Shown piece by piece: positions 1 to 48,865 of a stretch of DNA of 48,865 nucleotides. The notes below the pieces were generated by a model. It was not told the DNA's origin, searched no databases, and saw only the letters and a program-made list of their open reading frames with translations. The DNA comes from Nanoarchaeota archaeon SCGC AAA011-G17. GTDB lineage: Archaea > Nanobdellota > Nanobdellia > SCGC-AAA011-G17. The stretch is from positions 1 through 48,865 of the forward strand of contig AQRL01000033.1 in NCBI GenBank assembly GCA_000402515.1. Direction: 5' to 3'. Both the position numbers and the translations under genes were made by a program. The first letter of the stretch is position 1. Every line of letters begins with the position of its first letter.

Positions 1-210
1 TTGCTTATTGCATCCTGAAATAGACATGACAAGCAACAAGGCTGAAAGAATATTAAGAGAGCCAGTAGTGCAGAGGAAGATAAGCTCTTTATGGAATGAG
101 AAAGGAGTAATGATTAAGGAGACAATCATGTCTGTATTAGCAACATGGAATTTGAGGGGGCTCAATACCAACAGCATGCTTAGGGAAACCCTAAGCAGCT
201 AAACGGTTAC
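1..210 (+). mobile_element. Right end of an IS66-family-like insertion sequence, truncated by the window edge
   Basis: A transposase C-terminal frame runs in from the window start. The element ends ...AGCTAAACGGTTAC at 197-210, the exact reverse complement of GTAACCGTTTAGCT at 48722-48735. A GTAA terminus is typical of IS66-family inverted repeats. Confidence 0.6.
2..202 (+). CDS. Transposase, C-terminal fragment (IS66 TnpC-like), 5'-partial
   Basis: The frame is open to the window edge. The motif TSNKAERILREPVVQRKISS resembles the TNNxAERxLRxxVxxRK block of IS66-type transposases. The stop codon lies inside the terminal inverted repeat. Confidence 0.55.
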   Translation, partial: CLLHPEIDMTSNKAERILREPVVQRKISSLWNEKGVMIKETIMSVLATWNLRGLNTNSMLRETLSS

Positions 211-2586
211 GTTAATTCTATTTTGAATCTGTTAAAAGAGATTTCTGCATGAAGTGTTGCTTTTAGGTCTTCTAATGCTGTTTTTAATAATAATTTATCT
301 TCTATATCCAATGTTAATTTTATTTCTTTTTTTAAAGAGACATTTTTCTCTGCCTTGAATTTTCTTACTTGTTTTACTATTTCTACAAACCTGTCTCCTA
401 TTTTCTCTGCATTCTTGTCAACAATAATTTCTTTAGGCCAGGCAGAGATATGGATGCTTTTCTTATTCTCCTTCTTTGCGTAATATGACTGATAGATTTC
501 CTCTGTTATGTGGGGCATTATCGGAGCCATGAGCTTAAGGGTATTTAATAGAACATGATAAAGAGTATACTGCGCTGATAATTTTGCCTCTTTTCCTCTC
601 TTATCTGGATTGTATAGTCTGTCCTTGATTATTTCCAGGTAATTGTCACAAAAGTCATGCCAAAAAAAATTATCAATTAATTTTGTTGAATCCCCTATTT
701 TATAGTGCATCATTAAATCTGTAGATTTTTTTATTAAATGAGATAGCTTTGTTAAAATCCATAAGTCAATCTCTTCTAACTTTTTTGGTTTTTCCAATGG
801 GTAATTTTCCAGATGCATTAGTGCAAATTTAGATGCATTCCATAGTTTTGTTTGAAATTTAGTTCCTGTTACTAAATCTTTTTCCTGGAATGGAAGGTCT
901 TCTCCAAAGGTTGCTGTACCAACCCAGTATCTTATAACATCAACATTGAATTTTTCAAGCAAGTCTTCTGTCCAGATAGCATTCCCCTTTGATTTATGCA
1001 TACCACGACCTTTTGAGTCGAGAACAAATGTACCCAAAGCGATATCTTTCCAGGGTATTTGTTTAAAATGCAGGTATGATTTTAAAATTGTATAAAATGC
1101 CCAAGTCCTTATAATATCATGTGCCTGTGGTCTTAAAGACATTGGAAACATTTTTTTAAAACTCTGCGGTTTTTCCAACCAACGCGTTGCTATCTGTGGA
1201 CTCATACTAGATGTCATCCAAGTGTCAAATACATCCTGATCTGGTATGAATTCTGAGGAACCACATTTACATTTTTTCTTTGGTTGCTGAGAGGTAGGAT
1301 CAATTGGAAGCTCTTTTTTATCAGGCAGAATTATTTTTTTGCATTTTTTACAGTACCATACTGGGATAGGAACACCAAAAAATCTCTGACGAGAGATACA
1401 CCAATCCCATGCCAAGTTCTTAACCCAATCATTATACCTTACCAGATAAAATTCTGGATACCATTTTATTTTCTTTGCCTGTTCTATCAGCTGTTTTTTA
1501 TATTTTAAAGTTTTAATAAACCATTGTGGCGTTACTATGAATTCTACTGGAGTTGAGCATCTCCAACAAGAGCCAACAGTCTGCTCTAAATCCAATTGTG
1601 ATTTTAATCTGTTTTCTTTTTTCAAATCTTGAAGAATTTCTTCTCTTGCTTCTTCTATATTTAATCCATTATATTTTCCTGCATTTCTTAATTTTCCTTG
1701 CTCTGTTAGACATACTTTTAAAGGCAATTTATGTTTTTTCCACCATTCAATATCGGTTGTATCACCAAAGGTACAAATCATAACAATCCCTGTTCCAAAT
1801 TCTCTGTCTACTTTTTCGTCCTTCATTATTGGAACTTTTTGGTTAAACAACGGGACAATTGCTTTTTTCCCAACCAAATTTTTGTATCTCTTATCATCTG
1901 GATGAACAAAAATACCAACACATGCAGATAAAAATTCTGGGCGTGTTGTTGCAATTGTTATTTTTTTACCGTCTTCCAGATCAAAAAGGATTTCATTTAT
2001 CTTTGTAGTTCTCTTTAAATCCTGTACTTCTGCCTGAGCAAGAGCTGTCTGATGATAGGTGCACCAAATTGTCGGCTCTTCTGCTCTATAACAATCTCCT
2101 TTCTCTATTAAATCAAGAAAAGACATTTGGGCGACCTTTTGCGCCTTTTGACCTATTGTTGTGTATAATAAACTCCAATCATAAGAATGCCCCAATGCTC
2201 TAAATACTCTGTCTGCATATGCTTCTTCTACTTCTTTTGATTCTTTTAGGCAGAGCTTTCTAAATTCTGAGCGTGAGATTGTATTCTTTGTTATTTTCAA
2301 TTTTTCTTCAACATATTTTTCTGTTGGTAATCCATTATTATCAAAACATGGAGCAAAATAAACATTAAAATTATTCATTCTTCTAAACCTAGCAATAATT
2401 TCAAATTGTGTATAATGCAAGGCATGACCTACATGCAAGTGACCTGCTGATGCATATGGGGGGGGGAACATCTATTGAGAAGATAGGTTTTTTAGAATTT
2501 ATGTCAAATTTGTAGATTTTGTGCTTTTCCCAGTATTCCTGCCATTTCTTTTCTACTTCAACTGGATTGTAATTTTGTGATAACAT
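207..2586 (-). CDS. valS: Valyl-tRNA synthetase, frame interrupted by one extra base in a C9 tract
   Basis: Class Ia aaRS motifs are present: PPPYASAGHLHVGH (HIGH), TTRPE, DWCISRQR and GMHKSKGN (KMSKS). At ~790 aa the size fits ValRS. The N-terminal 60 aa (ORF 2401-2586, ...IFSIDVPPP) join YASAGHLHVGH only if the G9 run at 2458-2466 (+ strand) is read as 8. Confidence 0.85.
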
Positions 2587-2628
2587 TGACTTTATCTTTA
2601 AGTGTTAAGTATTTAAATTTTAGGATTT

Positions 2629-2657
2629 CACTTGACACACTTGACATGTCAGCGCAG
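2629..2657 (+). promoter_or_regulatory. 29-nt upstream element, tandem CAC(T/A)TGACA x2 plus TGYCAGCGCAG, abutting a TATA box
   Basis: CACTTGACACACTTGACATGTCAGCGCAG matches the reverse complement of 25815-25843 at 27/29 positions. It is followed by CTTATATAG, and the ATG at 2690 lies ~26 nt from the TATA centre. Confidence 0.5.
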
Positions 2658-2674
2658 AACTTATATAGTATTTT

Positions 2675-3352
2675 GTGTTATATTGTAATATGAAATTAAT
2701 AAATTATGACATATACAAATTATCAGAACTAATAGGAATAATAATAGGAGACGGGAATATTTATTATAACCCACAACTAAAAAAGTATTATTTTGAAATT
2801 ACTGGTGACCCAAATTTAGAAAAAGAATATTTTCACCATATTTCTGATTTAATTTTTGATTTATTAAATAAAAAACCAAATATAAGAAAAGGAGGAAGAG
2901 GACTTAGATTAAGATTATATTCAAAAAATTTTGTAGAATTCTTAATTAATATCGTAAAATTGCCTTATGGAGAAGGAAAATGTGAAGTTGTAACTATACC
3001 TGACTGTATATATTCACAAAATTGGGATATAATTAAAAAATGTATAAGGGGCATTACAGATACAGATGGCTCTTTATTCTTATCAAAAAAATACCATAGA
3101 AATGATTATCCTTGTGTAGAGATTAGTACAGTTAGTGAATCTCTAGCTTTTCAACTTAAGGGAATATTGTCCCCACATTATAGGTTAGGTTTTAGGAGTT
3201 TCTCTGCAAAGAATTCCAGAAAAAGATATATTATTTCAATAAATGGAGATATTATGGTAAATAAATGGATTAATGATATTGGTTTTTCTAATCCACATAA
3301 AGGAAGGAAAGCTTATGATATTTTAAAAATGAATGGGACTGGAGGGATTTGA
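2675..3352 (+). CDS. LAGLIDADG-family homing endonuclease, double-motif and free-standing
   Basis: Two LAGLIDADG-type motifs are present: LIGIIIGDGNI and IRGITDTDGSL. The likely true start is the ATG at 2690. The last 19 nt overlap the 3' end of tRNA-Phe on the opposite strand. Confidence 0.8.
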   Translation: MLYCNMKLINYDIYKLSELIGIIIGDGNIYYNPQLKKYYFEITGDPNLEKEYFHHISDLIFDLLNKKPNIRKGGRGLRLRLYSKNFVEFLINIVKLPYGEGKCEVVTIPDCIYSQNWDIIKKCIRGITDTDGSLFLSKKYHRNDYPCVEISTVSESLAFQLKGILSPHYRLGFRSFSAKNSRKRYIISINGDIMVNKWINDIGFSNPHKGRKAYDILKMNGTGGI

Positions 3353-3379
3353 GCCCTCGACCCCACGATCTTCAGTCGT

Positions 3380-3400
3380 CTGAGCTGTAGTTTACTACAT
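3380..3400 (-). other. tRNA-Phe intron 2 (21 nt, between tRNA positions 27 and 28), BHB motif
   Basis: RNA reads GAGC[ACA]UGUAG-UAAA-CUACA-GCUC[AGA]CGA. The central helix is GAGC:GCUC, with 3-nt bulges ACA and AGA and inner helix UGUAG:CUACA. Excision gives the anticodon stem CACGA/UCGUG. Confidence 0.85.
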
Positions 3401-3425
3401 GTGCTCTCCCAGGCTGAGCTACAGT

Positions 3426-3445
3426 TTGATGCACTTTTAGAGTGT
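3426..3445 (-). other. tRNA-Phe intron 1 (20 nt, between tRNA positions 3 and 4), BHB motif
   Basis: RNA reads GAUG[GGA]CACU-CUAAA-AGUG-CAUC[AAA]CUG. The central 4-bp helix is GAUG:CAUC, with 3-nt bulges GGA and AAA and inner helix CACU:AGUG. Cleavage after the second bulge nucleotide gives GGG|ACUG. Confidence 0.8.
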
Positions 3446-3603
3446 CCCATCAAGTACTCAGCACTTAAAGATTAGATAAAATATTCCTTTTAAAAACTTT
3501 TGGATTAGAAATAATAATTTTCTGACACTACCTTGTAGGATACATCAAACGAATTATTTAAATATTAGTTAGTGTTCTTTAATAAAAATAATAAGTGGTG
3601 TAA

Positions 3604-4320
3604 ATGGCTAATTTAAAAAAGATAGGGAGTTTTTTAAAAAGAAGTTTATTAATTACTCTCGCAGCAGGAGCAGTATATTATGCAGGCTTAAAACAAAATC
3701 CTTCTTTTCAAGAATTAACACCCAAAGTACAACAGGTATTAATACAAGAACATAATCAACTTGATAATCTATTAAAAAGTGTTTCTGATGATTTTATAAA
3801 GGGTAATTTTAAAGAGGCTATGGCTAAATTCGGAAATTGTGAAAAATTAGTAAATATGTTAAGTAAGATAGACCCTAAATTTAATGAACTAAAGCCAAGA
3901 TTAGCGGAATATCAACAATTCATAAACTTAATAGGGTTGGCTGTAGATTATGTGGATTATCAAAATAAATATATAAATAATTTAAAAATTGATAAAATAT
4001 CATCAGAATCAATTCTTAATATTGTAACTAGAGATATTCATGAAAATTATATCAGTGACCTAATTACATTTAGTCATAATCCAGGTATTAGCCCAGAGAT
4101 AAGAAAACTTGCACTTAGCGCATCCCAACAATTTTATAAAGAAAGACTAGGTATTATGATAGATTTACGTGATCAAATATTAAAACAAAAAAACCGAGTT
4201 TCTAGTCCTAAACAAGTTCAACAGATTGAAGAGGCATTAAGAATTCTTAATCAAATGATTATCCCTAGGGTGGAAGGACAACTTGAAATTATTGAACAAG
4301 CACTTAAAAGATTAAAATAA
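3604..4320 (+). CDS. Hypothetical membrane-anchored protein
   Basis: Long ORF with an N-terminal hydrophobic helix (LLITLAAGAVYYAGL). I recognise no family motif. Confidence 0.5.
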   Translation: MANLKKIGSFLKRSLLITLAAGAVYYAGLKQNPSFQELTPKVQQVLIQEHNQLDNLLKSVSDDFIKGNFKEAMAKFGNCEKLVNMLSKIDPKFNELKPRLAEYQQFINLIGLAVDYVDYQNKYINNLKIDKISSESILNIVTRDIHENYISDLITFSHNPGISPEIRKLALSASQQFYKERLGIMIDLRDQILKQKNRVSSPKQVQQIEEALRILNQMIIPRVEGQLEIIEQALKRLK

Positions 4321-4668
4321 TCTATATTCTTGAATTGAATAATTGTATAACCTCTTTGGAATAATTACATTAACTTGACATATTTTGTAAGTTCCAGATA
4401 TTTTTTATAGTGTGCTCTGAAGTGACATATGTCACCACCTTAACAGCAGTTTAAATTTAGTAATCTTAACGTCTATAATTAATCATGAGCCTTATTTTTA
4501 TAGTGTTTCTAACACATTTTTATGCAATTTAATAAAAAATCTTTATCGTCAATAAAATTCAATAATCAACTAGTGCCAAATGTCATTGCAGAGCACAAGA
4601 TATTTTTTATAGAAAGGTTTATATTGTAGTTTTTGTTTAGTTTACTGATAAATATATGAGGTGCTTTT

Positions 4669-5208
4669 ATGATGAGATATAACAAAAGGGGTGCTTTAGA
4701 ACTTTCTATGAATACTATTATTATAATTGTTATTGGTGTTACCTTATTGACTTTAGGAATAACATGGGTTAGAAACACTATGGGAAGTGTCAGTGGATTG
4801 AGTGACAAGGCTTTTGAAAATGCTGAGAGAGTATTAGCAGGCGGAGAGGACTTTGAGGGGGCAGTAAATGCTCCTAGCCAGTTAAGCTTGAAGAAAGGAG
4901 AGATAAAACAAGCCATATTTAAAGTTAGAAATACTGGGGAAGATACTAATGATGGGTCTGGAACTTTTAGTATATCAATAGGCAGTACCCCTAATCAAGA
5001 ATTAACCACAATAACTCCTACAGATTGTTTGGTTGTAAAGGCAGTTGGATTAAGTAGTAAATCAATTGATATGGGAAAAGCAGGTGAATTTAGCGTTGGA
5101 ATTTCTGCAAAAAACAGCTGTTCAACAGGGGTTGCAGTATTTCCTGTCTCTATACAAGCAAATGGAAAAGAGATTAGTTCAAGACCATTATATATAACCA
5201 TTAAATAG
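4669..5208 (+). CDS. Archaeal type IV pilin-like protein (class III signal peptide)
   Basis: The N-terminus MMRYNKRGALELSMNTIIIIVIGVTLLTLG has a charged head, a G/A cleavage-like site and a hydrophobic helix. A GAGGTG Shine-Dalgarno-like sequence lies upstream. Confidence 0.55.
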   Translation: MMRYNKRGALELSMNTIIIIVIGVTLLTLGITWVRNTMGSVSGLSDKAFENAERVLAGGEDFEGAVNAPSQLSLKKGEIKQAIFKVRNTGEDTNDGSGTFSISIGSTPNQELTTITPTDCLVVKAVGLSSKSIDMGKAGEFSVGISAKNSCSTGVAVFPVSIQANGKEISSRPLYITIK

Positions 5209-5239
5209 GTTTAAATATTTCTTTTATTTTTTATTTTAG

Positions 5240-5617
5240 ATGAAAAGGAAGTTTGAATTCTTTACAAAGGGAGAACTAAAAGAAAAGAATTTGCTATATA
5301 TTTTTGCTGATACAAAAAGAGTGAGAGTTATTGAATTTCTGAATGGGAAGAAAAATGTTTTACTGAATAAAGAAAGAGAGGTAAAAAAGGTTAATGGTGG
5401 CGGGATGAGCAAGAAGAGATACAGAAGACGTTATGGCGAGGCAAAAAGCAGGACAGTTGAGTGGCATACTCATCAGTTTGAAAAATTACAAAAAAGAGAA
5501 TATGACAAGATAAAATTAATCTGCAGAAATGAGGTGTGGGAAGAGAATATTTTAAATAGTTTAAAGCAAAAAATAAAGTGGAAAGAGATAGAGATTAAAA
5601 AAGATGAAAAACAGTGA
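5240..5617 (+). CDS. Hypothetical basic or coiled-coil protein, possibly the N-terminal part of the following NFACT-like gene
   Basis: ORF overlaps the next gene by 14 nt in a different frame. It is Lys/Glu-rich. Confidence 0.4.
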   Translation: MKRKFEFFTKGELKEKNLLYIFADTKRVRVIEFLNGKKNVLLNKEREVKKVNGGGMSKKRYRRRYGEAKSRTVEWHTHQFEKLQKREYDKIKLICRNEVWEENILNSLKQKIKWKEIEIKKDEKQ

Positions 5618-6182
5618 AAAAGAGTGGTGGGAAAATTTCAGATGGTTCTATAGTTCTGAGAATGTTTTGGTTGTTGGCGGGAAGAATGCTGAGAGCAATG
5701 ATGAGCTATTAAAGAATCATCTTGATAGCAAAGAGATTGTTTTACATACTGAGGATCCTGGAAGCCCTTTCTTTGTTATTAAGGGGTATGCTGGCAAGAA
5801 AACAATAAAAGAGGCAGGGATTGCATGCGCATCTTACAGCCAAGGATGGAAGAAAGGGTTAGATAATATGAGGGTAGAGTATTTTGTTTCTGAGCAATTA
5901 AAAAAGGAAAAAAGAATGAAGGATGGGACCTGGGGTGTTAGCGGCAAAGTGAAGAGCATGACTGTCAAGCTTGAATTAGCAATTGGGGTTAGTAAAGATG
6001 GAAAAGTGATTGGCGGCCCTGTTGATGCGATTGAGAAAAAGGCTGACAAATTTGTAATAATTCATCCTGGCGGTGATGATAAAGAGATTGTAACAAGAGA
6101 GGTAACAAAAAGAGTAGACGGCAGTGAAGCAGAGGTTGTTAGATTCATACCAGCTGGAAAAAGCCATATTCATAAGGCTTAA
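5604..6182 (+). CDS. NFACT-R (DUF814) domain protein, RqcH/NEMF-like
   Basis: FRWFYSSENVLVVGGKNAESNDELL...HTEDPGSPFFVIKG matches the DUF814/NFACT-R pattern (frwf.s.dg..i.vGrna.qNe.L ... Ha...gs..vi). Confidence 0.6.
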   Translation: MKNSEKEWWENFRWFYSSENVLVVGGKNAESNDELLKNHLDSKEIVLHTEDPGSPFFVIKGYAGKKTIKEAGIACASYSQGWKKGLDNMRVEYFVSEQLKKEKRMKDGTWGVSGKVKSMTVKLELAIGVSKDGKVIGGPVDAIEKKADKFVIIHPGGDDKEIVTREVTKRVDGSEAEVVRFIPAGKSHIHKA

Positions 6183-6889
6183 ATTCTGTTAAAATTAATT
6201 GCTGGATTTGATTAAGTTATCCCAAAAAATAATCCTAAAAGATATATTGGTACACTAATAATAAGAATCCAAAAATATACACAGCCAAAATAATAAATTA
6301 ATCTATATGTATCTTCACTAAAAAAACCCTTTGTCTTAACATAAAAAAAGCAATTATCCAAAATAATAAATTACCAAGAGCCAACCATCCAAGATAAAAC
6401 ATTATCTTTTTAATACCTTTTAATTTTTTATAATCAAAACTTTTTTCATCTTCTTCCCCTAATCCAAATGTAACAAATTCTAATAATCCCATCTATACTA
6501 TTTCTCCTTTTTTCTTTTTCTATATTCTTTCATTGCCAACCATCCAATAACAAAAGCAAAAATAATAACTAAAAGTTTTCCTGTAAGTTCACCTAACTGT
6601 TCTGCATTCATTTATTTTTCATCCATCCTAATTTAACAAATAATTTTTTAATCCAATAACTAAAAGTAAATTCCTTTCCGTATATTTTTGAGAATATTAA
6701 ATCTTCAGCAGACCACACTACCAATAGTCCAAAAAGAATACCAAGTATCAATCCAGTAATATCATTTAGCATAATTATAGAAAGCCTTATATCTATAAAA
6801 AAGTTTCCATAGGCTATAAGTAAGACTCGTTTACGTCACAATGCAAGACATTAGTAACCTTTATAAATGCCCCAAATAGGATTTTATTT

Positions 6890-7315
6890 ATGGTAACTGT
6901 ATATGATGTTAATCCTAACAGCCTCATTAACAAGGCTGCTGAAGAACTAAAAAAAATAGATAGCATAAAGGCACCAGCATGGGTTAGTTTTGCTAAGACT
7001 GGTGTACAGAAAGAAAGACCCAGTACTGAAAAGGATTTCTGGTATAAAAGGTGCGCTTCTGTATTAAGAAAAATTTACATTTACGGGCCAATTGGGGTCA
7101 GCAAATTAAGAGTTAAGTATGGTGGCAGAAAAAATAGGGGAACAAAACCAGATGCATTTAGAAAAGCTGGCGGAAATATAATAAGAAAAGTCCTACAGCA
7201 ATTAGAAAAGAATGAATTAATAAGACAGGCAGAAGTAGGGGTGCATAAAGGAAGAGTAATAACACCCAAGGGAAAGAAATTTTTGGATAGTACTGCTAAG
7301 AGTTTGAAAAAATGA
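6890..7315 (+). CDS. rps19e: Ribosomal protein eS19 (S19e)
   Basis: VYDVNPNSLINKAAEELKK...APAWVSFAKTG..KERP...DFWYKRCASVLRKIY is typical of S19e. Confidence 0.9.
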   Translation: MVTVYDVNPNSLINKAAEELKKIDSIKAPAWVSFAKTGVQKERPSTEKDFWYKRCASVLRKIYIYGPIGVSKLRVKYGGRKNRGTKPDAFRKAGGNIIRKVLQQLEKNELIRQAEVGVHKGRVITPKGKKFLDSTAKSLKK

Positions 7316-7485
7316 CAAGAAACATTGGTAGCGGAAAAAAAACCAGGTTGATCAAAAAAAACAAGCAGACTAGATGGGCTCCTTTCTGGACAGTACCTAA
7401 AAAATATGGCAAAGGAAAAAAGGTTCATCCCGGAAGACATACAACTGTAAAAAGAAATTGGAGAAAAACCAAAACAAAGGCATGA
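7312..7485 (+). CDS. rpl39e: Ribosomal protein eL39 (L39e), 57 aa; not in the ORF track
   Basis: My own translation gives MTRNIGSGKKTRLIKKNKQTRWAPFWTVPKKYGKGKKVHPGRHTTVKRNWRKTKTKA. There is an ATGA start/stop overlap with rps19e. The position before rpl31e is the conserved one. Confidence 0.8.
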   Translation: MTRNIGSGKKTRLIKKNKQTRWAPFWTVPKKYGKGKKVHPGRHTTVKRNWRKTKTKA

Positions 7486-7489
7486 TAAA

Positions 7490-7963
7490 ATGGCTGAAAA
7501 AATATTTACTATCCCTTTAAGAAAAGAATGGCTGAAGGTCCCTAAATACAGAAGGGCAAAAAAGGCAATAAGTGCTTTAAATATTTATTTGAAGAAACAT
7601 CTGAAGAAAGAAGTAAGGATTGGAAAATATCTGAATTCTAAGGTTTGGGCAAGAGGAAATGAGAATCCCCCTGGAAAGATTAAAGTAAGAATTGAAGAGG
7701 ACAAGGATAATTTAACTGCTGAATTGATTAATGCCCCAAGAGAAGTCAAGAAAGAAAAGAAGAAGGGAAGATTAGAGCAGCTAAAAGAAAAGGTTGTCGG
7801 GGAGAGCAAGGAGAAAAAAGAGCAGAAGGAATTGAGCAAAGAGCTGGGAAAGGAATTACAAAGAGAAGAAGAAATGAAGAGGCATGAAGCTCCCAAGAAA
7901 GAGGATAAAGAAACTATGGGAAGAGAGAGATTAGTTGCAAGAAAAGAAGATATCAAGAAATAA
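7490..7963 (+). CDS. rpl31e: Ribosomal protein eL31 (L31e) with a K/E-rich C-terminal extension
   Basis: FTIPLRKEWLKVPKYRRAKKAI...VRIGKYLNSKVWARG..NPPGKIKVR is the L31e signature. The last ~70 aa are low-complexity K/E. Confidence 0.9.
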   Translation: MAEKIFTIPLRKEWLKVPKYRRAKKAISALNIYLKKHLKKEVRIGKYLNSKVWARGNENPPGKIKVRIEEDKDNLTAELINAPREVKKEKKKGRLEQLKEKVVGESKEKKEQKELSKELGKELQREEEMKRHEAPKKEDKETMGRERLVARKEDIKK

Positions 7964-8017
7964 TTCTAAATATGAAAGGTTTATTAAGGAAAAATTAATG
8001 GTATTATATTAAAGGAT

Positions 8018-9044
8018 ATGGAGGAACATATGGGAAATTTACCCTTTGAAGAGATAAAAAGAAAAATACTTGTAAAAAAGGAAGGCACTACAGATGAAAA
8101 GTATGGATTAAGTCCTGGAAAGAGAGATATTAAAACTCTAATTAATTATGGTGTTGTTGTAATAAACAAACCTGCTGGTCCCACTTCTCATCAAGTAAGC
8201 GCTTATGTAAAAAATATTTTTGGGATAAAACAAGCTGGCCACGGCGGGACTCTAGAGTAAAAATCAGAGAAATCCCAATGTAACTGGTGTTTTGCCTGTT
8301 GCTTTAGGCAGGGCTACAAGGATAGTACAGGGATTATTGAAAGCTGGAAAGGAGTATGTTTGTTTAATGCATATTCACAAGGATGTCAGCGAACAAAGAA
8401 TCAGAGAAGTATTTAATGAGTTCATCGGGAAAATAAAACAAATACCCCCTGTAAGAAGCGCTGTAAAAAGGCAGGAAAGAGAGAGAAATATTTACTATAT
8501 TGAAATATTGGAGATTGATGAAAAAGATGTTCTTTTTAAGATTGGGTGCGAGGCAGGAACATATATCAGAAAAATTTGTGATGACGCGGGAAGAAGATTA
8601 GGAACAGGGGCGCATATGGCTGAATTAATAAGAACAAAGGCAGGACCATTTAGCGAGGACAATTGGTGTTCACTGCATGATTTAAAGGATGCTTATGAAT
8701 TTTATAAAGAGGGAGATGAAGAAGAACTAAAAAAAATAATATTACCAATAGAAAGAGCTGTTGAGCATTTGGGAAAAGTATGGATTTTTGATAATGCAGT
8801 TGATACTGTCTGTCATGGGGCTGATTTGAGCTTGCCAGGAATTTCAAAATTAGAGTCTGATATAAAACAAGGAGAGCTAATAGCTGTTATGACTCTTAAA
8901 GATGAATTAGTTTGTATGGGAGAGGCTTTAAAGAACAGTGAAGAAATGATGGATGAGGAAAAAGGGAAAGCTGTAAAAACAAAAAAAGTGTTTATGGAAA
9001 GAAGTATTTATCCAAAATTTGTTGTGAAGAAAAATGAGTCATAG
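8018..9044 (+). CDS. cbf5: tRNA/rRNA pseudouridine synthase Cbf5 (TruB family), split by a 16-nt BHB intron
   Basis: Exon 1 (8018-8255) ends ...GHGGTL. Exon 2 (8272-9044) continues PNVTGVLPVALGRATR... and includes a C-terminal PUA-like region. Joining G|AU recreates GTLDP, the TruB catalytic Asp motif. The spliced length is 1011 nt (336 aa plus stop). Confidence 0.88.
8256..8271 (+). other. Predicted BHB intron in cbf5 pre-mRNA (16 nt)
   Basis: RNA reads GGGA-CUCU[AGA]GUAAAAAUC-AGAG[AAA]UCCC. The outer helix is GGGA:UCCC (8246-8249 with 8273-8276) and the central helix is CUCU:AGAG (8250-8253 with 8266-8269). The 3-nt bulges are 8254-8256 and 8270-8272. The inner helix is minimal. Confidence 0.75.
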
Positions 9045-9399
9045 ACAATTAGCAGACATAGCAATTGAAAAACTTAAAGAACTTTCTGGAGTAACCAAGA
9101 TTATACTATATGGATCTGTAGCACGTGAAACATCTTCAGAAAAAAGTGATATTGATATTGCAATTATTCTAGATGATTCAATGAGGTTCTATCCGTTAGA
9201 TATGGAGGGTTATCCTGAGGGTTATCAAAATGAGATTAAAACATTAACGAATCATCTTGAAGATAGATATAATGTAAGATTTCATATTCCTCTATATTAT
9301 GAATCTGAGTTGGAAGAAGGAATTAAATTAGGAAGAGATATTCTTAATAAGGTAGGGATAGTAAAATTTGATGTTTTAGATTCTTTAGAATATGTGTAA
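9034..9399 (+). CDS. Minimal nucleotidyltransferase (MNT) domain protein
   Basis: LYGSVARETSSEKSDIDIAIIL is the GS-x(n)-DxD pol-beta-type nucleotidyltransferase motif. Confidence 0.7.
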   Translation: MSHRQLADIAIEKLKELSGVTKIILYGSVARETSSEKSDIDIAIILDDSMRFYPLDMEGYPEGYQNEIKTLTNHLEDRYNVRFHIPLYYESELEEGIKLGRDILNKVGIVKFDVLDSLEYV

Positions 9400-9438
9400 T
9401 AAAAAGAATTTATAAACTGCCTTTTTTATACTATTACT

Positions 9439-10398
9439 ATGTTAGTCAAAATTAACAGAAATAGCGGAATTCCCTTAATAGGGGCAATACAGTTTGGGAT
9501 AATTGACCGAGGAACTAATTTATTACAAATAAGACCAACAACTGTCTGCAATCTAAAATGCTCTTTTTGTTCTACAAGAGCAGGAGATCATGAGACTGAT
9601 TTTGAGATTGAAGTTGATTATTTACTAGACTGGATAAAAGAAGCTGCAAGAATTAAGGGAGATAATCTGATTGCATTTATTGAGAGTGTTGGAGAAACCT
9701 TAGCTTATCCTAAAATTATTGATTTGATAATAGGAATTAAAAAAATCAAAGAGTTCAAAGAAATCATATTGATGACTAATGGGATTTTATTAACAAAAGA
9801 GAAGATAAGAGAATTAAAAAAAGCAGGAGTAGGTAAAATAAATCTTTCAATTCACAGTTTAGATTTTAAAAGAAGCAAGGAATTAGCGGGATGTGAATAT
9901 AATATTCTGCATATAATTGAAATGGCTGAGTATATTAAAGAGCAAGGCATTGAATTGATTCTAACGCCTGTTTATATCCCTAATAATGAAAAAGATATTG
10001 AAGAGTTAATAATGTTAAGCAAGAAACTGGGCTGCAAGATAGGAATACAAAAATATGAAATACACAGGACTGGAAGAAAGCTGAAAAATGTAAAGGAAAT
10101 GACTTATTATACCTTTTATAAGAAATTAAAAGAATGGGAGAAAAAGTTTGACATTAAACTACTGCTAAACAGAAGGGATTTTGATATTGAAAAGAGGGCA
10201 AGAATAGAGACATTATTCCAGAAGGGGGATAAAATAAGGGTTGAAGTAAAGGAAAAGGGGTGGTGGAAGGGCCAGTTTTTGGGGATTAAGAACAATAGGC
10301 TGATAACTGTTATTGGCGAGAATTTGGGGCTTAATAGTCTTATAACAGCTAAGATCATTGATAATAAGGATGGAATATATATAGCCAAAAAGTTATAA
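9439..10398 (+). CDS. Radical SAM domain protein
   Basis: CNLKCSFC (CxxxCxxC) lies near the N-terminus, within a TIM-barrel-like region. Specific function is not assignable. Confidence 0.7.
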   Translation: MLVKINRNSGIPLIGAIQFGIIDRGTNLLQIRPTTVCNLKCSFCSTRAGDHETDFEIEVDYLLDWIKEAARIKGDNLIAFIESVGETLAYPKIIDLIIGIKKIKEFKEIILMTNGILLTKEKIRELKKAGVGKINLSIHSLDFKRSKELAGCEYNILHIIEMAEYIKEQGIELILTPVYIPNNEKDIEELIMLSKKLGCKIGIQKYEIHRTGRKLKNVKEMTYYTFYKKLKEWEKKFDIKLLLNRRDFDIEKRARIETLFQKGDKIRVEVKEKGWWKGQFLGIKNNRLITVIGENLGLNSLITAKIIDNKDGIYIAKKL

Positions 10399-10458
10399 TT
10401 CAATAGTGATTATAAAACTTTATATAAAACACCTTTTTATTAATTATATCAAAAGGAG

Positions 10459-10830
10459 GTGTTAATAGTGGCATCAAGAAAAGTTCAAGTTACCCCAAGA
10501 GTCAATAAAGGAGACTTAATTGGCGGATGGTCATTTTTAGTAGGTTTAGTTCTAGCTGTAATTTTAGGCGCTATGGGAAGTGTTGACGGCTTTGTAAGCA
10601 CAATACTAATAATCCTAGGATTAATTGTCGGTTTCTTAAATGTTTCAGACAAAGAAACAAACCAATTTTTACTTGCTGGACTTACTTTAGTTATCGTAGC
10701 AAGTTTTGGAGCAGGGGCATTACAGGGATTAACTGCTGTAGCTGACATATTACACGCAGTATTAATACTATTTGTACCTGCAACAATAATCGTAGCATTA
10801 AAATCTGTATTCCAGATAGCTAGAAGATAA
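10459..10830 (+). CDS. Hypothetical integral membrane protein
   Basis: Three to four hydrophobic helices. GGAGGTG precedes a GTG start region, so the exact start is uncertain. Confidence 0.5.
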   Translation: MLIVASRKVQVTPRVNKGDLIGGWSFLVGLVLAVILGAMGSVDGFVSTILIILGLIVGFLNVSDKETNQFLLAGLTLVIVASFGAGALQGLTAVADILHAVLILFVPATIIVALKSVFQIARR

Positions 10831-10832
10831 GC

Positions 10833-10851
10833 TTTTTTTTCTTTTTTTTTT
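10833..10851 (+). terminator. Oligo-T tract (T8-C-T10) downstream of the membrane-protein gene
   Basis: GCTTTTTTTTCTTTTTTTTTT follows directly after the stop at 10830. Archaeal RNA polymerase terminates at oligo-T tracts. Confidence 0.4.
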
Positions 10852-10859
10852 AGTTTTAA

Positions 10860-11474
10860 TTAGAGAGAATTCTTTCTGTAAATAATTGCTATATCCTCAT
10901 CTGTTCCCCTTGCTTTTCTAGCCCTATCAAATATTTCTTTTTTTATTTCTAAAGATGGGGCTGGTTCTGACCCAAACTGACTGTGAACATAAACTGATTG
11001 TTTAGAATATCCAATTAGTGGGACAAAATGCCCCTGATATCCCTTTTCTGATTTATTATTAATTATATTCCAATCTAATAGAACAACAGGTATGCTATCT
11101 TTGGTTAAGCAAGATAAAACTTCATTAAGAGGTATGCTTTTTTCTTTTAGTTTGACACCTGCTATTTTTGCTTCTTCAACAAGTTTTTTTGACTCCTCAT
11201 CTTCAATTCCCCCATATCTTTTATAGAAGTCTAATTTTTTGTGGCTTTCATCAGAATAAAGGCTTTTTGAAAAAAAAGAGACTGGAAACCCTAACTTTGC
11301 AGCAGCTATTGCTAATCTTATGGTTGATACTGCTTTTCCTTCACGCATTTCTACTATTTTTTCAAGTGCTTCTATCCCATAATCTTTTTCCAAATAGTGT
11401 AAAACCATTCTTAGAACATTTGGTCCGCAGTTTAATTTTGTAGTCTGCTTATGATATGGAACATGTAATTTCAT
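10860..11474 (-). CDS. Peptidase C39-like (papain-fold cysteine protease) domain protein
   Basis: HVPYHKQTTKLNCGPNVLRMVLHY has the nucleophile-Cys context, and GHFVPLIGY has a His, resembling C39-like domains. Confidence 0.5.
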   Translation of the reverse strand: MKLHVPYHKQTTKLNCGPNVLRMVLHYLEKDYGIEALEKIVEMREGKAVSTIRLAIAAAKLGFPVSFFSKSLYSDESHKKLDFYKRYGGIEDEESKKLVEEAKIAGVKLKEKSIPLNEVLSCLTKDSIPVVLLDWNIINNKSEKGYQGHFVPLIGYSKQSVYVHSQFGSEPAPSLEIKKEIFDRARKARGTDEDIAIIYRKNSL

Positions 11475-11534
11475 AAGTATAACATAAAGCAGAGGTTAAA
11501 ATAAGTTTCTAAATATAATCAGAATTGTTTTTCA

Positions 11535-11897
11535 CTATTTACTATAATTCGTATCTGATATCAATATTTGGTCTTTGGCTCTACCTCCAGGAAGACCAGT
11601 AGCTATCAAATTAGAATCATTATATTCATACACGTGTTGAATTTTTTCTCTTGGTATGTGTACTGGAGATTTACTATTTGGGGATGTTGTTATACCTATC
11701 CCTATGCTAGGAGGAACACCTGAACCCCCTTCTTTACATAAAACCATTTCTAACTTATTATTCCAATTCCCAAGAACTACTTCATCATCTTTTACTGATG
11801 CTAATGTTCCTGCATAATGAGCATTTATACATTCAAATATACGTGATGGTTCAGTACTCTCAATAACTACTTTTTTTCCAACAAGACCTTCTAACAT
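11535..11897 (-). CDS. Hypothetical protein, possibly with an Sm-like N-terminal fold
   Basis: ORF only. VGKKVVIES...GTLASVKDDEVVLGN weakly resembles an LSm pattern. Confidence 0.35.
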   Translation of the reverse strand: MLEGLVGKKVVIESTEPSRIFECINAHYAGTLASVKDDEVVLGNWNNKLEMVLCKEGGSGVPPSIGIGITTSPNSKSPVHIPREKIQHVYEYNDSNLIATGLPGGRAKDQILISDTNYSK

Positions 11898-11941
11898 AAA
11901 ATTTAGGTAAGGTGCATATTTTTAAAGATTTATTTCTTTCT

Positions 11942-12466
11942 TTATATATAATCAGAAATCTTATGTTTCAGTTCTAGATGTATTAGCCAGATAAATAAAA
12001 GGATTGCATCTATGCCGGGGAGCAAGGTTCCTTCCAGATTATTTTTTATCAAATTTAACCCAATCTCGTAATAAGAGAAGGGATAAAACGGCTTAATTGA
12101 GCCTGCCAAAACTGCATCTAAAATTAAGTGTATAAAGATACCAAAAGCAATCATGTAAAAAACCCAATTTAATTTTAATTTGTCTTTGTATAGCCTTACT
12201 TTAATCCCTTTTGTAAAAAAGCCTAGGATTAAAAATATTAAGGGGAAAAATAAGGTATGAGTAAATGTTCTGTGAATATCTGACAGTGAAATGCTCATAA
12301 AACCATTCAATAGCCAGTAAACAACAACATCAATATCCGGCAATAATCCTGCTAACCCTGCTATTAAAACATAGTGCAGATGTATTTTCTTTGCTTTGTG
12401 CAGATAGTTTCTGTATAAATCTACCAGAACTAATGGGAATAATACATGAGTAACTGCATGAGGCAT
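11942..12466 (-). CDS. Membrane-bound metal-dependent hydrolase, DUF457/YdjM family
   Basis: N-terminal HAVTH, LPDIDV and HRTFTHTLFFP motifs, with multiple transmembrane helices. Confidence 0.6.
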   Translation of the reverse strand: MPHAVTHVLFPLVLVDLYRNYLHKAKKIHLHYVLIAGLAGLLPDIDVVVYWLLNGFMSISLSDIHRTFTHTLFFPLIFLILGFFTKGIKVRLYKDKLKLNWVFYMIAFGIFIHLILDAVLAGSIKPFYPFSYYEIGLNLIKNNLEGTLLPGIDAILLFIWLIHLELKHKISDYI

Positions 12467-12538
12467 ATCATAAATAATTGTAGTTTGTTTAATAATGTTT
12501 TGGAAAATTATATAAAGTTAGTTTCAATTACAAAGTAG

Positions 12539-14083
12539 ATGGAAGAAAGCAATTATCACTGGGCTGATCTGGCTGCTGAGAAAGTAATTGAAGAATTTAA
12601 GGGAAATAAACTATTTGTTTGTGCTGCTGGAATAACTCCTTCTGGGACAGTTCATATTGGAAATTTCAGAGAGGTAATTACTGTTTATTTAGTAAGCAAG
12701 GCACTAATGGATAAAGGCAAGAAGGTCAGATTTATTTATTCCTGGGATGATTATGACAGATTAAGAAAGATTCCAAAGAATTTGCCAAAACAGGAATTGT
12801 TAAAAAAATATCTTGGAAAACCAACTGTTGATACTCCTGACCCATATGGCTGCCATAAGAATTATGCAGAGCATTTAGAAAAGGAATTTGAAAAAGAATT
12901 GCCTAAAGTAGATATTCATCCGGAATTTCTTTACCAGAGCAAGAAATACAGAAAATGCGAGTATGCTGACCAAATAAAATATGTCTTAAGCAAAAGAGAT
13001 GAGGTAAAAGTTATACTTGATAAGTACAGAGAGGAAAAATTAGAAGATGATTGGTTCCCATTAAACGTTTTCTGTGAGAAATGCGGAACTGATGAGACAA
13101 AAGTAACGGACTATGATGGTGAATATACAATAAAGTACAAATGCAAATGCGGCTATGAAAATTCTATTGACTTCAGAAAGAAAGGGATTGTAAAACTGCC
13201 ATGGCGTTTAGATTGGGGGATGAGATGGGAGTATGAGGGTGTTAATTTTGAGCCTGGAGGAAAAGAGCACAGCACTCCTGGTGGAAGCAGAGATACTGCA
13301 AAAGAGATTTTTGAAAAACTTTATCCTGAAAAAAAAGTTCCTATTTATATGATGTATGACTATATTATTGTTAAAGGCATTGGCGGAAAGATGAGCAGTT
13401 CTTTGGGGAATGTTATAAACCTTAAGGATGCTCTTGAGATTTATGAGCCTAGTGTTCTAAGATGGATATTTACAAGCACGAGACCAAACACTGAATTTGC
13501 CATAAGCTTTGATATGGATGTTTTGAAGATTTATGAGGATTTTGACAAATGCGAGAGAATTTATTTTGACAAAGAAGAGATTAAGAATGAAAAAGAAAGA
13601 GATAAGCAAAAGAGGATTTATGAGCTGTCCTGCATTAAGGTTCCTAAGAAAATACCTAAGCAGCACACATTCAGGCATTTGACTACATTATTACAGATTT
13701 ATGAAATGGATGTTGATAAAACTGTTAAGAAATTCAAGATAAAAAATAAAGAAAGGGTTATTTGTGCAAAGAATTGGATAGAGAAATATGCACCTGAGGA
13801 ACTGAAATTCAAGGTTGTTGGCAAGGTCAAGGCTAAAATAACTAAAGAGTATAAAGAGGCTTTATTAGAATTAGCAAATAGATTAGAGAAAAAGAATTAT
13901 AATGAGCAGGAATTATTTAATGAGTTCTATGAAATCTGCAACAAGTTTAATTTAAAGAACACTGAATTTTTCAAGGCTGCTTATAATGTTTTAATAAATA
14001 AAGATAAGGGACCAAGACTGGCTGGGTTTATTCTGGCAATTGGAAAGAACAGGGTTATAAAATTGTTAAAGCAGTTAAAATGA
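12539..14083 (+). CDS. lysS: Lysyl-tRNA synthetase, class I (archaeal type)
   Basis: GITPSGTVHIGNFREV (HIGH region), a CxxC...CxC zinc module and GGKMSSSLGN (KMSSS) are characteristic of class I LysRS. Confidence 0.9.
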   Translation: MEESNYHWADLAAEKVIEEFKGNKLFVCAAGITPSGTVHIGNFREVITVYLVSKALMDKGKKVRFIYSWDDYDRLRKIPKNLPKQELLKKYLGKPTVDTPDPYGCHKNYAEHLEKEFEKELPKVDIHPEFLYQSKKYRKCEYADQIKYVLSKRDEVKVILDKYREEKLEDDWFPLNVFCEKCGTDETKVTDYDGEYTIKYKCKCGYENSIDFRKKGIVKLPWRLDWGMRWEYEGVNFEPGGKEHSTPGGSRDTAKEIFEKLYPEKKVPIYMMYDYIIVKGIGGKMSSSLGNVINLKDALEIYEPSVLRWIFTSTRPNTEFAISFDMDVLKIYEDFDKCERIYFDKEEIKNEKERDKQKRIYELSCIKVPKKIPKQHTFRHLTTLLQIYEMDVDKTVKKFKIKNKERVICAKNWIEKYAPEELKFKVVGKVKAKITKEYKEALLELANRLEKKNYNEQELFNEFYEICNKFNLKNTEFFKAAYNVLINKDKGPRLAGFILAIGKNRVIKLLKQLK

Positions 14084-14244
14084 ATCAATCATTAATATTT
14101 ATAATAAGCCTGATTTGTTTGGGGGTAGTTTGGTATGTTTTATTTGGCTGGAAACAATTTAAAGAGGTTTATGAGAAATGAGCAAATTATTTAAATAACA
14201 GAAAGGCTTATAAGTGTAATAAATATTGTACAGATGTACCAAAA

Positions 14245-14766
14245 ATGTTACATAAAAACAAAATAAAGATAATGGAGCTATTTTTTGAAGAGCCCTCCAA
14301 GAATTTTCAGATAAGGGAAATCAGCAGATTAAAAAACATGGCAGTTACTTCTGTTAAAAAATATCTAGAAGGACTACAGACAGAAGATTTAGTAAAAAAA
14401 GATAAAAAGACATTGTATCCAAGTTATATTGCAAATCAACAAAACAGATTATTTAATATTTATAAGCAACAATTGATTATTTTTAAGCTATATTCTTCCG
14501 GCTTGATAGACTATTTAGAAGATGAACTAAGTCCTAAATGTATAATCCTATTTGGAAGTGCTAGGAAGGGAGAATATTACAAAAAAAGCGATATAGATAT
14601 TTATATACAGACAAATGAAAAAAGCATAAATCTTAGGAAATTTGAGGGCATATTAAAACACAAGATAAATTTATTTTTTGAAGAAGACATTAATAAATTG
14701 AGCAAAGAACTATTTAACAATATAATAAACGGCATAAAATTATCCGGATATTTAACATTGAGATGA
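14245..14766 (+). CDS. wHTH plus nucleotidyltransferase (MNT) domain protein, partner of the downstream HEPN gene
   Basis: LFGSARKGEYYKKSDIDIYI is the nucleotidyltransferase motif. The N-terminus looks like a winged helix. There is an ATGA overlap with the next ORF. Confidence 0.7.
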   Translation: MLHKNKIKIMELFFEEPSKNFQIREISRLKNMAVTSVKKYLEGLQTEDLVKKDKKTLYPSYIANQQNRLFNIYKQQLIIFKLYSSGLIDYLEDELSPKCIILFGSARKGEYYKKSDIDIYIQTNEKSINLRKFEGILKHKINLFFEEDINKLSKELFNNIINGIKLSGYLTLR

Positions 14767-15195
14767 AAAAAGAGATAATGGACTGGGATATTTGTAAAAA
14801 AGAGCATGTAAGAGAAACAAGTGCTGATAATAACAAGATTAATTCTATATTAAAAATGTGTTCTGTTCGATTAAGATTTATAAAAAAAACAGGAAATAGA
14901 CGATGAAACTGCATCAATTATTATTGAAAATTATTATGAAATCATAAAGGAACTATTGACTGCCTTATTACTTAAAAATGGATTAAAATCAGACAATCAT
15001 GAATGCCTGATATCTTATTTAAAAAAAAATTATCCAAGTTATGAATATGAAACCAATATAATATTTGGGTTGAAGAATATCAGAAATAGGATTAATTATG
15101 ATGGATTTTTTGTTGATAAACAGTATTTAATTAAAAATAAATTAGAATTTGAGCATATTATTGAACTTTTGATAAAATTAATAACAGAGGGTTAA
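14763..15195 (+). CDS. HEPN domain protein, frame interrupted in an A8 tract
   Basis: The ATG at 14763 overlaps the MNT stop. The frame breaks at A8 (14882-14889). Reading 7 A's gives ...RFIKKQEIDDETASIIIENYYEIIKELLTALLLKNG...NIRNRINYDG, which is HEPN-like. Confidence 0.6.
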
Positions 15196-15196
15196 A

Positions 15197-15613
15197 ATGA
15201 GCACCAAAGGAAAGGGAACAAGGGCTGAAAGAGAATTATTCCATATGTTTTGGGAGACTGGTTCTTTTATTCCTGTAAGAGCGGCAGGTTCTGGGAGTAC
15301 CCCCATTCCTAATCCTGATTTGATTGTCGGCAATGGTGAAAAGACTTTTGCTATTGAATGCAAGGCTCTGAAATCAGGAAGTAAATATTTCCCAAAAAAA
15401 GAGATTGACGAATTAAAGATATTCAGTGAGAGATTTGGCGCTGAGCCCTGGATTGGAATAAGGTTTGATAATGAGGGATGGTGGTTCTTGGATTTAAATA
15501 ATTTAGGGAAAAGCAAGAAAGACAACTTTATGGTTTCATTAGATATTGCCAGAAAGAGGGGATTAAGGTTTGAGGAATTAATCGGGAAATTCAAACAGAA
15601 AAAGATAATATAG
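15197..15613 (+). CDS. hjc: Holliday junction resolvase Hjc
   Basis: KGTRAERELFHMFWETGSFIPVRAAGSG...PDLIVGNGEKTFAIECK...ELKIFSERFGAEPWIGIRF is the archaeal Hjc nuclease-fold signature. Confidence 0.85.
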   Translation: MSTKGKGTRAERELFHMFWETGSFIPVRAAGSGSTPIPNPDLIVGNGEKTFAIECKALKSGSKYFPKKEIDELKIFSERFGAEPWIGIRFDNEGWWFLDLNNLGKSKKDNFMVSLDIARKRGLRFEELIGKFKQKKII

Positions 15614-15628
15614 ATAAATTTATAATAA

Positions 15629-15645
15629 ACGAAATATTACGTGTT
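15629..15645 (-). promoter_or_regulatory. Candidate operator AACACGTAATATTTCGT between the TATA box and the start of the HTH_10 regulator gene
   Basis: Its reverse complement matches 16337-16353 (AACACGAAATATTTCGC) at 15/17 positions. Confidence 0.35.
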
Positions 15646-15648
15646 TCT

Positions 15649-16335
15649 ATGTGGGTTGCAAAAATAAATGCTATTGATGAAAAGAATCCATTACATCAAG
15701 TAATCAAGGAAACGGGAATTACTCTCTATTACTATCCTTTGAATAATTATACAAAAGGAAACCGCTATTATTTTATTGCTTCTGGCTTGATTGCCGGAAC
15801 AGATGAGCAGAAAAAAGAATTTTTTAAAGAGTTTAGAAAATTAAAGAAATATTCCAAGAAAAGAAGGGTTTTGAATTATTTAGAAACGAAGGGAGATTTT
15901 CTGATGTTTATTACCTCTGAAACCAAGAGCGAGGAATTAAAGAAATTTATTCATATCTATTATAACCCTGCTGTAATTCACGTTAAGCCTGCTGTAATAT
16001 ATCCTAATTTAGAGGAAGAGCAGGAGGTTGCATGCATTGACAGGAAAATCCTTGAGAAGATGATCAATATTGCCAGAAAGAAGTATAAAGGAGAATTATC
16101 TTATCTAAAACAAGAAAAGATAGCAGATATTGGGATACTAAGTATTCTTCCAAAGATAACAGAGAAACAAAAAAGAGCCCTGCATCTGGCTATAGAAAGG
16201 GGCTATTATGAATATCCAAGGAAGATTGAACTTAAAAAGTTGGCTAAATTAATGGATATTTCTCTTTCTACTTATCAGGCACATTTGAGAAAGGCTGAAA
16301 GGAAATTACTGCCCTTTATAGGGAAGAAATTCTAA
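15649..16335 (+). CDS. HTH_10 (Bat-type) transcriptional regulator
   Basis: The C-terminal TEKQKRALHLAIERGYYEYPRKIELKKLAKLMDISLSTYQAHLRKAERKLL is the canonical HTH_10 domain. Confidence 0.75.
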   Translation: MWVAKINAIDEKNPLHQVIKETGITLYYYPLNNYTKGNRYYFIASGLIAGTDEQKKEFFKEFRKLKKYSKKRRVLNYLETKGDFLMFITSETKSEELKKFIHIYYNPAVIHVKPAVIYPNLEEEQEVACIDRKILEKMINIARKKYKGELSYLKQEKIADIGILSILPKITEKQKRALHLAIERGYYEYPRKIELKKLAKLMDISLSTYQAHLRKAERKLLPFIGKKF

Positions 16336-16336
16336 A

Positions 16337-16353
16337 AACACGAAATATTTCGC
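16337..16353 (+). promoter_or_regulatory. Candidate operator containing the perfect palindrome CGAAATATTTCG, upstream of the next gene's TATA box
   Basis: The 12-bp palindrome lies at 16341-16352 and is followed by CTATAAATTAGATATAA. Confidence 0.35.
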
Positions 16354-16403
16354 TATAAATTAGATATAATGCTCTATTTCTAACTTGTTAGTAATAAATT
16401 AGT

Positions 16404-17483
16404 TTGAGAAAGAGAATGAAAAATTCAAGAAGAGAGTATTTTGATATACTCACAAAGGATGGCGAAGATGTAGATAGATATTTAGAAGAATATTACGAAG
16501 AAAAAATCTTTCCAAATTTTCCAGAAAAAAGAGAAATAATAAGAGGAATGCTAGAGAGAAAAAAAGGAAAGCAAAAATTAAGAGCAACGGCAACACATCT
16601 TGCCGTCTGTGCATTTATTGGTTATAGTTATGATGAAGAGTTAATAAGAATAAAGAGCGCAATTGAACTATTGAATTGGTCAACTTATCATGAGAATTGG
16701 GTAATTGATGGAAAAAATAATGGTGACAAAGATGCAAGAAAGAGAGAGAATGTACTTGGAATTATAGGATTTTATAATGATGCTATAAATATTGTTGCTG
16801 AAAATAGGGATAAGGGCATTGATTATGTTTTAACTCTAAAAGATATTCAAGAAAGAGTATTAAGGGGGTTTGAGGCAGAGAGGCATTTAAGTTTGGAGAA
16901 TGAACAAATTCTTAAAAATAAAAAATTATTTGAAAAATATTACAATATCAGAAACGATGATGCAGTTGGCTATTTCTTTGATGGTTGTGTTAAGATAGCA
17001 AGAATTTATAGTGATGGTGATAAAAAATTAGAAGAAAAATTAAGGTCTGTGTATAGGGATTTTGGAAGGGGTTCGGAAATTCTAAATGATTTGAGTGATT
17101 TTGTTATAACTACTGATAACCCAATTTCACATGAAAAAATAAGAGCAGACCAATTCTCTGATTTAAGGACAGATACAGTGACACTCCCTATATGGCTAAT
17201 GTATAATAAATCCTCAGAAAAGGACAGAGAATTTTTGAAGCATTTAAAGGGAAAAAGAATAATTGATAAACCAGAATCTAAGAAAGTTTTAGGAATATTT
17301 TATTCAACTGGAGCATATGAAGAAACAAAATCAGAGATAATCCATTTATATACAAGAATAAGAAAAAATTTAAGAGAGGTTGATATTGTCCCCCACATAA
17401 AAAGCTTATTAGGCAGTATGATATCTTCATTAAGTAGCAATAGGTTTTATCATAATTTAAAAAATAATTATATTTGGAGGTAA
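16404..17483 (+). CDS. Hypothetical protein, possibly a divergent all-alpha isoprenoid-synthase-like fold
   Basis: Long ORF. NWVIDGKNN and ILNDLSDF resemble degenerate DDxxD-type motifs only weakly. The start may be the ATG at 16416. Confidence 0.35.
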   Translation: MRKRMKNSRREYFDILTKDGEDVDRYLEEYYEEKIFPNFPEKREIIRGMLERKKGKQKLRATATHLAVCAFIGYSYDEELIRIKSAIELLNWSTYHENWVIDGKNNGDKDARKRENVLGIIGFYNDAINIVAENRDKGIDYVLTLKDIQERVLRGFEAERHLSLENEQILKNKKLFEKYYNIRNDDAVGYFFDGCVKIARIYSDGDKKLEEKLRSVYRDFGRGSEILNDLSDFVITTDNPISHEKIRADQFSDLRTDTVTLPIWLMYNKSSEKDREFLKHLKGKRIIDKPESKKVLGIFYSTGAYEETKSEIIHLYTRIRKNLREVDIVPHIKSLLGSMISSLSSNRFYHNLKNNYIWR

Positions 17484-17485
17484 AA

Positions 17486-17830
17486 ATGACAATCAAAAAA
17501 ACACTTTGTGCATTACTTATTGCAACAGGGGTCGGCTTAAGTGGATGTTGTTACAGTGATGATAGTATTAAATCTGATAATAGAAAGCCATTTCCAAAAG
17601 AGAAGATATTAACGATATCAGCAGAGAATTATTGCAAATATGTAGGTAAAAATCTTTCAGATTATAACTTGGTGGGTGTTCATTCACATGATTTTTTTGT
17701 TGACATGAATGAAGATAAATTCCTCCCTCCTCAAGATATAAGATGGAGAATACCCTCTGGAACTGAGGTGGTTGTTAATTATTACGCTGGTGATGGGACT
17801 GCTTTGATTCCAAAACAAAATGGAGAATAA
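17486..17830 (+). CDS. Putative lipoprotein
   Basis: GGAGG precedes the ATG at 17486. The signal peptide carries a lipobox-like LSGC. Confidence 0.5.
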   Translation: MTIKKTLCALLIATGVGLSGCCYSDDSIKSDNRKPFPKEKILTISAENYCKYVGKNLSDYNLVGVHSHDFFVDMNEDKFLPPQDIRWRIPSGTEVVVNYYAGDGTALIPKQNGE

Positions 17831-18332
17831 AATAGATAGTACGGGATCATGGATGGATGAAATGGAAAAAACCCATCTTATTTCAGGAGAGATAGATAAT
17901 AAAACAAATCTTTCTTATTTCAGAAATCTAGAGGAAATAATTGATGACTACGAAAAACTGAGTCCTAATAAAAAAAGAATAAGGAAATATGGCAATTTTT
18001 TAGTTGGTTATGTGTTATCTCCAGCTAGCTCTTGTTTTACGGCAGGAGGAGGTATAATTGGAGGTGGTACTGCTTTTTATGCAACCATGCCCCCCGATTT
18101 ACCAGTTTATACAAAGCTTATTCCTGCTTTTATAGGAGCAATAATGACGGGCATACCCACATCAGCAATGGCTTGGGGGATGTATTACTCTGGGGTACTT
18201 GGACGTGCAAAATATAAAATATTTAATAAACTTGATAAAAACATTAAAATTGGGGATAATGATATAAAGATGTATCTAAAAGCATGTCATGACCTCAATA
18301 GAAAATCCTTAGGATTCCCATTAGCTTCTTAA
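17820..18332 (+). CDS. Hypothetical membrane protein
   Basis: ORF with Gly-rich hydrophobic segments (GGGIIGGGTAFYA...). Confidence 0.4.
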   Translation: MENKIDSTGSWMDEMEKTHLISGEIDNKTNLSYFRNLEEIIDDYEKLSPNKKRIRKYGNFLVGYVLSPASSCFTAGGGIIGGGTAFYATMPPDLPVYTKLIPAFIGAIMTGIPTSAMAWGMYYSGVLGRAKYKIFNKLDKNIKIGDNDIKMYLKACHDLNRKSLGFPLAS

Positions 18333-18389
18333 CTAAAATTTTCCTTTTTTCGTATGATTTATAAATAATCTCTCTTTTGTGGAGTATAT

Positions 18390-19382
18390 ATGAAAGAAGC
18401 ACTATTTTATGACAAAATAAAGAACAAGAAAGTGCAGTGCAGACTCTGCCCACACAATTGTTTTATTAATGAGAATGGAAGAGGGTATTGCGGTGTCAGA
18501 GAAAATAAGAGGGGAAAACTATATTCTTTAGTTTATGGGAAACCAATTGCTATTCAACTTGATGCTGTGGAAAAGAAGCCGTTATATCACTTTATGCCTG
18601 GAGAAAAGGCATTGTCATTTGGTACAGTTGGATGTAATCTTGATTGTCAGTGGTGCCAGAACTTTAATATGTCTAGAGCCAAACCAGAGGAAAATGATCT
18701 TGCTGAAATTCCGCCTGATGAGATAATTAATATGTGCATTGATAAAGGATGCAAGATTATTGCGTATACTTATTCAGAGCCTGTTGTAGCAATAGAGTAT
18801 ATGCTGGATATTGCCAAGTTAGCCAAAAAAAATAAAATAAAAAGTGTCTTGGTGAGTAATGGGTATATTAGTGAAAAGCCACTAAAAGAATTGTGCAAAT
18901 ATATAGATGGAGCAAATATTGACTTAAAGAGCTTTAATGAAAAGATCTACAAGAGGTTCTGCAATGGCAATCTAAAAGATGTTCTGAAAAGCTTGAAGAT
19001 ATTAAAAAAGAATAAAGTCTGGCTAGAGATTACAAATCTTGTAATTCCAGAGGTAAATGACAACAAGGAAGAGGTTGAGAAGATGTGCAAATGGATAAGC
19101 ACTAATCTAGGAAAGGATGTTCCATTACACTTTTCTAAGTTTTTTCCGATGTATAAAATGAGTGATGTTGAAGAGACGCCTATTGCTACTTTAGAAGAAA
19201 TGAGAAAGATAGCTGAGGATTATCTTGAATTTGTATATTTGGGAAATGTGAATGAAGAGGCAAACACCAAATGCCCAAGCTGCGGTGAAATTGTTATAAA
19301 AAGGGCGGGATTTTTTGTTAGTAATGAATTAAAAGAAGGGAAGTGCAAATGCGGGGAAAAAATTCCTGGTGTATGGGAGTAA
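18390..19382 (+). CDS. AmmeMemoRadiSam-system radical SAM enzyme (PFL-activase-like)
   Basis: N-terminal CRLCPHNC...GYCGVR cluster, then CNLDCQWCQN (CxxxCxxC). EKKPLYHF is typical of this family. Confidence 0.75.
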   Translation: MKEALFYDKIKNKKVQCRLCPHNCFINENGRGYCGVRENKRGKLYSLVYGKPIAIQLDAVEKKPLYHFMPGEKALSFGTVGCNLDCQWCQNFNMSRAKPEENDLAEIPPDEIINMCIDKGCKIIAYTYSEPVVAIEYMLDIAKLAKKNKIKSVLVSNGYISEKPLKELCKYIDGANIDLKSFNEKIYKRFCNGNLKDVLKSLKILKKNKVWLEITNLVIPEVNDNKEEVEKMCKWISTNLGKDVPLHFSKFFPMYKMSDVEETPIATLEEMRKIAEDYLEFVYLGNVNEEANTKCPSCGEIVIKRAGFFVSNELKEGKCKCGEKIPGVWE

Positions 19383-21115
19383 TTCTTATCTTTTTTGTTG
19401 AATTTGTTAATGCTGATATTAGAATAAATGAAATAATGGCAAATCCTGATTATGATGAAGATTTAAATGAATGGATTGAAATTTATAATGATGGAAATAG
19501 TTCTATTGATATTAAGGATTACAAAATTGGAGACAAATTAATTAAGGGTGGAAATTCAAATGGTAGCGGAGCAATCATATCTGCAAATTATTTTGGAATA
19601 ATAACTGACAGTGAGAATAGGGTTTACGACAATTTTTATTTTGGAGAAAATATTGTTAAGTTATATTTAGAAGGAGATTTGGTATTAAGCAATGGCGGAA
19701 AGGAGATTATATTATATGATAATAATGGAAATGAGATTGATAGAGTCAGCTATCCTGCAATAGGTGCTGGAGAAGATTACAGCCTTATTAATGAGGGTTG
19801 GGTTAAGACATCCATAATAACTCCAGGAAGAAGCAATGAAGAAAACAAAAGCAGTAAAAATGATTATTCTGTTATTGAAATCAGCGAATTCCTGCCTGAC
19901 CCTGAAGGTGATGATGACAAAGCAATGCCTGATGGAGAGTGGGTTGAGTTATATAATAAAGGCAGCAAAGATTTGGACTTATTTGGGTTTAAATTAAGAG
20001 ATAACAGTGAAAAAGAAGTTTTGATTGATAATGTGCATTCTGATAATACTATAATAAAATCCAAAAAATATTTGGTTGTTTATATGAATGGAATTTACGG
20101 CTTCCTTAATAATAATGGCCTTGAAAAAATAAAATTGTATGATTTAAATGACAATCTTATTGATGAAGTCAGCTATAGCGAGAGCAAAGAAGGGGTCAGC
20201 TGGAGCAAGGTGGATGACAGATGGAGAATGAGTGTCCCAAGTATTGCAGGTGAGAATAGTGATGAAAAAATAAATAATTCTGTTCTGAAGATTGAACAAT
20301 TTTATGACCTTGGAAGCAATAAGGCAGCTGAATGGGGGGATGTTTTAAGAGTTAAGGTGAATATCTATAAGGCAAACAGCAACAAGAATGTTGTTTATCT
20401 TTATGCCAAAAGAGATAATGAAAAAATAAGCAAAGAGACAAAAATGAATGTTTATGAAAAATTCAGCAACCAGACTGTTACCTTGCCTTTACAAATATAC
20501 CCAAACTGCGACAATAAATTCAGTGATGGAAGATATGATGTTATTTTAGAGGGATTAGATGCTGAGGTTGACACGGCTGAGATTGAAGTAAGAGAGAGCG
20601 AGTTCTGCAAAAGCGAAAGTGTTGTCAGTGAAAAAAAGTTTGAGTATAAGCTGCTAAATTTTCCAACTGTTATAAAATTAAATAATGAGTTTGAGGGGGT
20701 TGTAAGCTTAAAAAACAATGAAGACAGTGACTTAAATGTTAACTTATCAAGCTATGTTTATAGAGGCAGTAAAAAATATAGTGATGAAAATTTACAAAAG
20801 ATTGTAATTCCAAGCGGGGGGGAGATTAATGTCAACCTTAAGAATATTGTAAGAGAGGCTGAAGCGGGGGATTATAACTTCAAAATAGAAATCCTGAAAG
20901 AGGGAAGAAAGACACCTTATGAAATCAAAAAAGAAGTAGTAATATCAAAAGACAGCACTAGCACCACTGAAAACAAAAAAGAAAAGATTATAAACAGGAT
21001 TACAGGCGGTGTTGTATATGAAAGCAGCGGGGTTAAGGCTAAAAGAACTGGAATATTCTTCTTTGCTTTCAGCATAACTTTACTGCTTGTGTACCAAATT
21101 TGGATAAGAAAATGA
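19373..21115 (+). CDS. Secreted protein with two lamin-tail domains (LTD) and a C-terminal TM anchor
   Basis: Signal peptide MGVILIFFVEFVNA. Two LTD motifs are present: INEIMANP...EWIEIYNDG and ISEFLPDPEGDD...EWVELYNKG. A C-terminal hydrophobic helix follows. Confidence 0.65.
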   Translation: MGVILIFFVEFVNADIRINEIMANPDYDEDLNEWIEIYNDGNSSIDIKDYKIGDKLIKGGNSNGSGAIISANYFGIITDSENRVYDNFYFGENIVKLYLEGDLVLSNGGKEIILYDNNGNEIDRVSYPAIGAGEDYSLINEGWVKTSIITPGRSNEENKSSKNDYSVIEISEFLPDPEGDDDKAMPDGEWVELYNKGSKDLDLFGFKLRDNSEKEVLIDNVHSDNTIIKSKKYLVVYMNGIYGFLNNNGLEKIKLYDLNDNLIDEVSYSESKEGVSWSKVDDRWRMSVPSIAGENSDEKINNSVLKIEQFYDLGSNKAAEWGDVLRVKVNIYKANSNKNVVYLYAKRDNEKISKETKMNVYEKFSNQTVTLPLQIYPNCDNKFSDGRYDVILEGLDAEVDTAEIEVRESEFCKSESVVSEKKFEYKLLNFPTVIKLNNEFEGVVSLKNNEDSDLNVNLSSYVYRGSKKYSDENLQKIVIPSGGEINVNLKNIVREAEAGDYNFKIEILKEGRKTPYEIKKEVVISKDSTSTTENKKEKIINRITGGVVYESSGVKAKRTGIFFFAFSITLLLVYQIWIRK

Positions 21116-21531
21116 AAATCGTTGCGAGGGTTATAATTGAAATTTTGGGTGCTCCAAAAGAGCATGTAGAGAACACTATGAAAATGGTTGTTGAGGAATT
21201 AGAAAAAAGAAAAGAGGTAAAAATATTAAAAAAAGAATTTGCTGAAGCAGAGACTGTAAAGGATGAAAAACTAAAGAATTTCTGGAGCAGCTTTGTAGAG
21301 GTGGATTTAGAAAGTGAGGATATAGAAAGCCTGATAGGAATATGCTTTGATTTTCTGCCCAGTTCTATAGAAATTATTGAGCCAAGCGATTTTAGATTAA
21401 ACAGCAGACAGGTGGATGATGTTTTGAATGACCTGCTTGAGAAATTACATAAATTCAGTATGGCTGTAAGAAATATGCATGCTGAAAATGTTCTTCTAAA
21501 AAAGAAATTAGATGGAGAGATAAAGGAGTAA
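21100..21531 (+). CDS. Hypothetical protein
   Basis: ORF only. Confidence 0.35.
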   Translation: MDKKMKIVARVIIEILGAPKEHVENTMKMVVEELEKRKEVKILKKEFAEAETVKDEKLKNFWSSFVEVDLESEDIESLIGICFDFLPSSIEIIEPSDFRLNSRQVDDVLNDLLEKLHKFSMAVRNMHAENVLLKKKLDGEIKE

Positions 21532-21677
21532 AAATGGATAATCAAGAAAAAGAAAATAAACAAGGATATAGAATTACTGACAATTACTCGTTTGGATCAT
21601 TAAGGACTATTTTTGGCAATAGATGCATTGATTATTACACCCAAACCCAATGTGACTGCAATTCAAAAAAAGAATAA

Positions 21678-23348
21678 TTATTTTTTCCTTCCTTTCAGGA
21701 ATTTTTCCATTTCAGTTATTGAACTGTCTAATTCGTGCTGGATTCTTCCTTTTACCTGATGAGTTATAGCTGGCCTTCTTTGCGGTATTTGTGATGCTGG
21801 TGCAAATGGATGACGGAATTCCTGAGCAGAAGATGGCTTAGAAGGCTTTTTCTTGAATTTTAATAAGCCTTTTTTGTAAGCTAAATAACCTCCTCCGGCA
21901 ACTACGATTAATAACAATAAAACCATTAATACCCAAAATAAAGTACTTGAGCCTGATTCCTTTGTCTGAGATGCTGTTGTACTGCTTGTTGTTTCAGGGG
22001 TACAATTATCCTCTGCATTATCTATGCAATCACCAAAGGCATCACATTTTCCAGGACAGGCACCGGCTGTACAAACCGAACCCTCTTTGCATTCCTCTTT
22101 CTGCTTTTCTACTGTATCACCTGCAGGGCAATTATCCCCTTTTGTATCCTGACATAATCCCCAGTAATCACATGTTCCGGGGCAAGCATCTGAGGTTGTA
22201 CAAGAAGAATCCTCTGGACAATCTACAGTCCCTCCCTTTTCCTCATTTTGCTTTTTTCTTTCTTCTGTTTGATTAGAACTTGATGTTTCTGTTGTGTTAG
22301 CTGAAATTTCAGAAAGAGCCAATTGATTTAGAAGAGCTGCTGCTGTTGACCTTACATTACAAAGTGATTCTGGTTTTGGCCAACAATCTTCAGTTGATGC
22401 TTTTTGTGAAACTATCCAGTTTAATGCTTTTGTTCTTTTATCTGAATCGGGAATTATAAGAGAGATAAATGCTGTGTCAAAGAGGTTTGCTGAACCCCAG
22501 TATCCAAAGCTATTCTGCTCATCCAATACTTTTGCTAAATATTTATTATTATTTGTAACAGAATAAAGCAAGGTATTTTGCAAGGGTGTTAAATCTCCTT
22601 GATTTTCCAGCCATTTTGGATCTGTTTGTTTTAAAGCAAATAGTGCAAATGCTGTTGATTCTTTATCACATGCTGCTGCTTGTGTTGTTGTTCCCCAGCA
22701 TGGATAACCTAGTTCTAAAATTATTTCCTTCTGATTAGTTATTTCCTTGTTGATATAATACCTATTTGAACTTGCTTCCCTTATTAAGGATAAAGAAATT
22801 GGGGCAGAGGATAAAGAGGTACAGTCTATCTTAATGCTGTTTGTTGTTTGAGAGATTAGGGATTCAATGCTTATCCATGGAGTAAATCCTGCACTTATTA
22901 TAACTGATTGAGATTGAGAAGGATTATTTGGATCTGATATTGTACAGGAACCGGCGATTGTTGAGATTATCTGGGCTTTCCAACCTGCTGTTTCTCCGCT
23001 GTACTGGAAGGTTGAGGCATTTAACAACCAATTTTTTAATTTTACAGTTGTTGCTGATGAAGCAGATAAGTCATTTAAAGCAAGCAGTGCAAATGATGCG
23101 TCTTTTATATTACATGAATCTGAGGTTGTACAAGAATTCATCTTTGTTTCTAGCCAAGATATTGTTTCCTGTTTATTTGTATAGCTCACATCCTTTAGAG
23201 ATAAAAGCGCCAAAGAAGTATCCTGAATATTGTTATTCCAATTATTATGGGATAGTTTAGAAATAAGCCAATCCTGATTTGCTGAATATGCTAAGGGAAC
23301 TAATATGAATATAATTAGTATTAGTAGACATTGTTTATTCATAAACAC
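21678..23348 (-). CDS. Secreted alpha/alpha-toroid (prenyltransferase/terpene-cyclase-like repeat) protein with a duplicated Cys-rich module and C-terminal TM anchor
   Basis: Signal peptide present. Repeated motifs SLALLSL, ASFALLAL, TAFALFAL and TAAALLNQL. Two copies of C...CPG.CD..G.C.D...DNC. TM helix LFWVLMVLLLLIVVAGGGYLAY. Confidence 0.5.
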   Translation of the reverse strand: MFMNKQCLLILIIFILVPLAYSANQDWLISKLSHNNWNNNIQDTSLALLSLKDVSYTNKQETISWLETKMNSCTTSDSCNIKDASFALLALNDLSASSATTVKLKNWLLNASTFQYSGETAGWKAQIISTIAGSCTISDPNNPSQSQSVIISAGFTPWISIESLISQTTNSIKIDCTSLSSAPISLSLIREASSNRYYINKEITNQKEIILELGYPCWGTTTQAAACDKESTAFALFALKQTDPKWLENQGDLTPLQNTLLYSVTNNNKYLAKVLDEQNSFGYWGSANLFDTAFISLIIPDSDKRTKALNWIVSQKASTEDCWPKPESLCNVRSTAAALLNQLALSEISANTTETSSSNQTEERKKQNEEKGGTVDCPEDSSCTTSDACPGTCDYWGLCQDTKGDNCPAGDTVEKQKEECKEGSVCTAGACPGKCDAFGDCIDNAEDNCTPETTSSTTASQTKESGSSTLFWVLMVLLLLIVVAGGGYLAYKKGLLKFKKKPSKPSSAQEFRHPFAPASQIPQRRPAITHQVKGRIQHELDSSITEMEKFLKGRKK

Positions 23349-23365
23349 ACCTTTTAGTTGAATAT

Positions 23366-23980
23366 ATGGAAGATTATTTAAATACCTTTCGTATAAAATA
23401 TATTATGAAGTTTAAGGACATTAGAAACGTTGAATTCTTTGCAAAGGGAAAAAGAGGGAGGGTTTTTACTGGAAATTATAATGGGAAGAAGGTAGCTATA
23501 AAAGTCAATAAAAAAATAAATAATGAAAAAAGCTGGTTAAAGATATTAAACAAACATAAAATCGGCCCAAAATTTATTTCTTCTGACAAGGATTATATTG
23601 TTTATGAATTTATTGATGGGAAGAGAATTCTTGATTACATCAATGATAATGATAAAAAGGAAGTTATTAGGGTTTTAAAAGAAGTATTCATGCAGTGCAG
23701 GGTTCTTGACAGATTAAAGATTGATAAGAAGGAGATGCACAATCCCTGGAAGCATATTCTCATTGGAAATGAAGTGAAAATGATTGATTTTGAAAGATGC
23801 CATAAGGTAGACAAGGGGAAGAATGTCACACAGTTTGGGCAGTTTTTATTAAGAAAAAAAGATTTGCTCAAAAGGAAAGGGATTAGTATAAATAGGAAGG
23901 AATTTATCAGGATTTTAAAGGGGTATAAGAACAAACAAACAGGGGCTAATTTTAAAAAAATATTAACTATTATAAAGTAG
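23366..23980 (+). CDS. Small atypical protein kinase (Bud32/RIO-like fold)
   Basis: Gly-loop GKRGRVF, VAIKV lysine, hinge YIVYEFIDG and a metal-binding-like MIDFE. The probable start is the ATG at 23405. Confidence 0.5.
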   Translation: MEDYLNTFRIKYIMKFKDIRNVEFFAKGKRGRVFTGNYNGKKVAIKVNKKINNEKSWLKILNKHKIGPKFISSDKDYIVYEFIDGKRILDYINDNDKKEVIRVLKEVFMQCRVLDRLKIDKKEMHNPWKHILIGNEVKMIDFERCHKVDKGKNVTQFGQFLLRKKDLLKRKGISINRKEFIRILKGYKNKQTGANFKKILTIIK

Positions 23981-24025
23981 CAATCAATAGAAATGTTTAT
24001 AAATTCTATTTTCTACTAACATCAT

Positions 24026-24685
24026 ATGAAACTGGGCTTAATATATAATCAAACAAGTATCACAGGGAGTGATGTTGATTTTTTTGTAGATAGGATTTTA
24101 AAACTAAAAAAATGGAATGCTGAGGTTATTGTATGTCCAGAATTTGCTTTAAATGCTGGATATCCCTATGGTGAAGAGGAGGCTAGAGCAGTTTTGAGCA
24201 GAATAGAAAAGGGAGGTAATATGAGAAACAGATTAATCCTTCCTGGAACTTATTTGTTGAAGAAAGGAAATTATATGTTTAATGTTCTACCTGTGTTTAT
24301 TAATAATAAATTAATTTTTTATCATAAAAAAACAAAAAATGACGAGGGGATTATTGCCAAAAAAAATAAATTAGAGTATATTAGTGGTGGCGGGGATGAT
24401 GGAAAATTTATGTTTAACAAGAGGGTGGTAGGGGTTGAGATTTGCAGGGATAATGCAATGGGAAAATTGAAAGATAACGGGCAGGTTAATCTACAGATAT
24501 TAGTTGATTGTGGAAGTCAGTACCCAAAGGCAAACGCTCTTGTCTCTGGGGGATATTTCCTTATTTGTTCTGGGTTTAATGATAATCAATTTGGAAATAA
24601 AGCTTATGCAGAAGTTTTAGATTCAAGAGGGAAGTCATTAGCATATGCTAGAGGGAGGGGTATTTTAAAATACGAGATAAAATGA
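24026..24685 (+). CDS. Carbon-nitrogen hydrolase (nitrilase superfamily)-like protein
   Basis: A candidate Glu-Lys-Cys triad sits in the expected contexts: VCPEFAL, YHKKT and GVEICRD. Confidence 0.5.
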   Translation: MKLGLIYNQTSITGSDVDFFVDRILKLKKWNAEVIVCPEFALNAGYPYGEEEARAVLSRIEKGGNMRNRLILPGTYLLKKGNYMFNVLPVFINNKLIFYHKKTKNDEGIIAKKNKLEYISGGGDDGKFMFNKRVVGVEICRDNAMGKLKDNGQVNLQILVDCGSQYPKANALVSGGYFLICSGFNDNQFGNKAYAEVLDSRGKSLAYARGRGILKYEIK

Positions 24686-24993
24686 CAGAAGAATTAAAAG
24701 GGAAAATAGTTTACCTTGGAAAAGGGATAGGAAGAGACTATTATTTAAATTTCAGAGGTGAAAAGAATAAAGTAGATTCTTCTGCCCAAAATTTTGATAG
24801 TATAGAACATGTAGTAGAAGCATTGGCAAATCCTGAAAGAAATGGGATTGATAGTAAATATCTAGGAAAGAGGAGAAAATTCAGTATGATTATTGATGAT
24901 GAGATATCTGATGAAGATTTATCTTATTTAGTGAAAGAAAAAGAAAAACGAAGAATTAAGTTAATGCATTTTGAAAGAGCCAGAGATTTATAA
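24682..24993 (+). CDS. Hypothetical protein
   Basis: ORF with a 4-nt overlap to the upstream gene. Confidence 0.35.
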   Translation: MTEELKGKIVYLGKGIGRDYYLNFRGEKNKVDSSAQNFDSIEHVVEALANPERNGIDSKYLGKRRKFSMIIDDEISDEDLSYLVKEKEKRRIKLMHFERARDL

Positions 24994-25782
24994 ATTATAG
25001 CATTCTTCTCTCAAAGAACAGGCATTGCACTTATTTTTATTTTCCAGTATTCCAGGAGGGTTATCTGCATTCAGAATTTCTTTTATTTCCGTTATTGTAT
25101 TTCTAACTTCAATTTCTGAGAAAGGGTTTAGGATTATTTTCCTGTTTTCATTTGTTTTTATGAAATGAATAAATCCGTGGGTTACTGTCTTGCCCATATT
25201 TTCTTTTGCAAGAAGCATGTAAGAGATTAATTGGATTTTCTGCCCTGGCCAGACTCCATCTCTTGGAGGAGTTCCTGTTTTTAATTCATATGGGATTAGT
25301 GAGCCTTCTGTTAATTCCAATCTGTCTATTATTCCCTTTAATTCTAATCTTTCTGAGTATAGTTTTATTTCTGTAAGGTATTTTGGGGTTAATTTTTCCC
25401 AGAGCTCTTTTCCATAAATATTATTTTTTTGTATAAATGAGAGCACATTGCCTGCCCTTAGCTCTGCCTCTTCCTGAAATCTCGGCCATATATCATGAAA
25501 TACATCTAGTGATTTAAGAGAAAACTCCTTTAGATTGGATTCCTTTAAAATTGATTTTAGTAATGTAAAATAGGTTTTGCTGTATAATTCTTTTATATTT
25601 GTAGATTCTGTTATTGAAGAGACTATTGATTCATCCAATTTGTTTATCTTATCAAACATTGCATGATTTATTGAGCCAAGAAGAAGGATTTCTGATGGGG
25701 GCTCTGGAAACTCCAAGACTTGCTGAAGATATAATTTTCTTGGGCAATACAAATAAGTGGATAGATCTGTTACAGAGAACAT
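24988..25782 (-). CDS. Cas4-family PD-(D/E)xK nuclease (DUF83-like), not CRISPR-associated here
   Basis: N-terminal YLYCPRK Cys, a C-terminal CNACSLREEC cluster, and an EL-K nuclease core (IPYELKTG). Confidence 0.65.
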   Translation of the reverse strand: MFSVTDLSTYLYCPRKLYLQQVLEFPEPPSEILLLGSINHAMFDKINKLDESIVSSITESTNIKELYSKTYFTLLKSILKESNLKEFSLKSLDVFHDIWPRFQEEAELRAGNVLSFIQKNNIYGKELWEKLTPKYLTEIKLYSERLELKGIIDRLELTEGSLIPYELKTGTPPRDGVWPGQKIQLISYMLLAKENMGKTVTHGFIHFIKTNENRKIILNPFSEIEVRNTITEIKEILNADNPPGILENKNKCNACSLREECYNL

Positions 25783-25814
25783 AAGGGCTTATAGTTAATA
25801 ATTGTTTATAAAGC

Positions 25815-25843
25815 CTGCGCTGGCATGTCAAGTGTGTCATGTG
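25815..25843 (-). promoter_or_regulatory. Second copy of the 29-nt upstream element, abutting the TATA box of the Cas4-like gene
   Basis: The minus strand reads CACATGACACACTTGACATGCCAGCGCAG, then GCTTTATAAA. The ATG at 25782 is ~26 nt from the TATA centre, the same spacing as at 2629-2690. Confidence 0.5.
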
Positions 25844-25845
25844 AA

Positions 25846-27306
25846 TTATTTCTTTCCTTTTATTTTAGATAATGCGTATCTTACTGGATTTTTGAACCTT
25901 AATTCTTCTTGAGAAACCTGAACACCCATATCTGCATAATAGGCCTTATTATCATAGTTTGGCGGCGGAAGGACTTCTTTCTGCCTTTTCTGATACGATA
26001 ATTGTGATTTGATATAACCCCATTTTAATTGGGGCTCATTCTTTTCATTCCATTCTTTTAGAATTTTTTCTATGCTATCTAAATCCCAGCCAGCACACCT
26101 CAAAAAGTTTATTAAAATAAAGACTGCTCTTTTCTTTCCATCTTTTAATCCTTTAAGAATATAATTTATTGATGGCGGGAAATCTTTTTCAGGCAGTGCT
26201 GTTGATGGTATCTTGAAGTCTTTTTTTGGCTCTTCTTCTATTGTTATTGATGGCGAATGATCATATGCCTGAATTAATAATCCTTTTGCTTCTCCTGGTT
26301 GTGGTTTTTTGAAAAAGGATGTTACTTCAGATATGTTCTCAATCTTTGCCTGTTTTTTTTCAAATTCCAGTATTTTATCCGGGTCTATTGGAACAGATAT
26401 TAACCCTGATTTTTCATGATGAGAGTATGGAGCACGGTATAAATGCCGTGAAGATATCAATAAGGTGTCTATATCCATTAAGGCATTCATATCAAACTTT
26501 TCTATATATTCTGCTGAATTGCAGTATTTGCATTTGAAATCCTTTGTCTTGGGTTTTGTCATTAATTTCTTGCATTTTGGGCATGTTTTGTATTTTGTTA
26601 TAAAATTTTCCTTTAGTGTGAAATTGCAGTTTGGACAGATAAATTCAGTTTCTGTAATTATTTTTTCCCCTTGTTTTTGACATCTTTTACACATCACTTT
26701 AATTGCTGATTTTCCTTTTTCGGTAAAATATCTTATCAGCTCCCTTTCGGTTATATTCTGCAGAATGTAATTTGATAACTCGTAATCTGTTTTTTCTGAG
26801 TCTATATAATCCATTAGATATTGGGTTATTCTTTTTGGTGCTTCTGGAAATAAATCTGTTATTTTCTGATTGTTTATTGTTTTTGGAAAGGCTTCAAATG
26901 GGACTGAGATATGCAGACCTTTATTCCCTGAAAATTTACAGCCTATTGCTTTAACTCCATGCGCTTTTAGTGCTTTGATTATTAAAAATGCGATATATTT
27001 TGCATAATCCCAGAATTTGCAGTCAATATCTATTATCAAGTCCCAGCCGATTCTTAGTTCATCCAATTGCTTCTGAGACATTCCTGATTTTAACTTTAGG
27101 GGGTTTGACCAATGCTCTTCTGACAGATGAAAAGATGTTGCTCCTGATTTTATAAACTCAATAATATCATTTGGGAATTCCAAGGTATCCGGTCTCTTGC
27201 CAAAATTGTCTCCTGAGCGTATAGAGAACTCTTTATTTTTTGCACAATTAAATATCTCTTCCTGGATATCCTTTCTTGAGTAAAATTTCAAAAGCTCATT
27301 CTTCAT
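25846..27306 (-). CDS. priS: DNA primase, AEP catalytic PriS domain fused to a C-terminal helical PriL/PriX-like domain
   Basis: DLIIDIDC and SGNKGLHISVP catalytic motifs, an internal multi-CxxC zinc module, and a ~120-aa helical C-terminal domain. Confidence 0.7.
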   Translation of the reverse strand: MKNELLKFYSRKDIQEEIFNCAKNKEFSIRSGDNFGKRPDTLEFPNDIIEFIKSGATSFHLSEEHWSNPLKLKSGMSQKQLDELRIGWDLIIDIDCKFWDYAKYIAFLIIKALKAHGVKAIGCKFSGNKGLHISVPFEAFPKTINNQKITDLFPEAPKRITQYLMDYIDSEKTDYELSNYILQNITERELIRYFTEKGKSAIKVMCKRCQKQGEKIITETEFICPNCNFTLKENFITKYKTCPKCKKLMTKPKTKDFKCKYCNSAEYIEKFDMNALMDIDTLLISSRHLYRAPYSHHEKSGLISVPIDPDKILEFEKKQAKIENISEVTSFFKKPQPGEAKGLLIQAYDHSPSITIEEEPKKDFKIPSTALPEKDFPPSINYILKGLKDGKKRAVFILINFLRCAGWDLDSIEKILKEWNEKNEPQLKWGYIKSQLSYQKRQKEVLPPPNYDNKAYYADMGVQVSQEELRFKNPVRYALSKIKGKK

Positions 27307-27388
27307 AAAATATAACCCCTATGATAAAAAAAGATGATAGTTTATAAAGATTTATTTTATTGAGATTCTAATAATTTATATTGATGTA

Positions 27389-28414
27389 TTAGAAGAGGTT
27401 AGAAGTACAAATTTTTTTTATAACTTCTTTTCTTAATTTATAACTATCGGCCCATTTTGCATAAGCATCCCAACCTTGAAAAATTTCAAACAGCTTTTCT
27501 TTAGAAACTTCATTTTTCTTGTATCTATCAAAAACAAATAACATTTTTCTAATATTCCTTTTTCTTAATAGCCTATAATGATAAAAATTCCTAAATCCAA
27601 CAAAATCTATTCCTCTAGACAAAGAGCTTATCTTTGACTTTTCAGGATGAAGCTCAATTTTTAATTTCTCTTTCAGAAATTTGTCAATTTCAGATTTCCA
27701 GAATTCAAGCTGTGACTTTGACTTATGAAGAATTACAAAATCATCAACATATCTAATATAATATTTAGCCTTTAGTTTATGTTTTACAAAATAATCTAAT
27801 TCATTAAGGTAAACATTAGCAAAAAATTGTGAAGTTAGATTTCCCAAAGGCATCCCTGTTCCTTTATTTTTAGAATCAAAATTATTTAATATTAATTTGA
27901 TAAGAGAGATTACTTCTTTATCTTTTATTTTTCTTCTGATAATATTTATCAAAATTTCATGAGAAACAGTTTCAAAATAATGCCTAATATCTGCTTTAAG
28001 GCAGAATGCGTTTGATTTAAAATTATTTGTTACTTTTCTTTTAAAATAATCAAATCGTTTAATTGCAAATAAATTTCCTTTCCCTATTCTATTTGCACAT
28101 GAATCATAAATAAATCCCCTGTCAAAAATTGGTTCAATTATTCTTATTAAATCATGATGAACAATTCTATCCCTAAAATCAGACTTGCTTATCTTTCTAG
28201 TTTTAGGATCTCGCAAAATAAAAGTTTTTAGAGGCAATGGGTTGTAGGTATGATTCTTTAATTCTTCAGATAGTTTAAGCAAATTTACTAAAGTATCTTT
28301 TTCAAATTCAATTACATAATATTTACTTGTTTTGTGTTTTCTAGCTTTTCTCCAAGCTAAAAGTAAATTACTAAGATTATAAATTTCCTGATAAAGTTCA
28401 TTATTAGTTTCCAT
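27389..28414 (-). CDS. DGR reverse transcriptase (DGR-1)
   Basis: RT motifs include LGNLTSQ (the DGR-type [I/L]GxxxSQ) and YIRYVDDFVI (YxDD). TR lies 29 nt upstream. The protein is paralogous to 46221-47324. Confidence 0.9.
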   Translation of the reverse strand: METNNELYQEIYNLSNLLLAWRKARKHKTSKYYVIEFEKDTLVNLLKLSEELKNHTYNPLPLKTFILRDPKTRKISKSDFRDRIVHHDLIRIIEPIFDRGFIYDSCANRIGKGNLFAIKRFDYFKRKVTNNFKSNAFCLKADIRHYFETVSHEILINIIRRKIKDKEVISLIKLILNNFDSKNKGTGMPLGNLTSQFFANVYLNELDYFVKHKLKAKYYIRYVDDFVILHKSKSQLEFWKSEIDKFLKEKLKIELHPEKSKISSLSRGIDFVGFRNFYHYRLLRKRNIRKMLFVFDRYKKNEVSKEKLFEIFQGWDAYAKWADSYKLRKEVIKKICTSNLF

Positions 28415-28443
28415 ATTAGTATAAGAAATCCTGACTTTTGGGC

Positions 28444-28524
28444 TATTCCACGAACCCTGTCGTCGTAGTACAAGTCCCTATTGTTACCATCAAGATCAGA
28501 ACTGTTGTCAAGGCTCCTAAACCA
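28444..28524 (-). repeat. DGR-1 template repeat (TR1)
   Basis: 81 nt aligns without gaps to 28857-28937 at an offset of 413. There are 12 mismatches, all where TR has T on the + strand, i.e. A on the coding strand. Confidence 0.9.
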
Positions 28525-28724
28525 CAGGGAACTTATAGCCAGAATACCATCACAAAAGATTAACTCTTGCCACTGAAGCTTCACGAATGTTGCTTCTGTA
28601 TTTCATGACTTAAAATCAAATTAATGATGTACTAGTAAACTGGCATGTAGTCCAACTTATACTTCACTGATAGTATATCTATATAGTCAGGACATAACTT
28701 TAGAAATAATCTATTTTAAAATAA

Positions 28725-29453
28725 TTATTGTCTTAAACCATCTAGTAGAATCTTTTCAATTCCAGTTAGACCTTTTGTTTTTAGAACTTTTAAGATTTGT
28801 TTTGGAGTGTAAACTTCAGAATTTTTTTTCGTGCCTTCGACACTAACACTATCACGTACCCCACGAACCCTGACGACGCAGTACAAGACCCTACTGTTAC
28901 CACCAAGAACAGAACTGTAGACAAGGCACCTAAACCATATTTGTCTTGCAAAGGATTTTTCCTGCATATCTGCTAACAAAACAGCCATTTCTTTGATTCC
29001 TGCTTCTTCTCTTAAGAATTGCCCGTATTTTTCAGCATTTTCGCCAAAAGCATAAACAGTTATTTCATTATCTTTAAATCTGTTTGTAGGGATTTCTTTT
29101 GATTCTAGGTTGACTGAATCTGCTAATCCTTCCTCAATCTGCTCATCAGTTAAATAAAACTCTTGACCTTTTCTATGACAATCTGTAGCTTCTTTTGCAT
29201 TTGCCATTATTGGTGAATTCTTTGTTAAAAATCTACCTTTATTAAGAATATATAAAACCCCTTCTCTTGTCCAGTTTCCATTTCTAGAGACATAGGCATC
29301 TTTACCTTCCTGTATTCTTAATCTTGCATTTTCTTCTAAAGAAATAATTTTATAGCCATCTTTAACTAATACTTTTTTTCCTTCATCAAAGGGTGCCTCT
29401 GCATAAGCTGATTCTATTCCTCTTGGTTTTACATCAATACTAACTTTTACCAT
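28725..29453 (-). CDS. DGR-1 variable (target) protein, 242 aa, no signal peptide
   Basis: VR encodes aa 173-199 (WFRCLVYSSVLGGNSRVLYCVVRVRGV), against the TR-encoded WFRSLDNSSDLDGNNRDLYYDDRVRGI. A 43-aa conserved tail follows VR. Confidence 0.85.
   Translation of the reverse strand: MVKVSIDVKPRGIESAYAEAPFDEGKKVLVKDGYKIISLEENARLRIQEGKDAYVSRNGNWTREGVLYILNKGRFLTKNSPIMANAKEATDCHRKGQEFYLTDEQIEEGLADSVNLESKEIPTNRFKDNEITVYAFGENAEKYGQFLREEAGIKEMAVLLADMQEKSFARQIWFRCLVYSSVLGGNSRVLYCVVRVRGVRDSVSVEGTKKNSEVYTPKQILKVLKTKGLTGIEKILLDGLRQ
28857..28937 (-). repeat. DGR-1 variable repeat (VR1)
   Basis: See TR1. A-site-only divergence, in frame inside the target gene. Confidence 0.9.
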
Positions 29454-29512
29454 AACTTATTCTAGAAAATAGGTATTTATAAAGCTTTCTATTGTTACTA
29501 CTGATAAATAGA

Positions 29513-29926
29513 TTAATTATTTTTGCTTAACAACTCTTGCAGTTCCTGCTGCAGAGAGCCGGCATGCTGAGCAAATAACTGCAAGTCCTGCTCTAATTTG
29601 TGCGCAATTGCCTGTATCTTTAATGACTGGTCTTTAACAATTTCAATAGTCTCTGCTATTGTTTTTGGAACAACTACATTAGAACCAACATTCATAAGGA
29701 CTTCTTTATTGTTTTTTAATTCTGTTTTAATAAAAATTCCTGGAGAAAGGGCAGTCAGAATTTCATTTTTATCTTTTGATTTTTCAATCTCTTTCAAGGA
29801 TTCTTCCAGATTAGTCAACTCATTTGATTGAGCCTGCAAGGTCATTAACTCCTGCTGATATTCTTTCATCTGCTGTTCTATTATCTGAAATTCAAGATAT
29901 TTCTGCTGAACCTGTTTTTCATCCAT
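29513..29926 (-). CDS. pfdA: Prefoldin alpha subunit
   Basis: Coiled coil, then the beta-hairpin region LSPGIFIKTEL...VLMNVGSNVVVPKTIAETIEIV, then another coiled coil. It follows aIF6 as in many archaea. Confidence 0.8.
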   Translation of the reverse strand: MDEKQVQQKYLEFQIIEQQMKEYQQELMTLQAQSNELTNLEESLKEIEKSKDKNEILTALSPGIFIKTELKNNKEVLMNVGSNVVVPKTIAETIEIVKDQSLKIQAIAHKLEQDLQLFAQHAGSLQQELQELLSKNN

Positions 29927-30587
29927 TTTGAAATCCTAGTGCTGATTCTATTCTCATTATCTCATGACCAGAGGTTAAATCACCTATTATATAGCCATTT
30001 GAATTAGCAATTATGCCAGAACTGACATGAGGATTGCCCATATTAACAGTTCCTATATCTGAAGTAGTTTTAAAAAGCTTTTCTATGTGCTCTATCTCTT
30101 TTTCTGAGGCATCTCTATGAATTATACATCCTTTTGAGGTTATAACCACACAAGAACCGACTGTCGGAGATTCTGCTATCTCTCCCTTAAAAACCTTAAG
30201 ATTAAGTTTTTTTAGCTGGTCTATTGTTTCCTGGTCAAATTCGGGGTTTACCAAACAGGTATCTCCCTTTATTATCATATTATTTCCAAGGGCATTTAAT
30301 TTTGTTTTTATTATTTTATAAGGAATTTTATGCTTTTCTAACTGCTTTATTTCTTCGTCTCTTATTATTTCCGGGACTAATAATAAATCAGAACTTCCTG
30401 TACAGAGTGCTCCAAGCAAATCTGTTCCTGCTATTGAGACTTGATAAACTGGAACACCAAGAACCTGTTTTATTTTTGCAACTATCTTAGAAGAGAGATG
30501 AATCGGCATCAAACAATAAGCATCTGTTGCAAAACAGTATAAGCCTATATTTGGATTTCCATTAAAACTTATTTTTAAAGCATGCAT
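29919..30587 (-). CDS. eif6: Translation initiation factor 6 (aIF6)
   Basis: FNGNPNIGLYCFATDAYCL and a pentameric repeat pattern (GTDLLGALCTG..., LNALGNNMI..., SPTVGSCVV..., NMGNPHVSSGI...). Confidence 0.9.
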   Translation of the reverse strand: MHALKISFNGNPNIGLYCFATDAYCLMPIHLSSKIVAKIKQVLGVPVYQVSIAGTDLLGALCTGSSDLLLVPEIIRDEEIKQLEKHKIPYKIIKTKLNALGNNMIIKGDTCLVNPEFDQETIDQLKKLNLKVFKGEIAESPTVGSCVVITSKGCIIHRDASEKEIEHIEKLFKTTSDIGTVNMGNPHVSSGIIANSNGYIIGDLTSGHEIMRIESALGFQNG

Positions 30588-30588
30588 C

Positions 30589-30942
30589 TTATTCTTCCTC
30601 TATTATAATAAATAATTTTGATCCACCAGCATAACGAGAAACATATTCACTGTGTAATCTCAAGTAATAGACTCCTTCCGGAAGTAAATTAACAAGATAT
30701 GGATCTGCTTTTTCATTAGGTAGCATTAATTGAATTTTACTATCTAATTGTTTTGCCCCATCAAAAAAATTTTCAGAAAACCCCAAGAAAAAATTGGCTT
30801 CTGCTTCTAAACTTGTTGCTCTTATGACTTTTTCATAAAAATATTCTGTTCTTTCTTTAGTTATCTCCAAAAACTCGGATTTACTTATTCTTAATGTTAT
30901 ATCCTGGGAGGAATCAAATTTGGCATGCATCTTATTCTTCAA
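30589..30942 (-). CDS. Hypothetical protein embedded in the ribosomal cluster
   Basis: ORF tightly packed between rpl14e and eif6. I recognise no motif. Confidence 0.4.
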   Translation of the reverse strand: MKNKMHAKFDSSQDITLRISKSEFLEITKERTEYFYEKVIRATSLEAEANFFLGFSENFFDGAKQLDSKIQLMLPNEKADPYLVNLLPEGVYYLRLHSEYVSRYAGGSKLFIIIEEE

Positions 30943-31318
30943 GCTTTTCCTTTATTTCTATTTGTTTGGGTTTTTTCTCTGCTTTAACTTCTTTTTTTGG
31001 CTCTTCTTTTTTCTTTTGTTTTTGTAATGGCTCTTTCTGCTTTCTTATTTTTTTTAATCTTTCAGCAGGTTTTCTTGGCCTTCCTTTCTGCCTTATTGCA
31101 ATACCTTCTGCTTCAAGAACCTTACATACTGCTTCTGTTGATGCTCCTTTTTTTACATCTAATTTTTTTATCGGCTCTAGATGGCTTATATTACATTTTT
31201 TTCTTCTTACATTCCCATCTATCAAGACAAAGTGATCATCGATTTTATCAACTACAATACAATAATTATTTCCATCTCTTCCTGCTGTTTTTACACATAA
31301 TGTCCCTATTTCTATCAT
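30932..31318 (-). CDS. rpl14e: Ribosomal protein eL14 (L14e) with a K/E-rich tail
   Basis: A KOW-like IEIGTLCVKTAGRDGNNYCIVVDKIDDHFVLIDG...RRKKCNISHLEP. Confidence 0.85.
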   Translation of the reverse strand: MIEIGTLCVKTAGRDGNNYCIVVDKIDDHFVLIDGNVRRKKCNISHLEPIKKLDVKKGASTEAVCKVLEAEGIAIRQKGRPRKPAERLKKIRKQKEPLQKQKKKEEPKKEVKAEKKPKQIEIKEKLEE

Positions 31319-31587
31319 TTTTGACTCCTTGTTCTTTCAATTATTTTCTTTCTTGCACATATTGAGCATAGATTTCCGCCAAATGGGCGTGATGGCCTTT
31401 TTTTTGTTTTTGCAATGTTTTTCAGCCTAGAGGCACGAACATGAGAAACTCCCAATAATACAGCCCCACATTCTGCACACTGCGCCTTAGAATCATTTCT
31501 TTTTACGTGATGCAGTTTTACTTTTCCAGCAGGGGTTCTAACAAAAACCCTTCTCTTACTTCTTGATTTATCTTTTCCTGACGGCAT
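31315..31587 (-). CDS. rpl34e: Ribosomal protein eL34 (L34e)
   Basis: KRRVFVRTPAGKVKLHHVKR...CAECGAVL...RPFGGNLCSICARK. Confidence 0.9.
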   Translation of the reverse strand: MPSGKDKSRSKRRVFVRTPAGKVKLHHVKRNDSKAQCAECGAVLLGVSHVRASRLKNIAKTKKRPSRPFGGNLCSICARKKIIERTRSQK

Positions 31588-31588
31588 T

Positions 31589-32119
31589 TTAGTACACCTT
31601 TAAAACCTTTCTTAGTATAATACTAAAGATTATGGCAAAGAGCATATATGACCAAAACCAGCTCAACATACCAAAAATCTTTGGGTCACCAAGGTTTTTA
31701 AATATATCTGAAAACCATTTTATTAAAAATATTAAAGGGGCAATGGTATAAACCAAAGGCTTCATTGTTAGTTCAAAGGTTTTAGGAATATTTTCAAGCT
31801 GTTTTTTCTGGAATTCCATCATCTTTGATGGATCATCTTTATACTTCTTCATCTCTTCTGACATTGCCTTCTGCTCTTCTTTCATATTTTTCAAAGCTTC
31901 CTGATCTGTTGTATATTTCTGAATTATGGTTGTTGCTAATGTTATTAAAAAAGTAATAATAAGGAATCCCCATGAAAAGTCTAATCTTATCAAATAACCA
32001 AGGGTTGGATCAAAAATAAAATGAATTGTATCTTTTATTATAGGGACTGCATCCCATAGCGCAGCAATTAATATACTCAGAAACATTACTAATAACCATA
32101 AAGATATTCCTTTTTTCAT
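31589..32119 (-). CDS. DUF106 / EMC3-TMCO1-like membrane insertase (archaeal YidC-like)
   Basis: Three transmembrane helices with a coiled KNMKEEQKAMSEEMKKYKDDP...QKKQLE loop. The position after secY is conserved. Confidence 0.7.
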   Translation of the reverse strand: MKKGISLWLLVMFLSILIAALWDAVPIIKDTIHFIFDPTLGYLIRLDFSWGFLIITFLITLATTIIQKYTTDQEALKNMKEEQKAMSEEMKKYKDDPSKMMEFQKKQLENIPKTFELTMKPLVYTIAPLIFLIKWFSDIFKNLGDPKIFGMLSWFWSYMLFAIIFSIILRKVLKVY

Positions 32120-33582
32120 TCCCCACCCATCATTTTTCTTAATCCAGGATACATATCCATCATATGATGTTTTGCTATATCTTCATATAACCTGTAAATA
32201 ATCATAACGGTCAATAATAAACCAGTACCATTTGTCAGCGCTCCGAGCAAGTCTGCCGATGCTGCTAGAAATCCTACTGCAATAGCACCCATTATTGTTA
32301 AGGGAAATATATATCTGCTTAAAATTCTTTCCAAGACTCTTTCATCTCTTCTAAATCCTGGAATTTGCAAACCTGAAGCCATTATTTGTTTTGCCTGGCT
32401 TCCTGCATCCATTCCTGCTGTCTGCACCCAGAATATTGAGAATATTACAGCACCGGCTATCATAAATAATGAATAAGTAACTGCCTGCAGCAAAACAATC
32501 CAATTAAATGAGCCAGATGAAAATGCTGCAAATAGTTCAGAAACAATATTTGGAGAGAATGCCCATTTAATCAATCCTGAGACCGGAATATTTCCTGAGA
32601 ACTGCCCAAATATATGCTGGGATATCCAAAACATAATCCCCTGCTGTGCATTTCCAACCCAATTCTGCATCAGCCTTGCCCATAACTGCACATTTGCAAT
32701 CAAAGCAGCGGTTAAAATAACCGGGATATTTGATGTATAAATAAATGCTAACGGCCATCTAATACCATGACCCCTTATTCTGCCAAAACTTAAGGGAATT
32801 TCTACTTTCATAGCCTGTGCGTAAACTGCAAGCACAAAGACCAGTACTGTAGCAAGTATTGTTGCCAAAGCTTTTCCAGCCTCTGTGGGGTTTCCTCCTG
32901 CCAAAGACCTGATTAAAACCCAGATAACTCCTACTGGTGCCTGACCTGTTCCAAATGCCCAGGTTCCTGCACTTGTCAGCGGAGATAATGCCCTGATAAA
33001 TACCTGCTGGGATACTCCTGCTGCTATGAATAGACTTACACCAGAACCAAAACCCCATTTATTGATAACTTCATCTAAATATAATACTATCAAACCACCT
33101 AATGTTAATTGTGCAACTAATAAAAATTCCATCTGCCTGAACAATGCTGGTGCAAGGGCAGGGTCTGGTGACAAACCACCCATAAATACATAGATTGATG
33201 CTTCGAATATTATAAAGAAGATTGCCAAAATTTTTTGTATACCCTGGAAAAATACTCTTCCTTCATGCGTTGTTGTGTCTATATTTATTAACCCCGAGCC
33301 TTTTAATAACTGCAAAACAATGGATGCAGTTACGATTGGACCGATACCAAGCGATAGTATGGAACCAAAGGTTGCTCCAAGAATAATTGATAAAAATTCA
33401 AACTGCGATAAAGCGTTCTGACCTAAGCCATATAATGGGATGGATGATAAAACAAAAAAAAGTACAAGAACAATAAGTGTCCACTTCAGTTTTTCCTTAA
33501 AAGGAAGATGTTTTTGTGATGAACCTTTTATTTCCGGCAGATTTGCCAGTATATTATTAAGCATTGACAACGGAGCCACCAA
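32116..33582 (-). CDS. secY: Preprotein translocase subunit SecY
   Basis: A 10-TM protein (...LPFKEKLKWTL..., GIGPIVTASIVLQLL). Operon position after rpl15. Confidence 0.93.
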   Translation of the reverse strand: MVAPLSMLNNILANLPEIKGSSQKHLPFKEKLKWTLIVLVLFFVLSSIPLYGLGQNALSQFEFLSIILGATFGSILSLGIGPIVTASIVLQLLKGSGLINIDTTTHEGRVFFQGIQKILAIFFIIFEASIYVFMGGLSPDPALAPALFRQMEFLLVAQLTLGGLIVLYLDEVINKWGFGSGVSLFIAAGVSQQVFIRALSPLTSAGTWAFGTGQAPVGVIWVLIRSLAGGNPTEAGKALATILATVLVFVLAVYAQAMKVEIPLSFGRIRGHGIRWPLAFIYTSNIPVILTAALIANVQLWARLMQNWVGNAQQGIMFWISQHIFGQFSGNIPVSGLIKWAFSPNIVSELFAAFSSGSFNWIVLLQAVTYSLFMIAGAVIFSIFWVQTAGMDAGSQAKQIMASGLQIPGFRRDERVLERILSRYIFPLTIMGAIAVGFLAASADLLGALTNGTGLLLTVMIIYRLYEDIAKHHMMDMYPGLRKMMGGE

Positions 33583-34003
33583 CCTGTTCTATTTTTTCCT
33601 TTGCTTTTGATGAAAAGTATGGAATGATTATCTTATATTTATGTGTTGGGTTTCCTGTGCTTAACAGTTTATTGAATTTTGTTTTTTTAAAGTCTATTGT
33701 AATCACATCTTTTTCCTGAATTGCTATTTTTTTGTCTAATAATTTTTGTAATTTTTTCTCAATGTAATCTATTGTTGTTGCATTAGTCTTTTTTCTTGAT
33801 TTAGATATAAACCCTCTTTTTCCAAAATAATCTGCTCCAAAAATCTTGAATGCCCACTGCCTTTTATGGTCTGCTCTTTTTCCTGTCCCGGCTAAACCTC
33901 TTCCACCCCTATTTCCGGCTCCTCTATGCTTCTTCTTAGCTCCCCAACCGTGAGTATGAGAACCTCTCTGCCTTATGTTTTTCCTTCTTTTATAGACAGT
34001 CAT
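33557..34003 (-). CDS. rpl15: Ribosomal protein uL15
   Basis: RGSHTHGWGAKKKHRGAGNRGGRGLAGTGKR. Confidence 0.92.
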   Translation of the reverse strand: MTVYKRRKNIRQRGSHTHGWGAKKKHRGAGNRGGRGLAGTGKRADHKRQWAFKIFGADYFGKRGFISKSRKKTNATTIDYIEKKLQKLLDKKIAIQEKDVITIDFKKTKFNKLLSTGNPTHKYKIIIPYFSSKAKEKIEQVGGSVVNA

Positions 34004-34004
34004 T

Positions 34005-34493
34005 TTATAACATCCTGCTAATTATATCATTTATTTTTTCTTTTCTATATCCCAATGCCCCACCCAAACTAAACGGCCTTTTTATTCCCTTTCTTTCAAA
34101 ACCTTTTGTTGGGGGCTTTAGCCTAAAAAATAATTTTAATCCTGGTATGTCCTTAAGCTCTTTTTTAAATGAAAAGAATTCTTTTGTAAACTGCTCAAAG
34201 GTTAGATTTGTTTTTTCTTTTAAATAATCAGAAGTTAAATTTTTATTTCTTGGAAGTTTAGCTCTAGTCTCTAATAATTGCTTGAATGCTTCTTCGCTAA
34301 TTTCCCCCCAAGTAATATAATCCTTAGCTTTCTTTATCATACCAACATAATGCGGATTATTTTCAATTATTACACAGCTATTTTTTCTGTATAACCTAAG
34401 CATATTTAAGGTGTCTTTGATGTCCTTTCTGACACCTATGCTTCCCCTGATCCTAATTATCGCTAACCTTTTCTTTTCCATCTTTTCCACCAA
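34005..34493 (-). CDS. rpl30: Ribosomal protein uL30
   Basis: LAIIRIRGSIGVRKDIKDTLNMLRLYRKN. Confidence 0.92.
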   Translation of the reverse strand: MVEKMEKKRLAIIRIRGSIGVRKDIKDTLNMLRLYRKNSCVIIENNPHYVGMIKKAKDYITWGEISEEAFKQLLETRAKLPRNKNLTSDYLKEKTNLTFEQFTKEFFSFKKELKDIPGLKLFFRLKPPTKGFERKGIKRPFSLGGALGYRKEKINDIISRML

Positions 34494-35220
34494 CAGTTAC
34501 ACCTGCTTTTTCAATATATTGTGCTGGAATCTTAATTTTATTTAATTTTTTTAATGCGTTAAAGCATGCATAAAGAAGATTTAATTTTGTTGTTGTATTC
34601 CCTCTTGCTTTTGAATAAACATCCCTTATTCCTGCAAATCCCAAAATCTTCCTTACCTGGCCTTCACTAACCAAACCTACTCCTTTTGGTGCGGGCATTA
34701 ATGTAATAACAATACTTCCTGATTTTCCCTGGACCTTGAATGGAATTGAGTGATGAGTTGAACAACCACATTCCCATGAACCACATCCACGAACTACCTG
34801 GATAATATTCAGCTTTGCCTGCCTGATTGCTTTTTCTCTTGCCGGCACTGTTTCTTTTGCTTTTCCTTTTCCTACACCAACATAACCATCTTTATTACCA
34901 ACTACCGCTAATGTAGAGAATTTCGGCTTGTTTCCTTCTCTGGTTTTCTTTTGTGTTTGTTTCCAGATACTTCTCTTCCCTCCACCAAACTTACCCTTTG
35001 ATTGACCTATTGTTAATAAATCATATTGAAGGTCTGGAAGCAAAGTATCCACTATTTCTGACTCAAGTATTTTTTGACCTGTAAATAAAATTTGATTAAT
35101 ATTTGTTATTTCTCCGCTTTTTACTTTTTTACCCAATGCTGTTTTGGGTTTCCATTTCTCTTTATCAAATGTTTTTTCTAATCTTCTTATTCCTGTCTCT
35201 TCACGATTTGTTTTAACCAT
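34453..35220 (-). CDS. rps5: Ribosomal protein uS5
   Basis: FSTLAVVGNKDGYVGVGKGKAKETVPAREKA...GSIVITLMPAPKGVGLV. Confidence 0.93.
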   Translation of the reverse strand: MVKTNREETGIRRLEKTFDKEKWKPKTALGKKVKSGEITNINQILFTGQKILESEIVDTLLPDLQYDLLTIGQSKGKFGGGKRSIWKQTQKKTREGNKPKFSTLAVVGNKDGYVGVGKGKAKETVPAREKAIRQAKLNIIQVVRGCGSWECGCSTHHSIPFKVQGKSGSIVITLMPAPKGVGLVSEGQVRKILGFAGIRDVYSKARGNTTTKLNLLYACFNALKKLNKIKIPAQYIEKAGVTVGGKDGKEKVSDN

Positions 35221-35716
35221 TTTGTTTTAGTATCTTCTCCTTTGTTTGATGGAAAATTTTTTGAATATCATTTTTTTTATAATCAGCAATATGCTTTCCA
35301 GATATCCTGTCCTCTGAGGGGAATACTTCTTCTGAAGCAGATACTTTCAGCCCTGCATCAATTACTCCCTTTAATGCTGCAAAGATTGCTGTTTTTTTAA
35401 CATTCCTTGAAAGCCCAATATCCAAAACAGCTTCGTATATTTTTTTGGACTTTGCTTTCATTCCGCAAAGAAGCCCTGTTAAATATGCTGAAGGGATATT
35501 TGATTTGTGAAATTTCCAATCAAATTTCTTTAACTGATTTGAATGTGTTGATATTAAAATTTTATCTCCATCCGGGCTATATTCAATTATTTGTAACAGG
35601 ATATTATTCAATGACTTTCTTATAACCAAACGCAACTTTCTGGATTTTAGTAATAAAATCCTCTGCTTATAATCTGTTTTTCCTTCTTTCTTCCTTTTGT
35701 ATGGTACTTTGCTCAT
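35213..35716 (-). CDS. rpl18: Ribosomal protein uL18
   Basis: YKRKKEGKTDYKQRILLLKS...LVIRKSLNNILLQII. Confidence 0.92.
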   Translation of the reverse strand: MSKVPYKRKKEGKTDYKQRILLLKSRKLRLVIRKSLNNILLQIIEYSPDGDKILISTHSNQLKKFDWKFHKSNIPSAYLTGLLCGMKAKSKKIYEAVLDIGLSRNVKKTAIFAALKGVIDAGLKVSASEEVFPSEDRISGKHIADYKKNDIQKIFHQTKEKILKQNG

Positions 35717-36162
35717 TGTTTTATTAGATTATGCTCCTTTAAGTATAATGATATGTGTTTTCTTGTTCTGAAGAATCCACCTTTTACTTTTAATCTCATC
35801 TCCCTATATGTTTTGTTTGTTATCAGTTCTTTTTCTTTTAGGGATGTCAGCAAGTCTCTCTGCAGCCTTACTTTATTAATCCATTCTCTCTTGGATGGAA
35901 GTCTTGCTGTTGCCTTTCCCTTTCTTGAACCCTGCCCTTTTCTTCTCCCTTTTTTCTTTTGTTCTGCTGTTTTTTTAACCCTTGAATGTGATTGTGATTG
36001 ATATTGTTTTAATTTTATTACTCCCTGACCTACAAGTGATCTCAAGTCTGCCTTTGTTATTGCCTCTTTTATCTCGGATAGATTATCTTGGTCAAACTGT
36101 ACATGCTTTTTCCCAACCTTAAGCAATTGTGCTGCAATCCTTTTTTGATTTCTTAATTTCAT
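35713..36162 (-). CDS. rpl19e: Ribosomal protein eL19 (L19e)
   Basis: LRNQKRIAAQLLKVGKKHVQFD...KKGRRKGQGSRKG. Confidence 0.92.
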   Translation of the reverse strand: MKLRNQKRIAAQLLKVGKKHVQFDQDNLSEIKEAITKADLRSLVGQGVIKLKQYQSQSHSRVKKTAEQKKKGRRKGQGSRKGKATARLPSKREWINKVRLQRDLLTSLKEKELITNKTYREMRLKVKGGFFRTRKHISLYLKEHNLIKQ

Positions 36163-36791
36163 TTTTGTTTAGGTGCGTTTACCTTCATTTGTTTTGGTGC
36201 TTTACTAGCTTTATCATCTGCAGATATAATCGGCTTATTCTGCTCTACTCCTTCTGATAATTTTTTTGTCAAATCTTTTTTTTCCTCTTCTTTATCTTCC
36301 TTTTTTTCCTCTTTCTTTTCTTTAGCTTTCTTTTCTGCTTCTTCTTTTGACTGTTTTCTTGTTTTTTCTTTTTCCTTTTCCTGCTGTTTTTTTTCTGTCA
36401 GCTTCTTTGTTATCTGTGTTATTTTATCTTCGACATTTTTAATGTTTAATACTTCTATATTCTGTGATTGCGCTTTTTTTAATATTTCAAATCTTTTTTT
36501 ATCTCCGACAGTTGAGGAAATTATAATCCCTTCCCCTTTTTTTATTTTTGATAAATCTTGAATATTATTTACTAATACCTTTCTAAGACCCGATGAATCC
36601 AAATGTCTTGTCTTTCTATGAGACCCGTATCCTATAGAGGCTCTTTTTTCATGCCCTGCTCTTCTTTCCCTTATTTTAGAGTGCAAGCCTTTTGGTCTTC
36701 TCCATTTTGCTCCAAGAGCCTTCTTTTTCGTATAATCCTGCCTTACAAATTTTGGTTTTTTCTTTTTCCATTTATTTGATATTTTTTCCAT
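36159..36791 (-). CDS. rpl32e: Ribosomal protein eL32 (L32e) with a long K/E-rich C-terminal extension
   Basis: FVRQDYTKKKALGAKWRRPKGLHSKIR...; the last ~90 aa are low-complexity K/E. Confidence 0.9.
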   Translation of the reverse strand: MEKISNKWKKKKPKFVRQDYTKKKALGAKWRRPKGLHSKIRERRAGHEKRASIGYGSHRKTRHLDSSGLRKVLVNNIQDLSKIKKGEGIIISSTVGDKKRFEILKKAQSQNIEVLNIKNVEDKITQITKKLTEKKQQEKEKEKTRKQSKEEAEKKAKEKKEEKKEDKEEEKKDLTKKLSEGVEQNKPIISADDKASKAPKQMKVNAPKQK

Positions 36792-37332
36792 CTTTGTTTA
36801 TTAACCAAACTCCATCCATAAAGACTCTTCTATCACGATTGCTGATTCTACAAGCAAGCTCTATATTACTTGCTGATTGTGAAACGATTTCCTTATCAAT
36901 ACCCTCTACAGTTATAATATCCCCCTGAACCAAAACTTTTGCTCCTGGCAGGATTCTTGCTTTCCTTGGCACCCTCTCTCCAAGAAAATTTTTTATCAAA
37001 ACTTTTTGACCTTCAACTAAAACACTCATAGGAAAGTGCCCTGCACATATTTTAAGCTTGTAAACAAATCCTTCTAAAACTCCTTTTATCATATTTTTTA
37101 TGTGGGCTGTAAATGTGCCAATCATTGTTTTTTCCCTTTTTGTTGTGTTTTCTGCTGAAAGGATTATTTTGTTATCTTTAACTGCCATTTTTATACCTGG
37201 ATAAATGAATTTTCTTTTTAATTCCCCTTTTGGCCCTTTTATAGTCAATGTTTTACCTTCTACTTTGGCTTCAATCTTTTCTTTTATTGCTATTTCCTTC
37301 TGCATTAATTTTTGTTTCATCTTAGTATACAT
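36772..37332 (-). CDS. rpl6: Ribosomal protein uL6
   Basis: GKTLTIKGPKGELKRKF...YKLKICAGHFPMSV...GIDKEIVSQSASNIE. Confidence 0.93.
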   Translation of the reverse strand: MYTKMKQKLMQKEIAIKEKIEAKVEGKTLTIKGPKGELKRKFIYPGIKMAVKDNKIILSAENTTKREKTMIGTFTAHIKNMIKGVLEGFVYKLKICAGHFPMSVLVEGQKVLIKNFLGERVPRKARILPGAKVLVQGDIITVEGIDKEIVSQSASNIELACRISNRDRRVFMDGVWLINKDGKNIK

Positions 37333-37714
37333 AAGCTAATAATTTTCCGCCTAGATTTTTTTCTTTGGCTTCATAATTTGTCATAATTCCTTGTGATGTT
37401 GAGACTATAAGTATTCCAAAGTTTTGCGCTGGCAAGTATCTTTTTTCATATTTTTCAAAATCATTTTTCTTTACAGAGAATCTTGGCTTTACTACCCCGC
37501 ATTTGTTTATACTTCCAATCAAATTTATCTTAAGAATTTCTCCCCTTGATGTATTTGTTATCTCATATGCACCAACATAATTATATTTATTCATAATCTC
37601 AAGTACTTTCTTTATTATTTTTGAAGAAATTGGGATAATACAGTCCCCTCTACCTAAATTTTCATATGCATCAATTTTTGATAGCGTATTTGATAATGTG
37701 TCGTTTAATGCCAT
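37322..37714 (-). CDS. rps8: Ribosomal protein uS8
   Basis: LNDTLSNTLSKIDAYENLG...VLEIMNKYNYVGAYE...GILIVSTSQGIMT. Confidence 0.93.
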   Translation of the reverse strand: MALNDTLSNTLSKIDAYENLGRGDCIIPISSKIIKKVLEIMNKYNYVGAYEITNTSRGEILKINLIGSINKCGVVKPRFSVKKNDFEKYEKRYLPAQNFGILIVSTSQGIMTNYEAKEKNLGGKLLAYVY

Positions 37715-37721
37715 TTTATCC

Positions 37722-37964
37722 TCATGAATATTTTTTGAATCCTAATTTCGTTGCAACGTCCCTAAAACACTGCCTGCACAAATGAAGATCATACTTTCCG
37801 ATATGTGCTCCGAATCTTCCGCATCTTTTGCATCTTTTTGTGCTTATACCAAATGTTCTATCTTTTGGCTTATTATGTTTGATATACTTAGCCATTTTTG
37901 CCGGTTTGAATTTAAGCTGCGTAAATTCCTTGTTGTAGTTGCTTGTTGTCATTTTAATCCTCAA
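37722..37964 (-). CDS. rps14: Ribosomal protein uS14, zinc-ribbon type
   Basis: [27 protein letters not shown]. The conserved core starts at the internal ATG at 37895 (57 aa), so the upstream 23 codons may not be translated. Confidence 0.88.
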
Positions 37965-38457
37965 TTGTTACACTGAATTTTTCTTTCATAAAATTCATTG
38001 CTTCTTCTTTTGTTATCTGGTGGCTTCTTCCAATCTTTCTTTTTTTAGTTAATCTTTTCGCTATACTATACCCTGCTCTTTGAAGTGTTAAAGAAACATC
38101 CAATCCAATAATCCCTATATCTACATCATACTGTACATTAGGGATATCAATATATTCTGATATACCAAAGGAAATTGTTCCATCTCCAAAATTTGATTTC
38201 TTTAATCTATTTTCCTTAGCAATCAGCAATCTTTTGACTAATTCTTCTGTATTTTTTCTTAAGGTCACCTTACAACCAATAGTCAGGCCAGGACGAATTC
38301 CCCAAGTAGGTATTCTTTTTTTTGTTGTTGTTGCTATTGACTTAGATTTTGAAATTGTATCTAATAATTTCATTGCTTTGGTCAATTTAGCACCAGCCTC
38401 CCCACTACCGATGTTTAGGGTAATCTTCTCTATCCTTATTTCTTTCATTAAATTCAT
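37954..38457 (-). CDS. rpl5: Ribosomal protein uL5
   Basis: [16 protein letters not shown]...[15 protein letters not shown]. Confidence 0.93.
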
Positions 38458-39131
38458 TTTTCACTGATTGTAATTAATGGCTTATCTTTACCAATAACAA
38501 AAATATGCTCTTTTAAAACTAAAAAAGAATCTTTCTTTGTTTTTACTAAATATTTATTTTCTGATTTTTTTAATTCCCCGGATGTTCCTATGTGTTTTCC
38601 ACCTATAACATAAACAATAGATGAATCATCAAAATTAAAATGAAATTTTATTTTTCCCTTTTCCATTACAATAGTATCACCTACAGAATATTCATCTTTA
38701 GGCACCAATAAATTTGTCCCATCATTGAAATTTAATTGTATTTTTTTGTTTTTTAGTATGGTTTTATCCTTAATCTTATACAACAATATTTCTGCTTCTT
38801 CTTTTTTTACTGGTTTTAAAACAAATTTACCTATTCTGTCATATAGTAATCTAAAATTTTCTCCTGTTGGAAGAGATAAAACATCAAAAACACCTAATGG
38901 AAACCTGATACCTTTTCTTGGTTTTTGGTTTACCAAGATTTTTCCGTCATTAAGTATTCTTTTTGTTTCTCTGGTTGTTTTTGTATATTTTAAGAGATCT
39001 TTGAATACTGTGTTTAATGATATGCTTGTTTTAGATGTATGCGGACCCGGATTCTGTTTAGTTATCCAAACATTCTGTTTCCTTTTAATCGGCCAAGTTT
39101 TCGGCGCAGCTATTCTTTTTAGATGTGTCAT
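38454..39131 (-). CDS. rps4e: Ribosomal protein eS4 (S4e)
   Basis: HLKRIAAPKTWPIKRKQNVWITKQNPGPH. Confidence 0.93.
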   Translation of the reverse strand: MTHLKRIAAPKTWPIKRKQNVWITKQNPGPHTSKTSISLNTVFKDLLKYTKTTRETKRILNDGKILVNQKPRKGIRFPLGVFDVLSLPTGENFRLLYDRIGKFVLKPVKKEEAEILLYKIKDKTILKNKKIQLNFNDGTNLLVPKDEYSVGDTIVMEKGKIKFHFNFDDSSIVYVIGGKHIGTSGELKKSENKYLVKTKKDSFLVLKEHIFVIGKDKPLITISEK

Positions 39132-39508
39132 TTTTTTGTAAATACCTTTTGTCTTTTTTTATCATCTAGATTGAGTTCAGTAATCATTAAATTTGATGGA
39201 TGAATTGAGTATGGTACTTTTGAACCGTCCTTTTTGACCAAATCCATTCCTTCAACATAAACTCTTGTTTTTTTTAGGAATACTTTTGCTACTTTTCCTG
39301 ACTTTTTCTTGAATTGTCCTCTTAATATTTTTACAGTATCTCCTTTTTTGACTGGAATGTTTCTCTTTTGGTATTTCTCTCTTAATTGATCTGATAATAG
39401 TACAGAGAGGAATCTATGTTTTATGTTCAAGGGAGCATTTCTCTGATATTTTCTCTGCTTCCTCGGCTGTTTACTTGATTTCCATGATTTTGTAAATTTT
39501 CTTTTCAT
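39128..39508 (-). CDS. rpl24: Ribosomal protein uL24
   Basis: KOW motif: VKKGDTVKILRGQFKKKSGKVAKV. Confidence 0.92.
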   Translation of the reverse strand: MKRKFTKSWKSSKQPRKQRKYQRNAPLNIKHRFLSVLLSDQLREKYQKRNIPVKKGDTVKILRGQFKKKSGKVAKVFLKKTRVYVEGMDLVKKDGSKVPYSIHPSNLMITELNLDDKKRQKVFTKK

Positions 39509-39509
39509 T

Positions 39510-39911
39510 TTAGACTATTATTGATGCCAATTTTCCTATGCCCGGCCAACGATCTGCTGCCTCTTTTGCAATTGGCCCCTTTAGGATTGTACCTTTAGGA
39601 TTTCCCTTATCATCTTTTAATACTACGACTGCATTATCCTCAAATTTAATCCTCATTCCATCGGGTCTTCTGTACTCTTTTCTTTGTCTTACAATAATTG
39701 CTAACACTCTTTGTTTTTTCATTCCAGGAATACCTTTTTTTACCGAGGCAAATACCAAATCTCCAATACCTGCAGAGGCAAGTCTTCCTTTTACTGTTTT
39801 GGCCCTCTTAACTGAGTAAATCTTGATAACTTTGGCACCCGAATTATCACAGGTTGCTACTCTTGATCCCATAGTCAGTCCTTTAGTTATTCTAGCTTTG
39901 AGTGCTTTCAT
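39510..39911 (-). CDS. rpl14: Ribosomal protein uL14
   Basis: VATCDNSGAKVIKIYSV...GDLVFASVKKG...RIKFEDNAVVVL. Confidence 0.93.
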   Translation of the reverse strand: MKALKARITKGLTMGSRVATCDNSGAKVIKIYSVKRAKTVKGRLASAGIGDLVFASVKKGIPGMKKQRVLAIIVRQRKEYRRPDGMRIKFEDNAVVVLKDDKGNPKGTILKGPIAKEAADRWPGIGKLASIIV

Positions 39912-40221
39912 TTTTTATTACACAAAATGCCTTTGTTTTGCTTAATTTTCTACATTCTTTGATTGTGATTTTGTCGCCTTCTTTTACTTTGATACAGTCG
40001 GGCAAATGCGCCTTTATCTTTGTCTTTCTTTTTTCAGATCTTTCATATTTTGGTAGAGGGAAAAGACGGAACCATTCTACTACTATTGTTCTGTGCATCT
40101 TTGCAGATGTAACTGTCCCTGAAAAGGTTCTTCCTCTAAGTTTTAATGAGCCGTGAAATGGGCAGTTAGGATCATTGCAACTAACTGAAACTTCCTTTGC
40201 TTGTTTTTTGTCTGTTTTCAT
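39892..40221 (-). CDS. rps17: Ribosomal protein uS17
   Basis: CNDPNCPFHGSLKLRGRTFSGTVTSAKMHRTIVVE. Confidence 0.92.
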   Translation of the reverse strand: MKTDKKQAKEVSVSCNDPNCPFHGSLKLRGRTFSGTVTSAKMHRTIVVEWFRLFPLPKYERSEKRKTKIKAHLPDCIKVKEGDKITIKECRKLSKTKAFCVIKNESTQS

Positions 40222-40466
40222 TTTTTTATCCTATCTTCTGGACGGGTTTGTAAAACTTTTCCGTCGATTTCATATATATTATTTTTTATTTTTATTTTGA
40301 ATGTTGATTGTGATTTCATCAGTTTTTTTTGATTGTCTAATATTATCATATTTTTTGTTTCGTCTATTACCTTTCCTTTAATCCCAATCAGTGACTTATT
40401 CTTTGATTTTGTTATCTCTATATCTTTACCTATTAGATTCATACTTACTATGTCTTTTGTTTGCAT
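40218..40466 (-). CDS. rnp1: RNase P protein component 1 (Rpp29/Pop4)
   Basis: LIGKDIEITKSKNKSLIGIKGKVIDETKNMIIL. Conserved position between rpl29/aIF1 and rps17. Confidence 0.85.
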   Translation of the reverse strand: MQTKDIVSMNLIGKDIEITKSKNKSLIGIKGKVIDETKNMIILDNQKKLMKSQSTFKIKIKNNIYEIDGKVLQTRPEDRIKK

Positions 40467-40469
40467 TGT

Positions 40470-40784
40470 CTAAATTGTCGTGACTTTTATTGACCCAGGT
40501 AAAAAACCCATCTTTATCAGCTCTCCCTTAATCTTAGCTGAATGCCTCCCCTGCAACTCAATCTTTCCGCCCTTTACTGTTCCTCCACATGCGAATTTAC
40601 TTTTCAGTTTTTTTGCAAGGTCTTTGATGTTTATTTCCTTCCCATCAATTCCTTCTATCACTGTTGAAATTTTTCCAAATCTCTTTTTTTCCTCTTTGAT
40701 GTAAATTTGTTGAGATTCTTTTGCTATGGTCTCACAGACACATAACTCTTTAGGCAACCCACACGTTGCACATATTTCACTCAT
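40470..40784 (-). CDS. Translation initiation factor aIF1 (SUI1)
   Basis: N-terminal CATCGLPKELCVC, then RFGKISTVIEGID...LAKKLKSKFACGGTVKGGKIELQG. Confidence 0.9.
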   Translation of the reverse strand: MSEICATCGLPKELCVCETIAKESQQIYIKEEKKRFGKISTVIEGIDGKEINIKDLAKKLKSKFACGGTVKGGKIELQGRHSAKIKGELIKMGFLPGSIKVTTI

Positions 40785-40788
40785 TTGT

Positions 40789-40995
40789 TTATTGACTACC
40801 TCCTTTTGGTTTATTTCTTAGGAATGTGTTTATCCTAGCAATTGTTCTTTTGATAATCCTAATTCTTGATGGATTTTCCATATTTGTTCCTGTTGATCTT
40901 TGAGCATTTAATTTAATTAACTCTTTTTTCAAATCTTCATATTTTGAAGTTAGTTCAGCTTCACTTGCTTTTGCTAGATCCTTTTGTTTTTTCAT
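40789..40995 (-). CDS. rpl29: Ribosomal protein uL29
   Basis: ELTSKYEDLKKELIKLNAQRSTG...RIRIIKRTIARINT. Confidence 0.9.
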   Translation of the reverse strand: MKKQKDLAKASEAELTSKYEDLKKELIKLNAQRSTGTNMENPSRIRIIKRTIARINTFLRNKPKGGSQ

Positions 40996-41728
40996 TTTCT
41001 ACCTTTTTCTTTCTGGTTTTTGGTTTAGTCTCTTTCTTTTCTTCAACCTGTTCTTCTTTCTCTTCTTTTACTTCCTCAACAGGTTCTTCTTTAATTTCAG
41101 GGGCTTTTTCAATAATTTTCTGTTCTTCTTTTTTTGGATGAATATCTATTTTATCAGGAAGGTCTACTGTTGGAGGCATTATTTTTACTTTTATTCCTAT
41201 AACTCCTGATTTTGTTATTGCAACTGCCAGCCCCTTAACAACCTTAGAAACTGCAATATCTCCTGATTTCTTCAAATAACCATTCATGAAACGCCATGTT
41301 TTTGCTCTTGAACTTGGTACTTTACCAGAAACTATAATTTCTGCTCCTAAAGCACCTGCATCCATTATTGATTGTAATGTTTTGTAAGCAACTGATTTGA
41401 AATGCTTTGGCCCAAATTTTTCTATGGCATATGCTATTTTTTCTGATATTGACTGGGCATCAAAATATGGATCCTCAATCTCCCCAATTTCTATCTGGGG
41501 GTTTTCCATGCTGAATCTTTTCTTTAAAACAGCAGTTAATCTATTTATGTTCTGACCTTTTCTTCCAACAACTAATCCCGGTCTTGATGTATAGATTGTT
41601 ACTTTATCTCCTAATGGTGTTCTTTGTATTTTTGTGTGACTATATCCTGTTTTTTCAAATTCCTTGGCTATAAATTCCTTTATCTGGAACTCTTTCATTT
41701 TTTGCGCCAAAATTTTTCTTTCTATCAT
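40961..41728 (-). CDS. rps3: Ribosomal protein uS3 with a K/E-rich C-terminal tail
   Basis: KH domain: RTPLGDKVTIYTSRPGLVVGRKGQNINRL... Confidence 0.93.
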   Translation of the reverse strand: MIERKILAQKMKEFQIKEFIAKEFEKTGYSHTKIQRTPLGDKVTIYTSRPGLVVGRKGQNINRLTAVLKKRFSMENPQIEIGEIEDPYFDAQSISEKIAYAIEKFGPKHFKSVAYKTLQSIMDAGALGAEIIVSGKVPSSRAKTWRFMNGYLKKSGDIAVSKVVKGLAVAITKSGVIGIKVKIMPPTVDLPDKIDIHPKKEEQKIIEKAPEIKEEPVEEVKEEKEEQVEEKKETKPKTRKKKVENEKTKGSSKSK

Positions 41729-42180
41729 TTTTGTGTTTTTGTTTCAGTTTTTTTTACTGATTCTTTTGGTTGTATTTTTTTTACTTCCCTGACTTTTATT
41801 TTCAAATGTGTTCTCTTTGCAGTTATTCCTCTGGTTCTTCCATAATGCCATGTTTTCGGACCTTTATTTGCAACTAAGTAAATTATCTTGTATGGCTGAA
41901 CCATTCCTTTTTGTTTTGCATTTGCTTCAACATCTTCTATAATTTCCAAAAAATATTTTGCTGTAGCAATAGGATATCTTCCTGCAGCGATATTCCCCTT
42001 CTTATGGCTGATATCATGATAATAGCGCTTAAATGGAACTGCTACTTTCTTTTCAAGAACCTTGAGCAATAGATTCTTTGCTTTATCTGTATTCTTCCCT
42101 CTAAGAAAAGAGGATATCTCTACTGAATTCTTCATAGAGATAGGTGCAGATTCCTTTGATGCTGTTGCTATATTTTCCAT
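41725..42180 (-). CDS. rpl22: Ribosomal protein uL22
   Basis: APISMKNSVEISSFLRGKNTDKAKNLLLKVLEKKVAVPFKRY. Confidence 0.92.
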   Translation of the reverse strand: MENIATASKESAPISMKNSVEISSFLRGKNTDKAKNLLLKVLEKKVAVPFKRYYHDISHKKGNIAAGRYPIATAKYFLEIIEDVEANAKQKGMVQPYKIIYLVANKGPKTWHYGRTRGITAKRTHLKIKVREVKKIQPKESVKKTETKTQK

Positions 42181-42181
42181 T

Positions 42182-42581
42182 TTACTTTACAGATATTGCT
42201 GAGCTTGATTTTGTAGCACCTATACCTGGTGCTGAGTGCTGAACTCTCTTCCTGGTCATTGTTAATTCCCCTAAACGATGCCCAATCATTTCTTCTGTTA
42301 TTATTGCTGGAACAAACTCCTTACCATTATGTATTGCTATTGTTGCTCCAATCATTTCAGGGATTATAATACAGTCTCTGCAATGTGTTTTTACCGGCTT
42401 TCTGATTCCTTTTTTTTAATGATTTTCTTATTTTTTCAAGTAATTTTTTTTGAATAGGTGTGAATCCCCTCATTAGGGACCTTCTTTCGTGTGATGGAGT
42501 CAATTGTGCAAAGTCTTTTATTGACATATTTTTTAATTCTTCAGTTATTTTTCCCTTGAATTTGAATTGTTTTATTACCAT
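42182..42581 (-). CDS. rps19: Ribosomal protein uS19, frame interrupted by one extra base in an A8 tract
   Basis: ORF 42357-42581 gives the N-terminal half (...[10 protein letters not shown]) and then runs out of frame. Reading T8 at 42410-42417 (+ strand) as 7 yields ...[77 protein letters not shown], with the stop at 42182-42184. Total length is 400 nt, i.e. 399 plus 1. Confidence 0.9.
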
Positions 42582-42582
42582 T

Positions 42583-43317
42583 TTACTTCTTCCTACCTGT
42601 CCTACTTGCCCTAATCATGCCTACATTTCTTCCTGGCGGAGCATTTGCTGGTGCAATAGATGATGCTTTACCCCCAAATGTCGGGCCACCACGCCCTGAA
42701 CCAAATGGATGGTCTGTTGCATTCATTGCTCCACCTGATGTGATTGGATATAATTTGTTTCTTGCTTTCATAGCATAATATCTTTTTCCAGCCTTCAAAA
42801 AAGGCTTGTTTTTTCTTCCTGAGCCGGCGATTATTCCTACTGTCGCCCTGCATTCTGGATGAAATTCTTTTTGTTTTTTTGATGGAAATTTTAATAATAT
42901 TTTATTTCTAACTCTTCCTACAATCATTGCAAATCCCCCAGAAGTTCTAATAAATTTTCCATTATCCCCTGGTGAGGATTCTATATTATAAACTTGAGTA
43001 CCTTCTGGAATACTTTTTAATGGCAAGGTATTACCGGGATATATTGGTGCATTGATCCCGGAAGCGATTTTTTGATTAACTCTTAACCCTTCTGGGGCGA
43101 TAATATAACCTCTTTCTCCTGTTTCATACTCAATTGCTGCCAAAGGAGCTGAATGACCAGGGCAATGCACTAACTCTTTTACTATACCATAAACAACGCC
43201 TTGTTTTTCTTTTTCATCATAAGGCCTATGCTGCGGCTTTCCTTTGTATTTATGACCCGGAGATCTGTATCTTGGACCTCCTCTTCCACGTGCCTGACTT
43301 ACAAGTCTTTTACCCAT
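42583..43317 (-). CDS. rpl2: Ribosomal protein uL2
   Basis: GKRLVSQARGRGGPRYRSPGH...GGAMNATDHPFGSGRG. Confidence 0.94.
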   Translation of the reverse strand: MGKRLVSQARGRGGPRYRSPGHKYKGKPQHRPYDEKEKQGVVYGIVKELVHCPGHSAPLAAIEYETGERGYIIAPEGLRVNQKIASGINAPIYPGNTLPLKSIPEGTQVYNIESSPGDNGKFIRTSGGFAMIVGRVRNKILLKFPSKKQKEFHPECRATVGIIAGSGRKNKPFLKAGKRYYAMKARNKLYPITSGGAMNATDHPFGSGRGGPTFGGKASSIAPANAPPGRNVGMIRASRTGRKK

Positions 43318-43318
43318 T

Positions 43319-43579
43319 TTACATCAATCCTAATTGTGTAGCAACATCAATTGCCGGTGTTTCTGGTGATAACTTAACATAAGCTCTTTTTTCACCTTTT
43401 GGTGTGTTTAAAGTATTTACTTTAACGATTTTTATTTTGAATAATTTTTCTAAAGCCCCCTTTATTTCTGCTTTCTTTGCTTTTTTATCAACTACAAATA
43501 TCAGCTTGTTTTCTGACTCCATTATTCTAACTGCTTTTTCTGTTGATACGGGATATTTGATTATTGAATATTCATTCAT
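43319..43579 (-). CDS. rpl23: Ribosomal protein uL23
   Basis: IIKYPVSTEKAVRIMESENKLIFVVDKKAKKAEIKGALEKLF. Confidence 0.92.
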   Translation of the reverse strand: MNEYSIIKYPVSTEKAVRIMESENKLIFVVDKKAKKAEIKGALEKLFKIKIVKVNTLNTPKGEKRAYVKLSPETPAIDVATQLGLM

Positions 43580-44379
43580 TTGAAGAGCTCCTCTGATTTC
43601 ATTCTTTCAATTGCATCTTTTGTCCAGATAACTAATCTTCCCGGTGTTGTTCCCGGTGCAAGCAACTCTGCATTTAATGAATTTACAGGGACTATCTGAA
43701 TTCCCTGCAGGTTTCTTGATGATTTTTCTAATAAGCATGATTTTGCTATTACAATTAATGGGCCTGTTTTAATCTTGTATTTTCTCCCTCTGCTTTTTCC
43801 CTTACCTGCCCTTACTTTCTTTACTGATATTCTTTTTAATTCTTCTTTTAGCCCTATTTTTTCCAATACTTCCTTTACTTGTTTTGTTTTAGTTAGTGAT
43901 TCAAATTTTGATTCTAAGATTAAAGGAAGAGTAATTGAAAATTTGTGATGCTGCTTTACTAATTCTGGATTTAAAGTAGCAGAAATTGCGGATCTTATTG
44001 CTTTTCTGTTTTCTTTTTTGTTAATTTTTCTTGTAAAATCTTTATCCAGCTGTGGCGGGTGTGCTTTTCTACCTCCAACTGCTCCTGGCATAAATGCTCC
44101 AACCCAACCAAATTGGGTTCCTCTCTTCCATAATGACTTTCTTGGAACTCTTGAAATCCCATGATTGTAAGCTCCTTTGTATTCCCCTCTTCTTCTTGAT
44201 AATTTTGCAGATGATCTCATTCCTGCTCTTGGGAAAGAACCATATGACTGGCGGTTATTTGACTGCAATATTATAACTGCCCTCTTTATCAGATTTTTAT
44301 TCAATGGCTCGGAAAACTGCTTAGGCAATTCTATTGTTTCAGTTTCTTTTCCGGTGATATCTAATATTTTTGCTTTCAT
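43576..44379 (-). CDS. rpl4: Ribosomal protein uL4
   Basis: GSFPRAGMRSSAKLSRRRGEYKGAYNHGISRVPRK...GGRKAHPP. Confidence 0.93.
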   Translation of the reverse strand: MKAKILDITGKETETIELPKQFSEPLNKNLIKRAVIILQSNNRQSYGSFPRAGMRSSAKLSRRRGEYKGAYNHGISRVPRKSLWKRGTQFGWVGAFMPGAVGGRKAHPPQLDKDFTRKINKKENRKAIRSAISATLNPELVKQHHKFSITLPLILESKFESLTKTKQVKEVLEKIGLKEELKRISVKKVRAGKGKSRGRKYKIKTGPLIVIAKSCLLEKSSRNLQGIQIVPVNSLNAELLAPGTTPGRLVIWTKDAIERMKSEELFK

Positions 44380-45323
44380 TTTAGTATAATATTTTTAATT
44401 TCTGGAATAATTTTCAGTGCTTTATTCGGTCTTATTGCTTCAATAAATCTTATTGCTCTTTTCTTTGGTCCAGGAATAGACCCCCTTATAAGAATGTAAT
44501 CATTTTTTACAAACCCGTATTTATGAAATCCCTGTTTTGGATTGATAGTTGAAGGATTAGAATCTATTTTTAATATCAGTTTATTAAAATCAAGGCGTGT
44601 GTGATAACCCATTTTACCTGGATGCGGGACTGCCCATATTGATCTTGAGTGCCATGGACCCAAAGAACCAACCCCTCTTTTTACTTTTTCTGATTTGTGC
44701 TGCCTTAATCTTGTACCAAATCTTTTTGTAGTCCCTTGAAATCCTTTTCCTGTTGATACTGCGTGAACGTCAACTAATTCCCCTTCTTTGAAAACATCTG
44801 ATAATTTTATTTCTTTTTCCAAAAATTGTTTTGCAATTGATAATTGCTCTTCTTTACTTCCTGATAAAGCAAGCTCAAATATTTCCGGCTTTTTCTTTCC
44901 AATAGCTGTAAGTTTTGGCTGGGTATAAACCTGCAACCTTAATTCATCAAATTCTGTTTCTTTTTTTTCTGATTGTTTTTTTGGCAGTTTTATTTTTCTT
45001 GCTAATTCTTTATTTAGATTTTTTACTGGTATTTCAGAAACAACTTTTAAACCATAAGAAGTATTTTTGTAAAAACGAAGAGAAAGAGGCTTTAATGGCG
45101 GACACTCAATAATCGTTACCGGTGTTGAAATATCCATGCCTTTTGTTACTTTTGTTGATGTATCTTTCATTATAACATGAGCCATACCAACTTTGTAACC
45201 TGCAAAGCCTAATAATTTAGCTCCAGCTAATTTGGACCATGCTTTTATTCTCGGTATTTCTCTTTTGGCTCTTTTTCTTGGCCAAAATTGTAAACTCCCA
45301 TGTCTTGGACTATGTCTTTTCAT
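44376..45323 (-). CDS. rpl3: Ribosomal protein uL3, first gene of the superoperon
   Basis: HSPRHGSLQFWPRKRAK...GYKVGMAHV...GKGFQGTTKRFG...GPWHSRSIW. Confidence 0.94.
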   Translation of the reverse strand: MKRHSPRHGSLQFWPRKRAKREIPRIKAWSKLAGAKLLGFAGYKVGMAHVIMKDTSTKVTKGMDISTPVTIIECPPLKPLSLRFYKNTSYGLKVVSEIPVKNLNKELARKIKLPKKQSEKKETEFDELRLQVYTQPKLTAIGKKKPEIFELALSGSKEEQLSIAKQFLEKEIKLSDVFKEGELVDVHAVSTGKGFQGTTKRFGTRLRQHKSEKVKRGVGSLGPWHSRSIWAVPHPGKMGYHTRLDFNKLILKIDSNPSTINPKQGFHKYGFVKNDYILIRGSIPGPKKRAIRFIEAIRPNKALKIIPEIKNIILK

Positions 45324-45335
45324 TCTGTTCCTATT

Positions 45336-45384
45336 ATCGCATCCTTTTCAGGGTGTGCGATTGTTTTTGTGACTTTCCCGTCAC
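45336..45384 (-). promoter_or_regulatory. Structured 5' leader of the rpl3 operon (two hairpins)
   Basis: ATCGCA...TGCGAT (45336-45361, with inner CCT/AGG) and GTGAC-TTTCCC-GTCAC (45369-45384) lie 13-60 nt upstream of the rpl3 ATG. The only clear TATA, TTATATAA, is ~190 nt upstream. Confidence 0.35.
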
Positions 45385-45554
45385 TGTACTCCTAGAATCA
45401 GGCGAAATAATTTTTTTGCTTTCAAAGCAACGCCTTATCTTTGGATAAGAGTGATTGTTTTGAGAAATTGAGTGTTTAAAAAGGTTTTGGATTATAAAAA
45501 TAAAAACAAATAATTTATATAATACTAAGAATTAGTAATCTATGAGGTGATTTC

Positions 45555-45752
45555 ATGGCCAAAAAAAGCGCTTTAGACTGGATTGCTATGGTTCTATTGA
45601 TTATTGGTGGTCTAAATTGGGGATTAGTCGGGTTATTTAATTACAACCTTGTAGAATCTCTTTTTGGGTCTATACCCATAATCGGGACTATAGTATATGT
45701 ATTAGTAGGATTGTCTGCACTTTATATGATATATACCGCAGCAAAGATGTAA
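45555..45752 (+). CDS. DUF378 family small membrane protein
   Basis: LDWIAMVLLIIGGLNWGLVGLFNYNLVESLFG is the DUF378 signature. Confidence 0.7.
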   Translation: MAKKSALDWIAMVLLIIGGLNWGLVGLFNYNLVESLFGSIPIIGTIVYVLVGLSALYMIYTAAKM

Positions 45753-45761
45753 TTCTTTTTT

Positions 45762-46193
45762 TTATTTCATTTTTTTTGTAATATCAATATTCTTCCCACA
45801 CTTAGAGCACTGAAAACGAACTGCTTCTACTGTTTCTTTTTTTCCTGTTTCTTCATTAAGTCTTTGTACTTTTTTTCTTTTGAAAGATGCCTGCAATTCA
45901 TCTGAATGCTGGCAGTGCGGACAAATATACTCAATATTAATATTCAATGTATCCTCATATTCCCCACAGTCAACTGTATATTTACATTCTGGACAGATGT
46001 ATTCTTTTGCCCTTATCTTTGGTCTGCCTGTTTTTTCATCTTTTGGCTTCCCCATAATTCCTTTTCCGCATTTTGGACATTTGCCTCTGAAGACCCAAGA
46101 TTTTATCTTTCCATTTTCAAATAACCTATTAGTAAAATAGATACATTCATCCATTGATTTTGGCTGTTGAAGAGTCATTCTAATCTTATTCAA
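45762..46193 (-). CDS. Zinc-ribbon protein (four CxxC pairs), directly downstream of the DGR-2 RT
   Basis: CPKCGKG, CPECKY, CPHCQH and CSKCGK. It starts 27 nt after the RT stop on the same strand. Confidence 0.5.
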   Translation of the reverse strand: MNKIRMTLQQPKSMDECIYFTNRLFENGKIKSWVFRGKCPKCGKGIMGKPKDEKTGRPKIRAKEYICPECKYTVDCGEYEDTLNINIEYICPHCQHSDELQASFKRKKVQRLNEETGKKETVEAVRFQCSKCGKNIDITKKMK

Positions 46194-46220
46194 ATTTGTT
46201 GTTTATAAAAATTTCTAATA

Positions 46221-47324
46221 TTAAATTTTTGTTTCTCTTAATAATCTATTCACTTCTATTGATGAAATCTGATTAGAAAACATATACTCAAAATCTTTAG
46301 TGAACTGCTTTCTTAATTTATAAGTATCTGCATGCTTAGCATAAGCAATCCATCCTTCAAAACTTGCATAAATTTTATCATAATCAATCTTCCTTTCATT
46401 TAATTTGTATTTTGTTAATTTATTTCTCATCTTTTTTATATTTCTTTTATTTAATAACTTATGATAATAAAATACCCTGAAGCCCAATAAACTAATTCCT
46501 TTGCTTAATAAAATTATTTTGGATTTATCTGGATGCAATTCTAAGTTTATTGTTTTTAAAAAGGCACCAATCTTATTTTTATAATCAAATAATACCCCAT
46601 AATTATTATGAATTATCACAAAATCATCTACATATCTAATATAATATTTTGCCTTTAATTTATGTTTTACAAAATAGTCTAATTCATTAAGATAAACATT
46701 AGCAAAGAACTGGGAAGTTAGATTTCCCAATGGCATTCCTATCCCTTTATTTTTGGAATTAAAATTATCTAGTATTAATTTAATAAGCAATATTATTTTT
46801 TCATCTTTTATTTTTCTTTTAATAATCTCAATTAAAACTTTGTGAAAAACAGTATCAAAATAGTGCTTAATATCTGCCTTTAAAATATAAGCTTCCCTTG
46901 TATTATTCTTAGTAACTTTCCTTTTAAAATAATCAAATCTTTCCAATGCCTTAAATGCCCCCTTAAATTTTCTATTTGCATACGAATCAAAGATAAATAT
47001 TTTTTCAAATATTGGTTCAATAATATTACACAAAACATGGTGAATAATTCTGTCTTTAAAATCAGACTTGCTTATTTTTCTGGTCTTTGGATCCCTAAGG
47101 ATGAAGGTTTCCAAAGGTTTTGGCCTATAAGAATGAAACATAATTTCTGACCTTAATTGAAGCAGATTTTCCTTAAGATTCTTCTCAAACTCAACAACAT
47201 AATCTTTTTTTGTCTTATTTTTTCTTGCTTTTTTATATGCTAGTTTAATATTTTCATAACTACATAGAGAAATCCATAAATTAGTGTAAGTATGCATTTG
47301 ATTATTAAATGCCTTGGCAAACAC
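46221..47324 (-). CDS. DGR reverse transcriptase (DGR-2)
   Basis: GMPLGNLTSQFFANVYLNELDYFVKHKLKAKYYIRYVDDFVI is identical to the DGR-1 RT over this stretch. By alignment to RT-1 the likely true start is the ATG at 47297, which leaves a 32-nt TR-RT spacer. Confidence 0.9.
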   Translation of the reverse strand: MFAKAFNNQMHTYTNLWISLCSYENIKLAYKKARKNKTKKDYVVEFEKNLKENLLQLRSEIMFHSYRPKPLETFILRDPKTRKISKSDFKDRIIHHVLCNIIEPIFEKIFIFDSYANRKFKGAFKALERFDYFKRKVTKNNTREAYILKADIKHYFDTVFHKVLIEIIKRKIKDEKIILLIKLILDNFNSKNKGIGMPLGNLTSQFFANVYLNELDYFVKHKLKAKYYIRYVDDFVIIHNNYGVLFDYKNKIGAFLKTINLELHPDKSKIILLSKGISLLGFRVFYYHKLLNKRNIKKMRNKLTKYKLNERKIDYDKIYASFEGWIAYAKHADTYKLRKQFTKDFEYMFSNQISSIEVNRLLRETKI

Positions 47325-47329
47325 AGGAT

Positions 47330-47416
47330 TATTCCAACAAAACGAGCATTGTTGTTGATGTTGTTGTTACCATTAAGACCATTGTTGCAGTTGTCGCCAA
47401 CGAACAGCAAACGCCC
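47330..47416 (-). repeat. DGR-2 template repeat (TR2)
   Basis: 87 nt aligns without gaps to 47748-47834 at an offset of 418. There are 10 mismatches, all at TR T on the + strand (coding-strand A). TR encodes the AAY-rich GRLLFVGDNCNNGLNGNNNINNNARFVGI. Confidence 0.92.
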
Positions 47417-47606
47417 GCTATATAGCCTGCTTATCCTTAATTGCAATGCTGTTTCATCTGTTCAATATTTACTAAGTGTCACAGCTGTATTTTATAACCA
47501 TTAAATGGCCATGATAAACAGGCGTGTAGCCCTGAGATATCTAACTATCACAAATCAAGTTAAATAATACCAAGACAAAGTAAAAAAGAGAAAGAAGTTT
47601 AAAAAT

Positions 47607-48374
47607 TTATTTGTATAATGCTTTTATTTTATTTTCATATTCTTTTCTAGTTGCTTTTGGAACAAAATTTTTTGAAACCTTCAAAATTTGCTCTATAGTC
47701 GGTGCTGAAATTTTTTGCGCAGTGCCTTCGGCACTAGCACTACCACGTACCCCAACAAAACGAGCATAGTTGCCGATGCCGTAGTTACCAATAAGACCAT
47801 TGTTGCAGTAGTCGCCAACGAACAGCAAACGCCCTAATGGCTCATCTTTTAAATCATCACAATGCCAGATTCCTATATTATTTCCATAAACCTGTTTAAA
47901 TTTTTCAAGATATCTTTGGGCTCTTTCCTCTCCGCCAATAAAAGGGATAGTTTGGGGATGCTCCAATGCTCTTTCAACTGGAATTACTCCTGAACTTGAA
48001 CTTTTAAGCTTATCATAATCAATAACAAAAACATTCTTATTATCCCCTAAATCCAATAATCTCTGAAATTCATCTACCGGCATAACTCCTGCACCGTTTA
48101 TTCTCTCTGCATTTCTTATATTTTCAGGATTAGAAAGATAATTATCAACATGGACATATACAACTACTGGGTTTCCCTGCTTGGTTCTTCCTGTTGCCCT
48201 TATGCTTGGTGCAGTAAGCCAGTTGCTTAATAAGCTTGAACCTTTAGTTGCTAAAATTTTTGCGTCTATCAGTTCAGGCATGAATAAAGCATGACCGTAT
48301 TTCTGACAGCTTTCTAAGGCTGTAGCCATATCACTATTATAAAACTCTTTTGCTTGCTTTCTGTTTATTTCCAT
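47607..48374 (-). CDS. DGR-2 variable (target) protein, 255 aa, no signal peptide
   Basis: VR encodes aa 181-209 (GRLLFVGDYCNNGLIGNYGIGNYARFVGV). The 46-aa tail is conserved with target 1 (...EGT...P..ILKV.K...). Confidence 0.85.
   Translation of the reverse strand: MEINRKQAKEFYNSDMATALESCQKYGHALFMPELIDAKILATKGSSLLSNWLTAPSIRATGRTKQGNPVVVYVHVDNYLSNPENIRNAERINGAGVMPVDEFQRLLDLGDNKNVFVIDYDKLKSSSSGVIPVERALEHPQTIPFIGGEERAQRYLEKFKQVYGNNIGIWHCDDLKDEPLGRLLFVGDYCNNGLIGNYGIGNYARFVGVRGSASAEGTAQKISAPTIEQILKVSKNFVPKATRKEYENKIKALYK
47748..47834 (-). repeat. DGR-2 variable repeat (VR2)
   Basis: See TR2. Confidence 0.92.
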
Positions 48375-48452
48375 TTTTAACTCCTTTTAATTATAAAATA
48401 GCCTTATTTTATTATTTATAAACCTTTCTATTTGTAACTACTTAATAATAGT

Positions 48453-48686
48453 CTAATCTTCTGTAGAATTATCGGTTTCGTTTGTTGGCAACCATTGTTT
48501 TTTGGTTGTATATGAGGTTACATCTTTTATGTTTACAAAGAGATTACCAACCCATGAGAACATTCCTTTTACAAAACTAGTCTTTTGGTCTCTTGTGTCA
48601 AGCCCTGTATCTTTCTGTATAAAGTAAGCTCCTATTAAAAGTACAATTATTGCCCCAATGATTATTTTTTTAAACATCTCTGACAA
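48453..48686 (-). CDS. Small membrane-anchored hypothetical protein
   Basis: ORF with an N-terminal TM helix (IIIGAIIVLLIGAYFI). Confidence 0.4.
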   Translation of the reverse strand: MSEMFKKIIIGAIIVLLIGAYFIQKDTGLDTRDQKTSFVKGMFSWVGNLFVNIKDVTSYTTKKQWLPTNETDNSTED

Positions 48687-48721
48687 GAAATTCTCTTCAA
48701 ATATATAACTTTTGGTTATAA

Positions 48722-48865
48722 GTAACCGTTTAGCTACTCCAGAACAATAATCAAAAAATAGTAGTTCTTATTACTAATTTTTGGGGGTTGGAGTGAGGAA
48801 CGAATGGAAACCCCCAATGAATTGAAAGATTTGAGCAGAGAAGAATTAATAGAAATAATTCTTGA
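48722..48865 (+). mobile_element. Left end of an IS66-family-like insertion sequence, truncated by the window edge
   Basis: It begins GTAACCGTTTAGCT, the inverted repeat of 197-210. A GGAGTGAGG Shine-Dalgarno-like sequence and the ATG at 48804 open a transposase frame. Confidence 0.6.
48804..48865 (+). CDS. Transposase N-terminal fragment, 3'-partial
   Basis: METPNELKDLSREELIEIIL... runs open to the window end. It has a Leu-zipper-like N-terminus as in IS66-type TnpC. Confidence 0.45.
   Translation, partial: METPNELKDLSREELIEIIL

Follow-up and report, generated by a model that had tools for sequence, protein, structure and literature searches.

What tells the DNA that a DGR rewrites (VR) from the master copy that it leaves alone (TR)? 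The locus analyzed here raises this question because a short GAA-loop hairpin lies just downstream of both of its VRs. The window, meaning the whole stretch of 48,865 nucleotides, is contig C33 of a 1.02 Mb genome with 32% GC and four RT genes, and it contains two complete DGRs, both encoded on the minus strand and arranged as target gene, VR, spacer, TR and RT. The original prediction, made from the letters of the window, took the hairpin to be a counterpart of the structure said to be required for target recognition in the Bordetella phage DGR. Here we follow the hairpin from the window through the genome and into related archaea, weigh the other readings of its conservation, and compare it with systems in which such structures are known. 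Contigs of this genome (G000) are labeled C##, and DGR or RT loci L###.

Two complete DGRs with a hairpin behind each VR

The locus is a bona fide DGR locus, as it holds two RVT_1 RT genes, its TRs and VRs mismatch at TR adenines only, and the VR2 target is AvpA (chain 5IOO_A), the protein listed for the DUSEL4 Nanoarchaeota as 'OTU1, Contig 3 DGR2'. Homology between TR and VR stops at GTGG, after which GGT follows in the VRs and AAT in the TRs. Both hairpins begin 13 nt past the end of TGGGGT, so that the equal spacing originally proposed for the two VRs holds, whereas the proposed distance of 12 nt hinges on the choice of VR edge. The 13-nt spacers (ACGTGGTAGTGCT versus ACGTGATAGTGTT) differ at two positions, the number given before.

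On the minus strand the VR2 hairpin consists of six Watson-Crick pairs at the position and with the stem length predicted for it, and it lies inside the coding sequence, where it encodes SAEGT; its VR1 equivalent encodes SVEGT, also within the ORF. The VR1 stem was likewise read correctly as GTGTC-GAA-GGCAC, with five pairs including one T.G, and its span narrows to 28843-28831 since the flanking A at 28844 and G at 28830 do not pair. The flanks of TR1 and TR2 contain no such hairpin, in agreement with the original prediction.

Folding of both sites, which had been proposed as a check, gave DNA energies of -7.7 kcal/mol for VR2 (z = -1.7) and -1.8 kcal/mol for VR1 (z = -0.07), calculated with nearest-neighbor parameters that may or may not include a special term for a c(GNA)g triloop; the corresponding RNA z-scores were -1.3 and -0.1. 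None of these energies is significant for either hairpin. Single-sequence thermodynamics, with z-scores from -0.07 to -1.7 for stems this short, was accordingly set aside as evidence.

The C-to-T change that separates the VR1 stem from that of VR2 had been described as preserving the pairing. We considered it as a compensatory change and rejected this, as it is a one-sided transition after which the sense strand has a T.G pair and its complement an A.C mismatch, in a sequence whose predicted fold is no better than its shuffles. The VRs of L010 and L015, whose flanks resemble that of VR1, have perfect GGTGCC/GGCACC stems. The most fitting reading of the change is that one transition has weakened the stem; it offers no evidence of covariation, and the genuine covariation signal comes from other DGRs.

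Table 1. Positions of the DGR components, hairpins and adjoining motifs within the window
Feature	Positions	Strand	Remark
VR2 target-site hairpin AGTGCC-GAA-GGCACT	47721..47735	-	6-bp stem, GAA triloop, C-G closing pair
GAA loop of VR2 hairpin	47729-47727	-	
VR1 target-site hairpin GTGTC-GAA-GGCAC	28831..28843	-	5-bp stem, one T.G wobble
GAA loop of VR1 hairpin	28838-28836	-	
IMH core TGGGGT, 3' end of VR2	47749..47754	-	from sequence and Paul et al. 2015
IMH core TGGGGT, 3' end of VR1	28858..28863	-	
IMH* core TGGAAT, 3' end of TR2	47331..47336	-	no hairpin after it
IMH* core TGGAAT, 3' end of TR1	28445..28450	-	no hairpin after it
VR2	47752..47834	-	8 mismatches with TR2, 8/8 at TR adenines
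TR2	47334..47416	-	
VR1	28861..28937	-	10 mismatches with TR1, 10/10 at TR adenines
TR1	28448..28524	-	
Target gene 2	47607..48374	-	AvpA (PDB 5IOO), 255/255 residues identical
Target gene 1	28725..29453	-	242 aa, no Pfam family
DGR2 reverse transcriptase	46221..47324	-	RVT_1
DGR1 reverse transcriptase	27389..28414	-	RVT_1
GCGC-AAAAAA-TTT box, immediately 3' of VR2 hairpin	47708..47720	-	conserved companion motif
G-AAAAAAAA-T box, immediately 3' of VR1 hairpin	28821..28830	-	
RT-16 RNA, adjoining the 5' end of TR2	47417..47575	-	Rfam RF03019, 87 bits
RT-16 RNA, just 5' of TR1	28530..28692	-	Rfam RF03019, 71.5 bits

Earlier description of the locus

The hairpin has already been published for this same nanoarchaeal locus, by Paul et al. 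(2015, Nat Commun 6:6585, PMC4372165) and Handa et al. (2016, PMC5006420), who gave it the same target-hairpin reading. Paul et al. reported that the IMH sites of DUSEL4 include TGGGGT and its IMH* sites TGGAAT, that its hairpins all have GRA trinucleotide loops and each lie within their own target gene, and that the genome holds four DGR cassettes and two RT-less partial DGRs. Handa et al. placed the AvpA hairpin at the codons of five disordered residues within a 46-residue C-terminal extension. The IMH and IMH* motifs, the GRA-type loop, the position within the gene, and the organism and locus all match, identifying the published hairpin and ours as one object, and the published cassettes and RT-less partial DGRs agree with the four RT genes found here. 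To these papers our analysis adds statistics over about 60 further DPANN VRs, a count of covariation, an analysis of reading frame, and the rule that the closing pair is C-G. The loop rule also widens, from GRA in DUSEL4 to GNA in the clade.

Occurrence of the hairpin in the genome

The 1.02 Mb genome has five copies of the 13-mer GTG[CT]CGAAGGCAC, and 5/5 lie a few nucleotides after a VR-type GGGGT end: the two in the window and those at C28:106, C28:877 and C38:77457. We then scanned both strands for C-GNA-G hairpins with a stem of at least 5 bp, three or more G/C on the 5' side of the stem and no more than one G.T pair, which gave 13 matches genome-wide, eight of them placed behind a GGGT end and followed by an A-run. 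Such an occurrence is far beyond chance. Among the eight are further VRs at C6:3451 and C29:8393, whose templates were found through adenine-specific mismatches. DGR3, upstream of the RT at C28:23144, uses another stem around the same loop, TCAGC-GAA-GCTGA; this hairpin contains the literal GCGAAGC, reads CAG CGA AGC TGA in a frame different from that of the window hairpins, and has a stop codon within its 3' arm.

Nor do the four RT cassettes account for all DGR parts of the genome. On contig C6, a TR with an RT-16 leader (C6:3817-3930) has no RT gene but has a matching VR on the same contig (C6:3354-3473), and a VR on the minus strand of C29 (C29:8371-8552) partly matches the same TR. Four VRs match TR4, two on C28 (including C28:13-132), one at C38:77365-77469 and one on the minus strand at C37:1842-1925, the last of which has no hairpin and retains an A-run box of the kind described below. 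These VR copies on C6, C29 and C37 exceed the two partial DGRs of Paul et al.

Conservation and covariation among related DGRs

A search with the four aligned RTs provided 80 RT loci from Woesearchaeota, Pacearchaeota, Nanoarchaeota and other DPANN, in which 62 TR/VR pairs were located through adenine-biased mismatches; the TGGGGT/TGGAAT pairing of IMH and IMH* holds in most of the 62. A perfect stem of at least 5 bp with a GNA triloop was present in 39/64 VR flanks and 0/57 TR flanks, compared with a mean of 0.4 and a maximum of 3 when the VR flanks were dinucleotide-shuffled 200 times, the loci being related such that frequency and covariation counts overstate their independence. About one third of the VR flanks in the clade have no perfect hairpin. 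The hairpin mostly begins 6-15 nt from the IMH.

The GNA triloops are GAA (32), GCA (5), GTA (4) and GGA (3), the complementary TNC never occurs as a loop, and the closing pair is C-G in 44/44 GNA hairpins even though the search imposed no closing pair. Over 58 hairpins the stems measure 4 bp (5 cases), 5 bp (24), 6 bp (19), 7 bp (9) or 8 bp (1), and 5/58 carry tetraloops. Stem sequences include GTGCC, GTGGC, GCGCC, CTGGC, GTTGC, TCAGC, GACCC and CCGCC. Homologues of AvpA from other genomes retain a hairpin of different sequence, with GAACC-GTA-GGTTC in L094 and a GAGCGC stem with a 5-nt loop in L095. The search for target homologues covered 40 relatives, all from other families of the same order, a set that does not include the OTU2 orthologue of the locus.

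Conservation and covariation of the stem across related target genes had been proposed as a check. For this purpose 58 VR flanks were aligned on the first C-GNA-G after the IMH, with 8 nt on each side, and because the anchor was the motif alone the sequences were not picked by pairing. The genome-wide motif scan and this motif-anchored alignment took the place of a covariance model over IMH, hairpin and A-box, since MAFFT misregistered the C6 and C29 copies and a model of the hairpin alone would have too few bits. Each of the four pairs beside the anchored closing pair is present in about 80-88% of the sequences and is represented by two to five pair types. Double-sided changes occur in 98 cells, against 46 +/- 6 after shuffling (0/500 shuffles reach 98), and the covariation score is 0.498, against 0.187 for shuffled alignments and at most 0.198 when the 3' partner is slid. 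The stems covary, and the hairpin is a selected nucleic-acid structure, neither a product of chance nor of protein constraint. The outcomes named in advance as damaging to the prediction, homologous targets without stem complementarity or conservation explained by amino-acid constraint, are not what these comparisons returned.

Alternative readings of the conserved hairpin

The alternative that survives best is that the hairpin works as RNA, either as a stem-loop in the target mRNA that governs stability or translation or as an element recognized by the RT ribonucleoprotein. Covariation alone cannot tell a DNA structure from an RNA structure and fits RNA equally, the hairpin lies within a transcribed ORF, and the G.U pair of VR1 would be better tolerated in RNA, where its 5-bp stem forms at -4.5 kcal/mol. 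We nevertheless consider an RNA function unlikely. G.U and U.G pairs are rare, at 1 to 3 of 58 per core stem position, the invariant c(GNA)g is a hallmark of extra-stable triloops in DNA rather than in RNA, and we know of no function for target-mRNA structure in DGRs. The corresponding BPP-1 structure was seen with T7 endonuclease I in supercoiled plasmid DNA, and homing depends on that structure (PMC3240598).

It is very improbable that the hairpin serves as a transcription terminator or attenuator of the target gene. Such a role could be suggested by the GC-rich stem and by its placement towards the 3' end of many target genes, with a stop codon within about 20 nt in some loci, but archaeal termination relies on oligo-T tracts and not on hairpins, and here the sense strand continues with an A-run rather than a T-run. 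The window hairpins also precede the stop codon by 120 nt (VR2 target) and about 110 nt (VR1 target), and Wu et al. saw terminator motifs after the IMH in only a minority of DGRs.

The weakest alternative, that amino-acid constraint on an A-E-G-T motif is what is conserved and the palindrome a by-product, is effectively refuted by the frame analysis on the sequences compared, for although both window hairpins share a frame and encode (A/V)EGT, and although phase 0 is the commonest, 3-nt loops occur in all three codon phases (26, 6 and 19 in phases 0, 1 and 2, with triloop codons reading AEG, PKA or QRS) and in some cases past the stop codon, both arms of the stems change with pairing kept, the C-terminal extension of AvpA is disordered in the crystal (PMC5006420), and the target 1 homologues L086 (genome G006) and L087 (genome G002), with no RT within about 1.5 kb, have no hairpin. 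These two homologues end in a TR-like GTGGAAT, and the donor-type form of the sequence is thus also present in ordinary paralogues.

Proposed role in homing

We favor a model in which each hairpin is a cis-acting recipient mark of its DGR, a DNA structure that raises the efficiency of homing, and we assign this reading a probability of roughly 0.8. It builds on features observed here, namely the position of the hairpin, its absence from TRs, its covariation, the asymmetry between strands, and its independence of reading frame; formation of the structure in DNA and a promoting effect on homing are suggested by the experiments on BPP-1. The invariance of c(GNA)g and the strict sense polarity speak for a hairpin formed in DNA by the sense strand, to which the cDNA is complementary.

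In this model, opening of the duplex through replication or negative supercoiling would allow the sense strand to fold into a very stable c(GNA)g mini-hairpin, or a cruciform to extrude. The hairpin could then keep the sense strand of the neighboring IMH and VR single-stranded, and the adenine-mutagenized antisense cDNA copied from TR RNA would anneal to this open strand and replace the VR. The structure would in this way raise homing efficiency and, together with the GG/AA difference between IMH and IMH*, would separate recipient from donor.

The description of the structure as required for target recognition was too strong. In a reconstituted BPP-1 system, deletion of the stem-loop severely lowers homing, yet the stem-loop is not strictly needed (2026, PMC12875486), and in the present clade some VRs without a hairpin carry adenine-type mismatches. 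The hairpin is not indispensable, because at least three hairpin-less VRs (L039 around 2650, L083 and C37) still show adenine-type divergence.

Comparison with known hairpins

As a counterpart of the Bordetella phage hairpin, the archaeal structure is supported on the points that sequence can address: it lies 3' of the VR and IMH (at 4-34 bp in BPP-1-type systems, at 13 nt here) and is absent after the TR, its stem is GC-rich and keeps its pairing while the sequence varies, and its loop has the form G...A on the sense strand with a C-G closing pair. This agrees with the finding that in BPP-1 the stem's structure is needed and its sequence is not, whereas the sequence of the loop is needed (Guo et al. 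2011, PMC3240598). The model proposed in PMC12875486 is that the stem-loop keeps the lagging-strand template, with which the cDNA pairs, open for longer.

The two hairpins also differ. Stems of 5-7 bp here contrast with 8 bp in BPP-1 and fall short of the 7-10 bp that define the phage set, and the 3-nt GNA loop departs from the 4-nt GRNA loop of BPP-1 while keeping its sense polarity. The BPP-1 hairpin follows the stop codon, whereas those described here usually lie inside the ORF; the host is archaeal, and unlike in BPP-1 there is no avd between target and RT in this window. Experiments established the homing function in BPP-1, and the archaeal hairpin is known here from sequence.

The DNA mini-hairpins d(GCGNAGC) are extraordinarily stable (PMC13037366), with a stability that depends on the closing pair (PMC3201870). 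The mini-hairpins d(GCGNAGC)/d(GCGNNAGC) share with the archaeal structures the GNA triloop and the 5'-C...G-3' closure, the latter in 44/44 cases here; they are synthetic or model oligonucleotides, whereas the archaeal hairpins are predicted, at the folding energies given above for the window. Targets of group IIC introns, stem-loops of terminators that are recognized as single-stranded DNA and are cited as an analogy by Guo et al. (2011), offer a further parallel in that a retroelement likewise uses a DNA stem-loop in which structure counts over sequence. Those introns insert downstream of the stem-loop and the sequence of its loop is of minor importance, whereas DGRs overwrite the DNA upstream and the loop is constrained.

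A run of adenines following the hairpin

A second element accompanies the hairpin in this clade, a run of four to eight A that mostly has (C)GC before it and T after it. The A-run begins at most 8 nt from the hairpin in 32/44 cases, against a background of 14%, and in 41/60 VRs the box starts about 24-38 nt past the GGGT end of the IMH. It is found in all three codon phases and is non-coding in ten cases. The box is kept in the hairpin-less VRs of C37, L039 around 2650, L083, L096 and L097, where its distance from the IMH is shorter by about one hairpin length. We found no description of it in the DGR literature searched, a scope that stops short of the CPR/DPANN survey of Paul et al. 2017 (PMC5436926). 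A tentative interpretation, which we hold to be somewhat less probable than its negation, is that the recipient signal of DPANN DGRs is bipartite, composed of the c(GNA)g mini-hairpin and a (C)GC-A(4-8)-T box. On that view target recognition or DNA opening would depend more fundamentally on the A-box, with the hairpin serving to enhance efficiency.

Structures on the template side

The spacer between target gene and TR corresponds to the Rfam RT-16 motif in both DGRs of the window, and the 3' end of RT-16 adjoins the TR there and in 20/20 other DPANN DGR loci, including the RT-less TR on C6. Weinberg et al. (2017) defined the RT motifs and left their roles unassigned except for RT-10; from its placement, RT-16 appears to form the 5' domain of the template RNA of these DGRs.

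Six TRs (DGR4 of this genome, C6, L019, L059, L080 and L084) contain an insert of 18-38 nt with the form CUCG-AAA-stem-loop-CGAG that is missing from their VRs; located examples are L004:1371-1475 (C28 about 1646-1750) and L105 (C6 3817-3930). The stem-loop of the insert varies and covaries in sequence, and the insert sits between the adenine-mutagenized part of the TR and an IMH*-like segment of 15-18 nt. The segment past the insert has non-adenine mismatches, and because of this it may go uncopied. The insert may mark the start of cDNA synthesis, and it may represent a priming or RT-binding structure or a hairpin skipped by the RT. A bulge-helix-bulge intron was considered by hand and rejected, as the central 4-bp helix and the second bulge misfit the junctions implied by the VRs. 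Many TRs (e.g. L068, L070, L018 and L013) are in addition followed by a small AU-rich hairpin of the type CUAG-N3-4-CUAG(G), directly after GGAAT(A/G)GC, and this hairpin may be the equivalent of the spacer structure in the BPP-1 DGR RNA.

Conclusions

In summary, the hairpin behind the VRs of this locus confirms published DGR biology and is not a discovery. In this genome it marks at least eight VR ends, including remote ones that have no RT. Together with the difference between TGGGGT and TGGAAT, it sets the DNA that is rewritten apart from the master copy, and it thereby provides a practical marker of homing-competent targets.
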